Below are positions 1 to 55,348 of a stretch of DNA of 55,348 nt, piece by piece; position 1 is the stretch's first letter, and each line of letters starts with the position of its first letter. The stretch lies in IMG/VR virus record IMGVR_UViG_3300010370_000047, positions 1 through 55,348 of that record. The stretch is one strand, 5' to 3'. Both the position numbers and the translations under genes were made by a program. Source of the stretch: a virus. Taxonomy: Duplodnaviria > Caudoviricetes. The notes beneath the pieces were generated by a model that searched no databases, was not told the DNA's origin, and was given only the letters and a program-made list of their open reading frames with translations.

Positions 1-115
1 CATCCGTTAATGTCGGCAACCAGCCGAATGTCTAACGCTAAAAATGCGACAAACCTGTTTCATTTTTATTAGTACTTAGTTAAATTAAATACGTAGTTCT
101 TCGGAGGTTGACGCT

Positions 116-1231
116 TTGTTCGTCGACAATGATTTTCCGAAGCTGCTCGGTGCGGAGTTATACCGTCCCCATCCTGCGTATGTCGTAGAGATGGCAGCTG
201 AGCCGGTGGTTGTTCACGATTTCTCGAAGCAACCCGGCCAGACCGTACAGCTTGATCGTTACCGTTTCTGGGGCAATCCCGGCTCGAAAGAGTCTCGGGA
301 GCGCACCGCTGAGCAGACCATCGGTACTGCTAACAGCCGGAACATCGTCAAGGACAAGGTGCTCGTGACCCTCCGCGAGTACACCGGTCCTGCCGACCCG
401 ACTGATCCAACCCAGCCCAGCACCTTTAAGATTGCTCGCGAGACTCTGATCACCGCGCAGCGTCTTCTGCTGGACACCGGCAACCTGACTGCCTTCCACC
501 AGTCGATTGGTTCGCTGACCCTGCTCGACGACTATCGTCGGTGGCGCGACCGTGTATTCATCAACGAACTGCTGAAAGCCGTCTCTAAAGGCAAGGCTTC
601 CGACAGCCAAGGTGGATACTACTACCCCGGCGATCTCGCTGTTGGTAGCCTCACCTACGCCAACGCCGAGCAAGCTAAGTTCGACGTTAAGGACGACCTG
701 CTGCGCGTGGTGAAGAGCCTGCGTAAGCGTAACGTTCCTACCTACCAGGACGGTTTCTATCGCTGCGTTTGCGATCCTACCTTCCTGATGCACCTGCGTC
801 AGAACAGCGACTTCCGTGAAGTTGCTCGTTACCCTGGCAATGGTCAGATCAACCCGCTCATGTCGGCGATGCAGCCTAACGCTGCTATCTACATGGGTCA
901 GGGCTTCGGTCAAGCCACCTTTGTGGCGGGTGAGCCGATCATGCCCACCGGTTTCGTGTTTGAAGGCGTGCGATTCTTCGAATCCACCAACATGCCTACT
1001 CAAACCGCAACCGCAACCATCGCTGGTACCAATAAGTCTTACGACACCGCGATTGGTATGTTCTTCGGTCCCCAGAGCGTGGGCGTCGGTATCGGCGGCA
1101 ACAACGCTCAGGTGCTCCTGAACAACAACGACGACTTCAGCCGTTTCATCATGATGATTTGGAGCCTGTACGCAGGTTTCGAACTTCTGAACGCTGATTT
1201 CGCCACCATCGGCTACTCCTTTAGCGCTTGA
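116..1231 (+). CDS. Major capsid protein (HK97-fold, N4-gp56-like)
   Basis: 371 aa. GGAGG at 103-107 precedes the TTG start. Strong C/T-ending codon bias suggests high expression. N-terminal FSKQPGQTVQL, central YRCVCDP...LRQNSDF, FEGVRFFES and C-terminal NDDFSR...W..YAGF follow the pattern of N4-gp56-type capsid proteins (from memory). Confidence 0.75.
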   Translation: MFVDNDFPKLLGAELYRPHPAYVVEMAAEPVVVHDFSKQPGQTVQLDRYRFWGNPGSKESRERTAEQTIGTANSRNIVKDKVLVTLREYTGPADPTDPTQPSTFKIARETLITAQRLLLDTGNLTAFHQSIGSLTLLDDYRRWRDRVFINELLKAVSKGKASDSQGGYYYPGDLAVGSLTYANAEQAKFDVKDDLLRVVKSLRKRNVPTYQDGFYRCVCDPTFLMHLRQNSDFREVARYPGNGQINPLMSAMQPNAAIYMGQGFGQATFVAGEPIMPTGFVFEGVRFFESTNMPTQTATATIAGTNKSYDTAIGMFFGPQSVGVGIGGNNAQVLLNNNDDFSRFIMMIWSLYAGFELLNADFATIGYSFSA

Positions 1232-1245
1232 GGAGGTAACTAACG

Positions 1246-2118
1246 ATGGCAATTAATCCCGCTCAGATCTCCGTTACCAAGATCTATCCTGGTAACTACA
1301 CGAACGTTCTTCGGTATTGGCACGAGTCCAAGTCCGTTGACTTTCTGAATGAAAACGGCAGCCCCGAGACGCTGGCTAACCAGCCTGTCGGTGGTCCCGT
1401 TGGTGTGATCTTCCGTCCCGGTTGGATCGCTCAGCAAGCTGTTGGTTACGTTGACCTGTCTTATCAGGCTCTGGGTACCAACAACCAGCTCGACTACTAC
1501 ACCACCCCTTGGGGTTCCGGTCAGAATGGTGCTCCCCAGCCCTTCCTGAACGGGAATGTGATCATTCCCTCCCCGGATTTCCACAAGGATATCCGTGCCG
1601 ACATCACCAACGGCATCACCGTTCCCTCCGGTGCCTATGTGTACCGTGTGGGCCTCCGTCTCGACGGCGGCGATGTGGTGAGCAGCGGTGTGGCCGGCGG
1701 TTCCGCTACCCCCACCCTGGGTCTCGGCCCGAACGTGGGCGTGGGTCTGTCCACCACCCCCAGCGTCAGCGGCTTCTTCGCCACTGTTGCAGGTTCGAAC
1801 AGCCGTATCGAAAACGGTTCGTTCAATTCCAGCAATGCCTGGAACCCTGCAAATATGCACGTGGTGACCGCTGACACCACCTACAAGCTGTACACCGTGG
1901 GCAATCTCGGTGGCACCGCTGCTTCAGGTCTGGCTCAAGCTTCCGGTGTGTACGATCCTCGTGCTCAGTCCGGTAAGCTTTCCGCCAAGAACAAAGCACT
2001 CGCTCTGTGCGAAGTGTGCTGGCTCGTCCCCGATGAGCCGCCCAAGCGCGACGATGTGGCCCTGCAGCCCGCTGGTCTGGTTGAGTCCAGCATCTACACC
2101 TCGACGACTCCGGCCTGA
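1246..2118 (+). CDS. Highly expressed virion protein (capsid decoration / minor capsid candidate)
   Basis: GGAGG RBS immediately after the capsid stop, same codon bias as the capsid gene, G/S/T/V-rich, followed by a strong terminator. Confidence 0.5.
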   Translation: MAINPAQISVTKIYPGNYTNVLRYWHESKSVDFLNENGSPETLANQPVGGPVGVIFRPGWIAQQAVGYVDLSYQALGTNNQLDYYTTPWGSGQNGAPQPFLNGNVIIPSPDFHKDIRADITNGITVPSGAYVYRVGLRLDGGDVVSSGVAGGSATPTLGLGPNVGVGLSTTPSVSGFFATVAGSNSRIENGSFNSSNAWNPANMHVVTADTTYKLYTVGNLGGTAASGLAQASGVYDPRAQSGKLSAKNKALALCEVCWLVPDEPPKRDDVALQPAGLVESSIYTSTTPA

Positions 2119-2144
2119 TATAGTCAGGACGCGAACCACGGGGG

Positions 2145-2171
2145 CCCCCTCTTCGGAGGGGGTTTTTTATT
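2145..2171 (+). terminator. Rho-independent terminator of the capsid operon
   Basis: CCCCCTC-TTCG-GAGGGGG (cUUCGg tetraloop) followed by TTTTTTATT. Confidence 0.9.
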
Positions 2172-2210
2172 TGCGTGTAGCTATACTGAGTGTCGATAAC
2201 TGATCACATA

Positions 2211-2645
2211 ATGGCAGTCGCCGAAATGAAGGAGTACACGTTCACCCCCAACGGTGTAAAAGTCTCCGTCATCAGTGTTCACGATGATGGTGAATACTAC
2301 ATGGTTAAGTCGGTAACTACCGGTAAAATCTTCTTCGCTCATAAGAATCAGATTGTCGAAAAAGAGGTAGAGGCGGAAGCAACCGAGAAATCAACAAAAC
2401 AGCGCCGTGGCCGCACTATCGCTAAACCAGAGGTTCCCGCTTTCAATCGAATCAATATCAACAGCGCTCCTCCTGAACTCCTAACTCAAGTCTTAAAAGG
2501 AGTCGGAATGAAAACTGCGGTTCAAATTAAAGAGCTGCAGCAAAGTATGCCTGGAGAGCGCTTCTCTAAACTTGAACAGCTTAAGGAAATCAAACACGTT
2601 GATTGGGATTCGGTTCTGGCCGACGATCACGTTTACGTAGAGTGA
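2211..2645 (+). CDS. Helix-hairpin-helix (ComEA-like) DNA-binding protein
   Basis: RININSAPPELLTQVLKGVGMKTAVQI...FSKLEQLKEI matches the ComEA HhH pattern. ATG 2211 is preferred over GTG 2190 because a TATACT box lies at 2182-2187. Confidence 0.7.
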   Translation: MAVAEMKEYTFTPNGVKVSVISVHDDGEYYMVKSVTTGKIFFAHKNQIVEKEVEAEATEKSTKQRRGRTIAKPEVPAFNRININSAPPELLTQVLKGVGMKTAVQIKELQQSMPGERFSKLEQLKEIKHVDWDSVLADDHVYVE

Positions 2646-2690
2646 TATAACTAGGAGCCCTAGAATGTAAAAAAATTAGGGTTCTGTTTT

Positions 2691-3323
2691 GTGTCTCAGC
2701 TCCTGACCTCTCAGCTTCAGCAAATCGAGAGATTTCTCGCTGAGCAAGGGGTCATTTTTACTGACCAGATAACAGACGCAACTAAACGCGAAGTTGTATA
2801 TGCAGCAGTAAATCAATTAACCCGTAACGGTTTTGAAACAGAAAGTCATGCTTTATGTCAGTATGATTTTGATCGTGTCTGTTATCACTTAAATTACAAT
2901 ATAGCTTCGGTTGATCCTGCCGATTACTCTCGATTACTAGAAGCTTGTAATAACATTCCTAGTGAATTTTATTACGGTAAAGTTGTAGAGCAGATACAAC
3001 GCTGCGAGACAGCAGAACCCCTCTGTGAGCTAGCTAATAATCGCGCTACTAATCGTCAAGAAATAATTTTGGGTGACGGTACTGAAATCTTGAATCGTTC
3101 TATCGCGATTCAAGATAAACGTGTTGTTGCCCGCCTGTGGCGAGAAAACTATTTATTCGAATGTGACCGATTGTCTCACATTCTTCATGTCGTTAATTAT
3201 AAAGATCCGGTAATAGCCCAGTCCCGTTTTATCGAGACTGAGGGAGATTTTATTCAGGGTTATCCTGGTCCTCCTAATCCCGCTTTGGCGGATGATTTGT
3301 ATTTTTCTACCAATTGGCACTAA
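2691..3323 (+). CDS. Hypothetical virion-associated protein, paralog A
   Basis: Colinear with 3354-3974 throughout (TKRE..YA..NQL.RN, DYSRL..ACN.IPSE, RQE.ILGD, PGPP, YF.TNW). Confidence 0.6.
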   Translation: MSQLLTSQLQQIERFLAEQGVIFTDQITDATKREVVYAAVNQLTRNGFETESHALCQYDFDRVCYHLNYNIASVDPADYSRLLEACNNIPSEFYYGKVVEQIQRCETAEPLCELANNRATNRQEIILGDGTEILNRSIAIQDKRVVARLWRENYLFECDRLSHILHVVNYKDPVIAQSRFIETEGDFIQGYPGPPNPALADDLYFSTNWH

Positions 3324-3353
3324 GTAGAATATTTATAACCAGGGAGAAGCAGC

Positions 3354-3974
3354 GTGGCTGATTTAACTACGCAAGAATTAGAACAGATCCAGAGTTATTT
3401 AGCTCAGCAGGGTATTGTTTTTCAACCGGATACGGTTGATGGTACTAAACGTGAAATAATATACGCAACGATTAATCAGCTTGCCAGAAACCCTGCCCAG
3501 GTTTTCGGATATCGTTTAGACGATTTTAACTTTAGTCGTGTCGCGTATCATCTTGGGTACAACATAGCCACGGTTCCTGCTGGCGATTATTCCCGCTTGA
3601 TGCAGGCTTGCAACAGTATTCCCAGCGAAGTTTACGTCGATAAAATTGTGCAGCAGATTGAGCGCTGTGAAGAAGCAGAGCGTCTAACTGAACTTGCAAC
3701 TGGGCGTGCCACAAGTCGTCAAGAAACGATTTTGGGTGACGTTAACCGCTCCATCAATATCCAAGACAAACGCGAAACAGCTCGTATCTGGCGCGAGAAT
3801 TATGTGTTTGAAACGGATCGTTTGGCCCAAATGTTGTACGTGGCTAACTATCGGAACCCGGTAACAAACAGATATCGGTTTGAACGTAGCGGAGCTTCAT
3901 TCGTTCAGGCTATTCCGGGACCTCCTACAGCATCTCGTGCTGATCGAATTTATTTTTATACGAACTGGCGCTAG
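3354..3974 (+). CDS. Hypothetical virion-associated protein, paralog B
   Basis: Tandem paralog of 2691-3323. GGAG RBS and TAGAAT box upstream. Confidence 0.6.
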   Translation: MADLTTQELEQIQSYLAQQGIVFQPDTVDGTKREIIYATINQLARNPAQVFGYRLDDFNFSRVAYHLGYNIATVPAGDYSRLMQACNSIPSEVYVDKIVQQIERCEEAERLTELATGRATSRQETILGDVNRSINIQDKRETARIWRENYVFETDRLAQMLYVANYRNPVTNRYRFERSGASFVQAIPGPPTASRADRIYFYTNWR

Positions 3975-4006
3975 ACTTCTCTTAGCTTAGAAATTACGTA
4001 GATCTA

Positions 4007-5587
4007 ATGGCTCCTAAACCTTTAACAGCCCAGGATCTTATGAACCTGGCAGGTGTTTTTGCTGGAGCCATAGGCGGTCAATTCCGTAAAGCCGCTGGGA
4101 GAGCTGGTGTTTTGCCTGCTGAAAGGCAGCTCCCTCGTGAAACCATTCAATCTGTCCAGGGAGTTTTTACCCCTCCCGCAAAACCGGCTGTTCGTGCAGG
4201 CGGTGGGTCAACATTTCGCATGGGCGCTGCAGAAACCCCTCCTGCTGCGCCTCCCGTTCGTCGTCCCGAGCCCCCCGTAGCTGGAATCTTCCAGCCTTCT
4301 TTAACTCCTGTTGTTCGTTCGACGGCTCAATCCTCTGTCCAAGCTCCTCCTGTTAACGTCCCGACTCCGAGTCAGGTCGTTACACGTCCTTCTGTAGAGA
4401 TTGATCCACGTCAAGTTTATGGTCCTTCTTTAGAGGCTCCTGCTCCGTCCGTTCAAGCCGAACGGTTTATCCCTAAAGGCGCCGAAATTTTTCAGCCTTC
4501 GTTGATGGGTCGATACAACCCCCAAACGCAGAACATGAGCCCCACCCAGATGAGTGGGAAATTCAGAAAAGGGTTTGCCAGCGAGTTTGAATACGCCCCC
4601 GGTGGTACTCGCACCTTTAGTGATGAAACCTTTGTTGGTCCTCTCCAGGCAGCCCCGACCCCCTCGGTCCGAGCTACTCCCGACGCTGCCGGTACTGTTT
4701 ACGATCAGCTTCCCTTGAATCTTCGTACCGACATTACCTCAGCGTGGACTCCTCAAGGTGCCGCACTTCGGAATGCGTTAACTAATCTGCAGGGGAAGCT
4801 TCCTCTCTTAGCTGGTCTGGGGACTGCGGGTATAACTGCGGCAGGTGTTACCGCTTATAACTTGTTTGGCGGTCAAGGAGAAGAAGCTCCTCTTGGCCCC
4901 ACAACATCCGCTCCACCGGTTTCTTTAGAGGAGGAAACTGCTCCTAATAATGTCGATGCTTCGCGAGCTGCCGCTCAAACTGAAACAGCCCGAGCCGCAG
5001 CCGCCGACCTAGCGGGTGGTGACCTGAGTGCCCGGACTCAACGCTTTAGTGACCGGGACAGCAACTTGACTCAAGCTCGGCAAGCTGCTGAAGCGAGCGC
5101 TCGTCTCGATCCTTCGCGGACAGGCGGTGCCGCGACAGCCCCCACACGATCCGACGTGGGCGCTCCTGCTGATTACAAACAGATCGCGCAATACTATGCG
5201 GCTCGCCGCCAGGAGGCTTTAAAGCCGAAAACTACTGATGAAACCCTCCTTGAGCTTCAAGCTACCGGCGCTCTGGATAAACCCGGTATTGCTCAATGGG
5301 CCGCCGCTAATCCTGTTCTCGCTTATGAGTTGAATCAGAAACTTCGCGCTCGCGATATTTCTCAGCAAAGTCAAAATAATGTTGGCGCAACAATTACGGC
5401 GCCTCTTGGTTCTAATGTTCAGAATCTCGTTCCTGGTAGTACTCAGGGATTAATTGATGCTGCTGAAGGTCGTGATCCTGCGATCAAAAACGTAACTGAT
5501 GCAACCGTGACAACAACTATTGCGCCGATGCCAAAGGAGCTGCAAGCTTTCTTCGCTCGTGCTGGTTTTCAGAACCGCGCCTACTGA
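4007..5587 (+). CDS. Pro/Ala-rich, largely disordered protein (internal virion/ejection protein candidate)
   Basis: 526 aa, low complexity, one hydrophobic segment (LPLLAGLGTAGITAAGVTAYNLFGG), located in the structural module. Confidence 0.45.
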   Translation: MAPKPLTAQDLMNLAGVFAGAIGGQFRKAAGRAGVLPAERQLPRETIQSVQGVFTPPAKPAVRAGGGSTFRMGAAETPPAAPPVRRPEPPVAGIFQPSLTPVVRSTAQSSVQAPPVNVPTPSQVVTRPSVEIDPRQVYGPSLEAPAPSVQAERFIPKGAEIFQPSLMGRYNPQTQNMSPTQMSGKFRKGFASEFEYAPGGTRTFSDETFVGPLQAAPTPSVRATPDAAGTVYDQLPLNLRTDITSAWTPQGAALRNALTNLQGKLPLLAGLGTAGITAAGVTAYNLFGGQGEEAPLGPTTSAPPVSLEEETAPNNVDASRAAAQTETARAAAADLAGGDLSARTQRFSDRDSNLTQARQAAEASARLDPSRTGGAATAPTRSDVGAPADYKQIAQYYAARRQEALKPKTTDETLLELQATGALDKPGIAQWAAANPVLAYELNQKLRARDISQQSQNNVGATITAPLGSNVQNLVPGSTQGLIDAAEGRDPAIKNVTDATVTTTIAPMPKELQAFFARAGFQNRAY

Positions 5588-5616
5588 GCTAAACTTTAAT
5601 TAACTAGGTTTTATCG

Positions 5617-5982
5617 ATGCCTAACCCTTATACCTGGGGAGATACAGCCGGTATAAATCCGATGAGCGGATTTGGGTTAGCCGATCCTATCGTCAATGTC
5701 CCTGTTCCCGGCACCGAGACAGGTGGTGGAATGGATTGGAACAAGACCCTGTTAGGTGCCGGTGCTTTATTTGAAGGCATCGGCCAATTAGCCCGTGGCA
5801 TAAGAGGGGAACCTCCAGCACCTATGGGTATGGCAACTAGGGCATTGAGCGATTATCTGAATCAGGGTCGGCAGGAATCTATGCTCGCCCGTTTATTAGA
5901 GCAATTATCCGAAGATAATACCGGGATAGCACTCACGTTAAAACCCGGTACTAAAGATATCACTAAAACAAGTGAGGGTTAA
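5617..5982 (+). CDS. Hypothetical protein
   Basis: 121-aa ORF in operon order, TAAACT box at 5590-5595. Confidence 0.55.
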   Translation: MPNPYTWGDTAGINPMSGFGLADPIVNVPVPGTETGGGMDWNKTLLGAGALFEGIGQLARGIRGEPPAPMGMATRALSDYLNQGRQESMLARLLEQLSEDNTGIALTLKPGTKDITKTSEG

Positions 5983-5984
5983 TC

Positions 5985-6554
5985 ATGAGCACGACAAGCA
6001 CTAACAAGCAGCCCTGTTTAATTGACCGCCCTTTTCTTCGGGGCGCTCGCATTAATAACAGCACTCCAACCTGTAACCCCACCAATCCGAACCTTACTGA
6101 TCTTATTCAGTTAGTCCGCGTGGGTGATCTCCCCTCGGAAGATGGTGCTTTGGTGGAGGATATCTCCATCGTAAGTAACGAAGATTATCCGGATAACAGT
6201 GGTATTCGTACCGCCGATATCGCTTTATATGTTTACGCTCCTAATCAGGCAGCGCCGTCCACGTCCGCTGCATTGATGGTCGGGCGGTTTGAAGTCGGTC
6301 TAAGTGGATCTACTTTTGGTTATCCGCAGCAAGTTCAATTACTAGGTATTAATGCTCCTGTTCCTCAAGTCGGGGATACAAGTTTGGTTGCTCCGATTCA
6401 GATCGGTAAGGGTGAGGGTTTGTATCTAGAAAAAGGTTACATTCTGTGTGCTGGTTACATCGGTACGGGCCCTGCCGGCGCTTCTGGTGTACGCGCCTCG
6501 GGTGGTCTGAGTCCCTCCGGCATTACGATTCTGGCTCAAGGCGGTTTTTATTAA
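5985..6554 (+). CDS. Hypothetical virion structural protein
   Basis: 189 aa, beta-rich, tightly coupled to its neighbours. Confidence 0.5.
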   Translation: MSTTSTNKQPCLIDRPFLRGARINNSTPTCNPTNPNLTDLIQLVRVGDLPSEDGALVEDISIVSNEDYPDNSGIRTADIALYVYAPNQAAPSTSAALMVGRFEVGLSGSTFGYPQQVQLLGINAPVPQVGDTSLVAPIQIGKGEGLYLEKGYILCAGYIGTGPAGASGVRASGGLSPSGITILAQGGFY

Positions 6555-6557
6555 ACC

Positions 6558-8096
6558 GTGGCCCGGCGTAAAGGGTCGGATAATTTTGGTTTTAAAAGCT
6601 CGAAAGCTAATCCGAGCTTTGAAAAACCTCTAGGTATTACTGGTGCCGATAACCCTAATCAATTAATTAATCCTCTTCCGTTCAAACGTAGGTTTAGACC
6701 TGCAACGGGAACTAAGGATTTCAGCATCCTTAGTGATTACGATTACGCGTCGCTTTGGGTTCGTTGGCGACGTGGATATGAGCTTGCTATGTATTCGCAG
6801 CAAGCTTATGACGGTATGACATACAGCTTTAAATACTATTTATTAGGTACACCCGGTGTTGGTTTATTTCTACCGGGTATTGCCTTCATGTACCCATCCA
6901 CGCGGCCAGACATGCGGATGTGGATGGTAGGTATTCGACCTAGAGATTCCTTTAACTTCCTTAATTTTGGTTATGCTATCGCCGCCGTTACGGATTATGA
7001 CGCTGATACCTATGCTGTCAAACTAAATAGTAATTTTGGCGCACCTATTTCTTTTTTTACGGGAGAAGTCCTTTCAAATAGATTTACAGCAGCCGGTACT
7101 GATAAACAATATGGTTTTAACAACTATACAGTTAAGGCTATAGGAATAAATAACGTCCCTGTAAGTAATCCTGGTTACGCTCCTATATACAATACTTTAT
7201 TCTTATCACACGCGAAAGATAATAGCTGGGCTGTTATTAACGCAAACACAATGGCAGTTCCTGCCACTGGGCCTCCTGCTGTCGGAGAATATCTAACCAC
7301 GGAAATGAGGTCTCAATGTACTTGCCCGGATTTCCTCGGGCGAGAAGGTTTTAACCTGTACGATTTATCGATACGGCGAAAGTACCCCTATACGAGAGTT
7401 CAAAACTTTGATCCGGGTTTTTATGACGGTGGACCTGACTTAGGTTCTGAAAGAATTCAACAGTCTAGTGACAGTCCAGGTTGGGCTAGAACTTTTGGAT
7501 TTATCTACCTAAACCAGATATACAACATACCTGAGTACACCGAAGCTGTGTATTCAGACCCTAACGTTTATTATTATCAGCCGCGTTGGTGTAAGCACAT
7601 CTACGCGGCTATGTGGGATCTTAAATTTCGTTTTGGTCAGAATTCAACAAGTTCTCCTTGGTTGCCACAACCAAACGATGAACCAATGAACGAGTATTAC
7701 AGAGAGAAGTTTGACGTAGATCTAGCAAAACAATTTAGTTTCTTCAAACGGGAGCGCGACCTTGTTTGGTGGCAACGGTATAGTCCTGCTAAGGATTCTA
7801 TGCCGCAGCAGATGATGTATCCAGATATGTATAATATGATGTCTAAAACGTTAAATAGCGGGGGTGTTAATAGTACACAAACTCTAGAAGCTAACAGTTT
7901 TCAGATGTTTACCGTCGACGAGTTTGATCCATTCGCTCCGGTAAGCTTGGAAAATTTAAACGTATACGACGGAGGTACTTACGCTAATGGTGTTCTCGTT
8001 AATCAACCTGTTAACACATTTAACGGAGGACAGTATATTAATGGTCAGCTAGTCCCCGCTCCGAGTTTCCCGATTAACGGGGGCGTATACACATGA
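6558..8096 (+). CDS. Large protein with split SWIM-type Zn finger and C-terminal (D/N)GGxY repeats
   Basis: QCTCPDF ... WCKHIYA (CxC...CxH). C-terminus has YDGGTY, FNGGQY and INGGVY. Confidence 0.55.
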   Translation: MARRKGSDNFGFKSSKANPSFEKPLGITGADNPNQLINPLPFKRRFRPATGTKDFSILSDYDYASLWVRWRRGYELAMYSQQAYDGMTYSFKYYLLGTPGVGLFLPGIAFMYPSTRPDMRMWMVGIRPRDSFNFLNFGYAIAAVTDYDADTYAVKLNSNFGAPISFFTGEVLSNRFTAAGTDKQYGFNNYTVKAIGINNVPVSNPGYAPIYNTLFLSHAKDNSWAVINANTMAVPATGPPAVGEYLTTEMRSQCTCPDFLGREGFNLYDLSIRRKYPYTRVQNFDPGFYDGGPDLGSERIQQSSDSPGWARTFGFIYLNQIYNIPEYTEAVYSDPNVYYYQPRWCKHIYAAMWDLKFRFGQNSTSSPWLPQPNDEPMNEYYREKFDVDLAKQFSFFKRERDLVWWQRYSPAKDSMPQQMMYPDMYNMMSKTLNSGGVNSTQTLEANSFQMFTVDEFDPFAPVSLENLNVYDGGTYANGVLVNQPVNTFNGGQYINGQLVPAPSFPINGGVYT

Positions 8097-8767
8097 CTTC
8101 AACACCTGTTGTTCTTCTTCTTAAACGTTCGGGTCAATCTTCGGACAGACCTAGTGGAACTGTTGTTCAAAACGGTGAACTAGCTCTTGCTTTTGGCGCT
8201 TCAGATCCGGGTCTCTATTTCGAAGATTCTGCTGGTTCGATCCGTAAACTCGGCCCCAATCACTACGGAACTACAGCCCCTAACTCCTCTCCAGTCGGTC
8301 TAGCCGGGAATTCAATTGGGGAGACTTGGGTAGATAGTTCTACGACAAATTACTATTTAAAAGTATGGAACGGTACAGCGTGGGTCAAGGGAGGCGCCGG
8401 GTTTGCCGATTCCGCTACCACTGCCGGATCGGCTACAACAGCTGGCGTTGCTAATAGTGCTGTTGTAGCCTCAGGGGCCTTAGTAGCTTCTGGTTGCATT
8501 ACCGCATCTGGTGCTTTAATGGCCTCCGGTTGTATATCTGCGTCGGGTGCTCGAATGGCATCCGGGTGCATTTTGGCCTCGGGAGCTATTTCAGCTTCAG
8601 GGTGTATAACTGCGTCAGGAGCAGTTAGCGCAGCTACTGTTGTTTTGAGCGGATTACCTTCTCCCGCAAATTATCCTTCAGGAGCACTTTTTTATCAAAT
8701 ACAGTCCTCCGGAGTCTTCGCTGCCGGTCTTTATATCCAAGCGACGGGAGCGTGGCTTCTGACTTAA
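8093..8767 (+). CDS. Fibre/spike protein with hexapeptide ASG repeats
   Basis: N-terminal LLLKRS..RP...GELAL...PGLYFEDSAG resembles the cyanophage fibre N-terminal module. GETWVD...LKVWNG motif, then nine xxxASG repeats. Confidence 0.6.
   Translation: MTSTPVVLLLKRSGQSSDRPSGTVVQNGELALAFGASDPGLYFEDSAGSIRKLGPNHYGTTAPNSSPVGLAGNSIGETWVDSSTTNYYLKVWNGTAWVKGGAGFADSATTAGSATTAGVANSAVVASGALVASGCITASGALMASGCISASGARMASGCILASGAISASGCITASGAVSAATVVLSGLPSPANYPSGALFYQIQSSGVFAAGLYIQATGAWLLT
8459..8620 (+). repeat. Nine in-frame 18-nt repeats encoding (A/C)xxASG
   Basis: AVVASG ALVASG CITASG ALMASG CISASG ARMASG CILASG AISASG CITASG, with synonymous codons diverged. Confidence 0.85.
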
Positions 8768-9309
8768 TTTCTAAGTGTTGACTTTAGGAACCACGCTGCT
8801 TTAAACATCATTCCAACTAATTCGGCCATATAGTTTTCTACGTCAGGGGCCTGCACCTCTTTCGCGGTACATCCAACATCTTTAGCCATCATTCCGCAGG
8901 CTTCCAGATTTTTTGTATACGTAGTAAGCATCTCCCGCGCTTCGTAAGATTTTACGTGTTTAAATCCTTTGTATGCGGAGCTTAGCCCACGGTCGCACAT
9001 TGGCATTAAATAATCCATCGTCCGCACAAATTCAGCTACGGCATCAAACTGATTGATGTGTGCGTCGTACTGTTCTTTTAAAAATTCGTGAACAGGTAAA
9101 AACAGAGGACCTTCTATATTTAGATGAATTAGGTGAGACTGAGTGTAAAGTTGATTTAAATAGGAAGAAAGCGACACCAATTGAGTGATTAAGTCATCAA
9201 CCGATGCCGCTGGTTTTGTCTCAACTTCGCCGACAATCATGCCCTGAGGTTCTGGAGCCCCCTGTGGGACTACAGGCATCCCAGATTCGAATGCGGCGGA
9301 GTAAGTCAT
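8764..9309 (-). CDS. dps: Dps / ferritin-like DNA protection protein
   Basis: HLNIEGPLFLPVHEFLKEQY...DAVAE matches the Dps signature HWNVxGxxFxxLH...DxxAE, and the C-terminus reads KAAWFLKS. Confidence 0.85.
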   Translation of the reverse strand: MTYSAAFESGMPVVPQGAPEPQGMIVGEVETKPAASVDDLITQLVSLSSYLNQLYTQSHLIHLNIEGPLFLPVHEFLKEQYDAHINQFDAVAEFVRTMDYLMPMCDRGLSSAYKGFKHVKSYEAREMLTTYTKNLEACGMMAKDVGCTAKEVQAPDVENYMAELVGMMFKAAWFLKSTLRN

Positions 9310-9580
9310 ATCTGAAGGAGCAAGCTGCAGCGGTAGAGGTGGCCTCCGCAGTTTCTACTTTAGCGCTAGTCGTGCCTTGAAGATATTCTTCGAGAGCAGA
9401 CTTGTTCACCCGATACAACGACTTTGCGCCGTTAGGTTGCAGGTTCACATACACGCTTTTAGGCCAACCGCCAGGCTGATTTGCTTCGGCGAGTGCGATG
9501 CGCTTCCGAACAAATCCACTACTGCAGTTAAGCAGCTCTGCTGTTTCTGCGATTGTAAGGAGAGTTTTACCGTCCGACAT
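9221..9580 (-). CDS. Excisionase/MerR-like HTH DNA-binding protein
   Basis: LLTIAETAELLNCSSGFVRKRI...YRVNKSALEEYL. The 3' end overlaps dps by 89 nt. Confidence 0.7.
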   Translation of the reverse strand: MSDGKTLLTIAETAELLNCSSGFVRKRIALAEANQPGGWPKSVYVNLQPNGAKSLYRVNKSALEEYLQGTTSAKVETAEATSTAAACSFRYDLLRRIRIWDACSPTGGSRTSGHDCRRS

Positions 9581-9681
9581 TTAGTGCTCTTGTAGAGAAG
9601 CAACGATGCCATGGTAACCCTATTTGTCTTCATCGCAACCAACTTTTTGGGGCGTAATACCTTCTTAATTTTTCAGTCGGT

Positions 9682-9957
9682 ATGATTAGGGAGAGTCGAA
9701 TGAGTCTAGTGACCATCCGGATAGCTGGTGAAATTTTTAAAGGATACAATTCTCCAAAGCGTGATGTACAGAGTGGTAAGGAATATTCTGTAGCAGCTAA
9801 AGAAGGTGATGAGGTTCGCCTTGTTCGCTTCGGTGACCCTAATATGGAAAATCGGAGTGATGACCCAGCACGGCGAGCTGCTTTTCGTTCCAGGCATAGT
9901 TGCGACGAGAAGAAGAGCAAGCTGACTCCCGGCTACTGGAGCTGTAAAAACTGGTAA
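9682..9957 (+). CDS. Small basic phage protein (LVRFGDPNM / YWSCKNW family)
   Basis: LVRFGDPNM...RRAAFRSRHSC...GYWSCKNW is a widespread phage small-protein motif (recalled as DUF6321, unverified). The start may be ATG 9700. Confidence 0.65.
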   Translation: MIRESRMSLVTIRIAGEIFKGYNSPKRDVQSGKEYSVAAKEGDEVRLVRFGDPNMENRSDDPARRAAFRSRHSCDEKKSKLTPGYWSCKNW

Positions 9958-10033
9958 TATAGTGTTAATATATGCGCTATATGCTCTTTTAATTTTTACG
10001 GTTTAAAGCGGCTAAGCTAGGTGTAACCGCTTT

Positions 10034-10303
10034 ATGGTCGTGGGCCGCCGTAAGCATCAGAGTCTGTCCGATATCAACTGCGGATTGACGCTAGAGGACG
10101 AGTTCGTTCTGACCCGTATTCGAGCTAAGGCTCATTCGCTTACCGACCCGAAGGACCGCGACCAGTATTTATGGACAACTGTTTTCAAACTAATCTGCCG
10201 TGAACGAGCGTTTAAAACAGTTATGAGCGAATGTGGGATTGCTGTAGAAACAAACATGAATTTGTTTGGCCCAGAGGAATCTACCGAAAACTCTGAAAGC
10301 TAA
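10034..10303 (+). CDS. nblA: NblA-like phycobilisome degradation adaptor, copy 1
   Basis: LTLEDEFVL...RDQYL...KLICRERAFKTVM aligns by eye to the NblA pattern LSLEQxF...EQA..L...QM..RE..Y..L. Confidence 0.5.
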   Translation: MVVGRRKHQSLSDINCGLTLEDEFVLTRIRAKAHSLTDPKDRDQYLWTTVFKLICRERAFKTVMSECGIAVETNMNLFGPEESTENSES

Positions 10304-10334
10304 AATTAAATAAATTGGTCTTACTGGTATAAAC

Positions 10335-11663
10335 ATGGCTGCTACCGACTATCGCTTAATAGCGCGTCAGAAAGCAGCCCAGTATGGTCTGATTCCTGAA
10401 GTTTTCGAGCGTCAGATACAAGCAGAGTCCGGCTTTAACCCGACAGCAGTTTCAGAGGCAGGGGCTATCGGTATTGCCCAAATAATGCCATCAACGGCAA
10501 AAGGTTGGGGGGTGGATCCACGTAATCCCGTCGCAGCCTTGGATGCTGCTGCCAAGAATATGGCGGCGTATATTAAAACGTATGGCGGCTTGGGTGTAGA
10601 TGATCCCGTAAAAGTACGATCTGCTTATGAGAAAGCTCTTCAGGCGTATAATGCAGGGCCTGGAAGTGTTGGTAAATACCTACCAAGCGAGACTAAGAAT
10701 TATATAAACAAAATTATTGGCCCCGATAAATTTAGTTTTACAGAAGCTCTAGCATCCGGTGCTGGTTCTGGTGGTTCGGTAACCGGCGAAACTCCAGAGG
10801 TCACTCCTGTGAGTCTCCCTCGCAGAGACTTCAGGAGCCTCATGCAGAGTGTTACGGAGGATTACTTAAAACGTTCTCTCGCTGAAAGTTCTGCGGCTGT
10901 CAGTTCACCAGAAGCAGACGCTTATTTAAAAGCTGCCGCTGAGTTACAAGACAGCTCTAATCCCGATGAGCAGATGCTTGCGGAAGAGTATTTAACGAAA
11001 GCTACGCAAATTCAAACCGAAAAAGCATTCAGTTCCGGATTCAATCCAATGGAACTCGCTAGCAAAATTGCTCAGACAGGTTTCGAAACTGAAGCATTTA
11101 ATAAAAAACAAGCCGAACTTGAACAGTATTTAAATACGGCAATAGGCGCTACACAAGCAGCAGATACTACAGATACAAGCAATTTACCCAGTGCAGGTAA
11201 AGGTGTTGCGTATAAAGGTGCCGTAATCACCTCGGCCAAAGACACAACAGGTGAGCCTGGCTTTGATTTTGTTATACCCGGCGGGCGTGGAGCAGCCTTC
11301 CGTGCTCCCTTTAATGCCCAGGTTGTTAAAGTCGTCGGCGATCAGAACTGGGAAACTAATCTGGAAAAAGGACCCGGCAAACGCGGTTATGGGAATTATG
11401 TCGATCTTCGATTTAAAACACCGGGAGGAACCTATGCCGATGTTCGCTTAGCCCACTTCGATAAAGTAAATCCGCAGTTAAAACCCGGAGCTGTAATAGG
11501 GCCTGGAACTTTTATAGGTACTCAGGGTCGGACGGGCTCAACCACGGGGGCGCATATTTCATGGGATATGTACGATCCGGGAAAAAATTCGACGAGTCCA
11601 GAAGTTCTTAAGTACCGTGATATTTTTGTCGATAGAATACGCAAAGGACAACCGTTACTCTGA
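10335..11663 (+). CDS. Lytic transglycosylase (SLT) fused to an M23-like domain; virion-associated peptidoglycan hydrolase
   Basis: SLT motifs IQAESGFN, GAIGIAQIMP and AYNAGPG. The C-terminal GYGNYV, LAHF, IGTQGRTGSTTGAH segment indicates an M23/LytM fold. Confidence 0.8.
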   Translation: MAATDYRLIARQKAAQYGLIPEVFERQIQAESGFNPTAVSEAGAIGIAQIMPSTAKGWGVDPRNPVAALDAAAKNMAAYIKTYGGLGVDDPVKVRSAYEKALQAYNAGPGSVGKYLPSETKNYINKIIGPDKFSFTEALASGAGSGGSVTGETPEVTPVSLPRRDFRSLMQSVTEDYLKRSLAESSAAVSSPEADAYLKAAAELQDSSNPDEQMLAEEYLTKATQIQTEKAFSSGFNPMELASKIAQTGFETEAFNKKQAELEQYLNTAIGATQAADTTDTSNLPSAGKGVAYKGAVITSAKDTTGEPGFDFVIPGGRGAAFRAPFNAQVVKVVGDQNWETNLEKGPGKRGYGNYVDLRFKTPGGTYADVRLAHFDKVNPQLKPGAVIGPGTFIGTQGRTGSTTGAHISWDMYDPGKNSTSPEVLKYRDIFVDRIRKGQPLL

Positions 11664-12199
11664 TGGGTCAATCACCTGCCCAAAAGGCTGCTGAGGCAGC
11701 TAAAAGCGCTGTGGAGGATGCCCTGCGACAGCAAAAACAATTAGTTAATCAATTACAAAACCGTACTAAAAGCTATACGAATAAATATGAAAGAACACTG
11801 GAGGATTTAAGCAATCTTACAGGCACGACAGCACAAGATTATATTCCTGGTGTAACTAAACAATTTTATGAGACTTTAGGCGGTGTTCGGGGTGAGTTTC
11901 AACCTAAGCTTGAAGATTTCCAGCCGGACCTTTTAAGTTCGTCCAGTTACGCCGGTTTAGCTGGACAACTTTTAGGTATGTCTTCAGAATATGAGAAAGG
12001 AATGAGCGCTGTTTCTGACGATATGAGTAAGCGCCTTTGGTCTACTTTGGAAGCACCTCAAGCATCCTTTACTGCTTCTTCGCTAAATCCAGCATTTGAA
12101 AACTTACTTAATCCTCAATATATGGCGTTAGCTACACGTCCTCCGACAGTTAAGAGTGACGTAGATTCTATGATGTACCTCACTAAATATAATGTTTAA
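11663..12199 (+). CDS. Hypothetical coiled-coil protein
   Basis: TGATG coupling to the upstream gene, helical N-terminus. Confidence 0.55.
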   Translation: MGQSPAQKAAEAAKSAVEDALRQQKQLVNQLQNRTKSYTNKYERTLEDLSNLTGTTAQDYIPGVTKQFYETLGGVRGEFQPKLEDFQPDLLSSSSYAGLAGQLLGMSSEYEKGMSAVSDDMSKRLWSTLEAPQASFTASSLNPAFENLLNPQYMALATRPPTVKSDVDSMMYLTKYNV

Positions 12200-12506
12200 C
12201 AAATGGAAGGCATCTAAACATGAGCGGAAGGTTGAGTTCCATGCTGATGCCCCTTCCGCTAAATATGACTATAAATACCGACAGCGCCGTGATATACGAC
12301 TAGCCGGTTCCGTGTGGGCGGAAAGTCCAGCAGACCGATCCTTCCGCCTAGCACGATCGCGAAGGTTTGATCGTATGCGCGGCGGTCCTGTCGGGTTAGG
12401 ATTCGGTGAACGTGATACTTACGGGCCCGATAACGATTATGGAACTGTAGAAAGTATTAAACAAATACCCGACCAAGGTTACTATAGAGAGAACAGAATT
12501 CAGTAA
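12192..12506 (+). CDS. Hypothetical basic protein
   Basis: 104 aa, overlaps the upstream stop, and overlaps 12457-13035 convergently. Confidence 0.5.
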   Translation: MFNKWKASKHERKVEFHADAPSAKYDYKYRQRRDIRLAGSVWAESPADRSFRLARSRRFDRMRGGPVGLGFGERDTYGPDNDYGTVESIKQIPDQGYYRENRIQ

Positions 12507-13035
12507 TTCTCTCTTCTGTATTATGTACGGACGGTAAGTAATACACAAAACCATAGCATCTAGTTTTAGGTATAGGAGTTAAATCGACGTTATCTATAAA
12601 TAATTTTGGATGTTCTTTTAACACACACAAAGGAAGATCTATGCCTATTTTTTGTGTCGTAATAAGCGCTACTTCACTTGAAGTTAAAAAAATAATACCT
12701 TCATCAAATTCTTGATGGAGGTATTTTCTATAGGCTTCTTCTAACCAGATGCGTTGAGCGGATTTCTGAAATCTCTTTCGTCTGTGATACAAAAGAGGGT
12801 CCGGGGGTTGCTCCCAACTTGTCAGAAAATCTCGCGGTGGGTATAGATAAATGTTTTTAGCTTTCCATTTTTGATTTAAGCCGTTGTCTTTGTGTGTGTA
12901 GTACCTATTAGCACTTACGATCGTATTTGCATGTTTACTCGAAGCCGGATCTAGGTCTATTGTTCCTCCGAAGAAAGTCGCTGTTATTGCAGCAACATCT
13001 ACTGGAGAAACAAAGTCATAGGTTGCTAGTGGCAT
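12457..13035 (-). CDS. Phage N6-adenine DNA methyltransferase-like protein with degenerate motif IV
   Basis: IDLDPASS..AN...A.RYYT..DNGL.Q.W is the phage Dam-like N-terminus. The expected NPPY reads YPPR. Confidence 0.65.
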   Translation of the reverse strand: MPLATYDFVSPVDVAAITATFFGGTIDLDPASSKHANTIVSANRYYTHKDNGLNQKWKAKNIYLYPPRDFLTSWEQPPDPLLYHRRKRFQKSAQRIWLEEAYRKYLHQEFDEGIIFLTSSEVALITTQKIGIDLPLCVLKEHPKLFIDNVDLTPIPKTRCYGFVYYLPSVHNTEERITEFCSLYSNLGRVFV

Positions 13036-13441
13036 CTTCTAACCTTTTCGCGAGCATATCTTCCGCTAAATTTAAATCTATTACATGCACACTCATCCCT
13101 GATTGGTCAGTCATGACGACAACTGGGGAGTCGTTTTCCTGTTCTTTCTGGATTAAGTTTGTTAGTTTTTTAAAAAATGTAGCTAATTCTGCATTCATTA
13201 GCTCCTCAGCTAATGCCATGTCTTTATGGATATCTGAGAGTGTTAAATACTGGGACTCATCTGGTCGCTGTGGGTGAAAAAAGAGAGCACCAAGTCCCTC
13301 TGTATTACGAAATTCTGTGTACAGCGTAACTATATCGCCGATAATCATTTTCACAGCATTCATAGAGATTCTGTTCTGAACCTCTGATTTGCTGAAAAGA
13401 CTCTTAGCTAAACGCTTTGCTTTTTGATCGAAATCAGGCAT
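13016..13441 (-). CDS. Hypothetical protein
   Basis: ATG 13441 (MPDFDQK) overlaps the upstream stop. Confidence 0.6.
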   Translation of the reverse strand: MPDFDQKAKRLAKSLFSKSEVQNRISMNAVKMIIGDIVTLYTEFRNTEGLGALFFHPQRPDESQYLTLSDIHKDMALAEELMNAELATFFKKLTNLIQKEQENDSPVVVMTDQSGMSVHVIDLNLAEDMLAKRLEDATSNL

Positions 13442-13760
13442 CTTGATAACCAGTGAAGTTTTTCCAGGCGTCAGAAAGAACTCTAGTCGAATCAAATAAA
13501 AAATTCGAGATGTTGTTTTCCGAAGGATCTAGTTTGCAATAATGTCTTCCTTCCACTAAGCCTGATGTGCCTCCTGAAGTTAAACCTTGGTATACTAATT
13601 TGTCTATTACTACAGGTTGCACCCCTAACCTCGCTGCGACGGCTTTCTTAGATATAAAAGCTGTAGTTACATTACCTGTTTTTGTGTTGGCGAGAATCTG
13701 AAGCGATGTGTCGATGCTCCGAATAATGTCGAGCAACTCTTTTGAAACAACTAAATCCAT
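13434..13760 (-). CDS. HTH-like DNA-binding protein
   Basis: FISKKAVAARLGVQPVVIDKLV...LVEGRHY resembles an excisionase-like HTH. ATG at 13760. Confidence 0.55.
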   Translation of the reverse strand: MDLVVSKELLDIIRSIDTSLQILANTKTGNVTTAFISKKAVAARLGVQPVVIDKLVYQGLTSGGTSGLVEGRHYCKLDPSENNISNFLFDSTRVLSDAWKNFTGYQDA

Positions 13761-13771
13761 AAGAAATTGAA

Positions 13772-13891
13772 GTGAGGCCGCCAACTCCCCAGGTACCTGG
13801 CAAGTCGGTTCGCTTACGGGCCGCCGGAAACGAGAAAAACGACAGCCACCTCACAGTACCACCGTTTCGCTCGTTCTTGCCCACGGTGACC
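13772..13891 (-). ncRNA. Candidate structured RNA (~120 nt; 5' hairpin plus three-way junction, loop-loop complementarity)
   Basis: Four helices of 7-11 bp whose non-Watson-Crick pairs are mostly G-U on the minus strand. A TAGACT -10 box at 13902-13897 places +1 at the first helix. Confidence 0.65.
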
Positions 13892-13899
13892 TTAAAAGT

Positions 13900-14322
13900 C
13901 TAAGGTTCTCTTAGCCATTGTGTATCAGACAAATCTTTTACAGATGTTAATTTTTTGTTTAGCCCTACCCTTGTTTTTTTCGTTATAGATGGTGTTTCAA
14001 ATCGAGAGACGTGGTGACACGGGTTTACGCAACCTATGGTTCCACATATTCGTTTTAGAGTGTAATTTCCGATATCCGCTTTAAAAAAGCCATAATATAC
14101 ATTTTCTATCTTCATTTTATTTCCGTTTACCCTCAAAGTTTTGTACCCAGATTTCCAGCATTTATGGAGATCTGTCTCTTGAACTGTTATTTGTGTGAGT
14201 AGGGCTCTTAGTTCAGGTTCTAGCTTATTTAAATCGGGAAAGAAAACAGGATCATCTATAGTTAATAGACAATCCTGACATACTGTTTGAGTTTTTTTGT
14301 GTGTTCTGTCGCGTAAACACAT
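13900..14322 (-). CDS. HNH (Zn-binding loop)-like protein lacking the catalytic His
   Basis: CWKSG...RICGTIGCVNPCHH versus canonical CW.W.G...HR...H.CDN..C.NP.HL. Confidence 0.55.
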   Translation of the reverse strand: MCLRDRTHKKTQTVCQDCLLTIDDPVFFPDLNKLEPELRALLTQITVQETDLHKCWKSGYKTLRVNGNKMKIENVYYGFFKADIGNYTLKRICGTIGCVNPCHHVSRFETPSITKKTRVGLNKKLTSVKDLSDTQWLREP

Positions 14323-14741
14323 CAGACAAGAGCTTCTAGCTGAGTAATAAAATCAGCCGGTTCTTCGATTAATAGATTAATTAAAGCATCCACTTTATGG
14401 GAAAGTTTGTCTTCACCTTCCTTTCGTTCATTTAAGAGCAGCCAGTAACTATACGCATTCAATAAATACATGTGTGTTTGTTTAGCTCGAAGAGCTTGCG
14501 TCCTCCATTTCTCGTACTCGTGGCTTGACTGATGTCGACTACTACCCGTCTTTAATTCGAGTTCCCGAATTTCAATTTGAAGCTCAATATCTTTAATTGT
14601 GTACTCGATAGACGATATTCGTGCCCTGCACTCGCTGATCGATGCAGGCTGCTGGTTATCGCTATAGATCCATACGGGAAGATTATCGATAATGTACTCT
14701 TTATCCCAAAGACAGGGCTTGGTTTCGGGAGTAAAAGTCAT
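14322..14741 (-). CDS. Hypothetical coiled-coil protein
   Basis: 139 aa, coupled to both neighbours. Confidence 0.6.
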   Translation of the reverse strand: MTFTPETKPCLWDKEYIIDNLPVWIYSDNQQPASISECRARISSIEYTIKDIELQIEIRELELKTGSSRHQSSHEYEKWRTQALRAKQTHMYLLNAYSYWLLLNERKEGEDKLSHKVDALINLLIEEPADFITQLEALV

Positions 14742-15070
14742 AAACTAAGGGTGTCTCTAATGAGTTTGTTAAAATTACCGTTAAGTACGTAAAGAGTGTG
14801 ACTCTCAAAAGAGATCTTTTTAACTAGATCCATTTTTATGAGTTGTTTGAGAGCCCGGAGAAGGCTGTCTTTTGGTAAATACAGCTCACTCCGTATCTCC
14901 TTAGTCGATAACGGCTGCCTGAAGGTTAGCAGCTGAACTAGATCTTCGTAAAGCCGGATTGCCGAAGCTCTTTTTTTATCAACTGAACCGTCCGTGCTGA
15001 GAACGATTTTCCGTATTTGATTTTGAGCAATCCCAAAATCGTCTGTGTGCTCGCGTTGTTGTTGCTCCAT
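14738..15070 (-). CDS. Winged-helix (MarR/TrmB-like) domain protein; start uncertain
   Basis: PLSTKEIRSELYLPKDSLLRALKQLIKMDLVKK...YVLN. The first ~44 codons overlap the upstream gene. Confidence 0.6.
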   Translation of the reverse strand: MEQQQREHTDDFGIAQNQIRKIVLSTDGSVDKKRASAIRLYEDLVQLLTFRQPLSTKEIRSELYLPKDSLLRALKQLIKMDLVKKISFESHTLYVLNGNFNKLIRDTLSL

Positions 15071-15612
15071 TGTTGGATGTCCAGTTTCATCTGTGGGCTC
15101 ACCTTACGCGCTGGGCTTTTACCTAGCATCATATGGTAAGGATTTAAACAGAATTGATCGTCGCATGTAGAAAGCACATGATCGTCGGATTTTAACTTGA
15201 CATTGAAGAAAACTTGATACACATAGCGTCTAGGACGCAGAAGCTGACCCTTCTCGGCGAACCGCTCAAGGGATTCAGGAAGATAAAGATGCTGAATCTT
15301 ATTGATGGCCTTTCGGCGACGGCGGATCCACGCTTCGACCATTTGGGTACGGGAGCGAGCGGATCGCGACTCGTGGACACAAAGAGGGCAAGCGAGCAAG
15401 CCTTGAACGGGCGACGCCTTCTCCAGGTCCTCAAGGGCTACTGGAATTGGCTCATGTCTTCCACAGGCGCAGTCGAGGACACCTCGCTGACCGAAGACCG
15501 CCAGTTCGAAGTTCCCCAGCTCTCGCCTGCCCTCAGGAGACCCCTCGGGAGGTTCGACGGTAGTGGGTTCAAGGATGCCTAGGTAAGCAGTAAGTAATAA
15601 GGATGTACTCAT
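14938..15612 (-). CDS. Zn-ribbon + degenerate HNH + HTH protein
   Basis: CACG...CPLC Zn ribbon, VLSTCDDQFCLNPYHM, and an HTH-like C-terminus. ATG 15612 follows TGcTATACT (hexamer at 15640-15635). Confidence 0.55.
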   Translation of the reverse strand: MSTSLLLTAYLGILEPTTVEPPEGSPEGRRELGNFELAVFGQRGVLDCACGRHEPIPVALEDLEKASPVQGLLACPLCVHESRSARSRTQMVEAWIRRRRKAINKIQHLYLPESLERFAEKGQLLRPRRYVYQVFFNVKLKSDDHVLSTCDDQFCLNPYHMMLGKSPARKVSPQMKLDIQQWSNNNASTQTILGLLKIKYGKSFSARTVQLIKKELRQSGFTKI

Positions 15613-15721
15613 AAACCCGTTATCGGGTGTATCCAGTATAGCAGAGCGTACACAGCGCACACAGTGCATAGCTCGTCCGTCCGGACCCCTGAAAAGGGAT
15701 TTTCTATTTAAGGAGAGTTGG

Positions 15722-15856
15722 CTTAACGGAAATTTCGCTAGGAGTCCGTGATTTTTAACTTTTTGAACTTAGGCGAATTTCTGGTTAGGCGTAATACTGT
15801 ATAAATTTATTTTAAAGTATATAACTAAGGAAACTCAGAACGAAATTCTCGTTAAG
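15722..15856. promoter_or_regulatory. Inverted 16-bp repeats flanking an AT-rich core in a divergent intergenic region (origin or operator candidate)
   Basis: CTTAACGGAAATTTCG (15722-15737) and, on the opposite strand, CTTAACGAGAATTTCG (15856-15841), 14/16 identical. AT-rich tract at ~15792-15828. Confidence 0.55.
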
Positions 15857-16010
15857 TTTGCGGCCCTGAGACCTGTTTAGTGAGTAGCAGCCGCCAGAGT
15901 AACGACGTGGAACCCGGTATCCACTAATAGATAGCACGACTAAGAGCCCTCTTGGCATTTCTTAAGCATTGCTGTTAGTATGACGGCATACAGTGTTTTA
16001 AGGATTCGGA

Positions 16011-16166
16011 ATGTCCGCTGACACGGTTCGTACCTCAGAGGTTCTAGAAGCTGACTTTTGGGCTGAGTGCCGTAGGCGTTCTGTAGAGCTAAATATTCCT
16101 GCCTGGAAACTTGCTGAGGAACTGTACCGGCACTTTGAGGTTGACTCTCGAACAAGTGACCGCTAG
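16011..16166 (+). CDS. Small protein (51 aa), not in the ORF track
   Basis: MSADTVRTSEVLEADFWAECRRRSVELNIPAWKLAEELYRHFEVDSRTSDR*, with AAGGA upstream. Confidence 0.55.
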   Translation: MSADTVRTSEVLEADFWAECRRRSVELNIPAWKLAEELYRHFEVDSRTSDR

Positions 16167-16193
16167 GGTCGATTCGCTGCGTTCTTTCTGATT

Positions 16194-16538
16194 GTGCTGA
16201 CGAAATCTCAGGTTGAGGAACGGATCTCCCGCTTTTCAGATATTTACGATATGTACTTGAGCGGGAGCACGTATTCCCAGATTGGTGCGAAATATAAAAT
16301 CTCGAAAGAGCGCGTCCGTCAAATTCTCGTTAGTTACTGCACTGCGCAGCAGTACGCGAAGGTTCGGGAACGTATTGAACGTCGCTGTTTATCGACCTAT
16401 TTGGGCAAGGAAATTATTGCTCAGTTAGAAGCAGGTCATTCGTGCAGCCAAGTCGCTAAAAATATGGGTTGCAGTTTGTCGCTAGTTAAACGAGTTTCTG
16501 CTAAGAAGAACAAAGAAAAGAATGATCAGTTAAACTGA
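16194..16538 (+). CDS. Double-HTH regulator (sigma-70 region 4-like)
   Basis: TYSQIGAKYKISKERVRQI and SCSQVAKNMGCSLSLVKRV. Confidence 0.7.
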   Translation: MLTKSQVEERISRFSDIYDMYLSGSTYSQIGAKYKISKERVRQILVSYCTAQQYAKVRERIERRCLSTYLGKEIIAQLEAGHSCSQVAKNMGCSLSLVKRVSAKKNKEKNDQLN

Positions 16539-16563
16539 CTATACGGAGGGGTTTACGTTTTAA

Positions 16564-17571
16564 ATGGCCGAACTAAACGTACCTCCCTGTCCTACACACG
16601 GTGCAATACCTCGTGCCCTTCACTCCGAAAACTTCGAGGGTATCGTCACCGTCATTGAAGAAATTATCGCAACTGTAAGCGGCGTGGGAACTACAAGCTA
16701 CTCTCGGTGCCCTTACGGTTATCCTTGGAATTTTGAAGGTGTTGTAAGGGCTCTAGAGGATTTAAATACGTCTATAAGCGGTATTCAAAGTGGGGGCGGC
16801 GGAGGAGGTTCTGCTAGCGGTATTGCTGCTGGTTCTGGTATTTATATTACTGAAAGCGGGACTTTCCAGGTCATCAATGCGACTATAAGTAGCGCGTCTG
16901 GTGTTACTTACACGGCTGGTTCCGGTTTATATCTTTCTGACGGGGGTACTCGGTTTAACGCGGATTACAGCGCAATTTTCCAGGATTCTGCTGGCTCTGG
17001 TTTATATCTTTCTGACGGCGGTATTCGTCTTAACGCTAATTACGACGCAATTTTCCAAGGTTCTGTTTCTGGGCACCTTATTCCTCAAGGTGCTGTATCT
17101 ATTACCTATAGCGGTAATACCGCTGTTATTAGTGGTACCGACACCCAAGGTGGAGGCGGTGGAGGTTCTGCTGTTGTTATTTCTGGCGAACCCGGAACCG
17201 GTTACAGCGCAGGTAGTCTCTGGTTCGACACAAACGAAGGTCGTCTCTTCGTTTATGCCTCCGGTAATGGTGTGTCCGACCCCGCGTGGTACCAGACAAA
17301 TGCCGAAGCTATCGCAAGTAAAGGCGAAGCTCCTCCTTCAGGGACTGGACTTAATGCACCCCCGCGAGACGGAAGTATCTGGTTCAGCACTCTCCTCGGT
17401 TCGCTGTTTGTTTATGACGCGACCACTTCGGGTTGGTATGAGACCGGTCCATCCAGAAGTTTTGCTTATGGACCTAGTTCACCTGCACCTAGCGCACAGG
17501 GTGCTGGTTGGTACGATAGTGCTAATAATCATCTTCGTGTTTGGGATGGCAGTAACTGGATTCAGGTCTAA
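16564..17571 (+). CDS. Fibre/collar protein with internal repeats
   Basis: Two NFEG(I/V)V repeats, Gly linkers, a 25-aa duplication, and three P...G..W(F/Y)...L.V(Y/W) modules. Confidence 0.6.
   Translation: MAELNVPPCPTHGAIPRALHSENFEGIVTVIEEIIATVSGVGTTSYSRCPYGYPWNFEGVVRALEDLNTSISGIQSGGGGGGSASGIAAGSGIYITESGTFQVINATISSASGVTYTAGSGLYLSDGGTRFNADYSAIFQDSAGSGLYLSDGGIRLNANYDAIFQGSVSGHLIPQGAVSITYSGNTAVISGTDTQGGGGGGSAVVISGEPGTGYSAGSLWFDTNEGRLFVYASGNGVSDPAWYQTNAEAIASKGEAPPSGTGLNAPPRDGSIWFSTLLGSLFVYDATTSGWYETGPSRSFAYGPSSPAPSAQGAGWYDSANNHLRVWDGSNWIQV
16915..17058 (+). repeat. 75-nt-period tandem duplication (AGSGLYLSDGG.R.NA.Y.AIFQ x2)
   Basis: 16915-16983 versus 16990-17058, sharing ggtttatatctttctgacgg and gcaattttcca. 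Confidence 0.85.
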
Positions 17572-17596
17572 GCTCTAGGCGCTGCTGCTTAGGCAC

Positions 17597-17722
17597 ATGG
17601 CCAAGCCCAAAACCACTCAACTAATCGAGCGTAAACCGAAAACCACTTCGATTGGACATAGCGTTCTTTCGCGACCCCGGCGACGCGGAAAAAAACGTTA
17701 CCGTGGACAGGGTAAAGGCTAA
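17597..17722 (+). CDS. Small basic protein (41 aa, KKRYRGQG), not in the ORF track
   Basis: MAKPKTTQLIERKPKTTSIGHSVLSRPRRRGKKRYRGQGKG*. The YRGQG ending is common in cyanophage small proteins (from memory). Confidence 0.7.
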   Translation: MAKPKTTQLIERKPKTTSIGHSVLSRPRRRGKKRYRGQGKG

Positions 17723-17746
17723 ACTATAAATAACTAGTAGGTCGAG

Positions 17747-18226
17747 ATGGCGATTGCGAGTTTTAGAGCTGGTGAAGCCGTCTCGGCTGGTAACGCAATT
17801 TATGTAGGCTCGAACGGACTTATTTATAAAGCGTCCGCTTTTAATGCGACGCAGGCCAGCGTGGCTGGTGTCGCTATTGATAACGGTACTACCGGTGATC
17901 TGATTCGAGTCGATGTTGATGGGCTTTACACTGGTTTAAGTGGTTTGACCGCTGGTGAGTATCAGTATCTTTCCGTTACTACTTCTGGCGCTCTAGTTGA
18001 CTATGCAACTTGGTCTGCTGAATTAGCTACTGTTTCTACTGATGCTTATTTAACTAATGTAGGCCGTGCAACTAGCTCTACGCAACTAGCTGTTGAAATA
18101 GATCCACCAACTTTGGTCGCTAATCCGACATCAGTTCTTTTACTTGAGTCCAGCTCCGGTATAACAATCGATGCTATCCTGTTAGAGGATGGATCAGTTA
18201 TTGATCTAGAAACCGCTTCTGTGTAA
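17747..18226 (+). CDS. Cement/fibre-base-like protein with C-terminal LLE repeats
   Basis: FRAGEAVSAGNAIYV...GLTAGEYQYLS...VGRATSSTQL, with tail LLLE...ILLEDG..IDLE. Confidence 0.55.
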   Translation: MAIASFRAGEAVSAGNAIYVGSNGLIYKASAFNATQASVAGVAIDNGTTGDLIRVDVDGLYTGLSGLTAGEYQYLSVTTSGALVDYATWSAELATVSTDAYLTNVGRATSSTQLAVEIDPPTLVANPTSVLLLESSSGITIDAILLEDGSVIDLETASV

Positions 18227-18231
18227 TCGCA

Positions 18232-18789
18232 ATGGCAAGTCAGAAGATTTCCCAACTGACAGCGATTACAACAGTCGCTAGTGGTGATTATTTTCCTATT
18301 GTACGCGCATCAGGTGTAACTAACCAACGTGTCGAAGTTGGTGTATTGGATGAGCGTTATACTTTGGCGGCAAGCGGCGTAGCCGCTCAGAGCACGGCTA
18401 ATACCGCACTTGCTAGCGGTAATGCTGGTCTTTCAGCAGTCGGATCACGCTACGCCATTTCCGGTGGTCTTATTGATGGCCAGGTGCGTAGTGTAATTAC
18501 TACACTCGGTCTAAACGGTAGCGGTATCCCTTGCACATCAGGTAACTACTTCACCGCGATTCTTAGTGGTAATTCCTCCGTTTATTTCACTGGAGTTCCT
18601 GCGGCTTCTTATAGCTTGGCTTACGAAGTTCGCCATGATACAGGAACTATAACTTGGCCTACATCTGTTACCTGGCCTAGCGCTACTGCACCGACGTTAA
18701 CTACAGGGAAAACACATCTATTTATGTTCGTCACAGACGACAGCGGTACAACTTGGCGAGCTTCTTCTTTGATTAATTATACGACTTGA
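18232..18789 (+). CDS. Tail fibre protein (KISQL N-terminus)
   Basis: MASQKISQLTA N-terminus, ALASGNA repeat, and a C-terminal GNYF...ITWPTSVTWP..APTLT.GKTHLF.F.T.D.GTTW fibre domain. Confidence 0.7.
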   Translation: MASQKISQLTAITTVASGDYFPIVRASGVTNQRVEVGVLDERYTLAASGVAAQSTANTALASGNAGLSAVGSRYAISGGLIDGQVRSVITTLGLNGSGIPCTSGNYFTAILSGNSSVYFTGVPAASYSLAYEVRHDTGTITWPTSVTWPSATAPTLTTGKTHLFMFVTDDSGTTWRASSLINYTT

Positions 18790-18794
18790 TATAA

Positions 18795-20765
18795 ATGGAT
18801 TCTACTACTCTCAGGCTTATGCAGGGTGCCGCTGGTGCAGCAAGTGCTGGCACTTACGTCGAAGATGTCTTCAGCACCTGGCTCTATACCGGCAACGGCA
18901 GCACGCAGACAATCACGAATGGGATTGATCTGGTCGGGAAGGGGGGATTGGTTTGGATTAAAAGCAGAAATATTGCTGGGTCTGCTCAGGTTAATTCGCA
19001 GATCCCGCAATACAATCATTTTCTTTTCGATACTTTAAGAACCAATCAAAACGCCTTAAACACAGCTTCTAATTTTGGCCAAGATTCTACCTGGGGCGCT
19101 CTGTACTTAAATTTTTTATCCACTGGTTTTAATGTCGGAAACGCATCAAACATTTATACCAATGAATCCGCTACTACATACGCCTCCTGGACTTTCCGCG
19201 AGGCGGAGAAGTTCTTTGATGTCTGCACGTGGACCGGTTCGGGCGCGAACCGCACCATCAGCCACAACCTAGGCAGCGTGCCCGGCTGCATCATTGTCAA
19301 GCGCACGGATACCACTGGTGACTGGCAGGTTTACCACCGCAGCCTCGCCAACACCGAATACATGGTGCTGAACAGCACCGCTGCTAAAGCAACAGGCGCC
19401 ACCCGCTGGAATAGCACCACACCGACCAGCACGGTCTTCAGTCTTGGCACTGATGCCACTGTGAACGCCTCCGGCGGCACCTACGTCGCCTACCTGTTCG
19501 CGCACGACGCTGGCGGGTTTGGCGATAGTGGCAATGACAGTGTGGTGAGTTGCGGGACTTTTACGACAGACGGAAGTGGCACTGCCACAGTCACGCTGGG
19601 CTGGGAACCGCAGTGGTTGCTAATAAAAAGTCCTAGTATCGCAGGGAATTGGTTATTAATAGATAACATGCGCGGATGGAGTGCCGGTAACGACGCATTT
19701 TCGTTTGCAAATACTTCCGGCGCTGAAGCAACAGGAAGCGATTTTGGTGAATGCAACTCTACGGGGTTTAGCATGAAAAGTATTGGGGCTAACCTCAGTG
19801 TGGTCTACATCGCCATCCGCCGTGGGCCGATGAAGACGCCCACCGATGCCACGAAGGTGTTTGGCTTAAACGCACGAACTGGAACAGGAGCAGACGCAAC
19901 AGTTACTGGCGGTCAACTTGCGGATTCGGTACTAATTAAAAACCGTGGCGCAGCAGTGGGCGATTTATTTGCTGCAAGACTAACTGGCACGGGTTACCTA
20001 GAAACCTCATCCACTGCGACAGAAGTGGCAGCTGGGACCACAATTTTGCAGGCTAATCCGTGGGATGTGATGGATGGCGTGAAAGTTGGAACAACGTCAA
20101 CCATTACCAACGCCTCTGCCAATACGTTTATCAATTATTTGTTCCGCCGTGCTCCCGGCTTCCTCGATGTGGTCGCTTATACGGGGAACGGCATTTCTGG
20201 AAGTACTGTTACGCATAATTTAGGCGTCCCTCCTGGCTTTATTTTTGCAAAAGGCAGAGACGCAGGATTTAACTGGATTGTCTACAATGAAAGCCTAGGT
20301 GGGACGACGGCTCTAAATCTCGATACCACTGATGCGGGTCTAGTAAGCAGTACATATTGGGGCAACACAAATCCCACATCCTCTGTTTTTACAGTTGGTA
20401 CCCTTACAACAAACAACTCGGGCTCAAAATACATCGCCTATCTCTTCGCCTCCTGTCCCGGCGTGAGCAAAGTCGGAAACTACATCGGCACTGGCACCAC
20501 GCTTAACATTAACTGCGGCTTCACAGCAGGCGCACGGTTCGTGTTGATTAAACGCACGGATTCCACAGGTGACTGGTACGTCTGGGACACCGCACGAGGC
20601 ATTGTTAGCGGTAACGACCCCTATTTGCTACTCAACTCCAGCGCTGCCGAAGTCACCAATACCGACTACATCGACCCGCTGAGTTCTGGCTTCCAGATCA
20701 GCTCCACTGCCCCTGCCGCCATCAATGCAAACGGCGGGAGCTTCATTTATCTCGCTATTGCCTGA
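18795..20765 (+). CDS. Repeat-built tail fibre / receptor-binding protein
   Basis: Repeated (Y/W)TG.G...I.H.LG..P...I.K.R....W units. GC content and codon usage differ from the flanking genes. Confidence 0.65.
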   Translation: MDSTTLRLMQGAAGAASAGTYVEDVFSTWLYTGNGSTQTITNGIDLVGKGGLVWIKSRNIAGSAQVNSQIPQYNHFLFDTLRTNQNALNTASNFGQDSTWGALYLNFLSTGFNVGNASNIYTNESATTYASWTFREAEKFFDVCTWTGSGANRTISHNLGSVPGCIIVKRTDTTGDWQVYHRSLANTEYMVLNSTAAKATGATRWNSTTPTSTVFSLGTDATVNASGGTYVAYLFAHDAGGFGDSGNDSVVSCGTFTTDGSGTATVTLGWEPQWLLIKSPSIAGNWLLIDNMRGWSAGNDAFSFANTSGAEATGSDFGECNSTGFSMKSIGANLSVVYIAIRRGPMKTPTDATKVFGLNARTGTGADATVTGGQLADSVLIKNRGAAVGDLFAARLTGTGYLETSSTATEVAAGTTILQANPWDVMDGVKVGTTSTITNASANTFINYLFRRAPGFLDVVAYTGNGISGSTVTHNLGVPPGFIFAKGRDAGFNWIVYNESLGGTTALNLDTTDAGLVSSTYWGNTNPTSSVFTVGTLTTNNSGSKYIAYLFASCPGVSKVGNYIGTGTTLNINCGFTAGARFVLIKRTDSTGDWYVWDTARGIVSGNDPYLLLNSSAAEVTNTDYIDPLSSGFQISSTAPAAINANGGSFIYLAIA

Positions 20766-20770
20766 TCACC

Positions 20771-21280
20771 ATGGAACTCCGCAACCGCACAACCGGCGCC
20801 GTCATCACTGAAGACGAGTTTCGCCGCTCTAACCCCAACACCAGCTTCCCACCGCAGCTGACCGCCGAGATCATCGACGATTTCGGCTACGACCCCGTGC
20901 TGGAAGGCCCCCAAGCCACCACCATTCCCCCCTACCAGTACAGCCAGCGTGACGGCGTGGTTGAGGTGGACGGCCAGTGGTTCACGCACTACATCGCTGG
21001 TCCTGTCTTCCAGGACTACACCGACGACGAAGGCGTGGTACACACCGCTGCTGAGCAGTATGAGGCGTACTGTTTCGCCAAGGATGCTGAGCAGGGCAAG
21101 GCTGTCCGCGAGGATCGCAACCGCCGTTTAGCTGAATGCGACTGGACCCAGCTTGCTGACAGTCCCCTCGATCCTGATGGCAAAGGTGCCTGGGCGCTCT
21201 ACCGCGAAACCCTTCGCATGGTGCCGCAACAGGCTGGCTTCCCCTGGAACGTGCAGTGGCCCCCTAAGCCCGGAAGCTGA
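20771..21280 (+). CDS. Tail fibre assembly chaperone
   Basis: VREDRNRRLAECDWTQLADSPL...WALYRETLRMVPQQAGFPWNVQWP is the classic phage tail assembly chaperone C-terminus. Confidence 0.85.
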   Translation: MELRNRTTGAVITEDEFRRSNPNTSFPPQLTAEIIDDFGYDPVLEGPQATTIPPYQYSQRDGVVEVDGQWFTHYIAGPVFQDYTDDEGVVHTAAEQYEAYCFAKDAEQGKAVREDRNRRLAECDWTQLADSPLDPDGKGAWALYRETLRMVPQQAGFPWNVQWPPKPGS

Positions 21281-21369
21281 TGCTATCTATTTTTGCCCTT
21301 GGGTCTTTAGGTTTCCTGTTGCTAATGGGGTATAGCCTTATGGCAATTAATCCCCGCGATGACGACTGA
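21280..21369 (+). CDS. Small membrane peptide (29 aa), not in the ORF track
   Basis: TGATG coupling; MLSIFALGSLGFLLLMGYSLMAINPRDDD*. Confidence 0.45.
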   Translation: MLSIFALGSLGFLLLMGYSLMAINPRDDD

Positions 21370-21419
21370 TTTTTTTGAGTCGTTTATAATTTAGGTAATA
21401 GAAGTCTGGGTTTTAAATA

Positions 21420-21923
21420 GTGACGGAACGCGCCATTTTTAACCGAAAGTATACGGACTTCACACCCGGCGGCACACAGGTGTGGCTCATTAACGGGGCG
21501 GGTGTAACCACTAATGCCGTGTCGACTCAGACCTTTACGGCTGGTTCAAATTTAATCCAGGGACAGGTCGTATATGTTAGTGGTGTCTATGCGTTACCTG
21601 CAACAGCTGCTAGTGGCGTAGACCCCGCGTGGTATCAAGCTATCGGTATTACAGCGGCGAGCGCTGGGGTGTCGAGTGGCGTCACAGTTAATCTTGACGA
21701 TATAGCTGTTGTTAGCGCTGACAATATTACCGCTGAGTCCTCTTTAACTCCTGGACAATATTATTATTTATCGAAGTACACCGGACAGTTAGTTAAATAT
21801 TTGACTGCCTCTGGTACCGTCACTGCGTCCGGAGGTTATGCTGCTCTCGTGCTTGTCGGTAAGGCATTAAGTTCTTCCGAGATACACGTAGAGATTGAGC
21901 CTCCTGTTACACTCACCACCTGA
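21420..21923 (+). CDS. Cement/fibre-base-like protein (paralogous to 17747)
   Basis: FTAGSNLIQGQVVYV...LTPGQYYYLS...VGKALSSSEIHVEIEPP. Confidence 0.55.
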   Translation: MTERAIFNRKYTDFTPGGTQVWLINGAGVTTNAVSTQTFTAGSNLIQGQVVYVSGVYALPATAASGVDPAWYQAIGITAASAGVSSGVTVNLDDIAVVSADNITAESSLTPGQYYYLSKYTGQLVKYLTASGTVTASGGYAALVLVGKALSSSEIHVEIEPPVTLTT

Positions 21924-21941
21924 ATTTTACCGGACTGATAT

Positions 21942-23813
21942 ATGACCACTTACCGTCCTCTTGTTATTGTTAGCGGGCTCGTCTCCGCATTACCTGCAGG
22001 CGATTCGTTTTCTGCTGGTTCTGCATCCTCTTCGCAGCTTATCGGCACAAGCGGCCTTGTGGGCAGTGGGTCAGTTAATGGTGCTGTTCGTTTAGACGTA
22101 CAACCCGCTGTTGCTTCCAGCGGAGTTATTTTTACAGATTCGGCTTTAGGTTGTGACGGCGCTGCTTTTGCAACCGCAACAACCGCTCAGGCGTCAGGTA
22201 CTGCAGCTCTTAGTTTAAGTAGTACTGCTCAAGCCAGCGGTAATGCCGCTATTTCGCTGGCTCTTACTGCACAAGCTTCGGGTAATGCCGCTTTAGCCGG
22301 AGCCGCCGGGACATCTACTAATGGACCCACGGCAACCTTTACAGCTGGAGTCACATTTAGTGCAGGCGTTGTTCCGGCTGGGTTAAATAATGCGAATCTT
22401 ATTGAGCCTATAAGAGTTGCCACAACTCCCACTGTATCTCAATCTGTCACTACCTTCCCTAGTGGGAATACCCCGATGGGATCAACCTGTACTTATCATT
22501 CTGCTCAAAACAGAACTGTTAATGTCTTTGCTTTTCCAGGCACTTATTATCCCGCAGCTAACGTATGCCAAGTCGTCTCGGGATCTGGGACCTGGACTAC
22601 TCCCGTTATTCTTGAATCTGTTGGTGTAGGCACCGCTCAAGTAGTTTCCACTTATGAACCTACAAGTCAACGCATATTAGTTACCTATGCCTCCGGTGGC
22701 ACTAGTCTTAGGGGCATAGTATTATCTTTAACTGGTTCTACTATAACCGCATTTTCACAGGGTGCATTTCTTAGTGGTGCTTATATCTACTATGTGGATC
22801 AGGCAAGTAATTCCGCTGGCTCTAATATTGTATTAGCTTATACAGATAATACTACTCTTTCAGCCCGTATTGTTACCATAAGTGGCAACACCGCTACTTA
22901 TGGTACAGCTGTTGTAGTACGCAGTTCAAATAATCCATATCCTGTTAGATTAGCTGTTTTAACATCTACTAAATTCTTTATAATGTATTCTACAACCGTT
23001 GGCATTTTGGCTAACGTTTGCACAACCGCAGGCACTACTATAACAGTAAATAGTACTTATACACTTTTTTCTTATCCCGCTCAAGGACCTGACTATTTCG
23101 GTTTAGCTTATCATGTATCCGGTGACTATTTACTAGCAGCTTTTTACATTAATACGGATACGTATCCAGTTCCTTTTGAGTATAACTGTTTGTATATTAC
23201 TGTTAGTGGCACTGTTATTTCCGTTGTTAACTATACAAATCTTGGATCGTATGGAAATTTTTCTAGTTTTGCTTATCTAACGTATTCGTCTAATTTAAAC
23301 CGCATACTTCTTATAGACTGTTACTATAATCGTGTTGCACAATTTTATTTATATGGAACTGTTCCTTATTTAAGCAATGTGCAGGGCGGCGCCGGGTATA
23401 CTTACAGGTGTATTCAACCTGCCTATGACTCTACTTCTAATACCTACATTACTGCTGGGGATAATCTTACTTCTACTAATACTGGTAATGGCATCGTTAC
23501 TTCAATCAGTGGAAATTATTCCATTTTACCGACCAGAAACGGTTTTAATAACTTTATAGGTTTAGTCAATACTGCGGCTGGTGTTCCTAGTGGAACTTCT
23601 ACAACAGTAACGCTGCCGGGGGGCTACGTAAGACGAAACGCTACCACATTCAGTTCTAACCAAAAAATATATTTGGGTGACGCCTCTGTACAGTATTCTG
23701 ACACTTACAACTTATTACCTAATAATTTGCCGGGTTGGAACTCAGATCTTCCCTGGACCAACATCGGCTATTCAGCTACTGCGAGCGGTATTCTGGTTCT
23801 AAAATCTATCTAA
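21942..23813 (+). CDS. Fibre/spike scaffold with large passenger insert, paralog 1
   Basis: YRPLVIVSG..SALPAGD N-terminus, AQASG(N/T)AA repeats, and a split cement-like domain around a ~370-aa Y/S/T-rich insert. Confidence 0.65.
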   Translation: MTTYRPLVIVSGLVSALPAGDSFSAGSASSSQLIGTSGLVGSGSVNGAVRLDVQPAVASSGVIFTDSALGCDGAAFATATTAQASGTAALSLSSTAQASGNAAISLALTAQASGNAALAGAAGTSTNGPTATFTAGVTFSAGVVPAGLNNANLIEPIRVATTPTVSQSVTTFPSGNTPMGSTCTYHSAQNRTVNVFAFPGTYYPAANVCQVVSGSGTWTTPVILESVGVGTAQVVSTYEPTSQRILVTYASGGTSLRGIVLSLTGSTITAFSQGAFLSGAYIYYVDQASNSAGSNIVLAYTDNTTLSARIVTISGNTATYGTAVVVRSSNNPYPVRLAVLTSTKFFIMYSTTVGILANVCTTAGTTITVNSTYTLFSYPAQGPDYFGLAYHVSGDYLLAAFYINTDTYPVPFEYNCLYITVSGTVISVVNYTNLGSYGNFSSFAYLTYSSNLNRILLIDCYYNRVAQFYLYGTVPYLSNVQGGAGYTYRCIQPAYDSTSNTYITAGDNLTSTNTGNGIVTSISGNYSILPTRNGFNNFIGLVNTAAGVPSGTSTTVTLPGGYVRRNATTFSSNQKIYLGDASVQYSDTYNLLPNNLPGWNSDLPWTNIGYSATASGILVLKSI

Positions 23814-23843
23814 AGGAAGTATTTCTGATTTAAATTTTTAATT

Positions 23844-25709
23844 ATGGCTAGTCGCATCCCTGTTGTTACCATTAGTGGGCAAATCTCACAGTTGCCTCCT
23901 GGGGATTCCGTTTCAGGAGCTTCCTTTGGATCTTTTGTAGCTGGTAGCGGATTAGCAGGCTCTGCGGCTTTTGGTTCCAATTTAACTCCTTCTATATCAC
24001 TCAGTTCTAATCCGAGTGGATTATTCATTAGTTCAGGTAGCCTCGCCAATAACGGATCTGATTTAGTCGCAGCTTCCTCCGCCCTTGCCAGTGGCGTTGC
24101 TGCTAATTCGGCTGCCACTGTCGCACTTGCCAGTGGGAATGCCGCTTTCCCCATCGCAAACTCCGCTTTAGCCAGCGGTAATGCGGCGTTATCCACTATC
24201 GCTTCCGCGCCTGCTGGAGTATTTCAAGCATACACAGCATCGTCTACTGTTATATCCGGATCTCCCGTTGGCGTGGACAACTCAAATCGAATTCAAACGA
24301 TCCGTACTGTTCCAACAGATTTTCCAACATTTTCTTCTCAAGGTACTCTTACCACCGGGGGCGGGAATTCTAACAATAATAACACTGCTTACGATTCTAC
24401 AAATAACCAAACTATATTAGTTTATCAAAATTCTTCTGGTTATCCAACGGCTGTTGCTTACACAGTAACAGGGACAACTGCAACAGCGGGTACACCCGTT
24501 GTTATGGAGTCTTTTTCTGGTTTTCCTAGTATTGTTTCTATAAATAGTACACAGTCTGTCGTAGTTTACACTCGATCGGCAGGTAGTGCAGGTACTATTA
24601 GAGCCGCTGTTCTTACATCGTCAGCTGGTAGAACTGTTTCTTTTGGGGTTGTTGGTACTGCGGCGACAAATGTGTACAGTTATGCCGGGTATAACCTTAC
24701 TCCTATTGGCTACGATGTTTCTACATCTAGAGTAGTTGTAGCCTATCTTCGTAGTACTACTATTGATTTATTTGGAATTGTAGGTAGTATTTCCGGTACA
24801 ACTATAACATGGGGCACTCCTACTGCAATTGACGCTAATAATAATAATTACAGTACATACGCATCCTTTGTCTATTTTTCTTCCCAGAGTAAATTATTAA
24901 TTGTATATTATGACAGTGCTGTTACTGGCACTGGGCTTGTACGATACCTTACAATTTCGGGTTTAACTCTTACGCCATCTACTGCTTCTACGTTTTATTC
25001 AGGTACATCTTATTTTATATCTACTGCTTATTCTACTGTCGCAAACAAGTGTGCCATCTTCTTTGAGAGCTACGCTAATGGAGTTTCTGCCGTTGTCTTA
25101 GATTTCAATGGGTCCACTTTTAGTGCAGGCTCCCGCACTGTATCTCCATCTTTATATAACGCTGATTATTATTACTATATGAGTTCTGCCTATTATTCTT
25201 CTTCGGATAAGTTTATTGTTACTGCTGGTTATACTAATTCTGGCGCTGTTGTTTGTAGCATCGTAGGCACCTCCATCATCTTCGGTCCGTTTCGTGCCTT
25301 TCCCGACTATTACAACACCGCTAATTATACATCAGTATCTTTATTTTCAAGTTTAGGGGTATTTGTCGTTGTAAGATTGATCGCGAGCGGTGCAATAGCT
25401 TATTACGTTGTAACGTCTTTATCATCTAATTTGCTACAACCCACTAAAAATGGCTACCCTAATTATATTGGGGTCGCTCAAAGCACCGTTGCTAGTGGAT
25501 CTTCTATTAATGTTAGGTTGCCTGGGTCTGTCGACAAGAATCAAACCGGATTAACTACTGGTTCTTTCTATTATTTAAATCCCACGACTAGCGGCATAAC
25601 GACAGCCTCTGGCCAGCCCGCAACCTGGAGTGGGAGTTACCCCGAGAGCTGGCAACCAGTAGGAAAGGCTATAAACTCTTCGAGTTTGATTTTAACTGGT
25701 ATACTTTAA
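23844..25709 (+). CDS. Fibre/spike scaffold with large passenger insert, paralog 2
   Basis: IPVVTISGQISQLPPGD, ALASG repeats, and an insert with AYDST...GTP.V repeats (propeller-like). Confidence 0.65.
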   Translation: MASRIPVVTISGQISQLPPGDSVSGASFGSFVAGSGLAGSAAFGSNLTPSISLSSNPSGLFISSGSLANNGSDLVAASSALASGVAANSAATVALASGNAAFPIANSALASGNAALSTIASAPAGVFQAYTASSTVISGSPVGVDNSNRIQTIRTVPTDFPTFSSQGTLTTGGGNSNNNNTAYDSTNNQTILVYQNSSGYPTAVAYTVTGTTATAGTPVVMESFSGFPSIVSINSTQSVVVYTRSAGSAGTIRAAVLTSSAGRTVSFGVVGTAATNVYSYAGYNLTPIGYDVSTSRVVVAYLRSTTIDLFGIVGSISGTTITWGTPTAIDANNNNYSTYASFVYFSSQSKLLIVYYDSAVTGTGLVRYLTISGLTLTPSTASTFYSGTSYFISTAYSTVANKCAIFFESYANGVSAVVLDFNGSTFSAGSRTVSPSLYNADYYYYMSSAYYSSSDKFIVTAGYTNSGAVVCSIVGTSIIFGPFRAFPDYYNTANYTSVSLFSSLGVFVVVRLIASGAIAYYVVTSLSSNLLQPTKNGYPNYIGVAQSTVASGSSINVRLPGSVDKNQTGLTTGSFYYLNPTTSGITTASGQPATWSGSYPESWQPVGKAINSSSLILTGIL

Positions 25710-25739
25710 TAGCGTGTCGTTTAAGTTCTCACGCAATCT

Positions 25740-26018
25740 ATGAAAACAATTTGTCGGCTTCCGGATTTTGAAGTTCCTAACGTCAGTCTGTATCTTTATT
25801 CGGACGACACCCCCATCTCTGTGGAAAGCGATCGAACCATCATCGGGGATCCCGCTAACCCCAGTTTATATATCTTAGATTGCAAGACATCTAACTGTGT
25901 TCTTCACGAAGATGTTTCGGAACCCTCGGATTGGTACGGGTGGAAGTACACGTACACGGATGAGGACGGCTGGGAATTAAACCCTCAATGGGAACCTCCT
26001 ATCCCTCCTCGTCAGTAA
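25740..26018 (+). CDS. Small acidic fibre-associated protein (chaperone candidate)
   Basis: 92 aa, PSDWYGWKYTY...WELNPQW, lying between fibre genes. Confidence 0.55.
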   Translation: MKTICRLPDFEVPNVSLYLYSDDTPISVESDRTIIGDPANPSLYILDCKTSNCVLHEDVSEPSDWYGWKYTYTDEDGWELNPQWEPPIPPRQ

Positions 26019-26051
26019 TCAGATAAACTAAAGGAATAACGGGCGGTTAAT

Positions 26052-26795
26052 GTGACTGAATACTCTCCTCTTGTCTTAATAAGCGGGGCGTATAGTCAAC
26101 TTCCGCCCGGTGATTTCATTGAGGGAGTGAGTCCGGGGACCGTTACCCCCGTAAGTGGTTTAGGCGGCGGTGGAGACCTAAACGCTGGGAATGTTTCCGT
26201 TTTTATTCAATTAAGTGCTAACCCTAGTGGACTCATCTTCGCCAACAACCGGTTAGGTTTTGATGGTGTTTCGCTTGTTAATTCTGCCGCAGCTTCGGCT
26301 TCTGGGAACGTAGCCCTTAGTACCGCCAGTCGAGCTTTGGCAAGCGGTAATTCCGCTCTGTCTCTTGCTTCTACAGCTCTAGCGAGCGGGAATGCGGCTC
26401 TCTCAGCTGCGGCAGCCGCAGGTACGGGCGCTGCCAATAGCGCTACTTTTACAGCAAGTGGTCCCCTTCTTTCTGGTACTCCAGTCGGCTTTGACAATCG
26501 CGGCTTTGTACAGGCGGTCTTTGGAAGCTCTCCGACTAATAACGGATTCAATAATTTTTTAGGAGTAGCTCGTTCTGCAGCAGCTAGCGGCGGAACCGTT
26601 ACTGTCGATTTTGCCGATACTGTCGTTACTAATCAAACAGGGTTAACCACTGGATCTACTTATTACGTAAATCCCACCACGAGCGGCTTTACTACAGCTT
26701 CTGGTCGACCTGCTTCCTGGACCGGCGCTATCCCGTGGGCACCAGTAGGTCGGGCTGTGTCTACTTCGGGGCTACTTCTTTTCAATATTATTTAA
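26052..26795 (+). CDS. Fibre/spike scaffold without passenger, paralog 3
   Basis: YSPLVLISGAYSQLPPGD, ALASGN repeats and a contiguous cement-like domain. NQTGLTTGS.YY.NPTTSG.TTASG.PA.W is shared with paralog 2. Confidence 0.65.
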   Translation: MTEYSPLVLISGAYSQLPPGDFIEGVSPGTVTPVSGLGGGGDLNAGNVSVFIQLSANPSGLIFANNRLGFDGVSLVNSAAASASGNVALSTASRALASGNSALSLASTALASGNAALSAAAAAGTGAANSATFTASGPLLSGTPVGFDNRGFVQAVFGSSPTNNGFNNFLGVARSAAASGGTVTVDFADTVVTNQTGLTTGSTYYVNPTTSGFTTASGRPASWTGAIPWAPVGRAVSTSGLLLFNII

Positions 26796-26882
26796 ATCCC
26801 TAACTTATCGTTATATTCTTTTACACGTAAAGAGTAACTTTAATCCTGTTACTTCTTTCCGCATTACAATTAAAAAGTTTGA

Positions 26883-27251
26883 ATGCTATCGATGAGCAAC
26901 GGTAAGCACTGCATTTTGGAGCTATATCGCGCTAGTGCTGCCAAACTAAATGATGAGGCGCTGATCCGGAATATCCTTGAGGAGGCTGCTCGGGTTTCAA
27001 ACGCCACTCTGTTAGATATAAAAACGCATCCATTTATCCCTCAAGGTGTAACGGGATTTGCCCTTCTAGCTGAGTCTCATATATCAATTCATACTTGGCC
27101 TGAGAACGGTTACGCGGCGGTAGACGTTTTTACCTGCGGTGAGAAGACTGATCCAGAAATTGCCTGTAAGTTTTTAGCAGAAACTTTTGAGGCTAAATCG
27201 CATCACATCATTACTCTTGACCGTTATTTACCCGACCTTATTACTGCCTGA
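26883..27251 (+). CDS. speD: S-adenosylmethionine decarboxylase proenzyme
   Basis: F.PQGVTGFALLAESHISIHTWPE.GYAAVDVFTCG with an intact E/SH self-cleavage site. Confidence 0.95.
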   Translation: MLSMSNGKHCILELYRASAAKLNDEALIRNILEEAARVSNATLLDIKTHPFIPQGVTGFALLAESHISIHTWPENGYAAVDVFTCGEKTDPEIACKFLAETFEAKSHHIITLDRYLPDLITA

Positions 27252-27294
27252 CATCATTTCCCACCTAAAATAGTAGTCAGGCGCACACTTCTGA

Positions 27295-27690
27295 GTGAGC
27301 GAACAAGATCTACTGTTCGAACTCAAGTGTTTACAAAGAAGTTCTGCCCGTAAACGATTCAGAAAAGATATTTTTGAAGCGTGGGGACACTGCGCTTACT
27401 GCGGTTCCGATAGAGCTACCACGTTAGATCATGTTGTACCGCGAGCTAAGGGCGGATCTACTTGCCGTAGTAATCTAGTAGCTTCCTGTGCTACCTGTAA
27501 TTTACAAAAGTCAGACTCTATCTGGTTTACTTGGTTTAGGGCACAGGAATTCTGGTTACCAGAGCGCGAAGATCGCTTACTCGAATGGGTCAATCAAGAT
27601 CATATGAAAGTGGAGTCTGCTAGAGAGTACACACAGCTCTGTCAGACTCCACTAATTAGTCCAGCTTTTACTGCTTCGCCAGACGGGTGA
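27295..27690 (+). CDS. HNH endonuclease
   Basis: CAYCG...TLDHVVPRAKGG...NLVASCATCNLQKS. Confidence 0.9.
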   Translation: MSEQDLLFELKCLQRSSARKRFRKDIFEAWGHCAYCGSDRATTLDHVVPRAKGGSTCRSNLVASCATCNLQKSDSIWFTWFRAQEFWLPEREDRLLEWVNQDHMKVESAREYTQLCQTPLISPAFTASPDG

Positions 27691-27844
27691 TGATACCTGC
27701 CAGTATTTCGATCACTCGGTAATACTTGGCAACAGCGTCGTTATCCCGTTGCGTTGGCGTAAGGTTTACGATCAGGACTGCCAACGCGTGGATGGCGAAT
27801 AAGATTTCAAGCAGGGTTTTAGCGTTGGCTAATAGGTTGTCCAT
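27668..27844 (-). CDS. Putative holin (58 aa), not in the ORF track
   Basis: GGAGG RBS. MDNLLANAKTLLEILFAIHALAVLIVNLTPTQRDNDAVAKYYRVIEILAGIITRLAKQ* has a TM helix, a TPT.RD turn and an amphipathic helix, and lies near the endolysin. Confidence 0.55.
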   Translation of the reverse strand: MDNLLANAKTLLEILFAIHALAVLIVNLTPTQRDNDAVAKYYRVIEILAGIITRLAKQ

Positions 27845-27890
27845 AAGACCTCCTGGATACTTTTATCTTAAATGGTCTCCGAGTTTGTTC

Positions 27891-28205
27891 CTATTCTCTT
27901 TTGAAGTTGCTTTTTATTTCTAACATCCCGCCTAAGAGTTCTTGAGCTTTCGAGCCGTCAGGCCGGTGCTCTATATATGTACTTTTAGGGGGCTCCAGTT
28001 TATCCCATTCTCTTTTTATTTGTTCTACTTGTTTGTCTACGTCGTTTAAGGTTGTATCTATTTTCCATAGTACCCAGTCGTGTTTACAGTAACGCAGTAC
28101 TAATTTTAGTATTTTATATTTTTTGAGTATAGGGAAGTGGTCAGCAAAGTCTCGTATAACTTCGTAAATAAGTGCAAACCAAAAATTGTACTCAATTTTT
28201 TTCAT
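27891..28205 (-). CDS. Hypothetical protein
   Basis: 104 aa, overlaps the upstream gene end. Confidence 0.55.
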   Translation of the reverse strand: MKKIEYNFWFALIYEVIRDFADHFPILKKYKILKLVLRYCKHDWVLWKIDTTLNDVDKQVEQIKREWDKLEPPKSTYIEHRPDGSKAQELLGGMLEIKSNFKRE

Positions 28206-28461
28206 TGATCTTACTTAGGATCAACTGATCTAATTTATCATTTATGTGGTTAAGCCTATCTTTAATCTCTGTTAAGCCTGAATTTAAATCGGCTTTTGAA
28301 GCGTAGTTAATTGGGAATTCAGCTACAGTTTTTTCTACGTCATCTAATCGTTTTTTTACGGAATTAAAGCGATCATTTAATATCGTTTGTCGCTGTTGGT
28401 GAGACCAAGTAAATAAGCCGAGTACAGTGGCGGCTATGGCTACAAGTGCTTCGGCTCCCAT
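28192..28461 (-). CDS. TM + coiled-coil protein (holin/antiholin-like)
   Basis: N-terminal TM (ALVAIAATVLGLFTW), then Y.SKADL...I.D.L..I.DKLD. TAAAAT box at 28490-28485. Confidence 0.55.
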   Translation of the reverse strand: MGAEALVAIAATVLGLFTWSHQQRQTILNDRFNSVKKRLDDVEKTVAEFPINYASKADLNSGLTEIKDRLNHINDKLDQLILSKINEKN

Positions 28462-28555
28462 TCATCCGATTTCTATCTTTTTGAATTTTAGATCTTCTGT
28501 ATTCTTACCGACCATAAAATATCGTTTAAACTAACAATATTCAGGGGGCTTAAAA

Positions 28556-28993
28556 GTGAGCCAATTTACTAAAAATCTTGAACTCGATAACCTCCTTGCG
28601 AGTGGTGTGTCGACGACGAGTTATCGGTCATGTTCTACCTCTTTTGATCAGCGCCGTACTCTCGACGCAAGCGGCGTGGTAGTTGTTACCTCTTCTCAGC
28701 GTGAATACGCAGCTGACGGTGTATACGGTATCTCCGATTACTACGAGATGACCGTTAATGCTACCGGCGTTCTTCGTGTCAATATTCGTGAAGTTAATTC
28801 TTGCGGAAATATTATTGTTCTGGATGCTTCAGGTACCGAAGTTTTAACTGCTGCTCCTTCTAAGTTCAGCTCCCGCGCTAACTCAGTTACAACCACTAAT
28901 ATTAATTCCTCCGGTGTTTACTATACCTATATTCAACTGAAGGGTCGTAGTGGCGCTCAATATAAAGTCGGTCTGGATGTGACGCCGGCCTAA
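28556..28993 (+). CDS. Beta-rich virion protein
   Basis: DYYEMTVNATG.L...YY......YKV resembles a PPC-like beta sandwich; SG-rich. Confidence 0.5.
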   Translation: MSQFTKNLELDNLLASGVSTTSYRSCSTSFDQRRTLDASGVVVVTSSQREYAADGVYGISDYYEMTVNATGVLRVNIREVNSCGNIIVLDASGTEVLTAAPSKFSSRANSVTTTNINSSGVYYTYIQLKGRSGAQYKVGLDVTPA

Positions 28994-30231
28994 TGCACAT
29001 CTCCCAAAAGGGAGTCGATCTCGTCAAACGTTTCGAAGGTCTAAGCCTGACCTCCTATCAGTGTGAGGCGCGCGTGTGGACTATCGGGTATGGTACGACG
29101 GGTTCTGAAGTCGGCCCCAATCAGACGATTACAGAGCAACAGGCTGAGAGTCTCCTGCGTAGGGACTTATCTTACTTTGAATCCAAAGTTTCGGATTCAT
29201 TAAAAGTATCTGTTAATCAGAATGAGTTTGATGCCCTTGTAAGTTTTACGTTTAACGTTGGTATCTCGGCGTTTAGAGGCTCCACCCTTTTAAAACTCTT
29301 AAATGACCGAGCTGATAGACAGATCGTTGCCTCAGAGTTTTTAAAGTGGGTAAAAGTGGGAGAAAAGATTAGCGAAGGATTAAAGAATCGGCGCGAGCAG
29401 GAGAAATCGCTATTCTTAGCCAAGCCTCTCCACCCTCTTTTGAGTTCGTCCATCGTTGCGAAACAAGACACGTGGTTGAAACGGGAGTCGAAGCAGGCTT
29501 CTGATCTGCCTGCTGAGAAGAAACTTTTTGTTCCCAAAGGTTCCGCTCACGCCTGGGATCTTATATCTATTGTTCCTGGGTGTTCGGATTACAAAATCAA
29601 ACTGTCCGCCCAACCTGATCGTGACTGGTGGTTCTATCCCGATCATTGGAAGATAATAAACGATATCAAAGAGGAAGTACACGAAGACTTCAAACACCCA
29701 ACTAAATTAGTACTTGATGTTCCTTATTACAGTCAGAGGGATAACAAAGTAGATCCAATGCGGACCTGCTTTAGTAGTAGTTGTGCGATGCTACTTAAGT
29801 ACCTGAAACCGGCTAGCATCGCTAACGATGACGAGTACATAAAAGTTGTCTACGCTTATGGTGACACCACGGATGCTTCCGTCCAAGTAAAAGCTTTGAA
29901 GGACTTCGGTGTCCGCGCCGAGTTTCACCAGGATTTTGGCTGGAGCGACATTGATTCCCAGCTAGCCCGTGGCATTCCCGTCCCTATTGGTGTTTTGCAC
30001 AAGGGTTCTGTACAAAATCCCACAGGCGGAGGCCATTGGCTTGTAGTCATAGGTAGAAATGAAGATAATACAAAGTATGTTGTGAACGATCCGTTTGGGG
30101 AGATGGACTTAATAAATGGAGGATATGTTTCCTCTAACGGAAAACATTTGTTGTATTCCAAGAAAAATCTAGGACCTCGATTTATGGTTGAGGGACCTGG
30201 GACCGGTTGGGTTATTAAGGCATTCGTATGA
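28993..30231 (+). CDS. Endolysin: GH24 lysozyme + C39-like peptidase
   Basis: FEG...YQC...WTIGYG and NEFDALVSFTFNVG, GL..RR..E (GH24). VPYYSQRDN, TCFSSSCAM, GHW and NDP give a Cys-His-Asp triad. Confidence 0.9.
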   Translation: MHISQKGVDLVKRFEGLSLTSYQCEARVWTIGYGTTGSEVGPNQTITEQQAESLLRRDLSYFESKVSDSLKVSVNQNEFDALVSFTFNVGISAFRGSTLLKLLNDRADRQIVASEFLKWVKVGEKISEGLKNRREQEKSLFLAKPLHPLLSSSIVAKQDTWLKRESKQASDLPAEKKLFVPKGSAHAWDLISIVPGCSDYKIKLSAQPDRDWWFYPDHWKIINDIKEEVHEDFKHPTKLVLDVPYYSQRDNKVDPMRTCFSSSCAMLLKYLKPASIANDDEYIKVVYAYGDTTDASVQVKALKDFGVRAEFHQDFGWSDIDSQLARGIPVPIGVLHKGSVQNPTGGGHWLVVIGRNEDNTKYVVNDPFGEMDLINGGYVSSNGKHLLYSKKNLGPRFMVEGPGTGWVIKAFV

Positions 30232-30428
30232 ACTCGACCGCGTGGGACAACGTAGCCCGGTGCGCTGACATCCGTGCCCAGGAGAAAACCTTTAATTGGG
30301 ATGAAGATTCCAGTCCTCTAGGGGATTTAACAACCCGCGAGATGGCCCGGATGCTAAGTTATCGATCTGCGCTAATTGAAAATCTTGTCCGAGACTTCCA
30401 AGAGCATTACGAATTTCCAAGGATTTGA
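30228..30428 (+). CDS. Hypothetical protein
   Basis: ATGA coupling to the endolysin. Confidence 0.45.
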   Translation: MNSTAWDNVARCADIRAQEKTFNWDEDSSPLGDLTTREMARMLSYRSALIENLVRDFQEHYEFPRI

Positions 30429-30657
30429 CTGGCAATCTGTTCTTGATACTTGGGATGTTAAAGAAGAGCAAATTAAAGCTGACTTTTTAGAAGTTTTATA
30501 TGACTTGTATAAACCTGAAGACCATACTTATACCGGTCTTTGGCAGCGTTTTGAAAAAGATGCTGCGGTGACTCTCCGTGATTATTGGGCTGAGGGTAAT
30601 GTTAAGACTTTTCGTTTAGATACTGATGAACCTAAAATAGAAACATCTACTAAGTAA
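30376..30657 (+). CDS. Hypothetical protein
   Basis: KADFLEVLYDLY....HTYTGLWQ motif; start uncertain. Confidence 0.55.
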   Translation: MKILSETSKSITNFQGFDWQSVLDTWDVKEEQIKADFLEVLYDLYKPEDHTYTGLWQRFEKDAAVTLRDYWAEGNVKTFRLDTDEPKIETSTK

Positions 30658-30659
30658 TT

Positions 30660-30881
30660 GTGTCTAGAAATTACGATCAAGAATATAAGAATTACCAGGG
30701 TACAGACGCTCAAAAAAAGCGTAGGGCTGCGCGTAACAAAGCTCGCCGTCGTTTGGAACGAGAAGGTCGTGTTCGTAAGGGCGACGGTAAGGATGTGGAT
30801 CACCGCGATGGTAATCCCCTGAATAATTCTGACGCTAATATAAGAGTAATGAGCCGTAGTCAGAACCGGAGCGAACATTAG
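30660..30881 (+). CDS. Small HNH protein
   Basis: RNKARR...GDGKDVDHRDGNPLNN...NIRV.SRSQNRS. Confidence 0.8.
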   Translation: MSRNYDQEYKNYQGTDAQKKRRAARNKARRRLEREGRVRKGDGKDVDHRDGNPLNNSDANIRVMSRSQNRSEH

Positions 30882-31376
30882 ATGGCGATCGTACCTGGAT
30901 CAGATGCCTCAGGAAAGGCCCCTGAAGCCTTCGGCGGCTTGATGCTGCCTCCAGGTTTGAATGGCTATAACGTCGAGCCTCTACTGGGTGTTCGTCGCGT
31001 CATGCAGCTTGATGACGCAAACCGAATTGCGGCCCAGCTGGAAAAAGATCGCGGCGCTTATATAAGGCCCCCTATCGGTCCGGTTGAATACGCCGAATCA
31101 AATATTAAAAAGTCGACGGCGCTTACCGGAGTTGCCGGTTATAACCAACGGAATATCCCTATTCCGGACAGTGCCGATGATATGAGCCAGGCGCAGTACA
31201 TGCAGGCCACGCTCCAGAGCACTCCTGAGCAACGTATGCGTATGAGGCAGGCTCTCGCTGTGGGCAAACAGAACTTCTTAAATAATCATCCAGTTTCTCG
31301 GGAGTATCCTTTAAACACACATAATATGATGAATAATCTTTTAGCCTTAGCTAAGCAAAAAATACAATCAAAGTAA
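30882..31376 (+). CDS. Hypothetical protein
   Basis: 164 aa, abuts the upstream stop. Confidence 0.55.
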   Translation: MAIVPGSDASGKAPEAFGGLMLPPGLNGYNVEPLLGVRRVMQLDDANRIAAQLEKDRGAYIRPPIGPVEYAESNIKKSTALTGVAGYNQRNIPIPDSADDMSQAQYMQATLQSTPEQRMRMRQALAVGKQNFLNNHPVSREYPLNTHNMMNNLLALAKQKIQSK

Positions 31377-31507
31377 TGAGAGATTCTGATTTTCCTGTTC
31401 GTTTAGCCGGTCAGCGGTTAGGTCTTGAAGCCTATAAACTGACTGGTATAACTCCAACGGAGATTACCCGTCGTCTCCGTTATCAAGAAACTTTTCCCCG
31501 TACCTGA
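31376..31507 (+). CDS. Small protein (43 aa), not in the ORF track
   Basis: TAATG coupling; MRDSDFPVRLAGQRLGLEAYKLTGITPTEITRRLRYQETFPRT*. Confidence 0.5.
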   Translation: MRDSDFPVRLAGQRLGLEAYKLTGITPTEITRRLRYQETFPRT

Positions 31508-31509
31508 TC

Positions 31510-31677
31510 ATGCGCTTCGCTGGCCCGATGCTCGACCTGCAGCCTGAGGAGATGCCTTACGTGTCGCAGCGCTACGCCGGCAGCGTGGCCAAGGAAAACC
31601 CTGGTCTTGTCGAACGCATCACTGCTGCTATCGTTCCGGGACAGCAAGCCGCCGAGCATGAGCGTCCCGCTCGATAG
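31510..31677 (+). CDS. Small protein (55 aa), not in the ORF track
   Basis: MRFAGPMLDLQPEEMPYVSQRYAGSVAKENPGLVERITAAIVPGQQAAEHERPAR* fills the gap before thyX. Confidence 0.5.
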   Translation: MRFAGPMLDLQPEEMPYVSQRYAGSVAKENPGLVERITAAIVPGQQAAEHERPAR

Positions 31678-32389
31678 TCTTCATCGCGTAACCCTCGACT
31701 GGATAACTCCGCAGGCTGAGCGGGTTATTGCAAGACATGCTCGGGCCTCCACGATTGATCCGGATCGTTCGGAGTATCTCGGGCTTTTAAAGTACTGCAT
31801 TTCTCACGGACATTACAGTGTCTTTGAGCAAGCTTGTGCCGCCTTCGAGATTATTACTTCCCGAGGTATCTCGGCTCAAATTATTCGCCATCGTTCTTTC
31901 TGTTTCCAGGAGACAAGTCAGCGATACTGCAATCCACTCGATGTACTTGGACATCACGTAGACGATATATCAGAGTTTGAACTGCGTTCGCAAGACCTTA
32001 AGAACAGGCAAAATAGCGAGCCCTATACGGATGACGTTATTGAGTCCAAATACAGGAACCGTATTCGAGATGTATTTTCGGATGTAACCAAGCTGTACGA
32101 CGACATGCTCGCGGACGGCGTGGCCAAAGAAACAGCTCGAAACATCCTCCCTATGTGTTCGCCCACCCGGCTGCACGCGCAAGGCAATATGCGCAGTTGG
32201 CTCTTTTACGTTGGGCTCCGTTCTGTCCCTGGTACGCAACGAGAGCATCGATACATTTCTAACTGCGTTGGCCGAGAGCTACGCGATTTGATGCCAGATC
32301 TGATCGGTGCTGTCGTTCGAGCCGCTATGGACAACCCTGCTTCTGGGCTCGAAGGTTGGAAATTTATTGATACCTTGCAAGCTGGCTAA
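31658..32389 (+). CDS. thyX: Flavin-dependent thymidylate synthase
   Basis: GHYSVFEQ, RHRSFCFQETSQRY (RHRx7S motif), AKETARNILP, TQREHR. ATG 31658 is preferred. Confidence 0.93.
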   Translation: MSVPLDSLHRVTLDWITPQAERVIARHARASTIDPDRSEYLGLLKYCISHGHYSVFEQACAAFEIITSRGISAQIIRHRSFCFQETSQRYCNPLDVLGHHVDDISEFELRSQDLKNRQNSEPYTDDVIESKYRNRIRDVFSDVTKLYDDMLADGVAKETARNILPMCSPTRLHAQGNMRSWLFYVGLRSVPGTQREHRYISNCVGRELRDLMPDLIGAVVRAAMDNPASGLEGWKFIDTLQAG

Positions 32390-32391
32390 AG

Positions 32392-32423
32392 GAAAGCCGG
32401 GGTTCATGGCCCCGGCTCTATTT
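32392..32423. terminator. Hairpin between convergent genes (bidirectional terminator)
   Basis: AGCCGGGG-TTCATGG-CCCCGGCT between thyX and 32442-33032. Confidence 0.7.
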
Positions 32424-32441
32424 CCTTACGCGCATTCCTAA

Positions 32442-33032
32442 TTATAACAGATTATTCCAGGGATCTACTGCGTTCGCCGGAGCTTTTACTTCATTAGGTA
32501 CAGCAGGAGTAGGGACAAACGGCGCCGGACGCATGTTGCTCACAGCGGTTGGTTGCTGCATCGCAGTTAATGCTTTTTTAAGTTCAGTGTTTTGTAGCGC
32601 TAGAGGTTCGACCTGCGCTCGTGCCCATTCCTGAGCGTTAGCCGTCAATTGATCAAGGGCGTTTTGCGGATGTGGGAATGTGTAGATCGTTCCGGCTGGC
32701 GTGTCTACTTTGTTTCCGTTCTGTACGGCTATAAGTTCGTCCAGGAACTGTGCTGTCCGATCAAGAGGAACCTCTGCCTGGAATGAAAGTTCCTGCGGAC
32801 TGATTATTCCTCTGTATTTTTCATATAAATATTTGAACGCTTGAGCGACCTTCACCGCCTCCGCCCTCTTCTCCTGTTTGCTTCTTTGCGTTTCATAGAC
32901 AGATGTCGCCGCGATCATCGCTGCCCCCGTGGCAGCCAGAGCAGTTTTAATTTCACTTGGGTTTACAGCTGCCGCCCCTATCGTTCCGGCGCACCCTGCG
33001 ACCAAAATCGCAGCAAATACCTTTTTACTCAT
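32442..33032 (-). CDS. Membrane-anchored protein with winged-helix-like core
   Basis: Two N-terminal hydrophobic segments, then GIISPQELSFQAEVPLDRTAQFLDEL...G.IYTF. Confidence 0.55.
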   Translation of the reverse strand: MSKKVFAAILVAGCAGTIGAAAVNPSEIKTALAATGAAMIAATSVYETQRSKQEKRAEAVKVAQAFKYLYEKYRGIISPQELSFQAEVPLDRTAQFLDELIAVQNGNKVDTPAGTIYTFPHPQNALDQLTANAQEWARAQVEPLALQNTELKKALTAMQQPTAVSNMRPAPFVPTPAVPNEVKAPANAVDPWNNLL

Positions 33033-35796
33033 CTGATTGATTTTTTGGTTGATCGTGTTCTTCGAAAGCTGTGTCCCAGCTGTTCGGTGAGCTGGCCCAG
33101 TCTATCGGTGATGGCAATCTATTTTTACCAGAGGCAGCTCGATCTGTAGATGGATCGAAAGGCTTTAGTCGTATTCCGGTGACAACAGCTTTTCCGTTGA
33201 TGTACTTAGCCGCGATTCCGGGGATCTTCAATACGTTGTTAGTTGTCTCTTTGAGTCGATCCACAAACCGTGGCTTAGCGCTGTGCTTGTATCCGTTTGA
33301 TTTGCAGTAATTTACGTAGGAAGCGTACACTTCTGTATAGGCGTTCTTTACATAAAGTCCTCGTTCGGATTCGTCGATGGTTGGCCTAAAAGCGCCGCCA
33401 CCTAACTGGGTATTGCTGTTGGGAGCGTAGAGAGCACAATCAGCCAACCATGCGCAGATCGGGTTGTTGAATACCAGAGCATCCAAGTTGGAAGCGTTCA
33501 GGTCTGGGCAGTACTTAACTGGGTTTGCCAGAACGTCCCTCATCAGGTCGTAGGGCATCTCCAGTAGCCACGTGGCAATACCCGGTAGTTCATCCGTGAA
33601 CTCTCCCTCAATCCGATCAGGGAACACACTGATGAGGTTGCGTCGCTTCGATGGGTCGATTACCTGATCCATCACGATTGTGAGTCGCCGCCGCTCTAGA
33701 CCAGAGCTGATATCAGAGCTGCTGATGTGCTCGTTACTAGCAATCGATACAAGCAGCTCTGGCTTGAAGTTGACTACTTCCTTTCCGTATTTTCTCTCGG
33801 CGCGAAGGGTGTCACTTGAAGACGTTAGTTTCTTCAACGTATCCAGTCGCTTACTGAAGGAAGCTTCGTCCGTAAGCAGCAGTAACCGCTTACCGATCAA
33901 GCTGTGACACTCGAACCGGTTGGTTTCTATCGTTTCTAAGTCCGACGTGTGGGTACCCGTGTACCCTGCGAGTGCAATCAAGATCTGCTGCATCGTCGAC
34001 TTACCCGAGCCGCCGGGTCCGATCAAGTGCAGGAAGCGTTCTCCCGTTGTGTACCCGGTAAGGACCGCACGGCAGAAAGCCCGGATAATCGGAGTCTTGT
34101 CTTTGCCTACCGCCCATTCCAGCCAGCTGAGGAAGTTGGGGCACTTTGCATTTCTGCTGTAGTCAAACAGCAGTTTGGTTTGGAAATAAAGGTCTTTCTG
34201 GTTGCCCTCGGTGAACTCCAGAGTCTCTGCATCTAAGACACCATTACGGAATGGAATCTTCCCTCGGTTGGATTGCCAGATCGATGCTCGACCAGCTCTA
34301 ACAGACTTGAGCAGTTTTGCTTTGAGTAGCTGGTAGACAGAGTTAACCGTCGCGGAAGTGTACTTAGAAAGTACCCCAGCTCGCACAAAGGTATCTAATG
34401 TTTTGATTACCCTACGTTTAATATGCTGCTCATCGTTTATAAACCAAACACCTTCGTCCTGATCGTAATGGAAGAACTCGTCAAGACCAGAATCGAATAA
34501 AAAGGTGTCTCCATAATTGTTTACGATAATATCAGCAATATCGTTTTCGCTGAACTGTCTATTGTTATTCTGGATCTGTATTAGTTGTGTCGGGGTATTT
34601 GGTGTCGATTGCGGTTGTGTCATTTGTTTTTGTTTTGATGTTGATGTTGTTTTTTTAGGTGCGGGGGTCGGGGGTTCATCCCGCATGAACTGATCCAAGG
34701 TAAGGACCGAGTTGGCCGGCGTGGGCTTCGTAGCCTTTATCTGTTCCTGTACTTCTGCAGGACAGAATGAATCGAAGATGTCTCGGTTGTAGTACTTAAC
34801 TTTTTTCCAGACCGCTAGTTCACCTGCTTCAGATGCGACCGCAATAGCGGGCTTGAGGTTCGGGGCATCGTAGATGCTGCCTAGGATCCGGTTGAATTTG
34901 CCATCCAGCTCTGGGTCATACTCGTATATACAGTAGAAGACTTGGTTCGAAATGTCAAGAGGTGACTCCGAGAGGGGGATCCCCTTCTCCTGAGTCCAAT
35001 TGCTCCACCCGATCAGTTCCTTCAGGGCCATAGCCATCGCGAAGGATCGATCCTCTACTGAGCCCCCTTCTAGGATGTGCCGAACCTGAGCGCTTAACAG
35101 GGGTTCAAGCTGTAGCCCACCGGCTACAGGGGTCACGCTGAGGCAGACGGTAGGATCTAAATCCTCTTTCTCAGTTTTCGGTAAAGTTAAATATTTTTGA
35201 TACGCTTCCTGGATTTTTTCCTTTGGTATGTATTTATCTGTTACGCGAATGAGATCCTTGGTATTTTTTGCGCCATAAAATAAATTCACCGTCGAAGTGG
35301 CTCTCATGTCCGAGCCGGGAATCTGCCGCGCTATTTCTTGCGTGAGCCATCTGTGGAAACCAGGCTCGATGATCGGCTGCTCTAAGCCGAATACCAATCG
35401 AAATCGGGGCCAGTTATCAGTGCTGCTGGGCGAGTAGTAAGCAAAAGATAGATATTTCTGACAAATTTCTAAATTATCTAGATCTGTTACCTCTAATTCT
35501 TGTTTCTGTATTTTGTCACCATTATCGTCTTTACCGTCTGCTTGATTATCGATATCAATAATAATTAAACCAGCTTTTATTGCGTTTGTTTCTCCCTTAC
35601 TTCGTTTGCCTCCAATTAAATGCCAAGCGCAGAGTCCTGCGCCATTGATTGTTAGATCAGCAATCGCTTCTATATCGTCTTCTTTTTCTTCCCAGTTGCT
35701 ATTAAAAGCCGTGAAGTTTCCTCCTGCTGCAATCTTGCCCGCCTTGGGGTTGATATGTTTTTTAACTTCTTTGTTGCAGGAGAAAAAGAAATTCAT
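33025..35796 (-). CDS. Primase-helicase (AEP-like N-terminus + D5/P4 SF3 helicase)
   Basis: IIIDIDN and PRFRLVF at the N-terminus, IPFRNGVLD, Walker A GPGGSGKST, LLLTDE, IASN and RR. Confidence 0.9.
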   Translation of the reverse strand: MNFFFSCNKEVKKHINPKAGKIAAGGNFTAFNSNWEEKEDDIEAIADLTINGAGLCAWHLIGGKRSKGETNAIKAGLIIIDIDNQADGKDDNGDKIQKQELEVTDLDNLEICQKYLSFAYYSPSSTDNWPRFRLVFGLEQPIIEPGFHRWLTQEIARQIPGSDMRATSTVNLFYGAKNTKDLIRVTDKYIPKEKIQEAYQKYLTLPKTEKEDLDPTVCLSVTPVAGGLQLEPLLSAQVRHILEGGSVEDRSFAMAMALKELIGWSNWTQEKGIPLSESPLDISNQVFYCIYEYDPELDGKFNRILGSIYDAPNLKPAIAVASEAGELAVWKKVKYYNRDIFDSFCPAEVQEQIKATKPTPANSVLTLDQFMRDEPPTPAPKKTTSTSKQKQMTQPQSTPNTPTQLIQIQNNNRQFSENDIADIIVNNYGDTFLFDSGLDEFFHYDQDEGVWFINDEQHIKRRVIKTLDTFVRAGVLSKYTSATVNSVYQLLKAKLLKSVRAGRASIWQSNRGKIPFRNGVLDAETLEFTEGNQKDLYFQTKLLFDYSRNAKCPNFLSWLEWAVGKDKTPIIRAFCRAVLTGYTTGERFLHLIGPGGSGKSTMQQILIALAGYTGTHTSDLETIETNRFECHSLIGKRLLLLTDEASFSKRLDTLKKLTSSSDTLRAERKYGKEVVNFKPELLVSIASNEHISSSDISSGLERRRLTIVMDQVIDPSKRRNLISVFPDRIEGEFTDELPGIATWLLEMPYDLMRDVLANPVKYCPDLNASNLDALVFNNPICAWLADCALYAPNSNTQLGGGAFRPTIDESERGLYVKNAYTEVYASYVNYCKSNGYKHSAKPRFVDRLKETTNNVLKIPGIAAKYINGKAVVTGIRLKPFDPSTDRAASGKNRLPSPIDWASSPNSWDTAFEEHDQPKNQSDE

Positions 35797-35865
35797 GGCT
35801 TGAGCGCGTGGTGCCATTGTGGCACGCCTACCCAGTTCCTGCAGTGGAAGTGGGCCTTAAGTTAC

Positions 35866-36636
35866 CTAGTTTGATTCGTAAAATTTCCTGAGGACCTGCA
35901 TCCACTGCTCTTTATGTTTTTCGACTTGCTCTTTTCCGAAAGTAAAAACTTGTACTGAATACTCTTTTACTGGAGTCGACACAATTATCTGTGTTTTATC
36001 TATTTTTATTCCTAGGCACGTCTCTGCTGCGATCGTGTATGCAGCTAGTTGAAGTTGAGTTTTCTTTAACTTGAAGACTCCACTAATTAGAGCCTTTCTA
36101 GTTTGCTCCGGGATGTCGGCTTTGGCCTTCGGGAAGTTAGCTGAATAAGGTCCGACACTGGTCTTGAAGTCACCTAAGATTATTTCTCCGTTACTGTCCC
36201 GGTAGATGACATCACAGCAGCCGGCGTAACCCCATCCTGTTACGTCGTCGTAATAGTGAATTCTCCCTACACCGTCATCTCCTACATAGTTAGACCACTG
36301 CGGCTGATTAAATGGCTTCTCACTCCATAGCACTTTTCCATTGCTAAATAGTTCATCCAGCTTCTCCGGCATATTATCCCAGTACGGCATATAGTCTGCC
36401 GGAGGGTACACCTGTAGTCCTCTAATATGATTCTCTACCGCGTTGTGAATCCAGCTTCCCCTTTCAGCTGCTTTTTCCATCGCGCCTGGGTTCATGACGT
36501 TCCAGTGCGCTAATTTTTTTCGTGTCTCATCCGTTTGAGTTGCGGATAAGACACTTGTTACAGACGGCAGCGGTCTGGGCACACCGTCACAGATGTAATG
36601 CCGTAAACCGTTGACAGTTAATCGTGTTTGGGACAC
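35866..36636 (-). CDS. PD-(D/E)XK exonuclease
   Basis: LPSVTSVLS, RGSWIH, YAGCCD, GDFKTS, QLAAY. Confidence 0.85.
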   Translation of the reverse strand: MSQTRLTVNGLRHYICDGVPRPLPSVTSVLSATQTDETRKKLAHWNVMNPGAMEKAAERGSWIHNAVENHIRGLQVYPPADYMPYWDNMPEKLDELFSNGKVLWSEKPFNQPQWSNYVGDDGVGRIHYYDDVTGWGYAGCCDVIYRDSNGEIILGDFKTSVGPYSANFPKAKADIPEQTRKALISGVFKLKKTQLQLAAYTIAAETCLGIKIDKTQIIVSTPVKEYSVQVFTFGKEQVEKHKEQWMQVLRKFYESN

Positions 36637-36670
36637 ATTATTGTGTCGAATTAATTACATACTAGCGGAA

Positions 36671-37033
36671 TCAGAAAAAACTAACTGGTGACCTCGGCTC
36701 TTCATCCTCCTCATCTTCATCGCCATCCTCATCATCTTCCTCTGCTTCATCCTCTTCACCCTCTATAAAGAATTCGGAAACGTGATAAGCGAACTCGCGT
36801 TGATGGCTATTCAGATCTTCTGAAAGACATAAGCCAGCACTAAATGAGTCAGTAACGATTCCTGCGCACGTCTCAGCATCCCGTGGGACCCCTTCGGGAT
36901 CGATGCACTCTTGCAGGAGTTGATCAGAAACGAGTAGGGCACAGATTTTGTCCAGTTTTTGGTTGGTTGCGACGAGTTGTTCGAGTACATGGCGTTGAAA
37001 ATCTTCGAATTTCTGTGACCGTGATTTTGTCAT
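36671..37033 (-). CDS. Hypothetical protein with highly acidic tail
   Basis: EGEEDEAEEDDEDGDEDEEDEE near the C-terminus. ATG 37033 is coupled to the upstream stop. Confidence 0.6.
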   Translation of the reverse strand: MTKSRSQKFEDFQRHVLEQLVATNQKLDKICALLVSDQLLQECIDPEGVPRDAETCAGIVTDSFSAGLCLSEDLNSHQREFAYHVSEFFIEGEEDEAEEDDEDGDEDEEDEEPRSPVSFF

Positions 37034-37569
37034 TGGAGTGGCGGTAAAGGGTCTACACGGTCCCAATCAAGTCCAAACGTGACTTGGGTTCCGTCGTGCC
37101 AGTTGTCCGGTCGCTGGAACACGAACCAACAGGACGTTACCGAATCCCGTGTGGATCCGATAGCCCTGAATTTAGGTCGCGGGCTGAGGACAATCATATT
37201 CGAAAGCTTATTTTTCAGTAAGAAAGTACGCCTTTTAGTGACCGGCTCTATGAATGAAAGTCTGTCTAGAATTGCTATACCCTTTTGTGCTATCTGTATT
37301 CCGTATTCCAGTATGTACTCATTGAACTCATATGATCCTAGTGTAGAAGCTACAACCCAGTCGTAATTCTTTGAGCGTTCCCCAACCCACCAGACGGGAT
37401 CCATCAGGTTCTCTGGATCCTGGTTTGTCGTCACACTGAAGTTATGGGCACGCAGCTGATCCGACAGCACGTTAAGCGGATCGTGTGGGACCAGGATCGA
37501 GCCTTGGATATACGAGTGTTTGATCAGGGCATGGGTGACCCCTTTGGGAATGCTGTAGAAGGTGTCCAC
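37030..37569 (-). CDS. DNA methyltransferase-like protein with degenerate motifs I and IV
   Basis: TFYSIP...GSILVPHD...YDWVVASTL...RLSFIEP...RDSVTSCWFVF follows the phage MTase frame (FYPTP..ILEPCAG..DW.ITNPPF..RLSFLEP..DS...WFVW). Confidence 0.6.
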   Translation of the reverse strand: MDTFYSIPKGVTHALIKHSYIQGSILVPHDPLNVLSDQLRAHNFSVTTNQDPENLMDPVWWVGERSKNYDWVVASTLGSYEFNEYILEYGIQIAQKGIAILDRLSFIEPVTKRRTFLLKNKLSNMIVLSPRPKFRAIGSTRDSVTSCWFVFQRPDNWHDGTQVTFGLDWDRVDPLPPLQ

Positions 37570-37658
37570 AAAAACCTGTTTTGATTCCAAAGTTTACCGG
37601 GGCCGCCCCGGCTGCGCGTTCATTATGTAACTAATATGAGGGATATGCCTCTTAAGAA

Positions 37659-37934
37659 ATGCTGAATCTTCAGTGGCGTACACCCGAACAGGATTTTTTA
37701 CATCGCCGTGTTCTGGCGGATGCGAAGAAGTTAGATAAGGATCAACTTTTAGAGATTTTTGCTGAAGTTCACAGCCAATACTTGTTACGTAGTCACCTCT
37801 TCGCTCGACTTTCTGCTTGGTGCGCTCGCACCGGCGTCATCCTTCCGAGTTTTCAGGAGTTACTAGAACCCAGAACTGTTGACCATCCGCTTGAGTCGGA
37901 ACGAAACCCAAACGTTGGATGTACTGACTCATAG
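37659..37934 (+). CDS. nblA: NblA-like protein, copy 2
   Basis: TPEQDFLHRR.....LDKDQL......HSQYLLR..LF..L aligns by eye to NblA. It is the lone + strand gene in the replication module. Confidence 0.5.
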   Translation: MLNLQWRTPEQDFLHRRVLADAKKLDKDQLLEIFAEVHSQYLLRSHLFARLSAWCARTGVILPSFQELLEPRTVDHPLESERNPNVGCTDS

Positions 37935-38235
37935 CGCTACGCCGTGTGGAGGTAGGCATAGAGACAATCGAGTGTCCTGCGGGTATCTCTCGAATTGCTC
38001 TCTGGGTTAGAACGAAGGCTGCTCGAAGGTGATGCAATCCTCTCGATTGTTTTCCGGATGCGGCTGAAGCTGCTCTCCTGTTTTTTCTACGCCAGTACCA
38101 ATCCCTGGCAGCTCGTTCGGAAGGAGTAATTACTAAAGCTATATTCCAAATCTTGTCATCAAACTTTTCTAAGAATATAAAAACCCAAGAATTTTTAACT
38201 TTGGTTTTATAAGTTCGAAATTTGTTCTTATTCAT
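37837..38235 (-). CDS. Hypothetical protein
   Basis: 132-aa basic ORF directly after a terminator. Confidence 0.5.
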   Translation of the reverse strand: MNKNKFRTYKTKVKNSWVFIFLEKFDDKIWNIALVITPSERAARDWYWRRKNRRAASAASGKQSRGLHHLRAAFVLTQRAIREIPAGHSIVSMPTSTRRSAMSQYIQRLGFVPTQADGQQFWVLVTPENSEG

Positions 38236-38242
38236 AAGGCAG

Positions 38243-38269
38243 AAAAAAAAGGGCAGCTTTCGCTGCCCT
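38243..38269 (-). terminator. Rho-independent terminator
   Basis: AGGGCAGC-GAAA-GCTGCCCT followed by a T-run on the minus strand. Confidence 0.9.
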
Positions 38270-38294
38270 ACTTGGCTTTCGATTGAAGTCTAAG

Positions 38295-39101
38295 TCAGAA
38301 ATCAATTCCTAAAGCTTTCGCTTGTTCTTCGGTTAACTCCACCGCCTTCTTACCCGCTGCTGGGGGCTCTGGTTTTTCTGTTTTGGCAGCGCTCGGAAGA
38401 CTCGCCTTAACATCAACAGATGCGAAGGTTCGATCAAGTCCGGATGGATTCGCTGCTGCAAATTGAGCTTTGATCTCCGTGTGGTCAGCACCGAGAGGAA
38501 GCTCGACCAGATTGGCCCCAGGAATGTGCGAACGGAGCGCCGCCGCGATGAGATTCGTTCCATCCCCTTTAATCCAGGCGTTGATATCCTCGATCAGTTT
38601 GGCTTCCTTTTCGTCGGCAGCGGGACGATCGGAGAATTCCAGTGCGTTGAAATTAATCTTGGCACCATCCGCCCCCGTCATCGGGTCGCGTTCATTAAAA
38701 GATTTTGTGACAAATTTGGACGTTGTAATAACAGAGGCGCAATTGATGCGATTGTTGTACAGAGTCTGGAAGTAGGAGATAAAGTTCTTTTGACTCGATT
38801 TACCCGAGATCATAGAAGTCGTCACACACCGAGGCGGTAGCAACCTGTGGTTAGGACTGACTCCAATGTAGGCAATCCGAAGGAATTCCTCCTGGTTGCG
38901 CATCCCGAGATTCCCGAAGAAAGGGGTGAATCCGAGCAGGATGAACTCGATGGGAATACCGTTATCATTCCGATCGACAATGGCGGAGTCAGGGTCTACG
39001 TCGGACTTCCAGCGCCGGGCTTGTAAGTCAATGCGAAGAGTGTGAGGAGGGACATTACAGAGAATTTCATCCTCGGAAAATTGGCCAGCGATAAACACCA
39101 T
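38295..39101 (-). CDS. Replication-module protein (ssDNA-binding/annealing candidate)
   Basis: Next to the SSB-like gene, with a flexible tail ending GIDF. Confidence 0.45.
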   Translation of the reverse strand: MVFIAGQFSEDEILCNVPPHTLRIDLQARRWKSDVDPDSAIVDRNDNGIPIEFILLGFTPFFGNLGMRNQEEFLRIAYIGVSPNHRLLPPRCVTTSMISGKSSQKNFISYFQTLYNNRINCASVITTSKFVTKSFNERDPMTGADGAKINFNALEFSDRPAADEKEAKLIEDINAWIKGDGTNLIAAALRSHIPGANLVELPLGADHTEIKAQFAAANPSGLDRTFASVDVKASLPSAAKTEKPEPPAAGKKAVELTEEQAKALGIDF

Positions 39102-39117
39102 TGGTAGTTACCAGGAA

Positions 39118-39762
39118 TCAGAGGGAGAAGTCGATTGAACCAAGAGCAGCGGTTGCCACTTTCCCTTTTTCGGGATCGGCTGCTTTTTTCGGAGCAGTCC
39201 GCGTGGACTTCGGCAGATAAAGGATCTTTGAGACGTTGTAGTTAAGGTATTGCTTATCGTCCTTTTCACTCGTGTTTACGTTGCCCACTGCGATTGTTGG
39301 GGTTCCGGGGGCTAACTCAGATAACTGTTTCGAAAGCTCAGCCCAGGCAGTGAGCTTGAACCACGATGTCTCATTATCTTCTGTTTGCCAGGCGAGAGAA
39401 CGGTTGGTGACTGTTGTGTCAGACAACTCAACTTCATCTGCTTTAGGACCCAGACCTCCCGTAGCTACAAACAGATTTACCGCAAGAAGATCGTCAAAGT
39501 TTTCTTTCGTAACGATCAGAATTGGTTGCATCTGTAGCACACCGTCCGGCGTTGCCCGCGTAGGACCAATCGCTAGAAATGTTTCGTCTTCGGTCAGCTT
39601 CTTAATTAACTTTCCGACGTAGTGATCTTTAGTCTGGATTAGTTGAATCTTCGTAGGTACACGCTTGTCGTTTGACGGAAGAGCTTCCGCCAACGCGTTT
39701 ACTTTTTCATCGTCTATTTCTGCTTCAGCAGTTAGTCGCAGTCCCAGGATGAAAACGTTCAT
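39118..39762 (-). CDS. SSB-like protein (tandem OB folds)
   Basis: VNLFVATGGLG...TSWFKLTAW.ELS..L.....GT.TIAVG.V matches an SSB OB fold, and the N-terminal half (MNVFILGLRL) appears to be a second copy. Confidence 0.65.
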   Translation of the reverse strand: MNVFILGLRLTAEAEIDDEKVNALAEALPSNDKRVPTKIQLIQTKDHYVGKLIKKLTEDETFLAIGPTRATPDGVLQMQPILIVTKENFDDLLAVNLFVATGGLGPKADEVELSDTTVTNRSLAWQTEDNETSWFKLTAWAELSKQLSELAPGTPTIAVGNVNTSEKDDKQYLNYNVSKILYLPKSTRTAPKKAADPEKGKVATAALGSIDFSL

Positions 39763-40294
39763 CTTTTAGTTTTCGGTAGATGGTCGATCGGTGGACGTTA
39801 AATACCTCAGCGAGCTGCTGGACGCAGGCGCCTTGGCGTCGGTAGGCTAACAGGAGTTTGAAGTCTCCGTTAGATATTTTTGTATTTCTTCCTAAAACAT
39901 AGCTGAAATGATATGGATTCACGCATTTTACGTTCTTGCAGCTAGTTTTAGACGTGTAGGCTTCTCTTGGTACATCTAAATATTTTAGAATAACGTCTCT
40001 AATGTAAAATCGTTTACTGAATGCGTAAAGACATGGGTTGTTGTTGCATACGGATCCCTCCCACAGTTTACACTCGTTTTGTTTGAAGTTATTAAAAGCT
40101 AGATCGAAGAACAACTTAGAAATATAAGAGTTCTGTGTTTCTTTATAAGTTAGAAAGAATTTATCTGGGTCAAAAACCCGAGCGATGTCGCACGCTTGGG
40201 CCTGCGCGTGGTTATTATCGTGAGCACAGATAGCTAAGTCTATACTCTTATTATTCTTAGTTATTACCAGTAAGTGGTTTGTCAGTTTATTCAA
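39725..40294 (-). CDS. Degenerate HNH + C-terminal HTH protein
   Basis: CKLWEG...KTSCKNVKCVNPYHF and VQQLAEVFNVHRSTIYR. Confidence 0.6.
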   Translation of the reverse strand: MNKLTNHLLVITKNNKSIDLAICAHDNNHAQAQACDIARVFDPDKFFLTYKETQNSYISKLFFDLAFNNFKQNECKLWEGSVCNNNPCLYAFSKRFYIRDVILKYLDVPREAYTSKTSCKNVKCVNPYHFSYVLGRNTKISNGDFKLLLAYRRQGACVQQLAEVFNVHRSTIYRKLKDERFHPGTATNC

Positions 40295-40377
40295 CGGTAA
40301 CCAATAAAAAGCTGCTGCACTTTAACTCGTCATTCCGAGTCTTCGGCAAGCAGCTTTTATTTTATCTTGATCTATTC

Positions 40378-41202
40378 TCAAGTCATAGTGTTCAGCAACT
40401 GCACAGCTTTAGGTCCGAAGGAAATACCTTGTTCCTTAGCTTGCGTCAAGATCTGTGTTTTATTCAGACCTGAGGCTAACGCTCGCTTAATAGCGTTTTC
40501 ACCGAGTGCGCCGGCTGTTCCTTGGGCGTCCACGAACTGGTTAAGGGATCCCTTCGGGTTGTAAGAGGCAGAGGGAGCGCCAGTCCAGACACCAGCCGAC
40601 AGTGAAGCTACGGGAGCAGACGGTGTTTTGTAGAACTCGCTTTCTTTTGCTTGTACTGCCTTGGCAGCTTCGGGTCCGAACTTTAAGTTCTGTTGGAAAG
40701 CCAGATCTCGGATTGCCGCATCTGATAATCCTGCTGCCCTTGCGTTTTGAACTGCCGTCAAACCGAGAGCGCCTGCTGTTGCCAAAGGCCCTGTGTAGGT
40801 TTGTAGGCTTCCTAAACCTAAACTCTTGCCTGCTTCTGCTCCGAACTTGAGTCCTTCGGTTGTCGCCATCTTCTTGATGTCTGCATCTGTGTATCCGGAC
40901 GCCCTTGCTTTGTTCAGTCCCTCAAGACCGAGGATTCCAGTGGTACCCTGTGGACCAATGTATTCGCTAAGCAATTTTTTAGCACCGTCGCTAACTTGTG
41001 CTCCGGGTGTCATAGTTACTTCCCTCGTTACTTGTGAGGATGTACGACCTAGGCGACCTCCTCGGCGATCCTTGGGAGCGAAAGTTAGTTTTAACTCGGG
41101 AAAATACTGGGCAAGTACGGACTGAGTTGCTTCACGACCCTCTCTATTGGTATACGGCAACGTGAACCCAAAGTTTTCACCAGCAAAACCGTAATCAGCC
41201 AC
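40378..41202 (-). CDS. Protein with three ~50-aa helical repeats
   Basis: G.LG.....A.A.G.....I...A......FG..A x3, with its own TATAAT at 41232-41227. Confidence 0.6.
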   Translation of the reverse strand: MADYGFAGENFGFTLPYTNREGREATQSVLAQYFPELKLTFAPKDRRGGRLGRTSSQVTREVTMTPGAQVSDGAKKLLSEYIGPQGTTGILGLEGLNKARASGYTDADIKKMATTEGLKFGAEAGKSLGLGSLQTYTGPLATAGALGLTAVQNARAAGLSDAAIRDLAFQQNLKFGPEAAKAVQAKESEFYKTPSAPVASLSAGVWTGAPSASYNPKGSLNQFVDAQGTAGALGENAIKRALASGLNKTQILTQAKEQGISFGPKAVQLLNTMT

Positions 41203-41240
41203 GTTACTTTTTAGGAATCTGTTTTGATTATAGGTTAACT

Positions 41241-41744
41241 CTACTCGTTGTTAGTTTCCTCAAAAAATCTTTTAAGTTCGTGACCTTTACGTATAACCAT
41301 ATCCAAAGTGTTCAAAGCTAATCGAGCTTCTTCATACGTTCGAAATACTTGCGCTTTATCTTGTCCGGGTACGTATGTTACTACCGATTTATCCGCCAAA
41401 ATTTTGCTAGCATACTTCCCATCAGGGTTGATGACGAGCCATACCTCGCGGAACCTTAAATGGGTGTGCGAGGCCATCTCGCTCTCTAAGTAGAGTCTGT
41501 TTTTCTTCGATATTTTAGGCGTATTTTTAGATACGCTTGTAGTTTGTTGTTTCTTAATGTTTACGGTGATTTTTTGTTGACGCTTCACTGAGCGAGCGTG
41601 GTTACTCGCCTTCAGCGGAGAGTCGAATGCCTCTGAGATTACGAAGACGCTTTCTTCGCCTGTAATAGCTCCGTAGTATTTACCGTCGCTTTTAACTGTA
41701 AAAACTTCCTTAGATGGATTTAACGGGATCTCAATGAGGTTCAT
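41241..41744 (-). CDS. Hypothetical protein
   Basis: 167 aa, abuts the polymerase stop. Confidence 0.6.
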   Translation of the reverse strand: MNLIEIPLNPSKEVFTVKSDGKYYGAITGEESVFVISEAFDSPLKASNHARSVKRQQKITVNIKKQQTTSVSKNTPKISKKNRLYLESEMASHTHLRFREVWLVINPDGKYASKILADKSVVTYVPGQDKAQVFRTYEEARLALNTLDMVIRKGHELKRFFEETNNE

Positions 41745-43640
41745 TTACTTAGCTGCCCAGGAGTCACCAATACTTGCATCCGCCGAAGCGGGAACTGCTT
41801 TAAGAACTGTTTTAGCTGCGCGAACCATAGCATCCTCCAGGATATTTTTGTACTCTTCTGCCTTATCCTCACGTACTTCGAGAACGAGTTCATCGTGAAC
41901 ACAAGCGATCAGATGAGCGTCATCATTCAAGTGCTCGTTTAAGTTGCCGATAGATATTTTTAAAATGTCAGCTCCTGATCCTTGGATCAATGTGTTTGCG
42001 CACGCCATCATCGTGGCGTCGTCATAACTCAACAGTCGGCGTCGTCCTAACGCTGTTCTGGTATACGTCCATCCGTCTTCTACCAACGCCGCTCTTTCTT
42101 TGTGCCACTGACGCAACCGTGGGTATGCGTTGTGAAACGCCATGTGCGCCACTTTTGCCTCAGACAGAGATATTACTTTCCCTGATTGTGCAGCATATGT
42201 TTTATATTTTCTGTAGCCCATGCCGTATAGTAATGCAAAATTAAGTGTTTTACCGTCTTGCCGCTCATCTTTAGTTACATCGCTTATATCCTTCTTATAA
42301 ATTAAACTAGCCGTAAGTGTGTGCAGATCTATATCCTCATTGAATGCTTTGCGCATTTGCGGTATGTTTACTAGCTCAGCTCCGAGTCGCAATTCAATCT
42401 GCGAGAAGTCACAAATAACAAGTTTGAAGCCCGGTTCTGCTACAAAGCATTCTCTAAAGTCCTTCGAGCGCGGTATCTGCTGAATATTTACAGCAAAAAC
42501 TGTTTTTTGTTTTGTTTTAGCCGTCTTGGGGGATCCACTGGACGTGAACCGACCGGAGTTAGCACCCATCTGGTTGTACCCAGAGTGAATCCTGTTTGTC
42601 AGAGGGTTTAAATTATCTATTAATTTATTCACGTGCTCTAGTCTTGTCTCTATTTTTACTCGTTCGCGGTACAGAATTACCGTAGGGTTATCACTATCGA
42701 ACTCAGCTAGTGCAATCTGACTTAAGGTTGCTTTTTCAGATTTAGCATCGGTCGGTAACGCGATACCCGCTGCTTTAAAAGCTTTTACAACCTGCGCTGT
42801 GGATCCTGGGTTGAATTCCTTCTTCGGGTTCTTACCTACAGCTGGTTTCCCGTCTATCCCTCGCGGCAGCTTGCTCTCTTCTGGCAGTGCCGCATCTAGG
42901 GATTCAATAAATTCCCTGGTTTTACTTTCTAAATCTTCCTCGATCTTTGCTCTTAAATTCTTAAGTTTGGTTACATCAGCAGCGAATCCCTTATAACACA
43001 TACGTGCTACAGGTCGTACACACTTACTCTCTATCGAATAGATACCAAGAAGTTCTTCTTCTTTTAATTCATTCAGTTGATCTGCTGCAATCTTCGGCAG
43101 GATATCCACGTCGCGTGCTGCATATTCGATTTGTTCTAATGTCAGCTCTTCTGCTGACCAATCGGTCATCCGCTGTTCCTTACTGATCTCCAGCTGTAAT
43201 CTTCTTTCCGCTACAGCTTTTAATCCGCATGAAACATCCGCAAAGTATGGTTTGCCGATCTTCGGACTAAACTTCTTCTCCTTAAACCCGGCCCTGAGGA
43301 CCCTTTCCGCAATATACGTATCGAAAATCTTATTATTGAAGTCTATTCCTAGGTAATAAAAAAACTGTAGATCAAAATTTAGATTGTGCCCGATTAACAT
43401 TCCTCGGGTTTCAATTAGCTGTTTTAGCTCCTTAGTGATATCGAATTTGAACAAATCAAATACGTAAATAGTTCTGTTCTCTTTGGTTGGATCCGCATCA
43501 CACAGTTGGAGCAGGCGCGGTTTGGCAATGCCCGCCTGCAACCCCGTGGTTTCAAAGTCCGCGCAGAGTTTTTCGTAGTTCTTCAGGTCTTCGACGGCCT
43601 TTAACGCCGCTTCTGCTTCTGTGAGGTACTGGGTGTTCAT
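41745..43640 (-). CDS. polA: Family A DNA polymerase with 3'-5' exonuclease
   Basis: ExoI DFETTG, ExoII HNLNFD, ExoIII YAARD. Motif A DFSQIELR, motif B RQDGKTLNFALLYG (Phe at the 762-equivalent), motif C HDE. Confidence 0.95.
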   Translation of the reverse strand: MNTQYLTEAEAALKAVEDLKNYEKLCADFETTGLQAGIAKPRLLQLCDADPTKENRTIYVFDLFKFDITKELKQLIETRGMLIGHNLNFDLQFFYYLGIDFNNKIFDTYIAERVLRAGFKEKKFSPKIGKPYFADVSCGLKAVAERRLQLEISKEQRMTDWSAEELTLEQIEYAARDVDILPKIAADQLNELKEEELLGIYSIESKCVRPVARMCYKGFAADVTKLKNLRAKIEEDLESKTREFIESLDAALPEESKLPRGIDGKPAVGKNPKKEFNPGSTAQVVKAFKAAGIALPTDAKSEKATLSQIALAEFDSDNPTVILYRERVKIETRLEHVNKLIDNLNPLTNRIHSGYNQMGANSGRFTSSGSPKTAKTKQKTVFAVNIQQIPRSKDFRECFVAEPGFKLVICDFSQIELRLGAELVNIPQMRKAFNEDIDLHTLTASLIYKKDISDVTKDERQDGKTLNFALLYGMGYRKYKTYAAQSGKVISLSEAKVAHMAFHNAYPRLRQWHKERAALVEDGWTYTRTALGRRRLLSYDDATMMACANTLIQGSGADILKISIGNLNEHLNDDAHLIACVHDELVLEVREDKAEEYKNILEDAMVRAAKTVLKAVPASADASIGDSWAAK

Positions 43641-43649
43641 AAAAAACAG

Positions 43650-43681
43650 AAGAAAAAGAAAGCCCCAGAGGGCTGGGGCTT
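43650..43681 (-). terminator. Rho-independent terminator
   Basis: AAGCCCCAG-CCCT-CTGGGGCTT followed by TCTTTTTCTT. Confidence 0.85.
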
Positions 43682-43713
43682 GATGATAGTAGTTTTATTT
43701 GGGCTTGTCTAGT

Positions 43714-44523
43714 TCAAGCCATTCGGCTTTTAAAGAAGTTGAGTAGATAGCTATCGATATCAGCCCACATCTCCTTCATCATCTCTCCCTTTTCGGTAGC
43801 TCTAATTTTGTAGTAGACACGTTGCATACTTTCGGCTCGTCCACTCGTGTTCGAACGTGAGGATCCGACTGAGATCCCGCTTTTTTGCTCCACGAGATTA
43901 TGCTTGCCGCACCACTTGAGTCCTTCCCGGAGGCCAATGTAGATAGGGCTCACGTGGAATGTATGCTTTCGCTCGACACCCGGCTGTAATTCCAAGGGCT
44001 CCCAACTGTATGTGCCTGCTTTACTTACTTCGCGGAAACCTTTGAAAAGAACAGAAGCGCTAGTGATATCTGTTGTTTCCCAACAGGAGTTCGCATATTT
44101 TACTGCGATGTCTTTGAGTGTTGTCCATTCGTCATTTCGTACCGAGGTGATCAACAGAGCCGCTCCGGTTGCCCAGTAGCCGTTTGCACTGCAGAGCGTT
44201 TCGATCAGCTCTTCTACGCCTGTCTCGACGGTAGGTTCAGGTGCCTTCATCCTGGGGGCTCGTACAGCACGTACAGCAGCCTTCTCGGTCGCATCACCGC
44301 CTTTGTGGGTCACCGACATCTTGAAAGCAAGAGACGCCAGAGTCGGGTTCTCGTGCTTAACAGCCATATCAAACAGCTTCTTACTGTCGATGGTGCTGAC
44401 GTTGATTACCTTGGCGAGATCGATCTCGAAAGGTTTCCGCCGTTCCGGGTGAGCTACCTCCATGAGGGCCATTGCCTCATTGTGCTCGATTGGTGTGCTT
44501 TGCAAAAGAAATTGAAAGGTCAT
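43714..44523 (-). CDS. Hypothetical protein, possible winged-helix regulator
   Basis: LREGLKWCGKHNLVEQ...RVYYKIRATEKG resembles a PadR-type wing. Monocistronic, with palindromes upstream. Confidence 0.5.
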   Translation of the reverse strand: MTFQFLLQSTPIEHNEAMALMEVAHPERRKPFEIDLAKVINVSTIDSKKLFDMAVKHENPTLASLAFKMSVTHKGGDATEKAAVRAVRAPRMKAPEPTVETGVEELIETLCSANGYWATGAALLITSVRNDEWTTLKDIAVKYANSCWETTDITSASVLFKGFREVSKAGTYSWEPLELQPGVERKHTFHVSPIYIGLREGLKWCGKHNLVEQKSGISVGSSRSNTSGRAESMQRVYYKIRATEKGEMMKEMWADIDSYLLNFFKSRMA

Positions 44524-44533
44524 GTCTATGAGC

Positions 44534-44574
44534 CTTGACCGGTCAAGACTAACGAAGAACCTTTGACAGGTAAA
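44534..44574. promoter_or_regulatory. Tandem palindromic operator candidates
   Basis: Perfect 14-bp palindrome CTTGACCGGTCAAG (44534-44547) and TTGACAGGTAAA (44563-44574; 10/12 match). Confidence 0.55.
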
Positions 44575-44601
44575 GGTCCTAATAATTTTTTAAGGTTTGG
44601 T

Positions 44602-45093
44602 TTACCCTTTTGTCTTACCGCATACACCCGTTGTCTTTATCGCTTCTGCGCTCTCGACATTGGCTTTTCCTTTCCGGTCCCTGTCGATGACCTCTAACCA
44701 AGCTTTTATATCTTTCAGTATCTCGCAGCTAATTTCTTGTAGGTCTTGGGATTCCAGAATTACGTTGTTGTAGAGATCAGATAACTCGTGGATACCAAAC
44801 GCTTCCTTTAAATATTTTTTTACAGGTATACATATGTCGTAACTAATACCCTGCTGTACAGGGGATACAATTGATATTACTTTAGGTCTATCTATTAGCT
44901 GTATTATGGTGTCTTCAAACCAAACTTTCGTAATCGTATTTTCTTGTACTAGGATATGACTGGGAGCATAGAACTCCTTTAATAGGTATACTTCTATCTT
45001 TACTTCTAGTTCTGATTCAGTAATATTACAAGAACAGTAATGTTCTACTACCTTTTCGAAGTCCTCGTTAGTTGTCTGGTAACCTGTCGTCAA
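44602..45093 (-). CDS. Hypothetical protein
   Basis: TTG 45093 is preceded by GGAG and preferred over ATG 45183. Confidence 0.5.
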   Translation of the reverse strand: MTTGYQTTNEDFEKVVEHYCSCNITESELEVKIEVYLLKEFYAPSHILVQENTITKVWFEDTIIQLIDRPKVISIVSPVQQGISYDICIPVKKYLKEAFGIHELSDLYNNVILESQDLQEISCEILKDIKAWLEVIDRDRKGKANVESAEAIKTTGVCGKTKG

Positions 45094-45307
45094 CTCTTCT
45101 CCACAAAGGTTTTCCGTCGATTTTTCCGTAACAAACGAACAATCCGGTGCCCGTAGCATACAGGGATCCGAGGGAAGCTTCATGATAAAACTCAGGAGGA
45201 ACCTTGAAGAATGGACCGATATCTATAGCTTCTATAGCTTTTAGCGTTCTCCTGAGTTTATACTCGTCTTTAATTTTTTCGATTTCGTCTGCGGGGTCTG
45301 ACCCCAT
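45068..45307 (-). CDS. Hypothetical protein
   Basis: ATG 45307 (MGSDPAD) directly after the VWA stop. Confidence 0.5.
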   Translation of the reverse strand: MGSDPADEIEKIKDEYKLRRTLKAIEAIDIGPFFKVPPEFYHEASLGSLYATGTGLFVCYGKIDGKPLWRRVDDRLPDN

Positions 45308-45312
45308 CGTAG

Positions 45313-46863
45313 TTACCGCAAACATTTCTGAATGGAGTCTACAGTTGTTTCGTTGTTACGTAGGTCCACGGAGTAAACCTCATCACTGAAGTCCTTACAT
45401 ACACTCGGAACTTGCATGTTGATACAGATCGTAGACCACTGTGTTCCAGTATCATTTTTAAACTTGGTTAGTCTCCTTTTAAAGTTTTCATTTACTTCTG
45501 AGTTACCGTCAGTAATTAAAAGAACATCGGCCCGATCCCCCACAACACCTTTATCTACCGCGTGGGCTATTACGGCGTTGAAACTGGTCCCGCCACCTAG
45601 AGTCCAGTCGCCAATAAAATCAATTAGTTCCTTGTTATTCTTTCTATCCGCTAAAAGCACTACGGATTCTTGTATGCGTGTATCGAACAAGTGAATTCGA
45701 ACTTCACGCTTTTCTCTGAGAGCTTCTTCAGTCACAACAAAAGCTATTGCTTTACTCCAGATTTCTGCGTCTCCCGACATCGAACCTGAAACGTCCACAT
45801 AGAGAACAATCGGCCCCTTACCCTGCTCTTTTAAATTTGCCGTGTAGTCTTTAGTTAATAAAGTTTTTTGGGAATACTTCAGAGCAAAGAGAGCACGTCC
45901 CTGCGGTGTGTTTGCTAACGCAATCTCTGTCGGGAATGCTCGGGTCAGATCGTCGCTAAACTTTGCTCCAGTTATCGCTTCATAATTAGCTGCTGTCTTC
46001 TTAGCTCGTTTACGTTCGTGCCACACACGACGCAACGCACCAAGTTTTTTAATGATTGCTTTTAGATTTCGGTTACTCTTTAGTTTCTTCGCCAACTCTC
46101 TCTTCTCCGCGAGGTTACCTGTTGAGTGCCCTTGGCCAGCCTCGGTTCCGAACAGATTACTAATGCTCTCATCCGTATCGTCATTGTTCTTAACTGCATC
46201 GTCAATCACCTTGTGGGTTTGAGGTTGGATTGCTTCCCTTGCTTTCTGGAGTGCTTCGTTAATCGCTTGATTCAATGCCTTGCCGGCCATTCTCGCTTTT
46301 TGGGCGGCATCTTTATCTCCTTCGCTCACAGCTTTTTGATACTGTTCGCGAAGTTTCTGTAGTTCTTCGCTGCCGTTCGTAAGTAGTTGTACGTCGAACT
46401 GCTTTTCTTCTATAGCCTCTTCGATAATCTCAGAGATACTATTGATAACGTTGACAGCGTTGTTTCCAGCATTGAACTGCATACCTACGCTTCTGCGTAG
46501 AAGTTCCGGCCATGCCGCAGCCTGAGTCAGGTCGCTCATAATCGCCCACCAGATACCGTTTTCTGGTTTGTAGCCTTCTGGTATCGCTGTTGTGTCTCCG
46601 TTGCACACCTTTCGGTAATACTCCTCATAGGCATCCTCGGAGATCAACCACGTAACGTTATCTGCGTTATACAATCTTTCAAACAACTCCTTACCAAAGC
46701 GTGAAAGTTGTTTGATGTTGTAATGATCTACCAGGTAATGCACTGTTGGGCGAGCATCCCTAACGAAATCTCCCCACAGGAAATCCGCCAGCGCGGAGCA
46801 GGCTAAAGTCAGAGGCTCATTGTTGACGAGCCTTACAAGCTCGCTTTGTTTTGTGAATTCCAT
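45313..46863 (-). CDS. VWA domain protein (ViaA/CoxE-like)
   Basis: KGPIVLYVDVSGSMSG (MIDAS DxSxS), GGTSFN, DVLLITDG. Confidence 0.9.
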   Translation of the reverse strand: MEFTKQSELVRLVNNEPLTLACSALADFLWGDFVRDARPTVHYLVDHYNIKQLSRFGKELFERLYNADNVTWLISEDAYEEYYRKVCNGDTTAIPEGYKPENGIWWAIMSDLTQAAAWPELLRRSVGMQFNAGNNAVNVINSISEIIEEAIEEKQFDVQLLTNGSEELQKLREQYQKAVSEGDKDAAQKARMAGKALNQAINEALQKAREAIQPQTHKVIDDAVKNNDDTDESISNLFGTEAGQGHSTGNLAEKRELAKKLKSNRNLKAIIKKLGALRRVWHERKRAKKTAANYEAITGAKFSDDLTRAFPTEIALANTPQGRALFALKYSQKTLLTKDYTANLKEQGKGPIVLYVDVSGSMSGDAEIWSKAIAFVVTEEALREKREVRIHLFDTRIQESVVLLADRKNNKELIDFIGDWTLGGGTSFNAVIAHAVDKGVVGDRADVLLITDGNSEVNENFKRRLTKFKNDTGTQWSTICINMQVPSVCKDFSDEVYSVDLRNNETTVDSIQKCLR

Positions 46864-46864
46864 G

Positions 46865-48052
46865 TTACTTAGTGATGTCATTGATTGCTCTAGCGAGGGT
46901 CTCGCAGTGTGTTTGTAACTGTTGGACAAGCTTTACGCCTTTTGCCCGCGTGGACACACTCATCTTGAAGTTCTTACCATCAAGAATTTCATTTACTTTT
47001 TCGACAACTGTAGTCATGTCTCGGTGATACTTCCGCATCGAGATAACGTCATCATTTAGCTCTGACAGTCCGCGACTCTGGAGTCTGTGATTACGGCTAG
47101 AGTACTCAGCCATAATCCCAGCGGCTGCTCGTTTCGCATCGGCAAAGATACGATCAGCCGTAGGCACTTCCTGCTCTAACACTTCCTGAATAATTTTCTG
47201 ATCCTCCTGTGTTTGGTATACGATATGGATTATAGAATTGTGCATGTGTTCTGGGTGAAGAATATCGTCCCCCTGAACAATCGCCCACGCTTTCAGGAAC
47301 TTAAGAATTTGTACACGCCTGCGGTCTGAAATTACAATGCTCCGTTGTTCGAGTGCTTGCCAAACACAGCTAAACTCTTCTAGAAACTCGTCAGAGATTT
47401 TGATTGTCGCTGCCTGATCTTGCAGTTCTTTAAGTTCTTCTAGAGTTAAATGCTCTCCTACGTTTGGTCTATCCTCCATCCCCAGCGCCCAGGCATCCAA
47501 CAATCCTTTCGATGCTGGCTTCTTAAGCGGTTCCACCGTGGGCCTAAACAGGAATCGATCAGCAAATGCCTGGAGTGATTCCTCATCAGGCCAACTGTTT
47601 GTTGCTGCGATTATAGATTGAATAGGTGTTTCTACATTTGTCTTACCGTTATTAAACGTTCGCTCATTCAGGAGCGTTAGCAGCGAGTTTAGAATCGCTG
47701 AGCTTCCCCTAAATAGTTCGTCGATAAACGCAATATGGGCTGACGGTAAGTAACCATCGATATCCCTCGTGTACTCATCGTTTAGGAGTTTGCTCACCGC
47801 CACTGGGCCAAACACTTCTGATGGGTCAGTGGTCGGGGTAAGCAAGTAACCAAAGTAACTGGCCTCCGTAATACCTTTACAGAGATTTCGAACCAAGTCA
47901 GACTTACCTGTTCCGGGCTTTCCTAGCAGAAAGGCATTCTGTTTGCTGAGTAGGGAAGCCAGCAAACCGTCGACAATGTGTTCCCTTTCGAGTGTTGCTG
48001 CGTTCAGCGCACCACGAAATGATTGAAGCTTCTGGAAAAGTTGATCCTGCAT
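46865..48052 (-). CDS. MoxR-family AAA+ ATPase (RavA-like)
   Basis: GKPGTGKS, T.PSEVFGP, FIDELFRGSSAILNSLLTLLNER, AATN, DRFLFR, SDRR. Confidence 0.92.
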   Translation of the reverse strand: MQDQLFQKLQSFRGALNAATLEREHIVDGLLASLLSKQNAFLLGKPGTGKSDLVRNLCKGITEASYFGYLLTPTTDPSEVFGPVAVSKLLNDEYTRDIDGYLPSAHIAFIDELFRGSSAILNSLLTLLNERTFNNGKTNVETPIQSIIAATNSWPDEESLQAFADRFLFRPTVEPLKKPASKGLLDAWALGMEDRPNVGEHLTLEELKELQDQAATIKISDEFLEEFSCVWQALEQRSIVISDRRRVQILKFLKAWAIVQGDDILHPEHMHNSIIHIVYQTQEDQKIIQEVLEQEVPTADRIFADAKRAAAGIMAEYSSRNHRLQSRGLSELNDDVISMRKYHRDMTTVVEKVNEILDGKNFKMSVSTRAKGVKLVQQLQTHCETLARAINDITK

Positions 48053-48063
48053 GATGATTGTTT

Positions 48064-48273
48064 TTAAAGTTCGACAGGTTTTGGACGTGGGAAAGGGAGG
48101 TAGGCAACGTCTACCCAACAAGTTTCAGTGAGTCTTTTTCTGACAGTTGTTAGCCGTTCGACTGCAACCTCAAAACTTACAAACGTTACGGCTTCAACTA
48201 TGTCTTCTGTGTACCGTTCCAAATCACTCAAATAACCCTTCTCAGATTCAATCACGTGAACTAATCTCTGCAT
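48064..48273 (-). CDS. Hypothetical protein
   Basis: TAATG coupling to the upstream gene. Confidence 0.5.
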   Translation of the reverse strand: MQRLVHVIESEKGYLSDLERYTEDIVEAVTFVSFEVAVERLTTVRKRLTETCWVDVAYLPFPRPKPVEL

Positions 48274-49478
48274 TAGAAGTCCACCTCGATATCTGATACA
48301 TCTTTGTTGTTCTCTGCTACTTCAGCTATAAGTTCATCTAACTTTCCTCCAGCGGTTTCGATGAGTTCCCTACGCTGTTCCATTAGTTTCTTCAGTTTCT
48401 TGGATCGTTGTTCATAAATGTCAACCTCCAGATTTACATCCTTCATCAGAAGATTGAGACTGTTGGAATTCTCAGCCGATTTAATACGCTCGCACAAAGT
48501 CTTGTAAGACGACGAGAGAGCCAAGGACTGTTTGAGCTTTTCGAGTCCTTTCGAAGTGTCCCGTGAGTTACAAATCGATTCCAGCTCCTCGCGTATCTCA
48601 GTTTGAATCTGATAGAAGCTTTCCGTAGCGTTCTGCCGCGAGGCCGCGTGGGTAGATTGCAGTCCCGCTCCACTTTCAAGGAGTCGACCCGCCAACTCTG
48701 CGAGCTTATCGAAGCCAGCAACTGAGTCACTAATAAGTTGTAGTTTCTCTGCTGTGATCTGCCAGCTGCCACGTTTCTTCTCCGATCCTGTTTGTTGTTT
48801 ACCTACTTTGCTAGCGATTCGAATATCCAGGTCATCCAACAGTTCAGCTCCAATCGTTAGAGCTTTATCAGCTGCTCCTTGTTTCGCTGCCTCTAAAACT
48901 TTCTGAGTGTTGATGGTGTTTTCGAACTGAATAAAAGAATCGATATCGCCTTCAACAGGCTTGTCGACTTTCTGAAGTGAGATCGGAAGTGGCCCCAAGA
49001 CGCTAACTCTGATGGGAGTTTTGTATTCATCTTTTGTTGGAAAAATACGCATGTAAGCATCGAACGCCACCGCATACTCTTGGTCGTCTTCAAACAGTGG
49101 TTTGAGGATATTTTCTGTAGTTGTCTGCCACTTGGTGAACTCTTCTTCCCAAAGATCCTTTAACCTCGCGTTAGCGTCTTCGGCCTGCGCCTTAATTGTT
49201 TTAATCAGAGCGTTAGCGTCAGAAAAATAGTTAGCAGTGACAAAATGATTATCGCCGTAGTGAATGCAATAGCTATCGTACAGTTCACGCTGAAGAACAC
49301 GTAGTCCATCAAGTTCTTTCTTGAGAGCATTACTCAGGTGAGGACGAATGCTAACAGTGTTACTGGCTTCCAGCGTATCAATAACCGATTGCGGAAGTTT
49401 TAGGTCGTCGAACTTGAGTTGAACTGATTGCCTTACATCAGCTCCGATTTGACATGAAAGCAAATAATGCGTTGTCAT
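48273..49478 (-). CDS. Large helical protein (possibly DUF3150-like) upstream of MoxR/VWA
   Basis: Coiled-coil-rich. The family guess comes from context and memory only. Confidence 0.5.
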   Translation of the reverse strand: MTTHYLLSCQIGADVRQSVQLKFDDLKLPQSVIDTLEASNTVSIRPHLSNALKKELDGLRVLQRELYDSYCIHYGDNHFVTANYFSDANALIKTIKAQAEDANARLKDLWEEEFTKWQTTTENILKPLFEDDQEYAVAFDAYMRIFPTKDEYKTPIRVSVLGPLPISLQKVDKPVEGDIDSFIQFENTINTQKVLEAAKQGAADKALTIGAELLDDLDIRIASKVGKQQTGSEKKRGSWQITAEKLQLISDSVAGFDKLAELAGRLLESGAGLQSTHAASRQNATESFYQIQTEIREELESICNSRDTSKGLEKLKQSLALSSSYKTLCERIKSAENSNSLNLLMKDVNLEVDIYEQRSKKLKKLMEQRRELIETAGGKLDELIAEVAENNKDVSDIEVDF

Positions 49479-49542
49479 TGTGTTAGTTAAATGTTTGTTC
49501 AGGGTGGACAAAGTGGAAGCCCCTCTTAGCGAGGGGCAATCC

Positions 49543-49570
49543 AGAATAGCTCTATGCGTTGTGTGCGCAA
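49543..49570 (-). promoter_or_regulatory. Sigma-70-type promoter
   Basis: TTGCGC-16 nt-TATTCT, followed by the hairpin GCCCCTC-GCTAA-GAGGGGC. Confidence 0.5.
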
Positions 49571-49577
49571 GGTAGCT

Positions 49578-50006
49578 TCAGGATTTCTTTAGACGATTGA
49601 AAGCCAGGGTGATCTTCTCAGTCAGCTCGTCGCATTCTTGCGACGCAACCAGCTGTTCTGCCGTGTGCTTCAGCTGCATCTTCGCCAACTTCAGCTCGCT
49701 TTCGAGCTTCTCCACCTTGGCTGCCAGCTTCTCCAGCTTGCTGTGCGGTGTGGGTTTACGGTGAATGCGTACAACGATATTCGTATTAAATTGAGGGAAC
49801 TTGAATCGGCTAGTCTCACCAGAGAACACTGAAAGATCTAAGCCTTCTGTATCTGCGATCTTCACATCACGGAGTAGGTTATCTTTTGCGGCGTCATAAG
49901 GTACGCCGAAGGATTGCGTTAGCTGGGCATTAGCTTCGTCAAACTCAGAGAAGCACTCGGCAGCGATCTGGCCGAGATCAATCAAGTCTGATGTACGGAT
50001 GGTCAT
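49578..50006 (-). CDS. Hypothetical coiled-coil protein
   Basis: ATG 50006 (MTIRTSD) after an A/C-rich leader. Confidence 0.6.
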   Translation of the reverse strand: MTIRTSDLIDLGQIAAECFSEFDEANAQLTQSFGVPYDAAKDNLLRDVKIADTEGLDLSVFSGETSRFKFPQFNTNIVVRIHRKPTPHSKLEKLAAKVEKLESELKLAKMQLKHTAEQLVASQECDELTEKITLAFNRLKKS

Positions 50007-50072
50007 GGGGTTTGGATGTTGATGTTGTTGCGCACCACGTTTTAAAGGGCTCGTGTGCCGCCCTGTGTGCAA

Positions 50073-50101
50073 ACTATAGCACTATGGGAGTTTCCTGTAA
50101 A
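50073..50101 (-). promoter_or_regulatory. Sigma-70-type promoter
   Basis: TTTACA-17 nt-TATAGT with an extended TG. Confidence 0.7.
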
Positions 50102-50109
50102 GTCCTGAG

Positions 50110-50187
50110 TCGGTGCCGAGGGATCGAACCCACACGTGTTGTGCCCAAACTCCCACGTAAAAAGCACAACAGCCACCAGGCGCACCG
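50110..50187 (-). ncRNA. tRNA-like element (non-canonical)
   Basis: CGGTGC/GCACCG terminal stem, TGGTGG D-like loop, 10-bp central helix, GGGTTCGATCCC T-arm. No canonical anticodon loop and no CCA. Confidence 0.5.
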
Positions 50188-50192
50188 TTACC

Positions 50193-50372
50193 TCAGCGAC
50201 GTGGGTACACAGCCACCCACGAGGCGTATATGTCGCGGTTCTCCTTAAGGAAAACTTTCTTAGCTTGCTCCTGTGTATCAGCGGCTACACGAGAATCATA
50301 CTTCCAACCGTCTTTACCCCTACGAACAAACACGTCGAATTCGTGAATGATTTCAGGGCGTTGCGACTGCAT
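50193..50372 (-). CDS. Small protein (59 aa), not in the ORF track
   Basis: MQSQRPEIIHEFDVFVRRGKDGWKYDSRVAADTQEQAKKVFLKENRDIYASWVAVYPRR*. Confidence 0.6.
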   Translation of the reverse strand: MQSQRPEIIHEFDVFVRRGKDGWKYDSRVAADTQEQAKKVFLKENRDIYASWVAVYPRR

Positions 50373-50549
50373 TGATTGCGGCTAACTCAGCCCCGAAATC
50401 ATAACAAACGACAGGACATACTCTCACATATTTAAAAGCTTATGGTTTGTTCTAGTGTTTACCGCAGCTAAGGCTCGTCCGTTTCTCTGTTATAAAAGGA
50501 TTACCTTATTAACATTTGGTTTACTTAACGTAAATTTCGCGACGCTGGG

Positions 50550-50570
50550 AAAATAAAACCCCATCGGGGG
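50550..50570 (-). terminator. Terminator of the early gene array
   Basis: CCCC-CGAT-GGGG followed by TTTTATTTT. Confidence 0.6.
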
Positions 50571-50583
50571 CGTGGACATAGGT

Positions 50584-50787
50584 TTATTCCACAGGGTTAT
50601 CCTCTCGGTAAGAGAGATGTTCCTCTGCTGCTTTGGTGTAAGTGAGCCCTCGTTTATAACTGAGTTGGATTGATGGACTCAGCTGTAGAGCGTTCTCATT
50701 TTCGAAATGTTTGTAGCGGATCATTAGTTCGTCTCTCACTCTGCCCATGAACTTGTAGTAGTTAGGGTCTAGCAGTGTGTCGGACAT
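50584..50787 (-). CDS. Small early-type protein
   Basis: 67 aa in a co-oriented array. Confidence 0.55.
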   Translation of the reverse strand: MSDTLLDPNYYKFMGRVRDELMIRYKHFENENALQLSPSIQLSYKRGLTYTKAAEEHLSYREDNPVE

Positions 50788-50814
50788 AATTTAAAGTGAT
50801 GTCGTTAAAGGTTG

Positions 50815-51039
50815 TTACTTGCTGTACTTTGAGTGCTCTTTGGTTAACTCATTAAATCGAGTTTTTAGATCATAATAGTACTTGATGTCTTTTGAGATTG
50901 CCTCCTTGATTCTTAAGTCGTCAGTGTCGTTTAGTGCTGTGTTGTATTCTCTGATGATGTTGGATAGCTGAGCACTGATGCTTTCGGACTCTTCCTTATT
51001 TAAATAAATCGGAAGCTTGTAGTCATGAAATTGAAGCAT
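50815..51039 (-). CDS. Small early-type protein
   Basis: ATG 51039 (MLQFHD). Confidence 0.55.
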   Translation of the reverse strand: MLQFHDYKLPIYLNKEESESISAQLSNIIREYNTALNDTDDLRIKEAISKDIKYYYDLKTRFNELTKEHSKYSK

Positions 51040-51069
51040 TGCAGTCAGTTGGTGCCACGTTAGTGTAGT

Positions 51070-51108
51070 GTGTGCGGCGGCCCCGCGCAAGCGGGAGCAT
51101 CAAGATTC
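51070..51108. repeat. Intergenic mini-hairpin repeat, copy A
   Basis: + strand GGCGGC-CCCGC-GCAA-GCGGG...ATCAAGATTC. Confidence 0.7.
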
Positions 51109-51309
51109 CCGGTGGATTCTCGCGATCACATCCTGATGCCTTGGCTTCAGTTCGATCACGTCTCCCCGGTCATACCTGTTACACCGCACACCATTCCAAC
51201 CTATAAGATTCTTAGCTCGGCGAACCACACTTTTATCATCTGCTTGGATGTAGTGCTTTTCGACCCAGCTTTTATCCGTGTCTGATACTTCGATGAAATA
51301 ACCGATCAT
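51100..51309 (-). CDS. Small early-type protein
   Basis: 69 aa; SWV.K..I...VRRAK..IGWNG.RC. Confidence 0.6.
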   Translation of the reverse strand: MIGYFIEVSDTDKSWVEKHYIQADDKSVVRRAKNLIGWNGVRCNRYDRGDVIELKPRHQDVIARIHRES

Positions 51310-51346
51310 TGTACAAGTTTATGTAAGTTTGATTTGATGTGTGTTG

Positions 51347-51502
51347 TTAGATCTTATCTGTTGGGACTAGGAACCACGCTATAAAGAACCCGATCAGGAT
51401 GCAAATTGGCGACAGCGGAGGCTGCGTGGTGCCACCCACTGCCATCAGAATTGCAGCCAGAACAAAAAAGAGATTGTCGCGTTGAGTTTTAGTCATCTTC
51501 AT
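51347..51502 (-). CDS. Small two-TM membrane protein
   Basis: MKMTKTQRDNLFFVLAAILMAVGG...ICILIGFFIAWFLV. Confidence 0.55.
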   Translation of the reverse strand: MKMTKTQRDNLFFVLAAILMAVGGTTQPPLSPICILIGFFIAWFLVPTDKI

Positions 51503-51671
51503 GGTCGAAACTAAAGTTCTCGTGCAGTTCACCCATGATGCAGTTTGTGATGTTTTCAATGATGTGCTCCTCAGTGGGGTTCTCTGTATGTTTGCGGGCT
51601 CGGGCATACCCTCGGCGGGCCCCGTCCTCTATGGATTGTTCGAGCAGTTTGTAAAAACGGGGCTTCATCAT
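51489..51671 (-). CDS. Small early-type protein
   Basis: MMKPRFY.LLE..IE.G..RGY.RARKH.ENP...I...I...L.E.F.F is a recurrent cyanophage small-protein pattern (from memory). Confidence 0.65.
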   Translation of the reverse strand: MMKPRFYKLLEQSIEDGARRGYARARKHTENPTEEHIIENITNCIMGELHENFSFDHEDD

Positions 51672-51703
51672 GGCGCGAGAGAAGTGATGATAGTAGTTTG
51701 ATT

Positions 51704-52027
51704 TTACTGAGAGAGTACAGGAAGCTTTGGCGCTGTGGACACCTTTACTGTGTCGTTGTGTATTCTCAGTGCCCACCGATTGAACTCAGAGACTGTAACG
51801 TTAATTCGTACAGCATGGAGGTTCGACCATTGCGCGAAACTTTCGTTAAGTTCCCAGAGGTTTCCCCAGTTCTCTCCTTCAGCGAATGTTGCAACTGACT
51901 GCCCATATTGATCAAGGCAGACAATCAAACAACGTCGTTTGCCATTGGCATCGTTGCTTGTACAAATGTGTAGGACGTTAGTTACCTTGTAGATGTTTGC
52001 TCTGTCGCTGTGGATGTAGAAGGCCAT
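51704..52027 (-). CDS. Small early-type protein
   Basis: LHICTSNDANGKRR resembles QHLCARNDANGNPQR of 54678-54968, so probably a paralog. Confidence 0.6.
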   Translation of the reverse strand: MAFYIHSDRANIYKVTNVLHICTSNDANGKRRCLIVCLDQYGQSVATFAEGENWGNLWELNESFAQWSNLHAVRINVTVSEFNRWALRIHNDTVKVSTAPKLPVLSQ

Positions 52028-52041
52028 AAATTCAATTGCTC

Positions 52042-52392
52042 TTAGTGAGTTTGTTTGTGTTTGAAGTCAATGGATACCTTTCGTTCACTCCTAAGTTTGT
52101 ATATGAATTCTTCTAGTTCAGCCTCGCTGCCTGCAATCGAAACTGTTATCTCTGTGTGTTTAGGTTTGGGCCTGCGTGCTTCTGTCAGCTTCCTTACCAG
52201 TATCTTTCGCTGAAACTTTGTGCCGCAACAGGGATCAGGAAGTATAAAGTCACTGCAGCACTTAAGTTCTTCATCTGCTCCCCACTTGACGGCTTCGAGC
52301 AAGACTTCATTCAGCGTATTGCGTTCGCTGTAGAAGTTATCCCGCCAACGTTCTAGAACATCCCACGGTGGGACGATTGCGTTGTCTTTCAT
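52042..52392 (-). CDS. Small early-type protein
   Basis: IVPP..V.E.W...A..WGADEEL..C...L..ARRPKP is a cyanophage-type motif (from memory). Confidence 0.65.
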   Translation of the reverse strand: MKDNAIVPPWDVLERWRDNFYSERNTLNEVLLEAVKWGADEELKCCSDFILPDPCCGTKFQRKILVRKLTEARRPKPKHTEITVSIAGSEAELEEFIYKLRSERKVSIDFKHKQTH

Positions 52393-52438
52393 TGTCTGAG
52401 GTTACCGATGGAATTGGTTTACTGTGTAGCTTTAGTTG

Positions 52439-52636
52439 TTAATCCAAGCGCTCAATAACAGGAGATTGTGTGTCATGAATCTGTGAGGTTACTACAGTTC
52501 GTTCACACAATGCGTTGTAGGCTGCAGGACAATCGCGCATGAGCTTACGTCGCATATCGCTGTCCATGTAGTATTTGACCGCCATGAGGATTTGATCCTT
52601 GTGGTATTCAGTCATGTTCTTGGGGATGGTAACCAT
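52439..52636 (-). CDS. Small early-type protein
   Basis: 65 aa with an A/C-rich leader. Confidence 0.6.
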   Translation of the reverse strand: MVTIPKNMTEYHKDQILMAVKYYMDSDMRRKLMRDCPAAYNALCERTVVTSQIHDTQSPVIERLD

Positions 52637-52666
52637 GAGAGTTTGTTGTGCTGTTGGTGTTAGTTA

Positions 52667-52699
52667 GTGAAGGCGGCCCAGCGTAGCTGGAGAGAATCA
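52667..52699. repeat. Intergenic mini-hairpin repeat, copy B
   Basis: + strand GGCGGC-CCAGC-GTA-GCTGG. Confidence 0.65.
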
Positions 52700-53044
52700 A
52701 CCACGAACAAATACGTGGCGACTCTTAAGTTCAATCTCCCAGTCAGATTCTTCGATTGCTGTGCCGTACCATTTGCGCGCCTTCTGATAAATACCAGCGC
52801 CACAGAGTTCATGCAGGATTGCATTTAGCCTGCTCTTAGTAGTTGTCGTCTGCCATCCACAGTCACACACAGTTACACAATCATGTGTGATCTCAGCGAT
52901 AGGATTGCCGTGCAGAAAGACGTTAATACGTTCAATTGGTCGGGCAGCGTGGGCGAAGTAAGTAACCACGACCTCAGTATTGTCCGACTTCCAATCCTTA
53001 CGGCTAAGGATTGCGGTGAGCATTTGCTTTTCGATCTTGCGCAT
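52697..53044 (-). CDS. Conserved small cyanophage protein
   Basis: MRKIEKQM..AI...NTEV...LHGN.IA...GWQT.TTKSRLNAIL...YQK..W is a recurrent cyanophage family (from memory). Confidence 0.75.
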   Translation of the reverse strand: MRKIEKQMLTAILSRKDWKSDNTEVVVTYFAHAARPIERINVFLHGNPIAEITHDCVTVCDCGWQTTTTKSRLNAILHELCGAGIYQKARKWYGTAIEESDWEIELKSRHVFVRG

Positions 53045-53079
53045 GATTGTGTCCTGTGAATGTGTGTGTGTTGGTTTAG

Positions 53080-53301
53080 TTAAAAGACTCCGCGTGATTC
53101 AATGTGTTCACGGATGTCATCATCTGTAGGTTCCCAACCTTCGATATATTCGAGTGCGGGAATGATCTCATCCTCAATCTTGTCGATAATGTCGGACGGT
53201 AACAGTTCACTTTGTATCAGTTGCTTGAACCTTGCGAGTGCATGGTACGACAAACTGTAGCTGCTGAGAGTGTAGATGTCGTAAGGGAATCGGTTGCTCA
53301 T
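53080..53301 (-). CDS. Small early-type protein
   Basis: 73 aa; WEPTDDDI. Confidence 0.6.
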   Translation of the reverse strand: MSNRFPYDIYTLSSYSLSYHALARFKQLIQSELLPSDIIDKIEDEIIPALEYIEGWEPTDDDIREHIESRGVF

Positions 53302-53305
53302 TGTG

Positions 53306-53518
53306 TTAGTTGTCCTGTTGTTCGTTAGCTTCGTGTTCTTGAATCTGTTCGCGTAGCTGAGAGATTAGATCTTGTAGGTAGTAAGAGCGGGAGGCTGACA
53401 TTGAATCATCAAGGGCACACTCTAAGTTGTAGAGTGCATCCTTAGCATCTTCAATTGTTAGAAACGTGTCGGTGCAGAAGGTAACACCGTATTCATCCAC
53501 TTGCTGAAGTTCAATCAT
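53306..53518 (-). CDS. Small acidic early-type protein
   Basis: ATG 53518 (MIELQQ). Confidence 0.55.
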   Translation of the reverse strand: MIELQQVDEYGVTFCTDTFLTIEDAKDALYNLECALDDSMSASRSYYLQDLISQLREQIQEHEANEQQDN

Positions 53519-53555
53519 GGTTGAGTGTGCGTGTTGATTGTTGATGCCGGCGTGG

Positions 53556-53840
53556 TTACATCTCAGGCCATTCGTATCCATCGGGAACCTCCCACAGATC
53601 GCCATCCTGATGTAGCCGCCAGGTAACACCATCGCTGGTGATGTTAGCGTTATCTAGAATGTTCTGCCATGCTTCCCAATACCATTCAGTATCAGGGCCA
53701 GCCTGACAAGTAAGCACGTCGTTGTAGTCAACGCCTACACACTTAGCCCAGTGTTCGTCAGCATCGCTGCAATACAGTTGGGGAATGTAGACACCGTGAG
53801 TATCTAACAGGACAAGGTTAGGCTCGAAACGTGTTGTCAT
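53556..53840 (-). CDS. Small acidic early-type protein
   Basis: GVYIPQ...GPD.EWYWEAW..ILDNA...LHQDGDLW. Confidence 0.7.
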   Translation of the reverse strand: MTTRFEPNLVLLDTHGVYIPQLYCSDADEHWAKCVGVDYNDVLTCQAGPDTEWYWEAWQNILDNANITSDGVTWRLHQDGDLWEVPDGYEWPEM

Positions 53841-53854
53841 GGTGTTAAGAGGAT

Positions 53855-53896
53855 TGTGTGAGTTGGCCCCGCGTTAGCGGGAAAAGATCAAGATTC
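53855..53896. repeat. Intergenic mini-hairpin repeat, copy C
   Basis: + strand TGTGTGAGTTGGC-CCCGC-GTTA-GCGGG...ATCAAGATTC. Confidence 0.7.
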
Positions 53897-54058
53897 GCGC
53901 CAAGCTTTGCAGCATCGTGAGCTGATGTAGTAGTGAGCTGAATAGTCACAGATCTGATACTCATGCAGCGCGGTGTTAGCCTCCTTGCGAGACTCGAATT
54001 CATCCACAGTTTCTAAGTAGTTGTGGTTGATTGAGCGTCGTTGGATGTAGTAGGTCAT
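53888..54058 (-). CDS. Small protein (56 aa), not in the ORF track
   Basis: MTYYIQRRSINHNYLETVDEFESRKEANTALHEYQICDYSAHYYISSRCCKAWRES*, ATGA-coupled. Confidence 0.7.
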   Translation of the reverse strand: MTYYIQRRSINHNYLETVDEFESRKEANTALHEYQICDYSAHYYISSRCCKAWRES

Positions 54059-54252
54059 GATTCTGTGTAAGTAACTGAGTAAGGATGGTGTTGGCTGTTG
54101 GGGAAGTCTTCATCAATCTCCGGCAGGATGAAGTTGTAGAACCCAGCCTCTGTGGGGATGATGTTATTCTCCTGGCAGTATTCCAAATAATCTGAAGGTT
54201 CGTAGTAGTAGGTGTGCGTTACTGCAATTTGTGCAACATTAAAAGGCTGCAT
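54055..54252 (-). CDS. Small early-type protein
   Basis: ATG 54252 with a GGAGG RBS. Confidence 0.6.
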   Translation of the reverse strand: MQPFNVAQIAVTHTYYYEPSDYLEYCQENNIIPTEAGFYNFILPEIDEDFPNSQHHPYSVTYTES

Positions 54253-54418
54253 AAGTCCTCCGGTTGCAGTAGGAATCGTTGAGGTTAGACAATCCAGCTT
54301 CATACTTACAACTAGCAACAGTTAAGTGCTGGTTGATTGCGTTAATTGACGTAACTGCCACGCCAAGAATGCTGGCGTTGACTGCTACTGCGGCACTGAT
54401 GATAGCGATTGTTCGCAT
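54239..54418 (-). CDS. Small signal-anchor protein (59 aa), not in the ORF track
   Basis: MRTIAIISAAVAVNASILGVAVTSINAINQHLTVASCKYEAGLSNLNDSYCNRRTYAAF*. Confidence 0.55.
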   Translation of the reverse strand: MRTIAIISAAVAVNASILGVAVTSINAINQHLTVASCKYEAGLSNLNDSYCNRRTYAAF

Positions 54419-54435
54419 GGTGATGATAAGGTAAC

Positions 54436-54463
54436 TGTGTGAGTTGGCCTTGCGTAGCGGTTA
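54436..54463. repeat. Intergenic mini-hairpin repeat, copy D
   Basis: + strand TGTGTGAGTTGGCC-TTGC-GTA-GCGG; 14 nt identical to copy C. Confidence 0.65.
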
Positions 54464-54670
54464 GGTTGCACTCTCTCCGAACATTTGTTCAAACAGAGAT
54501 GGTTCGGACTCATACTTAATCTGTTCACGCACACGATTAAGCTCAGCCAGTAAAGCTTCGTGCTTAAGTTTCATCTTGTGCAGTTCATTCCAGCTGTGGA
54601 GAATGTCACGCTGCAGGGTGAATTGTTTGTTCACAAGATCATCCAGGAAGTCGAATGTTTCGTTTGTCAT
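54461..54670 (-). CDS. Small coiled-coil protein
   Basis: ATG 54670; ends PSLFEQMFGESAT. Confidence 0.6.
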   Translation of the reverse strand: MTNETFDFLDDLVNKQFTLQRDILHSWNELHKMKLKHEALLAELNRVREQIKYESEPSLFEQMFGESAT

Positions 54671-54677
54671 GATGTTG

Positions 54678-54968
54678 TCAGTAAAGGGGATAATCGACAG
54701 TATGCACGCGGAGATGTTCATAACCAGGAACATCGTGCGCCCAGTCTGGTGACGGTAACGTGCGGAGAAGTTTGCGATACATTGTCACGCTGCATTCAAC
54801 ACGTTCGGCATTGTATGCAGCATCCCGCCAGATACCTGGCACAGCATGATGCCCTAAGTAGCCCTCATCCCACGCTGCGAGCATCTCACCTTCAAAACTT
54901 AAAACATACAAACGCTGTGGGTTGCCGTTTGCATCATTGCGAGCACAAAGGTGTTGAATAGTTGCCAT
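54678..54968 (-). CDS. Small early-type protein
   Basis: HLCA.NDANGNPQRLYV...DEGY.G. Confidence 0.65.
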   Translation of the reverse strand: MATIQHLCARNDANGNPQRLYVLSFEGEMLAAWDEGYLGHHAVPGIWRDAAYNAERVECSVTMYRKLLRTLPSPDWAHDVPGYEHLRVHTVDYPLY

Positions 54969-55005
54969 GATGTTGTTGCGATTGTGCTGAGTTAGTTACA
55001 GTTAA

Positions 55006-55314
55006 TCAGGAGCAATAGCGGCCAACGACAACACGGTCGCAGTCACCTTCCACCAGACGTACAACTGTTCCGCTGAAGTATGAGTCGGAACTATATCCTT
55101 CCCAGTGCTGAAGTTCGCTGGTGGATTCTGCAGGTGTGCGGATAAAGTCGCACAAGTGGTAGAACTCACCGCGATACTTAAAGAACCCGTAGTTATACTC
55201 AATGCTATCGGGGTGCATCCAATCAAATTGTTTGCGGATCTTATCTTGATCTGATTGGCTGAAGTCGCACAAGTGCATCAGATCGCGTGGCTGATTGTTC
55301 GTGATGATGTTCAT
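55006..55314 (-). CDS. Small early-type protein
   Basis: IITNNQPR...FFKYRGEFY.L.DF.R...WEGY.SDSYFSG.VV...VVVGRY. Confidence 0.7.
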   Translation of the reverse strand: MNIITNNQPRDLMHLCDFSQSDQDKIRKQFDWMHPDSIEYNYGFFKYRGEFYHLCDFIRTPAESTSELQHWEGYSSDSYFSGTVVRLVEGDCDRVVVGRYCS

Positions 55315-55348
55315 AACATTCACCAGCAATAGAGCTGGCAGCTGACAA

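Follow-up and report, generated by a model that had tools for sequence, protein, structure and literature searches.

The minus strand at positions 13890-13772 of the window, the whole 55,348-nt stretch of viral DNA analysed here (IMG/VR record IMGVR_UViG_3300010370_000047), carries a ~120-nt structured RNA that, judged from the comparison of related sequences, is a member of an undescribed structured-RNA family of S-EIV1-like freshwater cyanophages. That this is a real conserved RNA with four helices (P1, P2, P3 and P4) and a pairing between the loops of P1 and P3 (L1:L3) is practically certain from its covariation. The RNA is read here as an autonomous, dimer-prone module which in this phage also forms the leader of a winged helix-turn-helix (HTH) gene; taken whole, with its mechanism and a function that we infer, this statement has about an even chance of being correct.

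Fold and covariation of the minus-strand RNA

The helices and coordinates that the earlier note had drawn for a minus-strand RNA are all present in the sequence between 13890 and 13772. The first hairpin, P1 (13890-13883 with 13865-13858), carries the 17-nt loop L1 (13882-13866) with a conserved AAGAA-N-G purine tract, and in the alignment of 59 relatives the L1 columns G26, A28-A32, G34 and G35 show a conservation of 95% or more. P2, formed by 13854-13849 (GUGAGG) and 13777-13772 (CCUCAC), is the closing helix of a three-way junction. The P3 stem (13847-13840 with 13826-13819) bears the 13-nt loop L3 (13839-13827), whose UUUU start and UUUC end are at least 95% conserved, and seven base pairs link the two loops (GAACGAG, 13876-13870, with CUCGUUU, 13834-13828). 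The junction strand J3/4, CGUAAGCGAA (13818-13809), contains G97, A100, G103 and A104, each at least 95% conserved, and its core G-N-R-A-N-N-G-A is also present in a GC-rich group of relatives described below. The P4 hairpin (13808-13797 with 13792-13781) consists of a base stem, a U-G/G-U step and an apical stem, topped by the tetraloop GUAC (13796-13793), and J4/2 (CGG, 13780-13778) precedes the 3' strand of P2. Conservation of 95% or more is reached by 30 columns altogether, with L1, L3 and J3/4 contributing 18. The G-U partner of the conserved U-G step in P4 is G-G in the window sequence. Together with the conserved purines of the junction, this step completes a compact core.

Taken by itself, the window sequence is only weak evidence for structure. 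Its minus strand has a minimum free energy (MFE) of -50.6 kcal/mol (z -1.83, with 13 of 200 shuffles equally stable), the plus strand one of -37.5 kcal/mol (z -0.70), and the RNA region is a G+C island of 0.54-0.56 against flanks of ~0.38. The minus-strand MFE structure fuses both loops into a single long hairpin.

Two sets of relatives bear out the earlier proposal of a structured minus-strand RNA with a three-way junction and complementary loops. The first set, aligned to a covariance model, holds 59 distinct relatives; here 94.0% of the cells are paired versus 69.5% in shuffles, and none of 500 shuffles reached the observed value; the covariation score is 0.706 versus 0.222 in shuffles, and pairing falls to 34-51% when the partner is slid along. 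Changes on both sides were found for 36 of the 44 pairs (35-36 across analyses). The second set, 54 distinct sequences collected by a core sequence pattern, gave 92.8% paired cells versus 63.3% in shuffles, again with 36/44 pairs double-changed, and the sets combined hold 91 distinct RNA sequences. RNAalifold, run on a plain MAFFT alignment, independently recovers P1, the P2 core, P3 and P4.

Among the single helices of the first set, P1 and P3 are double-changed at all of their pairs (8/8 each), with 95.1% and 97.2% of cells paired, respectively. Five of the seven modelled P2 pairs are double-changed and the 5-bp core is well kept, the outer two pairs being unpaired in 31/59 and 37/59 sequences. 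In P4, 10 of the 12 stem pairs are double-changed and the U-G of the step is invariant (59/59).

The L1:L3 pairing is kept in 99.8% of the cells of the 59 sequences, with column 33-82 occupied by AU (26), GC (15), CG (10) and UA (8) and column 36-79 by CG (29), UA (27) and GC (3). Both P1 and P3 keep 8 bp, as expected of side-by-side helices with kissing loops; this equal length favours pairing in cis rather than in trans, a difference to which covariation itself is blind. A switch in which L1 GGCAAG would alternatively pair with CUUGCC in P4, proposed in the earlier note, found no backing, with 60.7% paired cells versus 60.6% in shuffles and 248 of 500 shuffles matching the observed value. 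Pairing of L1 with the pyrimidine linker near the AUG was likewise rejected (longest match 4.68 versus 4.66 in shuffles).

G-U pairs are frequent and in places invariant, with U-G in 59/59 and G-U in 58/59, 46/59 and 33/59 sequences at four positions, which identifies the minus strand as the functional one, in agreement with the earlier claim that this pairing works on that strand only. The presence of stops in all three forward frames in 41/59 regions indicates that the RNA region is non-coding, and a 70-aa small ORF across it (13672-13884) was rejected for the same reason.

The self-complementary P4 apex

The tetraloop at the tip of P4 is self-complementary in 58/59 sequences, which is a new observation beyond the description in the earlier note. 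Apex columns 118-122 read GC in 46, AU in 12 and GU in one of the 59 sequences, and the adjacent central columns 119-120 read UA in 28, CG in 22, UG in five and AU in four, with CA never seen. On a tree built without the apex, the central dinucleotide changed at least 15 times, and self-complementarity was also confirmed in the second set of 54 sequences. Apexes palindromic only by wobble occur as well (GUGC, AUGU and GUAU). UG is the wobble intermediate between UA and CG.

Because adjacent bases are unable to pair with each other in cis, an RNA-RNA homodimer is the simplest reading, and the P4 apex probably pairs between molecules. In the proposed mechanism two copies would join through this apex, either by a kiss between the loops or by forming an extended duplex with swapped strands. 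In the GC-rich group a GAUC-centred palindrome is found in all listed distinct sequences except one; this apex never departs from GAUC, which is conservation without variation, and in DNA the letters GATC also mark a methylation site. L042 and L133, both of them natural sequences, have an apex without a palindrome.

Cofolding of 16 natural P4 hairpins from the window's phage group gave the duplex an advantage of 12-20 kcal/mol in 14, the exceptions being L042 (no palindrome) and L064 (wobble palindrome) with 7 and 9 kcal/mol. In the GC-rich group the values were 10-16 kcal/mol versus 4-6 kcal/mol for the weakest or absent palindromes (L133 and L141). As a nearest-neighbour calculation, the cofold speaks for the plausibility of a dimer only.

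Among known RNA dimerisation loops are those of the retroviral dimer initiation hairpins and of the guanidine-II riboswitch hairpins, which kiss through tetraloops. Like them, the phage RNA has a self-complementary hairpin loop kept in evolution; unlike them, its loop is just four bases long, caps a stem that is palindromic throughout and sits within a larger folded RNA, with its sequence free to vary. Overviews of RNA dimers are available (PMC7357161, PMC12990946).

Genomic setting, upstream box and downstream gene

Searching with the downstream protein led to 37 loci in viral sequences and, in metagenomes, to 115 confirmed loci, 80 of which were kept, and all 78 distinct stretches upstream of the 108-aa homologues bear the RNA. 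The core pattern picked out 78 viral stretches as well, all of them (78/78) matched by the covariance model. A pattern of the loop alone returned mostly coding noise from a Lys-Lys-Asn-Gly-Val peptide. The RNA is present in a single copy in the window and in one copy in each of five genomes that are at least 93% complete, and genomes with the RNA measure 75-85 kb. The carriers are freshwater cyanophages akin to Synechococcus phage S-EIV1, with 68% identity between the head proteins; the S-EIV1 record measures 79 kb and has a large terminase among its annotated genes. S-EIV1 itself, a cultured relative, holds no copy of the RNA (best covariance-model match 9.2 bits, E 1.1, with filters off), so that the RNA is dispensable for the S-EIV1-like lineage.

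The strict core pattern returned 32 stretches from 185,579 prokaryote species genomes, none of them real (best covariance-model E 0.023), so no host or prophage copy came to light; within the viral and species-genome searches the predicted RNA is thus confined to viral contigs. No match was obtained by blastn against cultured phages, whether with the region, the GC-rich RNA or a short variant. The literature search returned no description of the phage RNA, which could already be numbered among the 10,006 candidate viral RNAs of the IMG/VR catalogue (PMC10690425).

A second group, consisting of 22 GC-rich contigs, keeps the RNA core and shares the head protein at ~70% identity. These contigs share none of the seven genes that flank the RNA and none of five further nearby ORFs tested, and a winged-HTH profile found nothing in five GC-rich records, three of them complete. 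Here the RNA sits in the structural gene region and is followed by a TAGCAT box and either an ORF with a CP12 domain (PF02672, 26.9 bits, cut-off 22.7) or a 265-aa ORF. Two short variants (L255 and L331) have two hairpins and stand directly before a Shine-Dalgarno sequence and an AUG; in a third (L345) the RNA is followed by a terminator-like hairpin and then a tRNA gene. As the downstream genes are not constant (winged HTH, CP12 or 265-aa ORF, tRNA in one variant), the RNA is proposed to be a self-contained module whose function would be independent of the gene behind it.

Upstream of P1, a TAGACT box (13902-13897, minus strand) lies 6 nt ahead of the first P1 pair, and the earlier note had taken it to place the transcription start at P1. 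A box of the -10-like form TAnnnT is present in 78/78 distinct upstream stretches, as TAAACT (25), TAAAAT (13), TAGACT (11), TAGAAT (10) and TAAAGT (9) or, more rarely, TAAGCT (7), TAATAT (2) and TATAGT (1). Its spacing to the first helix is 6-7 nt in both phage groups and holds in relatives with an extra hairpin 5' of P1. This fixed spacing fits a -10 element and upholds the claim; there is no -35 element upstream, and a sigma-70 consensus scan does not report the box. The box is also independent of the upstream gene, which is of an HNH type (30) or a 139-aa type (46). In the window the upstream gene is a 140-aa HNH_3-like ORF (14322-13900, minus strand; phrog_1872 endonuclease match, E 8.7e-5), which sets the 5' border of the RNA and lies outside it. 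The HNH ORF is present in 30/78 relatives and missing in 46/78, and an association of the RNA with HNH genes was rejected on this count. A GTA-N8-TAC type activator site seen by eye was dropped, being absent where the upstream gene differs.

The TAGACT box overlaps the TAG stop codon of the HNH-like ORF, and the TAnnnT box always overlaps a stop codon, so translation termination or spacing constraints could account for part of its conservation. An own promoter for the RNA is nevertheless probable from the shared box and spacing; transcription would start from this -10-type TAnnnT element, with P1 as the 5' end of the transcript.

On the other side of the RNA, a G-free linker, UUCAAUUUCUU (13771-13761), leads from P2 to the ATG at 13760 of a 108-aa gene (13760-13434, minus strand). 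The HTH character which the earlier note had given to this gene is weakly supported. The structure model (pLDDT 73) resembles most closely the winged HTH folds of excisionases and small terminases, with a best Foldseek E-value of 0.06 and no match at 0.001; the protein has no Pfam (even at E<=5) or PHROG match and none by tblastn against cultured phages, and a profile search of PDB sequences gave only a small-terminase HTH (E 1.6).

The position of the RNA before this ORF implies that, in the window's phage group, the mRNA of the winged-HTH gene must include it, and the module would then double as the 5' leader of this mRNA. Counted from the final P2 column of the model up to and including the ATG, the stretch measures 4-27 nt in 58/59 relatives (one being empty), and G makes up a mean fraction of 0.08 of it. 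In the window the distance between the P2 end and the AUG is 11 nt, with no Shine-Dalgarno sequence, and the folded or dimeric state would therefore probably limit access of the 30S subunit and make regulator expression dependent on the RNA concentration. Such translational control of the HTH gene in cis, suggested by the geometry of the leader, is put forward tentatively and is somewhat doubtful. No terminator-like site follows the RNA in the window's phage group, where a free RNA would consequently need processing.

Autoregulation of the winged-HTH protein through its own leader, for which Aca proteins are the model (PMC13551039), was rejected as a general mechanism, since the protein is missing from complete genomes that have the RNA. 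For the same reason, and because the RNA precedes unrelated genes and no expression platform was found, the earlier description of the RNA as a riboswitch-like leader is weakened. As a metabolite or ion riboswitch, the RNA would be an aptamer whose ligand stabilises P2 near the start codon and so switches downstream translation off or on. The many conserved unpaired nucleotides of junction and loops, together with the pseudoknot, do form a structured core of this kind, and P2 lies close to the ATG (the 4-27 nt of 58/59 relatives), with L255 and L331 adjoining a Shine-Dalgarno sequence and AUG.

The phage RNA also resembles the purine-riboswitch aptamers in its equal-length side-by-side hairpins with pairing loops, its conserved junction nucleotides and, in the window's phage group, its place in a 5' leader. 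It differs from them in that the closing helix P2 does not enclose P1, one of the two kissing hairpins, and in having no Rfam match, no constant gene association and no detected expression platform. Against a riboswitch stand also the unrelated downstream genes of the two groups, the promoter-like box that separates RNA from gene in the GC-rich group, and the self-complementary loop, which would be left without a role. Neither a terminator nor a sequestering helix was found, and L1:P4 and L1:linker pairing are no better than in shuffles, although steric control by P2 is possible. On this balance a riboswitch appears unlikely, and the self-contained module remains the preferred reading.

Relation to known RNAs and significance

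Neither the whole window nor any of 18 relatives has an Rfam 15 match at gathering score, and the novelty claimed with respect to Rfam holds accordingly; at E<=10, region 13500-14200 gave only three weak and unrelated matches, none of them ribozymes. The P1/L1 hairpin of GC-rich relatives does match CyVA-1 (RF02965) at positions 39-67 with 23.1-26.3 bits (E ~1e-4 to 8e-4), which is below the gathering score of 41.4 and aligns 29 of the 77 model positions. In it, 15 of the 17 letters of the CyVA-1 loop are identical and the stem is G+C. The window and its phage group have no CyVA-1 match at E<=10. CyVA-1 was listed as a candidate cyanobacterial sRNA in the '224 candidate structured RNAs' study (PMC5737381), and its expression in Cyanobacteria of a halite community was reported (PMC7002113). 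What it has in common with the GC-rich phage RNAs is the P1 stem and the 17-nt loop, in cyanobacteria and their phages, respectively; P2, P3/L3, J3/4 and the palindromic P4 of the phage RNA have no counterpart. The phage RNA does not appear to be a member of CyVA-1, and would at most be a relative sharing one hairpin. The near-identical P1/L1 suggests that it may engage the same host partner.

This likeness speaks for a purely trans-acting sRNA or decoy, a copy or mimic of CyVA-1 which would titrate a cyanobacterial factor, with the position before the HTH gene being incidental. Expression of CyVA-1 in the halite-community Cyanobacteria agrees with it, as do the gene neighbourhoods that differ by group and the terminator-like hairpin and tRNA gene of L345. 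However, in the window's group there is no terminator and an AUG follows within 4-27 nt, the window's L1 is too diverged for a CyVA-1 match, the likeness covers one hairpin, and none of the strict-pattern stretches from the 185,579 species genomes was a real copy. A role purely as sRNA or decoy is therefore improbable.

The put RNAs of phage HK022 are two hairpins that cause processive antitermination, and a similar cis antiterminator would act on RNA polymerase to allow read-through of downstream terminators. The location directly behind a -10-like box in both groups, the independence of downstream gene identity and the restriction to phage contigs are in line with this idea. Yet terminator-like sites downstream number five versus 3.2 +/- 1.8 expected from shuffles, the architecture goes far beyond two hairpins, and a dimerising loop would be unexpected in a polymerase-tethered RNA, all of which makes a put-like function very unlikely.

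Small ribozymes typically have conserved pseudoknot cores, occur in varied contexts and lie near homing endonuclease genes. The conserved pseudoknotted core of the phage RNA, which is likewise met in varied contexts and beside homing endonuclease genes, would then be a new self-cleaving ribozyme or a processing signal by which the polycistronic transcript is split, with the HTH gene on one side and its upstream neighbour on the other. Against this, no Rfam family, ribozymes included, reaches its gathering score in the window or the 18 relatives, no candidate cleavage site can be named and the promoter-like box points to a 5' end that is primary and not processed; a ribozyme is hence highly improbable.

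The resemblance to the packaging RNA (pRNA) of phi29 to which the earlier note had pointed lies in the size of ~120 nt, the three-way junction, the two covarying complementary loops and the origin from a phage, to which the position in the structural gene region can be added for the GC-rich group. In such an RNA, L1:L3 would be intermolecular, with molecules joined hand in hand into a ring on the portal. Nothing supports membership. Window and region have no Rfam match, and the setting of pRNA is in small phi29-like phage genomes, in contrast to the S-EIV1-like carriers of 75-85 kb; S-EIV1 has a large terminase but not the RNA. The phage loops can pair in cis, a kiss favoured by the equal conserved lengths of the neighbouring helices P1 and P3, and the extra self-complementary loop predicts dimers and not rings. 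A pRNA of the phi29 type is accordingly extremely unlikely.

A DNA-level element (operator, origin or methylation palindrome) or a chance fold can be practically dismissed: in its favour, a perfect DNA palindrome stands at the tip of P4 in many sequences, the GC-rich group never varies its GATC, and the gene behind the RNA encodes a DNA-binding fold, but the G-U pairs are A-C mismatches on the opposite strand, some apexes are palindromic by wobble only (GUGC, AUGU and GUAU), four helices and a pseudoknot covary, and the palindrome varies whereas the HTH recognition region is invariant.

Large phage-associated RNAs that assemble with themselves are represented by ROOL and GOLLD (PMC12286853). 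In what that source reports, they are like the RNA described here in being phage-borne and structured, sometimes lying beside tRNA genes (compare L345), with RNA-RNA self-association as a central feature; they differ in size, comprising several hundred nucleotides and forming large cages, as opposed to ~120 nt and one inferred symmetric contact. Neither family was matched when the window was compared with Rfam.

The autonomous, dimer-prone module is thus the reading carried forward. A bolder version of it, in which the RNA would be an obligate symmetric homodimer or higher assembly and a viral counterpart of CyVA-1, either hijacking a host RNA pathway or sensing the dose of its own transcript, is speculative and on the whole not likely. 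If this version is true, it would be a small non-coding RNA of the bacterial world whose quaternary structure can be read straight from sequence comparison. Natural RNAs with functional self-association are few, and their support usually comes from structures rather than evolution. Being short enough for gels, SHAPE, crystallography and cryo-EM, the phage RNA would offer a clean and cheap test case for self-association.

For the S-EIV1-like phages, a poorly known but widespread lineage, the finding adds a well-supported RNA family of 91 distinct sequences; it also marks what is probably a type of phage promoter, and a regulatory node ahead of a conserved DNA-binding protein. Through the hairpin in common with the orphan motif CyVA-1, work on one of the two RNAs may inform the other.

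A covarying four-helix RNA on the minus strand

The RNA lies on the minus strand (13890-13772), in the gap that separates the ORF 13900-14322 stop codon from the ATG at 13760, where every element listed in an earlier note could be read: hairpin P1 (13890-13883 with 13865-13858, 17-nt loop L1), the closing helix P2 (13854-13849 with 13777-13772), P3 (13847-13840 with 13826-13819, 13-nt loop L3) and P4 (13808-13797 with 13792-13781, apex GUAC), as well as the complementary stretches GAACGAG in the P1 loop and CUCGUUU in the P3 loop. By itself, the window sequence is not convincing as a structured RNA. Its minimum-energy fold (-50.6 kcal/mol, z = -1.83) was equalled by 13 of 200 shuffles and fuses both loops into a single long hairpin in place of P1 and P3. 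The opposite strand folds less well (-37.5 kcal/mol, z = -0.70), and the region forms a G+C island of 0.54-0.56 compared with ~0.38 in its surroundings. A second island (0.60-0.62) is found at 15300-15500 within the 243-aa ORF 14938-15669 of the same strand cluster, where several long ORFs overlap on both strands.

Relatives of the window, an IMG/VR record with an estimated completeness of 69%, were sought with the 108-aa predicted winged-HTH protein encoded immediately downstream (13434-13760, minus strand). The first search returned five viral loci, and a three-sequence profile extended these to 37 viral loci and 115 confirmed metagenome loci, 80 of which were retained. Of 127 stretches with a protein match, two were set aside as loci of the window itself (other strand) and two as too short; the remainder collapsed to 78 distinct upstream sequences. 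All 78 carry the same RNA architecture, with a variant anchor motif in one relative, L064. The 108-aa ORF and the next ORF (13016-13495, 159 aa, TTG start) overlap by ~60 nt as listed; in the relative L005 the ATG of the second gene stands right at the end of the first, so the true start of the 159-aa ORF is probably further downstream.

Alignment of 59 distinct 136-nt segments (A2), followed by realignment to the covariance model R1, gave alignment A3, in which 94.0% of cells are paired compared with 69.5% in column shuffles (0 of 500 as high), with a covariation score of 0.706 versus 0.222; displacing the 3' partner by 1-3 columns left only 34-51% paired. Both-sided changes occur in 36 of 44 pairs, and covarying pairs make up 8/8 in P1, 8/8 in P3, 10/12 in P4 and 5/7 in P2, whose two outer pairs are badly kept. 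The loop-loop helix is 99.8% paired, one column containing four pair types (AU 26, GC 15, CG 10, UA 8) and another three (CG 29, UA 27, GC 3). RNAalifold recovered P1, the P2 core, P3 and P4 from a MAFFT alignment with no structure supplied. Textbook compensation in P3 and P4 is already seen in the window's nearest relatives, L003 and L004, and L005 retains an identical fold at almost no sequence identity. The strand is fixed by G-U pairs, which are frequent and in some positions invariant, and stop codons interrupt all three forward frames in 41 of the 59 regions. The covariation, the G-U pairs and the stops together demonstrate that the structure is real, acts at the RNA level and has the fold originally drawn.

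The switch proposed along with that drawing, in which GGCAAG of L1 would pair with CUUGCC of P4, was not borne out, since these positions are 60.7% paired compared with 60.6% in shuffles, 248 of 500 of which reach that value. Pairing of L1 with the pyrimidine linker before the AUG was likewise rejected, being at chance level (longest match 4.68 versus 4.66 in shuffles).

Self-complementarity of the P4 apex

The apical tetrads of P4 (GUAC, GCGC, AUAU, GAUC, ACGU, GUGC, AUGU and GUAU) are constrained to be self-complementary. Their outer two bases pair throughout (GC 46, AU 12, GU 1), and the adjacent central bases are only UA (28), CG (22), UG (5) or AU (4), with a three-base apical loop in L042 as the exception. 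Neighbouring bases are unable to pair inside a single hairpin. A tree computed from the RNA with the apical part of P4 (stem and loop) removed shows at least 15 changes of the central dinucleotide, all within the self-complementary set. UG, the wobble intermediate, occurs among the apexes, and CA never does. This is the signature of base pairing with a partner of the same sequence, for which a second copy of the RNA would be the simplest candidate.

Nearest-neighbour cofolding of natural P4 hairpins, which speaks to plausibility and is not evidence, favoured the duplex by 12-20 kcal/mol in 14 of 16 cases tested from the relatives with the 108-aa gene (the first group), by 7 in L042, which has no palindrome, and by 9 in L064, with a wobble palindrome. 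For the second, GC-rich phage group the values were 10-16 kcal/mol for apexes centred on GAUC and 4-6 for L133 (no palindrome) and L141 (a 4-base palindrome only). A protein-bound DNA palindrome would explain the apex poorly, because several apexes are palindromic through wobble pairs only and the apex varies freely, yet the helix-turn-helix of the adjacent HTH protein is invariant; a DNA element ranks last among the rival explanations.

Distribution, neighbouring genes and host

A search pattern composed of the most conserved letters of the loops and junction retrieved 78 stretches in viral contigs, every one a covariance-model match (E <= 4.6e-10). These comprise 54 distinct sequences, bringing the overall total to 91, and they repeated the first result (92.8% paired versus 63.3%; 36 of 44 pairs changed on both sides). 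The same pattern, applied to one genome per species across 185,579 prokaryotic species, yielded 32 stretches (best E 0.023) and no real copy; within the collections searched, the RNA is limited to phage contigs. It is single-copy in the window and in each of five genomes whose completeness is 93% or more.

The GC-rich group accounts for 22 of the 78 pattern contigs and scores lower (45-59 bits), with an unchanged core and an apex centred on GAUC in all distinct sequences but one. Its major head protein is ~70% identical to that of the window. All seven genes flanking the RNA in the window are absent from this group, as are five further nearby ORFs tested, and the 108-aa profile found no match in five of its records, of which three are complete and have terminal repeats. 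The RNA is independent of any single neighbouring gene. On its 3' side the GC-rich phages carry either a 265-aa ORF or a TAGCAT box and a 54-aa ORF (L175:4627-4788 and the same position in other relatives), in which a CP12 domain scores 26.9 bits (PF02672; cut-off 22.7); the conserved box stands ~23 nt 5' of the ATG of this ORF. CP12 is a Calvin-cycle regulator carried by cyanophages. Among cultured phages, the head protein matched only Synechococcus phage S-EIV1 (68% identity), and this match, together with the cp12 gene, places the family among S-EIV1-like cyanophages. S-EIV1 itself lacks the 108-aa gene and an RNA copy (best 9.2 bits, E 1.1, filters off).

Several other genes were recorded. 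The head gene (window 116-1231) aligns in two to five tblastn pieces in L200, L166, L131, L157, L176, L186, L141 and L175 of the GC-rich group, and the gaps of ~0.1-1 kb suggest that the capsid gene is interrupted by introns or inteins carrying homing endonucleases. The window also encodes a ThyX thymidylate synthase (31607-32389; PF02511, 8.2e-35) and a 114-aa HTH protein (16194-16538), which opens the rightward gene cluster and weakly matches late transcriptional activators. In some members of each group, HNH_3-like and LAGLIDADG endonuclease genes lie directly 5' of the RNA (window 13900-14322 and 14938-15669; L175:2622-3143 and 3255-4013). Of the 78 distinct first-group relatives, 30 carry the HNH gene, always ending in the same TAnnnT box, and 46 lack it; these endonucleases may home to the conserved RNA gene.

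Candidate promoter, related motifs and possible function

The earlier note had read TAGACT (13902-13897, minus strand; coordinates checked) as a promoter. A TAnnnT hexamer is kept at a fixed distance in every one of the first group's 78 distinct upstream stretches (TAAACT 25, TAAAAT 13, TAGACT 11, TAGAAT 10, TAAAGT 9, TAAGCT 7, TAATAT 2, TATAGT 1), and in the GC-rich group one also stands 6-7 nt ahead of the first helix. In sequences with an additional hairpin before P1, this distance is conserved to the additional hairpin and not to P1. The arrangement is consistent with a -10 element whose transcript begins at the base of the fold. No -35 element accompanies the box, and a consensus scan does not report the site. 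The box overlaps the stop codon of whichever gene type lies upstream (HNH 30, 139-aa type 46, other 2), so another constraint on it is possible. On this pattern of conservation, a promoter belonging to the RNA itself is somewhat favoured.

The RNA had been put forward as novel, and a comparison of the window and of 87.8 kb from 18 relatives with Rfam 15 gave nothing at gathering score; with the limit relaxed to E 10, the region in the window drew three weak unrelated matches only. Literature searches returned no description of this RNA, and the IMG/VR catalogue of candidate viral RNAs (PMC10690425) may list the motif. The P1 hairpin of the GC-rich group matched CyVA-1 (RF02965) at 26.3 bits (threshold 41.4, E 5e-4 to 8e-4). 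The alignment spans positions 39-67 of the 77-position model, and 15 of the 17 loop letters agree; three complete GC-rich genomes gave the same match at 23-25 bits, and the first group gave none. CyVA-1 is named once in the main text of a 2017 survey (PMC5737381) and has been reported from Cyanobacteria in a halite community (PMC7002113). As the match is sub-threshold and confined to one hairpin, the phage RNA is not a CyVA-1 member; it probably shares one hairpin with this host motif, and perhaps a partner.

Further variants found through the loop motifs are single examples and serve as leads only. L331 (3868-3946, minus strand) and L255 (around 6343-6392, minus strand) have just two kissing hairpins, immediately 5' of a Shine-Dalgarno sequence and an AUG that opens a small ORF (61 and 67 aa), and R1 matched neither. 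L345 (9438-9545, 9568-9651) has a different topology, a closing helix surrounding an L1-type hairpin, a 10-nt GAUC-centred palindromic hairpin and an L3-type hairpin in that order; on the 3' side lie a terminator-like hairpin and a tRNA gene (53.4 bits).

Among the rivals, a ligand-sensing riboswitch ranks first and a purely trans-acting CyVA-1 mimic second, followed by a put-like antiterminator, a ribozyme and, fifth, a pRNA-like ring. In the preferred mechanism, the RNA would be transcribed from its own promoter and would self-associate through P4. The window RNA ends 11 nt before the AUG, with a G-free leader lacking a Shine-Dalgarno sequence, and the folded module may hinder ribosome access to this start codon. 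In that case, how much of the winged-HTH regulator is made would be governed by the RNA's state, and perhaps by its concentration.
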